DNA of 20,000 nt, from IMG/VR virus record IMGVR_UViG_3300035670_008414; one strand, given 5' to 3'. The notes under the pieces were generated by a model that saw nothing but the letters and a program-made list of their open reading frames with translations, had not been told where the DNA came from and did not search any database. Origin of the DNA: an uncultured virus (IMG/VR IMGVR_UViG_3300035670_008414) (Duplodnaviria > Heunggongvirae > Uroviricota > Caudoviricetes). The position numbers were made by a program, and so were the translations under genes. Shown piece by piece: positions 1 to 20,000 of this stretch (position 1 is the stretch's first letter; each line of letters opens with the position of its first letter).

Positions 1-204
1 ATTTGTGATGAGTATGCTTCATGCCCTAATAAATTAAGAAAATGGAGTGAAAGAGATTTGTATTTGAATGATTATAGTGTGGTTACTCCTTTCAAGCAAA
101 ATATGTTCTTAGGATTAAAAGAAGATGCTGTAAAGCCTTTCGATTTTTCAATGCTTAAAACTTATGAAATAGAGGAAGGTTGTAAGGGCAAGTGCGATAT
201 TTAA
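1..204 (+). CDS. 3' end of a hypothetical protein (5'-truncated) with a Cys-containing C-terminus
   Basis: Frame 1 is open from base 1 to TAA at 202-204: ICDEYASCPNKLRKW...EIEEGCKGKCDI*. Not in the ORF track; translated by hand. Confidence 0.7.
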   Translation: MCDEYASCPNKLRKWSERDLYLNDYSVVTPFKQNMFLGLKEDAVKPFDFSMLKTYEIEEGCKGKCDI

Positions 205-311
205 GTTTTACAAATTACTTGTATAATATAAATGTCGATATGTATGTTAAAAAACTGATTTGAATTGAGTTATATATAGGATATTATAAATTAAATTTAC
301 AAAAAAAAATC

Positions 312-452
312 ATGGCAAAGAAAGACAACACTAATCGGATGAAAATGATTTCATCTTTAGCAAAAAAAATGTATCAAGAAGGTAAAGCTAAAAAATGGAC
401 TGATGCTATTAAAAAAGCTAGTGCAGAATTAAAAAAGCAGGGTAAAATCTAA
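312..452 (+). CDS. Small Lys-rich basic protein (46 aa), putative DNA-binding/condensing protein
   Basis: Hand translation: MAKKDNTNRMKMISSLAKKMYQEGKAKKWTDAIKKASAELKKQGKI*. It has an A-rich leader (aaaaaaaaatcATG), and its TAA overlaps the next ATG (TAATG, 450-454). The function is inferred from composition. Confidence 0.75.
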   Translation: MAKKDNTNRMKMISSLAKKMYQEGKAKKWTDAIKKASAELKKQGKI

Positions 453-688
453 TGATAGATGAAAATGAAATAGTTGAAACTAATGTAAAGGAGTTGCAAA
501 AAAGTCAAACAGTTAGACTGATTGATGTATTTGTAATTGCTCCTATTTGTGTTTATGCTGGTTTCAAATATTCAAAGACTATGCCTTATTGGTTAAGTTT
601 GAGCCTGATTGGTATAGGACTTGCGACTTTTGTTTATAATGGAAAAAATTATTTAGAGAATAAAAATAATTTAAAATTAGTTGAGTAA
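452..688 (+). CDS. Small membrane protein with two predicted TM helices
   Basis: Hydrophobic segments LIDVFVIAPICVYAGF and WLSLSLIGIGLATFVY; coupled by TAATG at both ends. Confidence 0.8.
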   Translation: MIDENEIVETNVKELQKSQTVRLIDVFVIAPICVYAGFKYSKTMPYWLSLSLIGIGLATFVYNGKNYLENKNNLKLVE

Positions 689-2466
689 TGGGATTAATTG
701 ATTGGTTTGATTTTGATAAAAAAATGGCTTTGATTAATCTCGGTCAAATTGAAGAATATGCTATAAAGTTAGATAAGATAGTTTCAGATGAATCTGAATT
801 AGAAGATTGGGTTAAAATGAAACTAACTAAGGTTGAGCAAAATATAGCAGATGTAAAAAAATCTCTTAAAGGTTGGGAAAAATTCGAGGGATATGAAGAA
901 GGAGGTAGAATATTCAAAAAACAATTACTTCATATTGGTAGCTATGCAAAAGATTTAATTGAAATGATTAAGTCAGGCTCTAAGCTAATGTCATGGCAAG
1001 AAAATAAACTTGCTGTAAGTGCAGAATATATTGATGGTATATATCATCATTTAGAATATGAAATGGGTAAAAGAGCAAGTGATATTAAAGAATATGCTAA
1101 TGGTGGCATGGTTAATTATTACGACAAAGATGCAGAGTATAAGATAGGCAGACCTTCGGGAAGTATTGAAAAAGACATACTTAGTAAAGTCGATTATGAA
1201 TATTTAAAGCCTTATTTTATTGGAAATTTTGGTTGGAAAACTCCAAATGGAAAATTAGCAGATGGGTATTTATTCAGTTTAGATAATTTTGACCAAGATT
1301 TAGTAAGAAAAATAAATTTAAAAGAAGGAGAAAAAATTTATAGATACTTTAATAGCACTACTGCAATAGGTGGCTCTACTCCATTTATAAAAATAAATTT
1401 GTTAAAAGGACTTCTATATTTTTCTATACCAAATGAAAATGATGATATTATCTTTGAAACAAAGGGTATTAAATCAGAATGGATAAATTTAATTTCGGAT
1501 AAATATGCTAATGGAGGTGCTATTGATACTTTTCCAAAATCAATAAAAGATAAAATTGATGAAATAAATTCACTTATTGAATGGTCAAAAGATAAGGAAA
1601 ATTTAGTAGGAGGTTATTTTGGAGGTACTTACTATGAGTATTTAGATTTTGAAAAACCGATTACAATTAAAAATAATTTTGTTTATATAGAATACAATCA
1701 AGGTGGTGGAAAGGAATCAAAAGAAAGATACAATGTAAACAAAAAAAGTCAATTTGATAGTTATGGTTTATATGAGCTAAAAAAAGAACTTATGAGAATA
1801 CATGGTGCTTTCAAAAGAGCAAAGAAAAAATATGATGAAAAAGGCTATTTTGATAATGGAGGTAATATTCAAGAAGATTTTGATTGGAATAAACTTTTTG
1901 AACCTCTATCTGAAATGGAACAAAATATTCTAAATGAAAGAATAAGAAAAGAAGAATCAGAACTTACTACAAAGGAGAAAGATAGTTGGGCGAAACAAAT
2001 AAGAGCTAGTGGCAATAATTGGAATGAAGCCTTTATTCGTAGAGTAAATTCAGCAAAACATAACATTGATAAATTTATTGAGTGGTCAAATAAAAAATAT
2101 GGAGAAGAAAAAGCTCAATCTTATTTTTCTTATGCTTTAGAAGATATTGATAGCATTAGAGAATTAAGATATGGTGCTTTAAGATATGCAAATAATTTAG
2201 AAAAAAGGCTTCGTGAAGCATACGACCAATACTTTGTAAAAGGAGTAAAGAAATTCGATATTGGAGGAGACATAGAGGATTTATCAATAGCTTCTAAAAC
2301 ATTCTCTAAAACTTCCGAAATGTTAGTTAGGGAAAATTTAAAAGATGGAGAAATTTGTGTTTGTAAATTAAAAAAGATTCTAGGTCATGAACCTGAATAT
2401 CCATTTCAAATTGTAGGAAGTTTGAAATTAGAAAAAGTATTTTTAAAACCTTATTATAAAATTTAA
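688..2466 (+). CDS. Modular hypothetical protein (592 aa) with repeated [YF]xxGG junction motifs; possible virion core polyprotein
   Basis: Long ORF with two N-terminal helical repeats, motifs YEEGG, YANGG (x2), FDNGG and FDIGG, and a C-terminal segment homologous to that of ORF 2481..2894. Confidence 0.8.
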   Translation: MGLIDWFDFDKKMALINLGQIEEYAIKLDKIVSDESELEDWVKMKLTKVEQNIADVKKSLKGWEKFEGYEEGGRIFKKQLLHIGSYAKDLIEMIKSGSKLMSWQENKLAVSAEYIDGIYHHLEYEMGKRASDIKEYANGGMVNYYDKDAEYKIGRPSGSIEKDILSKVDYEYLKPYFIGNFGWKTPNGKLADGYLFSLDNFDQDLVRKINLKEGEKIYRYFNSTTAIGGSTPFIKINLLKGLLYFSIPNENDDIIFETKGIKSEWINLISDKYANGGAIDTFPKSIKDKIDEINSLIEWSKDKENLVGGYFGGTYYEYLDFEKPITIKNNFVYIEYNQGGGKESKERYNVNKKSQFDSYGLYELKKELMRIHGAFKRAKKKYDEKGYFDNGGNIQEDFDWNKLFEPLSEMEQNILNERIRKEESELTTKEKDSWAKQIRASGNNWNEAFIRRVNSAKHNIDKFIEWSNKKYGEEKAQSYFSYALEDIDSIRELRYGALRYANNLEKRLREAYDQYFVKGVKKFDIGGDIEDLSIASKTFSKTSEMLVRENLKDGEICVCKLKKILGHEPEYPFQIVGSLKLEKVFLKPYYKI

Positions 2467-2480
2467 CTCAAAAAACAATC

Positions 2481-2894
2481 ATGGCAAAAAAATCAAAAAC
2501 TCCTAGTAGAGATAAAAAAGTTAAGGCAAAGCCTTCTGGTTATCGTTTTAAAACTAAGGACATCGAGGGATTAACTAAAAAAGATGGTACTCTAAACAAA
2601 AAGGGTAAAAAATTATATTTTAAAAGACCTACAAAAGCAGAGGTAGAAAAATATAAGAAGCAAGATGGGGAATACCCTAGTGAAACAAAACAAGTTTACA
2701 AAGAAGTAAGAGAGGAAAGAGGGGATGCTAACTTGAAAAAAAAGTTTAACGAAGGAGGTAATGTAGTAGTTGAAATGAGCATAGAAGAAATGAGAAATGC
2801 TTTAGGTAGAGAGCCTAAATATCCTTATGATTTTATTGCAGGTAAAAAATACACAAAGTGTTTTTTAAGACCATACTATAAAACCGAAGAATAA
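2481..2894 (+). CDS. Basic Lys/Arg-rich protein with an FNEGG motif and a shared C-terminal domain; putative nucleic-acid-binding core protein
   Basis: The N-terminus MAKKSKTPSRDKKVKAKPSGYRFK is very basic. The C-terminus LGREPKYPY...FLRPYYK matches the end of ORF 688..2466. Confidence 0.75.
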   Translation: MAKKSKTPSRDKKVKAKPSGYRFKTKDIEGLTKKDGTLNKKGKKLYFKRPTKAEVEKYKKQDGEYPSETKQVYKEVREERGDANLKKKFNEGGNVVVEMSIEEMRNALGREPKYPYDFIAGKKYTKCFLRPYYKTEE

Positions 2895-2900
2895 AAAATT

Positions 2901-3203
2901 ATGAGTAAGGAATTAAAAATAATTTTAGCAACAATAGGAGTAACTGCTGGTGCTTATTTTTTATATGATTTTTATAAAAGATATAGACTTGAAAAAGCTT
3001 TAGGTAATTGTGCTGATTTTATAAAGGATGGATTTGTTTACGATACTAACTACCAACAAAGTTATTCAAAGAAAGCTGGAGATTGGGCAGGTTGTAATGT
3101 CGTAAATGATGAAAGCAATCCAGCTTATTATAAAGCAATAAATACTAAAAGTCAATCTATTAGGCTTTTAAAGAGTGATGTATTACTTAGAAATCCATTA
3201 TAA
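2901..3203 (+). CDS. Membrane-anchored hypothetical protein (N-terminal TM)
   Basis: IILATIGVTAGAYFLY followed by basic KRYR. Confidence 0.75.
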   Translation: MSKELKIILATIGVTAGAYFLYDFYKRYRLEKALGNCADFIKDGFVYDTNYQQSYSKKAGDWAGCNVVNDESNPAYYKAINTKSQSIRLLKSDVLLRNPL

Positions 3204-3214
3204 AAATATTCAAT

Positions 3215-3775
3215 ATGAATAGAGAATTATTGATGAAAAGAGATGAGCTACTACAAAATGAGCTAATGAAAAAAGAAGAATCTGAAAATAAATTAGATTC
3301 TATTTTAGCTTCTGGCAGGTGGATAGCTTCGACAGGAGAAGAAATTACTGAAAATTCAACTCCAGATATGGATGATTGGGGATGGGATGATTACTGGTCT
3401 TGCGAAGATTGGATGGCATGGCATAAAATAATGAAAGAAAAAAAGGGTAAGCAATTTGCCGATTCTACTTTTTTAAGTTGGTGGAACAAATTAGGTAGCT
3501 TTGCAGCAACTTATAATTGTCGTTCTTTTAATACAGCTTTTAGAGATTACTTTAGAAAAGAAAATTTATTATCTGCTTTATATTCTGGTATTGGAATAAT
3601 TGCTGCTCCTATTGGAGTAGGTACTGATGTAGCTGGTGCTGCTTCTGATGTAATAGTTGGAACAGCACAAGGAGTAGGTTCGGTTGCTAAGACATTAAAA
3701 TATTTAGTTCCTATATTAGTTTTAGGAGGAGTAATTTATGGAGGATTTTATATTTATAAACAATTAAAAAAATAA
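3215..3775 (+). CDS. Trp-rich hypothetical membrane protein with a C-terminal TM anchor
   Basis: DDWGWDDYWSCEDWMAW...SWWNK core, a Gly/Ala/Val-rich hydrophobic stretch, and terminal YLVPILVLGGVIYGGFYIYKQLKK. Confidence 0.75.
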   Translation: MNRELLMKRDELLQNELMKKEESENKLDSILASGRWIASTGEEITENSTPDMDDWGWDDYWSCEDWMAWHKIMKEKKGKQFADSTFLSWWNKLGSFAATYNCRSFNTAFRDYFRKENLLSALYSGIGIIAAPIGVGTDVAGAASDVIVGTAQGVGSVAKTLKYLVPILVLGGVIYGGFYIYKQLKK

Positions 3776-3779
3776 AAAA

Positions 3780-3971
3780 ATGAATACACTAGGAAAAGTA
3801 GTTGATGCAACAGTATTAGTAGGCTCAACAATCGTTGGTTATCAAGCAATTAAAACAATTTCTGCTGGTATTAAAAGCAAAAGTACAACAGTAACAGTTT
3901 TAGGCTCTATTACTTTATTGATTGGTATTTATGCTTTTAAAGAAGCTATGAGAAAGATAAACGAGGAATAA
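3780..3971 (+). CDS. Small membrane protein (two hydrophobic segments)
   Basis: VVDATVLVGSTIVGY and VTVLGSITLLIGIYAF; tightly packed between its neighbours. Confidence 0.7.
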   Translation: MNTLGKVVDATVLVGSTIVGYQAIKTISAGIKSKSTTVTVLGSITLLIGIYAFKEAMRKINEE

Positions 3972-3982
3972 TATTTTTAAAA

Positions 3983-4681
3983 ATGAAAAAAAATAAAACT
4001 TTACTTTGGGTAGGTATAGCTTCTGCATTATTAATTGGTGGAGGGTTGTTTTGGCTTTTTAAAACTAAAAAAGAAGCCGAAGAATTAGAAAAAAAGAAAA
4101 AAGAAGAAGAAGAAAAATTAAAGGAACAAGAGCAACCTGTTTCTATACCTCAAAGCACTTCAATAGTATCAGAAAGTCCATTTAAAAATAAAATTGAAGG
4201 AGATAAATTTAGAAAGTGGATGCAATCATTTGCACCTAGCTTTAGGGATTCTCAGGGAGAAAAATTAGACCCTTCTGGAAGTTTTAATAATAGAACTATT
4301 ATTGAAGCTTATGAAATGTATAAAAACGAATATGCTTCATTTTTATCTGGAAAACCAGCAAATCAAAATAATGCTTCTACCACTTCCTCTACTAGTTCAT
4401 TGAAAAGTGGAGATACTATTTATAGTAAAAAAGTTGGTAATTTAGGGATTTATAATATTCCATCGACAAGAGCTTATGTAGGTAATACTATAATAAGAGA
4501 AAAAGAAAAATCTAATCCAATAGGAACATTTATTTCTGATTCAACAGAAGGTTTCGCAAAAGTTAAGATAAATATTCCATACTATATTGATTTTACAAGT
4601 CCTACTAAAGCTTTTGGTTGGAATGAAACTCCTAAAGAGTTTTATGTTTTCAAGAGTTTTATAACAAATAAGAAACCATAA
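3983..4681 (+). CDS. Membrane-anchored protein: N-terminal TM, charged coiled coil and two small domains separated by Ser/Thr/Pro linkers
   Basis: LLWVGIASALLIGGGLFWLF; KKEAEELEKKKKEEEEKLKE; linker ASTTSSTSS before a beta-rich C-terminal part. Confidence 0.75.
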   Translation: MKKNKTLLWVGIASALLIGGGLFWLFKTKKEAEELEKKKKEEEEKLKEQEQPVSIPQSTSIVSESPFKNKIEGDKFRKWMQSFAPSFRDSQGEKLDPSGSFNNRTIIEAYEMYKNEYASFLSGKPANQNNASTTSSTSSLKSGDTIYSKKVGNLGIYNIPSTRAYVGNTIIREKEKSNPIGTFISDSTEGFAKVKINIPYYIDFTSPTKAFGWNETPKEFYVFKSFITNKKP

Positions 4682-4700
4682 AAATTATATTTACCTCTAA

Positions 4701-5141
4701 ATGAAAGAAGGAAGAAATAGAGTATATGTAGCAAAAGAAAAACTTGAACTATTAAGACCTAATAGTAAGAGTGATGGATTTTTGGAAAAAGATGATGCTA
4801 TTTATGTTATTAAAAGATTTAAGATTGATGATAAGAGTTATTTTCAATTTAGAGTAATTAAATTTTTTGAAACTAAAAATGAAACAAATACTTATACTTC
4901 CGAAATAAAATATTTTAAAAAGATGTTTCCAAAGATTGAAAAATCTTCAATAACAGGAGAAACTGAAAATAGTAACAAAAAAAATTATAAAGTTCCTATA
5001 CTAACTACATTAGGAGGAGGAGCTTTAGGTTATCTTTTTGGAAATAAGTTCGGAGGTACTATTAAATGGATTATAGGAGGGATGATTATAGGCGGTGCAG
5101 TTGGGATATATTTAATTAAAAATAAAGATGAAAAAAAATAA
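4701..5141 (+). CDS. Membrane protein with a C-terminal glycine-zipper hairpin
   Basis: TLGGGALGYLFG and WIIGGMIIGGAVGIYLI (GxxxG repeats). Confidence 0.75.
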   Translation: MKEGRNRVYVAKEKLELLRPNSKSDGFLEKDDAIYVIKRFKIDDKSYFQFRVIKFFETKNETNTYTSEIKYFKKMFPKIEKSSITGETENSNKKNYKVPILTTLGGGALGYLFGNKFGGTIKWIIGGMIIGGAVGIYLIKNKDEKK

Positions 5142-5613
5142 AGGAATTGTAATTATCGGTGGCTTATTACTTTTAGGAGTTGGATTATATTTTATTTTTA
5201 GAAAGCCTAAGAAAAAAATAGAAGATAAAAAAATAGGAGAATCTAAGATTTTAAAAGATGCTTATGATAATCTTGTATTTGAAACAAATAAAGATGTTAT
5301 AAAGCCAGTTTCATTTCCTTTTTTAGATGAAGTTGCTAATGTATTAAGGGAAGCTCCTACTTGGACACTAAACCTAGAAGGACATACCGATAATGTAGGT
5401 TCTGATTCATACAACTTAGATTTATCTCAAAAAAGAGCCGATGCAGTAAAGAAATATTTGGTTGAACAAGGAATATCAGAAAATAGGATAACTGCTAAAG
5501 GATTTGGAGAAAGTAAGCCGATAGCTGATAATTCTACTCCAGAGGGTAGAGAAAAAAATAGGAGAGTAGAATTTAAGATTGTAAAAACAAATATTCAAAG
5601 TATTTTAGTGTAA
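5128..5613 (+). CDS. OmpA-C/MotB/Pal-like peptidoglycan-binding domain protein with an N-terminal TM anchor (no beta-barrel)
   Basis: Canonical OmpA_C motifs: FETNKDVIK, EGHTDNVGSDSYNLDLSQKRADAVKKYL, GFGESKPIADN..EGREKNRRVEF. N-terminal TM is IVIIGGLLLLGVGLYFIF. Confidence 0.95.
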   Translation: MKKNKGIVIIGGLLLLGVGLYFIFRKPKKKIEDKKIGESKILKDAYDNLVFETNKDVIKPVSFPFLDEVANVLREAPTWTLNLEGHTDNVGSDSYNLDLSQKRADAVKKYLVEQGISENRITAKGFGESKPIADNSTPEGREKNRRVEFKIVKTNIQSILV

Positions 5614-6002
5614 TGGATTTTAGCAAGATTAAGAATAATAAAGCTATACAAATAGGTCTTATAATAATAGTTCCAACTGTTATTGTAGCAGGATATTTTG
5701 GATATAAATTTGTCAAAAGAAAAATTGATGAAAGAAAAGAAAGTCAATTTGTATTAGACATGAGGGAAAAATATAAAAACATAAACAATGTTGATGATTT
5801 TATAGAAGGGATTAAGTATGTTAAGCAACCTATTCAATACGGATATGACTTGAAATTATTTCAAAATTTGAAAGAAAAATTGAATGATTTCGATTTTGAA
5901 GAAATTAAAGACATATATGAGCTAATTAAAAAGCCTTTGAATGAAAGAAATGAAGAAGAAAATCAAAAAGTATTGATTTTTTTAAGTAATATAACTGAAT
6001 AA
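5613..6002 (+). CDS. Membrane-anchored hypothetical protein (N-terminal TM plus a helical domain)
   Basis: IGLIIIVPTVIVAGYFGY then KFVKRK; TAATG coupling with the OmpA-C gene. Confidence 0.75.
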   Translation: MDFSKIKNNKAIQIGLIIIVPTVIVAGYFGYKFVKRKIDERKESQFVLDMREKYKNINNVDDFIEGIKYVKQPIQYGYDLKLFQNLKEKLNDFDFEEIKDIYELIKKPLNERNEEENQKVLIFLSNITE

Positions 6003-6004
6003 TC

Positions 6005-6532
6005 ATGGAATTTACACCGAAACTTAGAAATAGATTAATTATTGGAGGTTTAGCTGTTGCTGGTATTACATTGTTACTTTATTTAAGGAGACAATATAAC
6101 TTGTTATATAATGCTGTTTACACAATATCTGGGGGTATAATTCATAATTTGGGATTAGATAAGGTAAAAATGACCTTGTTCCTTAAAATAGCTAATGAAA
6201 GCGATTTAATGATTGAAATTTCAAATTTAGATTTGAGTATTTATGTAAATAAAATGTTTATTACAAGGATTAAAAGACCTGAAAAACAAGTTATTCAAGC
6301 AAAATCCGATGCTATTATAAAATTAGATGTTGAATTTAATCCTAAAGACTTATTGAAAGCAGGATTAACAAACATAGAGCCAATACTTTATGATAATGAA
6401 AAGCTTGTTATTACTACTAAGGGAACTCTATCAGCTAAAACTGGAATTGTTACCTTAACTAAATTTCCTTTTTCTGTTGATATTACTCTAAAAGAATTGT
6501 TAGAGCCATCTCCAGAAAAGAAAAAAAAGTAA
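6005..6532 (+). CDS. LEA_2/WHy-like beta-sandwich protein with an N-terminal TM anchor
   Basis: TM LIIGGLAVAGITLLLYL, followed by the pattern LFLKIANESDLMIEISNLDLSIYVNKMFI...IQAKSDAIIKLDVEF. This resembles the LEA_2 'LxIxNPxxxxIxIxxxxxxIyvNg' pattern, although the NP proline is absent. Confidence 0.65.
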   Translation: MEFTPKLRNRLIIGGLAVAGITLLLYLRRQYNLLYNAVYTISGGIIHNLGLDKVKMTLFLKIANESDLMIEISNLDLSIYVNKMFITRIKRPEKQVIQAKSDAIIKLDVEFNPKDLLKAGLTNIEPILYDNEKLVITTKGTLSAKTGIVTLTKFPFSVDITLKELLEPSPEKKKK

Positions 6533-6562
6533 TACATTTGTATTTAAACCAAAGAAATCAAA

Positions 6563-6925
6563 ATGATAAGAGAAACATTGCAAAATGCTATTCGTTCTTT
6601 AAGTAATAAACATGGTATTAGCGAAAAAGATTTAAGAATTGCTATTTCGAGACCTAATAAAAATCTCCGATATGAAATAATGAAAAATGGAGATGTTTTA
6701 GAGGAAACAAATATTGCAACTGCCTTAAATCTAAATTCTATTGTTGCATTTATGGTTGGTAATAGAATCAATGCTATTGTTGATAGTATAGCAAAAGATT
6801 ATAAAATAGACCAATCAAAATTGAATGTAAGAATTTACACTAAGACTGAGGATTGTGAACCATTACTTTACTTATTTGAAGGGAAAACACCTGTTACAGC
6901 ATTGGATTTGAATAAATTTATTTAA
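6563..6925 (+). CDS. Hypothetical protein
   Basis: 120-aa ORF in operon context with an A-rich leader; no recognised motif. Confidence 0.7.
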   Translation: MIRETLQNAIRSLSNKHGISEKDLRIAISRPNKNLRYEIMKNGDVLEETNIATALNLNSIVAFMVGNRINAIVDSIAKDYKIDQSKLNVRIYTKTEDCEPLLYLFEGKTPVTALDLNKFI

Positions 6926-6935
6926 TTTCAATATA

Positions 6936-7208
6936 ATGGGTTTTGAAAAAAAACAAAAATTGTTCACTTATGTATTAAGTGGTACGACATTAACAATTAC
7001 AGAAGATGATGGTATTACTGCCATTGCTCTTAAACTAACTGCTGGTGCAGGAACTTATCAGGGAACTAAAGCCTTGAAAACAGTTACTTCGACAACTATT
7101 CCTTTGGTAGTTGGAGAGCCAGTAACAATTAGTTCAGAACAAACTAAGTATATTGATGAATTAATCATTGATGGTTCTGCTGGTACTATTGAAATTATTG
7201 CTCGTTAA
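6936..7208 (+). CDS. Small beta-rich protein, possible minor structural protein
   Basis: Thr/Gly/Ile-rich 90-aa ORF with alternating hydrophobic residues, directly before the fibre-like genes. Confidence 0.65.
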   Translation: MGFEKKQKLFTYVLSGTTLTITEDDGITAIALKLTAGAGTYQGTKALKTVTSTTIPLVVGEPVTISSEQTKYIDELIIDGSAGTIEIIAR

Positions 7209-7218
7209 AACTTAATAT

Positions 7219-9732
7219 ATGGAAATATCAAATTTTGGATGGACTAGTGGTTCTGGAGGAGGAGGAGGAGGAGGAAATGCAGTAATATTATTAGGCGCTG
7301 GTTCGGGAAGTTCTTATAGATGTGGAAATGGAAATACTTCATCTGGAAGTTATTCTACTATTTCTGGAGGTCGTAATAATTCGACAAGTTCATATTATAA
7401 TACCATATCTGGTGGATATGCAAATACAATTTCTGCTTATAGTTTAGCATCAACAATAGCTGGAGGAACAAACAATTCTTCTTTTAGAAATCATGAATTT
7501 ATTGGGGGTGGTTGTTTTAATATAACTGGTAATCCTATAAATAAAGCTGGATTTAATGTCATTGGCGGAGGTTGTTTAAATAATAATTCTGGCACATATT
7601 CTTTTATTGGTAGTGGTTCATGTAATTACAATACTAGTGATTTTGCTGTAATTTCAGGAGGTAAATTTAATTCCATATCATGTAGTTATTCATCAATAAG
7701 TGGAGGTTATTTAAACTCAATAAGTGCGAGTTATTCTACTGTTTCTGGAGGTCGTAGCAATACAGCATCGGGATATGCTTCATTCATAGGAGGTGGAGGT
7801 TCAAACTCAGCTTCTGGAAATTATTCAAATATAAGTGGAGGTAATAATAATACTGCATCGGGAAATTATTCAAATATATCTGGAGGTCGTAGCAATACAG
7901 CATCGGGATATGCTTCATTCATAGGAGGTGGAGGTTCAAACTCAGCTTCTGGAAATTATTCAAATATAAGTGGAGGTAATAATAATACTGCATCGGGAAA
8001 TTATTCAAATATATCTGGAGGTGCTGGTAATACTGCTTCTACATTTTACACAAATGTAAATGGAGGTGTTAATAATAATTCTGCATCAGATTATTCAGTT
8101 ATTGGTGGTGGTAAATTAAACACAATAAATCCATTCTCAACTTGTTCATTAAATCCAATTATCGGTAATGTAATTGCTGGTGGGAATCAAAATACTATAA
8201 ATTCAAATAGTGCTTACTATGGAGCAGCAGGAGGGGTAACAATTAGTGGAGGTTATAATAATACTACTAATTCAGGATATTATGGTTTCAATACAACAAG
8301 TGGAGGTTATCAAAATACCATAAGTGGAAATTACCATGTAATATCTGGAGGTACTTTAAATTCAATTAGCTCTAATTATAATTCATTTTTAGGAGGGGGG
8401 TTTAATAATCAAGTGTCTGGAGACAGGTCATTAGTTATTGGTGGTTCTAATAATGTAGTATCTAATAGTGATTCAATTATCGGAGCAGGTGATTCTAATG
8501 TAATTTCTGGGTATAATTCTTCTATTTTTGGGGGGAGTAATTCTCAGATATTCTCTGATTATTCATTTATTGGAGCAGGAAATAATAACTGTATTTTAGG
8601 AGCTAAACCAAATAATTCAGATTACTCGGTAATATCAGGAGGTCGGCAAAATTATATTTGTCCAAATTCAAACTACTCAACTATTTCGGGAGGTTATTGT
8701 CATTTTACAAAAGGAAGAAGCACAACTATATCAGGGGGTTATAAAAACTTTGTTGATGATTGTAATTTAGGTGGGGTTGGAGTTCAGTTTGCTACTGATA
8801 ACAATGCTGTAATAAGTGGAGGTTTCTGCAATAAAATTTATCATAGAGTTTGTTCAGGAATAACCTCTGGCAAAGCTTTAGGTAGTAGTACAATAGCAGG
8901 TGGTAAATGCAATATAAGTGGAGTTGAAATTACTTCTAATGGACAACAAACAGGATTTTCAACTGTGTCTGGAGGATATTGTAATACTGCTAGTTTTAAT
9001 GCTTCAAGTGTCGGAGGAGGATTTTGCAACTTGGCTCAAGGAAACTACGCAACTATTAGTGGGGGTAATAGTAATAGTGTAACTGCTAACTCATCAAACA
9101 TAGGTGGTGGTTCATGTAACTTAGTTAATTCTATATATTCTAATATTTCAGGAGGAGATTCAAACAATGTTTGTTCAGATAGCTCTGCAATTTTAGGAGG
9201 TAGATTTAATACAACTTGTTCTAATTATTCAGCAATAATAGGAGGAACTCAAGGATTAACATATTCTTATGGACAAATAGCAAATGCTTCTGGTTATTTT
9301 GCAACTATTGGGGATGCTCAATCTTCAAAATCTATTTTAAGAAAATCAGCGACATTAAATTCAGCAATTACTTCTCAATTGTTTACTGATGGTAATGCAG
9401 GTCTTTTAACTCCTAATGGGAATGATAGACTTTGGAATGTAATGGTTAAATGGGCGATTGTAACAACTTCGGTTGGTGCTGGTACAGGAACATTAGGAGA
9501 TGTTATTTATGGAACTGATATATTTTTCTTTAAAAGAGTAGGAGGAACTGGAAGTATAAGTACCCAAACTAGAATAGCAAGTCAATCTGATGCTAGTATG
9601 TCCACAGCAGACATTCAGTATAGTGTTGGAGGTTCAAATGATTTAAAAATTGATATGCTTTCTCCTACTACTGCTAATGGAACTACATTTAGAGCAATAG
9701 CAACAGTTTATTTTGAGGAAGTAGCTTGGTAA
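7219..9732 (+). CDS. Gly/Ser/Asn-rich repeat protein (15-aa ISGGxxN units; putative beta-solenoid fibre/spike) with a distinct C-terminal domain
   Basis: Dozens of units like STISGGYxNTASGxY, a poly-Gly linker near the N-terminus and a non-repetitive C-terminal ~150 aa. Confidence 0.8.
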   Translation: MEISNFGWTSGSGGGGGGGNAVILLGAGSGSSYRCGNGNTSSGSYSTISGGRNNSTSSYYNTISGGYANTISAYSLASTIAGGTNNSSFRNHEFIGGGCFNITGNPINKAGFNVIGGGCLNNNSGTYSFIGSGSCNYNTSDFAVISGGKFNSISCSYSSISGGYLNSISASYSTVSGGRSNTASGYASFIGGGGSNSASGNYSNISGGNNNTASGNYSNISGGRSNTASGYASFIGGGGSNSASGNYSNISGGNNNTASGNYSNISGGAGNTASTFYTNVNGGVNNNSASDYSVIGGGKLNTINPFSTCSLNPIIGNVIAGGNQNTINSNSAYYGAAGGVTISGGYNNTTNSGYYGFNTTSGGYQNTISGNYHVISGGTLNSISSNYNSFLGGGFNNQVSGDRSLVIGGSNNVVSNSDSIIGAGDSNVISGYNSSIFGGSNSQIFSDYSFIGAGNNNCILGAKPNNSDYSVISGGRQNYICPNSNYSTISGGYCHFTKGRSTTISGGYKNFVDDCNLGGVGVQFATDNNAVISGGFCNKIYHRVCSGITSGKALGSSTIAGGKCNISGVEITSNGQQTGFSTVSGGYCNTASFNASSVGGGFCNLAQGNYATISGGNSNSVTANSSNIGGGSCNLVNSIYSNISGGDSNNVCSDSSAILGGRFNTTCSNYSAIIGGTQGLTYSYGQIANASGYFATIGDAQSSKSILRKSATLNSAITSQLFTDGNAGLLTPNGNDRLWNVMVKWAIVTTSVGAGTGTLGDVIYGTDIFFFKRVGGTGSISTQTRIASQSDASMSTADIQYSVGGSNDLKIDMLSPTTANGTTFRAIATVYFEEVAW
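7255..7275 (+). repeat. (GGA)7 trinucleotide repeat encoding poly-Gly
   Basis: ggaggaggaggaggaggagga read directly. Confidence 0.9.
7744..8022 (+). repeat. Perfect 135-bp tandem duplication (2 copies plus 9 bp), equal to three 15-aa repeat units
   Basis: 7744-7878 is identical to 7879-8013 (tctggaggtcgtagcaatacagcatcggga...ggaaattattcaaatata). Confidence 0.95.
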
Positions 9733-9743
9733 AAAATTAATTT

Positions 9744-10079
9744 ATGGCAATAGATTTATTACAAAAAACAACATTAGATATTAACACTCAATTAGCCAGT
9801 TATGGTTTATTGATAACCGATGCTACTAAATTGGTATTAATGAATGTTGGTAGTGGAAACAACTTAACTATACCATTAAATAGTTCAGTACCATTTCCAA
9901 TAGGCACTCAAATAGTGGTTGGTCAATATGGAAGTGGACAAACTACTTTTGTAGCGACTGGTGGAGTAACATTAATAAGTGCTGGTGGAAAAACTAAATT
10001 AAATGCTCAATATTCTATGGCAACATTAATTAAGATTGCCACAGATGAATGGATTTTATCGGGAGATATAACTACTTAA
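9744..10079 (+). CDS. Stand-alone beta domain resembling the C-terminal domain of phage fibre/collagen-like proteins
   Basis: Motifs TIPLNSSVPFPIGTQIVVGQYGSGQTT and QYSMATLIKIATDEWILSGD resemble a domain I recall from environmental phage fibre proteins; not verified by search. Confidence 0.6.
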   Translation: MAIDLLQKTTLDINTQLASYGLLITDATKLVLMNVGSGNNLTIPLNSSVPFPIGTQIVVGQYGSGQTTFVATGGVTLISAGGKTKLNAQYSMATLIKIATDEWILSGDITT

Positions 10080-10089
10080 AAATATAATT

Positions 10090-10308
10090 ATGACAAAGGT
10101 TGGACTTTTAACAATAGCTCAAAAGGATGAATTAGTAGGACAATGGTTTGCTCCAGATTCATATTTTAATCCTATTCAAGACATCAATGATGATTGGGTA
10201 ATATCGACACAAGAAATGGAGCAATGTGTTAATCCTGATTTTATGTGGGTTAAAGATTTACCTTTAATTGATTATGTTCCAAAGCCACAGCCAGAACCTC
10301 CAATATGA
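10090..10308 (+). CDS. Small acidic protein, possible partner or chaperone of the downstream fibre-like proteins
   Basis: 72 aa with FNPIQDINDDWVIS and a Pro-rich end; ATGA overlap with ORF 10305. Confidence 0.7.
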   Translation: MTKVGLLTIAQKDELVGQWFAPDSYFNPIQDINDDWVISTQEMEQCVNPDFMWVKDLPLIDYVPKPQPEPPI

Positions 10309-10501
10309 TTACAGCATTAGCAGGAGTAGTAGCAAGTTCAATATCTCAGGTCGCACCTTATGACCCTGATGCACAAGCTTTTTTTACTGCTGAATCTGCG
10401 GCTGGAGTAACACTAACTCCTACACAAGAAACTGCTATAAATAATTTAGTAGTAAACTTAAAGGCTGCTAATATATGGACTAAGTTTAAAGCTTTATATC
10501 C
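10305..10501 (+). repeat. Dispersed direct repeat (5' end of the paralogues); other copy at 11951-12147
   Basis: Ungapped manual comparison gives about 14 mismatches over ~197 nt. Confidence 0.85.
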
Positions 10502-11936
10502 AGTAGTAGGAGGAACTGCCACAGCTCACAAATTTAATCTTAAAAATCCTGCCGATACTGATGCGGCTTTCAGATTAGCCTTTAGTGGGGGATGGATACA
10601 TTCGGCAACAGGAATGAAACCTAATGGAACTAATACTTTTGCAAACACTTTTTTATCAGCATCAGCAAATTTTACTATTTACAACACTCATCTGAGTGTT
10701 TACTCTCGTACACAATCAACAGGTACAAACGAATTTGATATGGGGTATTTTGCAAATGGGGTTTCAAGTTTTTTATTATCCGCTTATACTGGTTCGGTAG
10801 GTTCTGCATTGTCAGACCAATACTCAAATACACAATCTAGGTTACAATATGTCAATACTAATACTTTAGGACATTACATTGGTAATAGACTAGCAGCAAA
10901 CAATCATAAACTGTATAAAAATGGTTCTCAGGTAGCATCTACAACTTCTTCAAGTAATTTAGGTTTGACAAATCAATTCCTATACTTAGCAGCATATAGA
11001 AGCGGAACATCAGCTTTTGGGAACTCATTAAGAGAACAAGCATTTGCATCAATAGGAGAGGGATTAACTGATACTGAAGCTCAGTTGTTTTATCAAATAG
11101 TTGAAGGTTATCAATATGAACTAGGAAGAAATATTAATCCTACTTTGTCATTCTACTATAATCCTGCTTATAATAATGAGACTAATCTTTTCTTATATTC
11201 TACTCAAATAACAGATACAACAATTCAAACAGCAACAAATACATTAGTTTCCGATTTAAAAACTGCTGGAATTTGGACTAAAATGAGAGCTATATATCCA
11301 ATGGTAGGTGGCACAGCAACTACTCATAAATTTAATCTTGTTAATTCACAGGATTCTAATGCTGCATATAGATTAAATTTCTTAGGAGGATGGATTCATT
11401 CAAGCACAGGTGCTAAACCAGATGGTATTAACTCTTATGCTCAAACATTCTTAGTACCTTCTATATTAGGTTTATATTTAATGTCTATTGGTTATTATTC
11501 TAGAACAAACTCAGTAGGTAATCTTGTTGATATGGGAGTTATTAATGGTGCAGCTTCAAATAATCCTACTTTGGAAATGTATATAAGAGTATCTGGAGAT
11601 ATTATGCAGACTTGGATGAGTAAGCCAAACTCAGGTAGGCTTCAAACATCAGTAACTGATTCAAGAGGTTTCTTTGTTCAAGCATCAAATGGTACAACAA
11701 CACAAACAGCATATAAAAATGGAGTTTCTTTAGGTTCTAATGCAGTAACAGGATTAGCAATAAATACGTATGGTATTTTCTTAGCTGCTGAAAATGGAAC
11801 TGGAACAGCTAACCAATATTCAAATAGAGAATGTGCATTTTCTTTCATAGGAGATGGTTTATCTTCAATCGAAGTCTCAAGTTTATATACTATTGTTCAA
11901 AATTTCAACACAACTCTCGGCAGACAAGTGCCTTAA
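10305..11936 (+). CDS. Putative virion receptor-binding/lectin-like protein with two ~260-aa units (possible ConA/LamG-like core)
   Basis: Each unit has a helical start, W[TS]K..A[LI]YP.VGG.A..HKFNL, F.GGW.HS, YSRT and AF..IG.GL motifs, and a variable beta-rich middle. Confidence 0.7.
   Translation: MITALAGVVASSISQVAPYDPDAQAFFTAESAAGVTLTPTQETAINNLVVNLKAANIWTKFKALYPVVGGTATAHKFNLKNPADTDAAFRLAFSGGWIHSATGMKPNGTNTFANTFLSASANFTIYNTHLSVYSRTQSTGTNEFDMGYFANGVSSFLLSAYTGSVGSALSDQYSNTQSRLQYVNTNTLGHYIGNRLAANNHKLYKNGSQVASTTSSSNLGLTNQFLYLAAYRSGTSAFGNSLREQAFASIGEGLTDTEAQLFYQIVEGYQYELGRNINPTLSFYYNPAYNNETNLFLYSTQITDTTIQTATNTLVSDLKTAGIWTKMRAIYPMVGGTATTHKFNLVNSQDSNAAYRLNFLGGWIHSSTGAKPDGINSYAQTFLVPSILGLYLMSIGYYSRTNSVGNLVDMGVINGAASNNPTLEMYIRVSGDIMQTWMSKPNSGRLQTSVTDSRGFFVQASNGTTTQTAYKNGVSLGSNAVTGLAINTYGIFLAAENGTGTANQYSNRECAFSFIGDGLSSIEVSSLYTIVQNFNTTLGRQVP
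11092..11270 (+). repeat. Dispersed direct repeat (inter-unit linker); other copy at 12732-12910
   Basis: Ungapped manual comparison gives 11 mismatches in 179 nt. Confidence 0.9.
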
Positions 11937-11950
11937 TAATTAATTAAATT

Positions 11951-14371
11951 ATGATTACAGCATTAGTAGGAGTAGTAGCAAGTTCAATATCTCAGGGTTC
12001 GCCTTATGACCCTGATGCACAGGCTTTCTTTACTGCTGAATCTGCGGCTGGAGTAACACTAACTCCTACTCAAGAAACTGCTGTAAATAATCTAGTAGTA
12101 AACTTAAAGGCTGCTGGTATATGGTCTAAGTTTAGAGCTTTATATCCTATTGTTGGAGGAACTGCCACAGCTCATAAGTTTAACTTAATAAATCCTGCTG
12201 ATACTGATGCTGCATTTAGATTTCAATTTTTTGGAGGATGGGTACATTCTGCAACTGGTATGTTAGGAAATACTAGTTTAAATACTTATGCGAATACATT
12301 TTTAAATCCATCTGCTCAAGGATTTGGGCAAAATGAAGGTAGTTATGGTATTTATTCAAGGACTATTAGAACAGGTAGCGATAGTAAACAACATGGTGTT
12401 TTTACTTCTGGAGTAGGATATGCTCTATTAATACCTAGAAACACAGCTCAAAATACTCAAAATTTTCATAATAGCACTACATCAGTTCAAATAACAAATG
12501 TTAATACTGCTGGAATGTTACAAATGTCCAGAACAAGTTCTACTAACACTTTTCAATCAAGAGATAGTTATGTTCAATCAGTTTCTGTAACATCTACTGG
12601 AGTTCCAAATGCTAATTTTTATTTTGGAGCAAGGAATAATGGAACTGGAGCACAAGTTTATGATGATATTGAGTTATCACTTTGTTATATTGCTAAAGAT
12701 GGGTTTACTTTAACAGAGTTACAAGTTATAAATCAAATAGTAGAAGGTTATCAATATGAACTAGGAAGAAATATTAATCCTGCTCAGTCATTCTACTATA
12801 ACCCTGCTTATAATAACGAGACTAATGCTTTCTTATATTCTACTCAAATAACAGATACAACAATTCAAACAGCAACAAATACTTTAGTATCAGATTTAAA
12901 AACTGCTGGAGTATGGACAAAGATGAAGGCTGTTTATCCTATGGTCGGAGGAACAGCAACTACTCATAAGTTTAATTTAGTTAATCCAGCAGATGCAAAT
13001 ACAGCATTTAGACTAAGCTTTATAGGTGGGTGGACACATACTTCTAATGGTATTCAAGGTAATGGTACTAATAATGTAGCTGATACATTCTTAACTCCTT
13101 CTGCTGTTTTATCTTTAAATAACACTCATACATCTATATATAGTAGAACTAATAATGCTGTAAATTATATTTTTGATGTAGGCACTCAAGATACTTCTAA
13201 TAATACTATTTCTTTAGCATTAAGAGATGCTAGTAATGGAGGATTAACAAGAATTAATGAAAGTTTTTCTGCAAATTGGGGGACTAATACAAACTCAGCT
13301 TGTTTCTATTTAGGTAATAGAACTGCTTCTAATGTTAGAAAAACATTTATTAATAATGCTTTAGTAAATACTAATTCTACTGCTTCAACTGCATTACCAG
13401 TTACAAAAATTGGTATAGGTGCAAATTATTATAATAATACACCAGCAAGTTCTAATTTCTTTTCAAATAGACAATATACTTTTGTTAGTATAGGCGATGG
13501 TTTGACAGACACAGAATCATTAAACTTATATACAGCAGTTCAAAATTTCCAAACTACTTTAGGTAGAGCTATATTTTTAACTCCACCAACAGTAAGTGAT
13601 TCAGATGCACAAGCCTTTATAAATGCTGCAAATATTTTAGACCAAGTAGAAGCTCCTGCTATAAATAATTTAGTTATAGGTTTAAAAGCTGATAATTTGT
13701 GGACTAAAATGAAAGCTATCTATCCTATGGTTGGTCAAATAGCTACCTCACAAAAGTATAACTTAAAAGACCCTCAAGATACTAATGCTGCGTTTAGGTT
13801 AAATTTTACTGGAGGATGGACACATAGTTTTAATGGAGTTTTGCCAAATGGTACTAATGCCTATGCTAATACTTTTTTGCCATTTAATACTATGAATAGT
13901 AATTCTCAACATCTTAGCTATTATTCAAGAACTAATTTAACAGCACAAAATTATTTTGAAATGGGATGCGGAGATAATTCAAGTATAGCATCTGCGATTA
14001 TAATGAGTTATGGAAGTGGACTAGGTTCATTAACAAGAATAGGTCAAACATTTTCAACAAATTTTACTCCAACAAAAACAGATTCTATGCATATTGTTAG
14101 TGCAAATTCTACAAATGTTTCTCGTGTATTTGAAAATGGTATTTATAAAGGTCAAAATACTGGAACTAGAACTGATTTAGGCAATAGATTTTATTATTTA
14201 GGAGCAGCAAATCAAAACGCAAGCAATACAAATAATGGTACTGCATTATTTTATACAACAAGACAATGCGCCTTTGCTTCAATTGGAACAGGATTAACAG
14301 ATACAGAAGCAGCTAACCTATATACTAGAGTACAAACATTTAACACAGCCTTACAAAGACAAGTGCCTTAA
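11951..14371 (+). CDS. Paralogue of ORF 10305 with three ~260-aa units; putative receptor-binding/lectin-like protein
   Basis: Near-identical N-terminus (MITALxGVVASSISQ..PYDPDAQAFFTAESAAGV), the same unit motifs and the same RQVP C-terminus. Confidence 0.7.
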   Translation: MITALVGVVASSISQGSPYDPDAQAFFTAESAAGVTLTPTQETAVNNLVVNLKAAGIWSKFRALYPIVGGTATAHKFNLINPADTDAAFRFQFFGGWVHSATGMLGNTSLNTYANTFLNPSAQGFGQNEGSYGIYSRTIRTGSDSKQHGVFTSGVGYALLIPRNTAQNTQNFHNSTTSVQITNVNTAGMLQMSRTSSTNTFQSRDSYVQSVSVTSTGVPNANFYFGARNNGTGAQVYDDIELSLCYIAKDGFTLTELQVINQIVEGYQYELGRNINPAQSFYYNPAYNNETNAFLYSTQITDTTIQTATNTLVSDLKTAGVWTKMKAVYPMVGGTATTHKFNLVNPADANTAFRLSFIGGWTHTSNGIQGNGTNNVADTFLTPSAVLSLNNTHTSIYSRTNNAVNYIFDVGTQDTSNNTISLALRDASNGGLTRINESFSANWGTNTNSACFYLGNRTASNVRKTFINNALVNTNSTASTALPVTKIGIGANYYNNTPASSNFFSNRQYTFVSIGDGLTDTESLNLYTAVQNFQTTLGRAIFLTPPTVSDSDAQAFINAANILDQVEAPAINNLVIGLKADNLWTKMKAIYPMVGQIATSQKYNLKDPQDTNAAFRLNFTGGWTHSFNGVLPNGTNAYANTFLPFNTMNSNSQHLSYYSRTNLTAQNYFEMGCGDNSSIASAIIMSYGSGLGSLTRIGQTFSTNFTPTKTDSMHIVSANSTNVSRVFENGIYKGQNTGTRTDLGNRFYYLGAANQNASNTNNGTALFYTTRQCAFASIGTGLTDTEAANLYTRVQTFNTALQRQVP

Positions 14372-14389
14372 TAATTAAAAATATAAATC

Positions 14390-15337
14390 ATGTTCCCATT
14401 TTCAAGAACATTATCAGCAGGAACTCATCAGATTACAGTATCAGATTCAAATATATTGTGTGATACATCATCTGGAGTTGTAAATTTGATATTGCCTTCA
14501 ATAAGTGATATTTTAAATTTTATATCTATTCAAGGGTATAGTATAGGTTCTATTGGTATATTTTCTTTGAATGTTACCGATATTTCAAATAATGCTTCGG
14601 TAAATAATATTAATATTTTATTAGCATCTGGAAATTATTTCTCAAATAATCTTTCATCAGTTTCTATTGATAGCAACAATGGTAATTTGTCATTAAAGCC
14701 AATATCAGAAACACTATGGAGTGTATTTAATTCATCAAATCCACTAGTTTTAACTACAATAGGTACTAGTGGAGCATCTACATTAAATGGAAATGTATTG
14801 AATATTCCTATTTATACCCCATCTTTGAATTATGGATTATTTGCTCAAACTGCTAATAGTCCTATAATAACTGCCACTACCACAGAATCAACTTTAATAG
14901 ATGGTGGAGTAGGAACTTTATCAGTTCCCCCAAATGGTTTTCAAATAGGGGATAGCTTTCAAGCGGTCATGGGAGGTATAATGTCTGCTCAAAATAACAA
15001 CACTATTACTATAAGAGTAAAGTCTGGAAGTGTAGTTTTAGCTGATTCAGGAGCATTAACGATGCCACAAATTACAAATCAAGTATGGAATCTAACTATT
15101 TCTTTTACAATTAGAAATATAGGTAATGCAGGTGTAGCTTCGATAACAACTATTGGAGAATTTCTTGTACTTAAATTAGCAAGTGGAAATCAAGAGGGTT
15201 TTGGTTTTACAACAATAAATAATACAACTTTTAATACTACTATTGCTAATACATTAAATATTACAGCTCAATGGAGTTCAAATAATATTAATAATTCCAT
15301 TTATAGTAATACATTCATTCTAAACAAAATTTACTAA
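14390..15337 (+). CDS. Two-domain putative virion structural/fibre protein
   Basis: The N-terminal ~115 aa (MFPFSR...LCDTS...TDISNNAS.NNIN...SLKP...W) are shared with ORF 15365. The C-terminal domain is Thr/Asn-rich and beta-like (NYGLFAQT...). Confidence 0.7.
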   Translation: MFPFSRTLSAGTHQITVSDSNILCDTSSGVVNLILPSISDILNFISIQGYSIGSIGIFSLNVTDISNNASVNNINILLASGNYFSNNLSSVSIDSNNGNLSLKPISETLWSVFNSSNPLVLTTIGTSGASTLNGNVLNIPIYTPSLNYGLFAQTANSPIITATTTESTLIDGGVGTLSVPPNGFQIGDSFQAVMGGIMSAQNNNTITIRVKSGSVVLADSGALTMPQITNQVWNLTISFTIRNIGNAGVASITTIGEFLVLKLASGNQEGFGFTTINNTTFNTTIANTLNITAQWSSNNINNSIYSNTFILNKIY

Positions 15338-15364
15338 ATTTATAAACTAATAAAAACAAAAAAT

Positions 15365-16507
15365 ATGTTTCCTTTTTCGAGAGTTTTTGAAGCTGGTTCG
15401 CATCAACTAACAACAACTGATTTGAATGTTTTGTGCGATACCTCAGTAGGTAGTGTTACTATTATACTTCCTAAAATAAGTGAGTTATTAGACCTTGTAT
15501 TAAAGCAAGGATATAGTGTAGGTGCTAATGGAGTATTTACAGTAAATATAACTGATATATCAAATAACGCATCTACAAACAATATAAATGTAGTTGCTTT
15601 TGCAGGAGATTACTACTCAGGTAATATTCCTTCGGTAGTTATTAATGAAAATAGTGGAAATGTTTCATTAAAGCCTGTTTACAATAATTTTTGGCAAGTA
15701 ATTTATGGAAATGGAGTGTCTGGAAGTGGAGCAAATAATGCAGTAATATTATTAGGTTCTGGTACTGGAAGCTCTTATAGATGTGGCAACAATAATATTT
15801 CATCTGGATTATTTTCGACAGTATCTGGAGGTTGTGGAAATAGTGCGAGTGGATATAGCTCAACAATAAGTGGAGGATATGGTAATACTGCAAGTAATTA
15901 TTCATCAACAATAAGCGGAGGTTATGGGAATACAGCAAGTGGTTATTCATCAACAATAGCAGGGGGTAGAGTTAATACTATTTCTAATAATTATGGAACA
16001 ATAAGTGGAGGTTATAATAATAATATAAGTGGTGCTAATTCAACAATAAGTGGAGGTTATACTAACACTATAAGTGGTTATTTATCAACAATAGGTGGGG
16101 GTAGTAAAAATTGCATTACCGAATGTTATTCGACAGTTAGTGGAGGTTATCAAAATTGTGTTCTATCTACTTTCTCAACAATATCGGGTGGACTTTTAAA
16201 TAGAGTAAGTGGAAGTCAAGCATCAATCTCTGGAGGATATTCAAACTGTGCAGGTTCAACATTCTCTTTTGTTGGAGGAGGGTGTGGAAATAAAGCTGTT
16301 TCTACTGGCTCAGCAATTCTAGGAGGAACAAATAATGACACTACTGGATTTGTTTGTGCTATGATTGTGGGTGATAATATAGCTGCCGATAGAGATTGCA
16401 CTACATTTGTAAATAACTTATCAATTAAAAATATTCCTGCAAGTTCTGTGGGATTACCAAGTGGTTCAGTTTGGAAAAATGGAACTGTTTTGGAAATAGT
16501 ACCATAA
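15365..16507 (+). CDS. Chimeric fibre-like protein: MFPFSR N-domain, ISGGxxN repeat region and a short C-terminal cap
   Basis: The N-domain is homologous to ORF 14390. The NAVILLG.G.GSSYRCGN.N cap and 15-aa repeats are homologous to ORF 7219. It ends TTFVNNLSIKNIPASSVGLPSGSVWKNGTVLEIVP. Confidence 0.75.
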   Translation: MFPFSRVFEAGSHQLTTTDLNVLCDTSVGSVTIILPKISELLDLVLKQGYSVGANGVFTVNITDISNNASTNNINVVAFAGDYYSGNIPSVVINENSGNVSLKPVYNNFWQVIYGNGVSGSGANNAVILLGSGTGSSYRCGNNNISSGLFSTVSGGCGNSASGYSSTISGGYGNTASNYSSTISGGYGNTASGYSSTIAGGRVNTISNNYGTISGGYNNNISGANSTISGGYTNTISGYLSTIGGGSKNCITECYSTVSGGYQNCVLSTFSTISGGLLNRVSGSQASISGGYSNCAGSTFSFVGGGCGNKAVSTGSAILGGTNNDTTGFVCAMIVGDNIAADRDCTTFVNNLSIKNIPASSVGLPSGSVWKNGTVLEIVP

Positions 16508-16519
16508 TTATTAAATTTG
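16489..16519 (+). promoter_or_regulatory. Candidate Bacteroidota housekeeping-sigma promoter (-33 TTTG / -7 TAnnTTTG)
   Basis: TTTG at 16489-16492, a 19-nt spacer, then TAAATTTG at 16512-16519, ending 20 nt upstream of the ATG at 16540. Confidence 0.55.
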
Positions 16520-16539
16520 AAAAACCAAAAAACTAAATC

Positions 16540-17433
16540 ATGACAAAAGAAAAATACATTGTTTTCATTGTAAACGGAGGAGCAGGTAAAAATGTAATGG
16601 CAACTGCTGTGGTAAAAGCTATTAAAAATAACAATCCAGATTATAAAATAATAGTTGTTACTGCATGGAAAGAAATCTGGCTTTATAATCCTAATGTTTA
16701 TAGAACATTTGTATTTGGTCAAACTCCAAACTTCTATTTGGACTATATTAAAGACCAAGATGTTGTAATTCATGGACTAGAGCCTTATTCTACTACCGAT
16801 TATTTATTAAAGAAAAAAAACTTAATAGAAATTTGGTGCGATTTAGTAGGAGTTCAATATAACAATGAAAAACCTGAATTATTCTTTAATCAAAGAGAAG
16901 TTGAATACACAATAAACAAATTTAATTTAGGGCAATCTCCTTTAATGCTTTTACAAACTAACGGAGGTGGAGGGCAACAAAACACTAAATTTTCATGGAT
17001 GAGAGATATGCCTTTAAACTTAGCAACCGAAGTTGTAAATGCTTTCATAAGTAATTTTAATATACTTCATATCCGTAAAAATGACCAGCCAGTAATTAAT
17101 GGAATTAAATCTTTTGAAGGTAATTTAAGGGAATTAATGACTTTGATTAAATTCTCAAATAAAAGATTATTTATTGATAGTGTTTGTCAGCATATTGCTG
17201 CTGCTTTAAATAAAGAATCATGTGTTTTATGGATTAGAAACGAGCCAAGTGTTTTAGGTTACAGCTTACATGATAACATAATCACAAAAGTAGAAGATGA
17301 AATTAATGTATTAGGAGATAGTTTCTTAGAGCCTTATGATATTACTGGAAATGTTTATCAATGTCCATTTAAAGAAGGAACTAAACTATTTGATGCAGAA
17401 GAAATAATTAACTCAATTAAAAATCAAAACTAA
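16540..17433 (+). CDS. GT9-like (heptosyltransferase-like, GT-B fold) glycosyltransferase
   Basis: N-terminal VNGGAGKNVMATAVVKAIK..NPDYKIIVV and C-terminal FIDSVCQHIAAALNKESCVLW match the GT9 patterns GxxGDxxxxxP and DSGxxHxAxA in divergent form. Confidence 0.75.
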   Translation: MTKEKYIVFIVNGGAGKNVMATAVVKAIKNNNPDYKIIVVTAWKEIWLYNPNVYRTFVFGQTPNFYLDYIKDQDVVIHGLEPYSTTDYLLKKKNLIEIWCDLVGVQYNNEKPELFFNQREVEYTINKFNLGQSPLMLLQTNGGGGQQNTKFSWMRDMPLNLATEVVNAFISNFNILHIRKNDQPVINGIKSFEGNLRELMTLIKFSNKRLFIDSVCQHIAAALNKESCVLWIRNEPSVLGYSLHDNIITKVEDEINVLGDSFLEPYDITGNVYQCPFKEGTKLFDAEEIINSIKNQN

Positions 17434-17439
17434 AATAAA

Positions 17440-17739
17440 ATGAATACAATTCATGTTTTTGCTTACGGAGAAGCACAAATAATCGGTAAAGACTTAAACT
17501 TTAAAGCCGATGTTTCAAAATTTACAAAATTACAAGCAGTAATTGATGATGTAAAATCAAAAAGACCTGCTGATGTAGAAGAAAAAGATTACCATGCTAT
17601 AAATATTTTCAATAAAATGAAAGTAAGTTATAATTCAAAAGAAAGAAAAGGTAATTTTTCATTCAAATTTGAAGATTTAGATTCGGCTAAATTGAATGAT
17701 TTGATAAATGAATTTGCTACATTAAAAGCAAACTCATAA
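17440..17739 (+). CDS. Hypothetical protein
   Basis: 99-aa ORF within the cassette; no recognised motif. Confidence 0.7.
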   Translation: MNTIHVFAYGEAQIIGKDLNFKADVSKFTKLQAVIDDVKSKRPADVEEKDYHAINIFNKMKVSYNSKERKGNFSFKFEDLDSAKLNDLINEFATLKANS

Positions 17740-17769
17740 TAACCAACCAAAGAACTATTTTTAAGACAA

Positions 17770-18405
17770 ATGAACTTAACCTATCATAAGATAGATGTAA
17801 ATACTTTTTTCGATAAAATATTTTACATTAACATAGATTCAAGGACTGATAGGAATGAATTAATGATTGATAATTTCAAAAGATTTGGAATTACCAATTA
17901 TGAAAGAGTTAGTGGAATTAAATTTGATACATTACCAGATGAGTATTTGTACCGAAATTTCATTAACTCTAATTCAAAATATACTTTAGGGCAATTAGGT
18001 TGTAGGGAAGCTCATGTAAATTGCATTAAATTAGCCAAAGAAAGAGGTTATAAGAATGTTTTTATATTAGAGGATGATATTCAATTCCTACAAAATCCAA
18101 ACGATATTCTAACATACAATTCTCCCATTTTAGATAATTGGGATATGCTTTATTTTGGAGGATTAATAGAGCAATATTTCAGGAATCAAATAGTCATGGC
18201 TCATGCTTATTGTGTAAATTCTATTTTATTCGATGATATTATAAACATGGCTAATCCTAGTGGAATGGAAATAGATAATTTCTATGCTAAAATAATTCAT
18301 CACATGAGTTGTAATCATATTAATATAGGAAAGTATAGAATAGTACCATTACAACCTTTTAATACAATTATTCAAGACAAAAAATATAATTCAGACATAT
18401 CATAA
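17770..18405 (+). CDS. Glycosyltransferase family 25
   Basis: KIFYINIDSRTDR, ERVSGI, GQLGCREAH, FILEDD, WDMLYFG, AHAY and EID motifs typical of GT25. Confidence 0.9.
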   Translation: MNLTYHKIDVNTFFDKIFYINIDSRTDRNELMIDNFKRFGITNYERVSGIKFDTLPDEYLYRNFINSNSKYTLGQLGCREAHVNCIKLAKERGYKNVFILEDDIQFLQNPNDILTYNSPILDNWDMLYFGGLIEQYFRNQIVMAHAYCVNSILFDDIINMANPSGMEIDNFYAKIIHHMSCNHINIGKYRIVPLQPFNTIIQDKKYNSDIS

Positions 18406-18417
18406 AAACCAAAGAAA

Positions 18418-19251
18418 ATGAAAAAAACAATCTATCTTACAGGACTACCCAGAGCGATGACAACACTCATGGCGAATACATTAGCTAACAATCCAAGAAT
18501 ATCAGGAGGAGAGACTTCTCCAATGTTAGAATATTTATATGGGGGTCGTAATAACTTTTCAAATACTCCAGAAGTAAAATCAGCTTTGACAGAAGAAATA
18601 ATGAAAGAAGCTTTTTTGAATTTTTGTAGAGAAGGCATAAATGGGTATTCTGAAATCATGTGTAAACAAAAAAATGCTGAAATATACTTAGATAAAAGTA
18701 GGGGATGGGTACATTATGCTCCTTTTTTGTGGGAAATACAGCCAAATGCAAAAATAATTGTAATGGTTAGGGATATTAGAGCAGTATTAGCATCACTTGA
18801 AAAGAAATGGAGGGATAATCCTAGTATAATTGATAATAGAGATAATCCAGCACAGCAACAATTTATAACAATAGACCAAAGAGTAAATCATTGGCTGAAT
18901 GACCCTCCATTAGGAATTGCCTTAAAAAGAATTTTCAATGCAATAACTACTGGCACAATTAAAAATATGTTAGTTATTAGAGCCGAAGAATTTTGCAAAA
19001 AGCCAAAAGATATAATGCAAAAGGTTTATGATTTTATTGAAGAACCTTATTTTGATTTAGATTATTCTAATGTTCAGCAAGTTACAGTTGAGAATGATAG
19101 AATATCGGACTTCGGAATATATGGAGACCATACAATAAAATCCGACATACAACCACTTAAAAAGGACTTCGATGAGGTTTTAGGAACTCAAATATCTCAA
19201 TCGGTAAAAGCTAACTATAAATGGTTCTACGATGCCTTTGATTATTTTTAG
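18418..19251 (+). CDS. PAPS-dependent sulfotransferase family protein
   Basis: 5'-PSB-like GLPRAMTT, DKS, 3'-PB-like KIIVMVRDIRAVLAS, and RAEEFCKKP...VYDFI. Confidence 0.85.
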   Translation: MKKTIYLTGLPRAMTTLMANTLANNPRISGGETSPMLEYLYGGRNNFSNTPEVKSALTEEIMKEAFLNFCREGINGYSEIMCKQKNAEIYLDKSRGWVHYAPFLWEIQPNAKIIVMVRDIRAVLASLEKKWRDNPSIIDNRDNPAQQQFITIDQRVNHWLNDPPLGIALKRIFNAITTGTIKNMLVIRAEEFCKKPKDIMQKVYDFIEEPYFDLDYSNVQQVTVENDRISDFGIYGDHTIKSDIQPLKKDFDEVLGTQISQSVKANYKWFYDAFDYF

Positions 19252-19322
19252 TTTACAAAATTTTAGTAAAATTTAAAAATAATAATTCATTGGTGTTTAT
19301 TATTTAATTTTGAAAAAAAACT

Positions 19323-19676
19323 ATGCAAATTGTCATGGATGAAAAATTGTCATTAAAACAACTTCAAAACCATTTGATTAAAACGATATTAGGAGCTTTT
19401 GGTGTTGCTATTTTAGGTGCGGTAATAACTTCATATACTTTTTATTATAACACAAATTATAATCTTAAAGAGCTTAATCAAAACAAGATTGAAACAAGTC
19501 AGGATATTAAAGAGTTGAAAAAAGATGTTTCAGAAATTAAAATTTCATTGTCAAATACAGGATTGAATACAACAAGTAATCAGAGAGAAATTGATGAACT
19601 TAAATCTGATATAAAAGATATAAAGAAAAGTCAAGAAGAAATGATGAGATTGCTTGTTACAATAAGCAAAAAATAG
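19323..19676 (+). CDS. Single-pass membrane protein with a coiled coil
   Basis: TILGAFGVAILGAVITSYTFYY followed by heptad-like IKELKKDVSEIK and IDELKSDIKDIKK. Confidence 0.75.
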   Translation: MQIVMDEKLSLKQLQNHLIKTILGAFGVAILGAVITSYTFYYNTNYNLKELNQNKIETSQDIKELKKDVSEIKISLSNTGLNTTSNQREIDELKSDIKDIKKSQEEMMRLLVTISKK

Positions 19677-19677
19677 T

Positions 19678-19851
19678 ATGCAATTAAATCCTAATACATT
19701 ATCTGATATACAAAAGGATATTAAAACTGGTAGAATACTAGGACTAACTATGGGACTTTTATTTTTAGGTTTTAGCTTATATGCCTACTCATTATCTATA
19801 AAAGCTAATAAATTATCAATAAAAAAATTAAAAGATGAAGGCTATGAATAG
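19678..19851 (+). CDS. Small single-pass membrane protein (57 aa)
   Basis: Hand translation: MQLNPNTLSDIQKDIKTGRILGLTMGLLFLGFSLYAYSLSIKANKLSIKKLKDEGYE*. A 1-nt gap separates it from the previous stop. Not in the ORF track. Confidence 0.7.
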   Translation: MQLNPNTLSDIQKDIKTGRILGLTMGLLFLGFSLYAYSLSIKANKLSIKKLKDEGYE

Positions 19852-19887
19852 TCTTTTTTTTTAATATAAAATCTATAAAAATATTTT

Positions 19888-20000
19888 ATGAATAAAGATA
19901 ACATGATTGATATAGCCTATGAGAAGATTAAGAAAATGAGGGAAAGTGGCTATAAATTTCTTGGCTATCCTGTTTACGATGTTAGCAAAAGAGATTTAGG
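19888..20000 (+). CDS. 5' end of a hypothetical protein (runs off the window)
   Basis: ATG at 19888 is open to the window end: MNKDNMIDIAYEKIKKMRESGYKFLGYPVYDVSKRDL... Confidence 0.6.
   Translation, partial: MNKDNMIDIAYEKIKKMRESGYKFLGYPVYDVSKRDL

Follow-up and report, generated by a model that had tools for sequence, protein, structure and literature searches.

A run of eight membrane protein genes that probably belong to a module for the virion membrane and entry of a large virus likely infecting Bacteroidota

Eight consecutive genes for small membrane proteins in a viral genome raise the question of whether these proteins belong to the membrane of a virion and, if so, what kind of virus encodes them. 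The window, that is, the entire 20,000-nt stretch of DNA analyzed here, comes from record IMGVR_UViG_3300035670_008414 (hereafter G000; >72 kb, GC 29%; C1 coordinates refer to its contig), which is 59% complete according to CheckV and thus represents a fragment. The DNA is real because contigs of two sequencing runs not flagged as the source cover 29 of the 30 bins between positions 2400 and 7400, and the differences inside the eight ORFs mostly fall in third codon positions or are silent (16 and 14, respectively, among the 24 listed, beyond which there are 17 weaker ones). A Shine-Dalgarno-like motif is found at none of the 68 G000 starts, whereas 49 of these have an A at position -3, a pattern reported for Bacteroidetes; given also that two of the five relatives fall in Bacteroidota bins, the host is likely a member of Bacteroidota.

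The eight ORFs are separated by -14 to +19 nt (Table 1). As maintained in the first-pass annotation, all eight contain a predicted transmembrane segment, with scores of at least 1.0 on the TopPred-like GES scale; seven also pass the stricter Kyte-Doolittle test (19-residue window, cut-off 1.6), the exception being ORF 2901 at 1.41, with a 16-residue uncharged stretch that averages 1.79. The same five ORFs for which a common N-terminal design had been noticed (2901, 3983, 5128, 5613, and 6005) possess an N-terminal anchor, predicted to be a Gly-rich helix capped by aromatic and basic residues, and ORFs 3215, 3780, and 4701 have a helix of the same kind at the C-terminus. Helices are also predicted in the additional membrane proteins pointed out at 452, 19323, and 19678. 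The segment following the helix contains more Lys and Arg than the one preceding it in 40 of the 57 N-anchored virus proteins, compared to 4 of 31 in MAG control contigs, and the anchors contain 3.1 Gly per 17 residues as opposed to 0.5 in the controls. Predicted helices mark 31 of the 84 G000 ORFs as membrane proteins, and there are two long runs of such ORFs, with 10 and 8 genes; upon 20,000 shufflings of the gene order based on these 31 ORFs, a run of at least 8 appears in 0.83%. The eight genes, which the first-pass annotation took for the virion-membrane module, make up only a portion of a roughly 20-kb membrane block, and the virus is several-fold larger than the PRD1, PM2, and FLiP invoked for comparison. 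We propose that the run works as a cassette in which a single anchor design is combined with swappable domains.

Table 1. Features of the window and their distribution among the five relatives
Positions	Strand	Length (aa)	Features	Homologues
1..204	+	584 (whole protein)	3' end of jelly-roll paralogue with large insertion (C1:51103-52857)	5/5 relatives
452..688	+	78	Membrane protein; helix score 1.77	2/5 relatives
2901..3203	+	100	N-terminal anchor	
3215..3775	+	186	Conserved Trp-rich helical domain, Gly/Ala-rich hydrophobic stretch, C-terminal anchor; two segments scored	3/5 relatives; 15 sequences upon iterative search of collected loci
3780..3971	+	63	Gly-rich two-helix membrane protein	2/5 relatives and L161
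3983..4681	+	232	N-terminal anchor, charged linker, possible PG_binding_1-like and SH3b-like domains	151 sequences
4701..5141	+	146	Glycine-zipper helix pair at C-terminus	2/5 relatives
5128..5613	+	161	N-terminal anchor, OmpA-like peptidoglycan-binding domain with Asp/Arg motif	
5613..6002	+	129	N-terminal anchor, variable C-terminal part	4/5 relatives, partly via anchor alone
6005..6532	+	175	N-terminal anchor, LEA_2 beta-sandwich	5/5 relatives
6563..6925	+	120	Conserved soluble protein just after LEA_2 gene	Directly downstream of LEA_2 in 4/5 relatives; also L161
7219..16507	+		Block of repeat-rich and beta-rich genes; Gly/Ser/Asn repeats visible in sequence	
19323..19851	+	117 and 57	Two membrane proteins; weak holin and spanin PHROG hits	ORF 19323: 4/5 relatives

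ORF 5128 matches PF00691 with an E-value of 1.3e-26 (93 bits against a cut-off of 27). Its Asp/Arg motif (residues 85-103), in which the conserved Asp and Arg are presumably the peptidoglycan-binding residues, is found in all of the 120 best hits, the query counted, and 117 of these 120 show the same N-terminal anchor design. This short anchor-OmpA form is present in only 4 of the 65 viral OmpA loci, all four near homologues of G000 genes, albeit weakly so for L164. The OmpA gene is not universal because, in three of the five distant ATPase-bearing records, the matches to its profile cover anchor stretches only. ORF 6005 matches PF03168 (E 2.3e-8, 34.8 bits against a cut-off of 25.4), and its predicted structure is most similar to 3BUT (Foldseek E 2.2e-7), 1XO8, and TMEM106B. 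Judging by its presence in all five relatives, the LEA_2 gene can be considered a core gene of this viral family; when viral contigs were scanned directly with its product, no relative was confirmed.

ORF 2901 has neither a family assignment nor a homologue among the sequences compared, including the five relatives. ORF 3215, the Atlas neighbours of which are unnamed viral clusters, is a candidate membrane-remodelling or DNA-delivery protein. For ORF 3983, PG_binding_1 and SH3b domains are a weak lead, under every threshold: the Atlas score is 0.87 (bar 0.9), SH3_3 is below the cut-off in three homologues and absent in ORF 3983 itself, and comparison with a real PG_binding_1 domain gives an hhalign probability of 3%. 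The sole match in a PDB profile search for this protein is an unrelated cathepsin propeptide (E 0.0045). ORF 4701 matches PF05433 below the cut-off (E 0.0018), and a search based on a possible SH3-like reading returned two hits, one of which was the query.

The jelly-roll paralogue upstream of the run, aligned with capsid alignment A1 with an hhalign probability of 51% (E 1.5e-4), is a candidate vertex or minor capsid protein. The long downstream block likely encodes spikes or fibres that bind the receptor, with adhesin-repeat and beta-roll hits for ORF 15365 and PHROG hits to tail-fibre and virion proteins for ORF 9744. The pair of membrane proteins at the end of the window is possibly related to lysis, and its counterparts in the relatives adjoin an amidase or peptidase gene (Amidase_2 in G002).

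A membrane run of this kind could still belong to a tailed phage. In searches at the profile level (PHROGs and Pfam), no terminase, portal, HK97 capsid, or sheath was detected among 79 proteins of G000, 133 ORF pieces of at least 90 aa of the circular 109-kb relative G005:C48, or 131 ORF pieces of at least 230 aa of the 375-kb relative G003:C16, just as the first-pass annotation had recognized no terminase or portal gene in the window. The Caudoviricetes hallmark set (large terminase subunit, portal, HK97 capsid) was accordingly not detected in these three sequences. Six-frame Pfam searches of G000-G003 and G005, using three models for terminase and one each for portal and capsid, returned no matches, whereas the controls gave hits. 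A weak terminase match in bin G004 lies on a different contig and is below the cut-off. Given that G000 itself is fragmentary, the absence of head genes leans mainly on the relatives. That the head and tail genes are too divergent for recognition or reside in the missing part of G000, with the membrane proteins being accessory or ejected, would agree with the incompleteness of this record, the tail-fibre and weak tape-measure PHROG hits, the predominance of Uroviricota among those Atlas neighbours of ORF 3215 that have a recorded phylum, and the presence of polyvalent proteins, which are common in tailed phages. Such a phage nevertheless appears improbable, considering that both large relatives lack any tested head gene and that a small FtsK/HerA-type ATPase co-occurs with a jelly-roll gene.

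This ATPase (C1:26209), of the type that the first-pass annotation led one to expect, is a stand-alone 283-aa protein without an anchor that matches PF01935 above the cut-off (E 7e-6), and its Walker A, Walker B, Arg-His, and Gln motifs are conserved in alignment A2; it may function in packaging. The jelly-roll gene is present in all of the five further ATPase-bearing virus records tested. Its G000 product, C1:37793 (267 aa), is the capsid candidate, with 353 homologues (identity 50-98% among the 120 listed). The model is an eight-strand sandwich with pLDDT of about 85-90 across most of residues 75-220, forming one barrel (residues ~73-222) between low-confidence ends. Viral jelly-roll proteins account for 8 of the 11 best fold matches, the top one being a 124-residue PR772 chain that, from its length, is probably the P5 penton domain. 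The predicted fold bears out the jelly-roll part of the first-pass interpretation but not the double jelly-roll type, there being a single barrel. Halopanivirales capsid proteins are not among the 50 fold matches listed but may nonetheless be related. In a Foldseek comparison of C1:37793 with viral models, all matches were poor and due to the disordered ends (TM <=0.29 by query), and neither this protein nor the ATPase had a match in sequence searches of solved structures and GenBank phages. There is one jelly-roll paralogue in G000 and about 10 in G003:C16; another suspected paralogue, C1:27057, resembled these by eye but failed to align.

HerA/FtsK ATPases as well as SLT and OmpA domains are likewise found in type IV secretion systems, and a conjugative plasmid or ICE-like element could in principle use the ATPase and the OmpA protein, together with the membrane proteins and transglycosylases, as a novel mating or secretion channel. 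In favour of such an element, one could cite the ArdA, SSB, topoisomerase IB, and polyvalent proteins encoded in G000 and the Rep3 and ParB of G005:C48. This is highly improbable: the Pfam scan of 126 ORF pieces of circular G005:C48 revealed no relaxase or Tra/VirB families, the relaxase PF03432 is missing in all five genomes (for the remaining relaxase families, the result is that of the G005:C48 scan alone), the ATPase is a single protein lacking an anchor, and the presence of fibre, endolysin, and jelly-roll paralogue genes, along with the 12 to 34 tRNA/tmRNA genes of two relatives, agrees with a viral nature.

The apparent relatives span 63-375 kb; one, of 63 kb, has inverted terminal repeats and the 109-kb one is circular. 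No description of this group was found in the literature covered, which included few subscription journals and no supplementary tables. The order of genes is conserved, with the membrane run located between the jelly-roll paralogue and the fibre genes. In the syntenic run of the relatives, a C-terminal anchor accompanies SLT, phage lysozyme, and glucosaminidase domains and an N-terminal one a GDSL esterase, and the position occupied by OmpA in G000 is taken by an N-anchored jelly-roll paralogue (probability 95.5%). Both the conserved location and the anchored paralogue argue against the alternative that the virus is a tailless jelly-roll one but that most of the eight proteins are non-virion proteins in the envelope of the infected cell (superinfection exclusion, tethering, lysis timing, or release), with the OmpA domain in the periplasm. 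OmpA domains are normally periplasmic, the N-termini preceding the anchors are also basic (2-3 K/R), in L162 and L164 the anchor-OmpA gene is located away from the membrane run, and a resident state that needs exclusion is plausible because G005:C48 encodes Rep3, ParB, and an integrase. However, the charge bias of the anchors is unlike that of host export signals and a lipobox is missing from every one of the 120 best OmpA hits, so that we regard this possibility as unlikely.

The interpretation that we consider probable is that the eight genes belong to a module for the virion membrane and entry, in a large Bacteroidota virus that is probably tailless and is predicted to have a single-jelly-roll shell around a lipid vesicle, with the FtsK/HerA-type ATPase filling the vesicle with DNA. 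The assignment to the virion membrane made in the first-pass annotation is thus supported by the ATPase, the jelly roll, and the lack of head genes. Late in infection, the proteins would enter the inner membrane of the host. In the five N-anchored ones, the basic cluster that follows the helix would hold the C-terminal domain on the cytoplasmic side. The capsid protein would assemble on the cytoplasmic face and bud off a protein-rich vesicle in a PRD1-like manner, which would leave these domains on the outer vesicle surface beneath the shell. On the next host, the fibres would bind, the shell would open, and the OmpA domain, perhaps along with ORF 3983, would grip peptidoglycan that anchored hydrolases, known from the relatives, might open locally. 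The Gly-rich helical proteins 3215, 3780, and 4701 could help the vesicle to turn into a tube or pore through which the DNA enters, and the LEA_2 protein, the sole universal member, might handle lipid or space the membrane from the shell.

More tentatively, with somewhat less confidence than doubt, these viruses could be an undescribed lineage of giant membrane-containing single-jelly-roll Bacteroidota viruses, with genomes that range from about 63 to at least 375 kb and attain jumbo size without terminase, portal, or tail. Their virion membrane would be decorated from a modular kit in which one dedicated, reversed-orientation anchor helix is joined to exchangeable domains that bind the wall, cut it, handle lipids, or resemble the capsid protein. 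If so, widespread freshwater and subsurface Bacteroidota viruses package 63 to 375 kb via an ATPase-and-vesicle route, which would bear on the origin of giant jelly-roll viruses, as a bacterial parallel to those of eukaryotes, and on the number of such viruses catalogued wrongly as tailed phages. For the open question of how internal-membrane viruses cross the cell wall, the run supplies testable elements: OmpA, anchored hydrolases, a universal LEA_2 protein, and one anchor design.

Among known systems, Tectiviridae and Corticoviridae have a double jelly-roll capsid and genomes of about 10-15 kb; in contrast to these, Turriviridae, and FLiP, the capsid candidate described here is predicted to have one barrel per chain. 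An FtsK/HerA-superfamily packaging ATPase is typical of double jelly-roll viruses and Halopanivirales, and an ATPase of this superfamily is encoded here as well. We know of no OmpA or LEA_2 virion-membrane protein in Tectiviridae or Corticoviridae, and no literature linking LEA_2 to a virus was found. In viruses of the PRD1/PR772 and PM2 kind, phage membrane proteins gather in the host inner membrane and give rise to the vesicle under the shell (PMC6356626). The membrane-bound muralytic entry enzymes of these families, such as the PRD1 lytic transglycosylases P7 and P15 associated with the viral membrane (PMC5380687), resemble the anchored hydrolases of the relatives. Flavobacterium phages FLiP and phiCjT23 differ from the present large, dsDNA-type, ATPase-encoding viruses, FLiP having an ssDNA genome and no packaging ATPase (PMC5894146). 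The LEA_2 and TMEM106B domains share with ORF 6005 an N-terminal helix and a seven-strand sandwich, and a lipid-binding groove, itself a prediction, is proposed for the family (10.1101/2021.03.12.435176); here, in contrast, LEA_2 appears as a core viral gene. Halopanivirales (Sphaerolipoviridae SH1/HCIV-1, Simuloviridae, and Matsushitaviridae P23-77/IN93) have a single jelly-roll capsid-type protein, as is predicted here, and likewise a packaging-type ATPase, many membrane proteins, and spike genes (PMC12643093), with no sequence similarity detected. They differ, however, in genome size (28-31 kb, PMC12643093; 16-19 kb for others, PMC12642351; versus >72 kb in G000), perhaps in having two major capsid protein types rather than one clearly dominant candidate and variable paralogues, and in their extremophile hosts as opposed to freshwater and subsurface Bacteroidota; the Sphaerolipoviridae, in particular, have linear genomes with inverted terminal repeats and haloarchaeal hosts, in contrast to the GC content of 29% and Bacteroidota-type starts of G000. 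G003:C16 resembles jumbo phages (Caudoviricetes >200 kb) in size, in its 34 tRNA/tmRNA genes, and in typical extra genes (NAMPT, RtcB, thymidylate synthase, and homing endonucleases) but not in head genes, whereas jumbo phages are defined as tailed HK97 viruses in a 2026 review (PMC13359090), large viruses of bacteria being generally regarded as tailed. At 375 kb, it far exceeds the compared membrane-lined jelly-roll viruses of bacteria and archaea, which are near or under 31 kb.

The eight plus-strand ORFs of the run, which the first-pass annotation read as consecutive small membrane proteins, are found exactly where they had been placed and nearly abut one another. Each scores for a hydrophobic segment on a TopPred-like GES scale, and seven of the eight also pass a stricter Kyte-Doolittle cut-off, with ORF 2901 falling short (ORFs are named by their start in the window). 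The N-terminal design proposed for five ORFs, i.e., a short basic stretch, a Gly-containing helix and a K/R cluster, is present in all five; the remaining three have a C-terminal helix of the same kind. Predicted membrane proteins account for 31 of the 84 ORFs of the record, a run of eight or more appears in 0.83% of shuffles, and the run is unusual even for such a membrane-rich record. A second membrane-protein run, of ten genes, is located upstream of the window. Near-identical DNA is present in two sequencing runs not flagged as its source, the differences being mostly in third codon positions.

Features of the element and of the five long contigs with the jelly-roll gene that were read whole (C1, contig of the record; positions are in the window unless a contig is named)
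Feature	Location or length	Remarks
Eight-gene membrane run	2901-6532	
FtsK/HerA-type ATPase	C1:26209	
Jelly-roll gene	C1:37793	candidate capsid protein
Inserted jelly-roll paralogue	C1:51103-52857	3' end at 1-204
HExxH protein, 270 aa	C1:50298-51110 (L003:13298-14110)	always directly before the inserted paralogue in the relatives; no Pfam or PHROG match; candidate maturation protease
Lys-rich ORF, 46 aa	312-452	follows the paralogue; small basic ORFs that look alike occupy the corresponding position in G001, G002 and G003 (by eye); possible DNA-binding core protein
Large cargo-like proteins	688-2894; C1:4729-24304	repeated aromatic-x-x-GG motifs; shared C-terminal PxYP...K.FL.PYY tail; several with ART-PolyVal, helicase or topoisomerase IB domains
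DNA repeats	7724-8040	near-perfect; two copies, ~126-bp unit, inside an 837-aa fibre-like gene
Glycosyltransferase, sulfotransferase, APS kinase and methyltransferase genes	16540-19251; C1:27950-37110	dense; suggest sulfated glycans on particle or fibres
G001	102 kb	
G002	97 kb	
G004:C131	149 kb	
G005:C48	109 kb	127-bp terminal repeat, hence circular
G003:C16	375,071 bp	same ATPase, jelly-roll gene and membrane block; no end repeats and thus possibly longer
Tandem jelly-roll protein, 699 aa	G003:C16:106897-108996	up to four jelly-roll-like segments; among ~10 paralogues there

Four genes are common to all five relatives, namely those for the jelly-roll protein, the HExxH protein, the inserted jelly-roll paralogue and the LEA_2 protein; the ATPase is encoded in three, and the remaining two are fragments in which its region is missing. 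Among six further ATPase-bearing virus records, the jelly-roll gene is present in all five tested, and one record (63 kb) has inverted terminal repeats. The largest relative has a uniform GC content (0.30-0.33), 34 tRNA/tmRNA genes and jelly-roll paralogues as far along as 236, 246 and 350 kb, all of which count against a chimera, without excluding one. This contig also carries jumbo-phage-type metabolic genes, and jelly-roll protein homologues are found on contigs of 232,747 and 237,926 bp.

That the element is an unrecognised tailed phage appears improbable. Five head-gene models (three terminase, one portal, one capsid), run in six frames, were blank in the record and in four relatives (G001, G002, G003, G005), with control genomes positive. 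No tailed-phage head gene was found among 133 ORF pieces of at least 90 aa in G005:C48, nor any terminase, portal, HK97 capsid or other head gene among 131 pieces of at least 230 aa in G003:C16. A conjugative element is the least probable reading: neither a relaxase nor a Tra family turned up in G005:C48. This circular relative encodes Rep3, ParB, an integrase, 11 tRNAs, one tmRNA and a TIR (CAP12) protein, with no recognised DNA polymerase, and may represent a resident state like that of a plasmid.

ORF 5128 consists of an anchor and an OmpA-like domain with the Asp/Arg motif, and its best solved-structure match is 5WTP, which we take to be a Capnocytophaga protein. Among its best 120 matches, 117 have such an N-terminal anchor and none has a lipobox; in 112 of the 117, K/R residues downstream of the helix outnumber those upstream. 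The short anchor-OmpA form occurs in only 4 of 65 viral OmpA loci, all four with homologues of the record's genes nearby. ORF 6005 combines an anchor with a LEA_2 domain (fold matches to 3BUT, 1XO8 and TMEM106B); a lipid-binding groove is proposed for this family (10.1101/2021.03.12.435176). Sequence inspection and Atlas agree on possible PG_binding_1-like and SH3b-like domains in ORF 3983, with every score below thresholds. The C-terminus of ORF 4701 is a glycine-zipper-like pair (profile score below the cut-off). The Trp-rich domain of ORF 3215 is conserved in three of the five relatives and in further loci, and no family was found for ORFs 2901, 3780 and 5613. Locus L161 repeats the order 3780, 3983, 4701, 5128, 5613, 6005, 6563, 6936, 7219, with an inserted jelly-roll paralogue and a gene labelled SLT-like by resemblance to the SLT genes of the relatives.

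The domains carried on the anchors appear swappable. Among 29 proteins chosen by eye from the same run of the relatives, there are C-anchored SLT (G001, G002), phage lysozyme (G003) and glucosaminidase (G005) domains, N-anchored GDSL esterases (G001, G003) and SLT genes without an anchor; in G001 and G002, an N-anchored jelly-roll paralogue occupies the position of the OmpA gene. K/R residues are more numerous after the helix than before it in 40 of the 57 single N-anchored proteins of six membrane blocks, versus 4 of 31 in a control of 170 kb taken from other contigs in the two bins, and the former are far richer in Gly. Since signal peptides make up most of the control and the virus proteins are related to one another, this indicates a distinct anchor design and does not measure topology. 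The same polarity is seen in 37 of 53 C-anchored proteins; either these face the opposite side to the N-anchored class or the virus has its own insertion route.

Taken together, these data support in substance the first-pass reading of the run as a virion-membrane module. The proteins probably reside in the virion vesicle, their domains facing outwards; after receptor binding, they would hold on to the cell wall, breach it and contribute to a DNA conduit. This reading draws on PRD1, where phage membrane proteins collect in the inner membrane of the host, a patch pinched off becomes the shell scaffold and DNA is packed afterwards (PMC6356626), and P7 and P15 are transglycosylases bound to the viral membrane (PMC5380687). 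A tailless virus whose run instead serves host-envelope functions is an unlikely, if the strongest, competitor.

The host is likely a member of Bacteroidota, given the start-site pattern (a Shine-Dalgarno-like motif at 0 of 68 starts, A at -3 in 49 of 68; a pattern described for Bacteroidetes) and the assignment of two relatives to Bacteroidota bins, although the bin of another relative is that of an alphaproteobacterium.

The literature search found no description of such a virus group, nor do the sections seen of Yutin 2018 (PMC5894146) describe one. The element falls outside Sphaerolipoviridae as that family is delimited (PMC12643093). A place in Halopanivirales is possible at most: that group has two major capsid protein types, and here one conserved candidate stands beside a single paralogue in the record and about ten in G003:C16. 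Of the proposed double-jelly-roll-type or novel membrane-containing virus, the assignment to double jelly-roll families did not hold, whereas the element does appear to work like the internal-membrane jelly-roll viruses.
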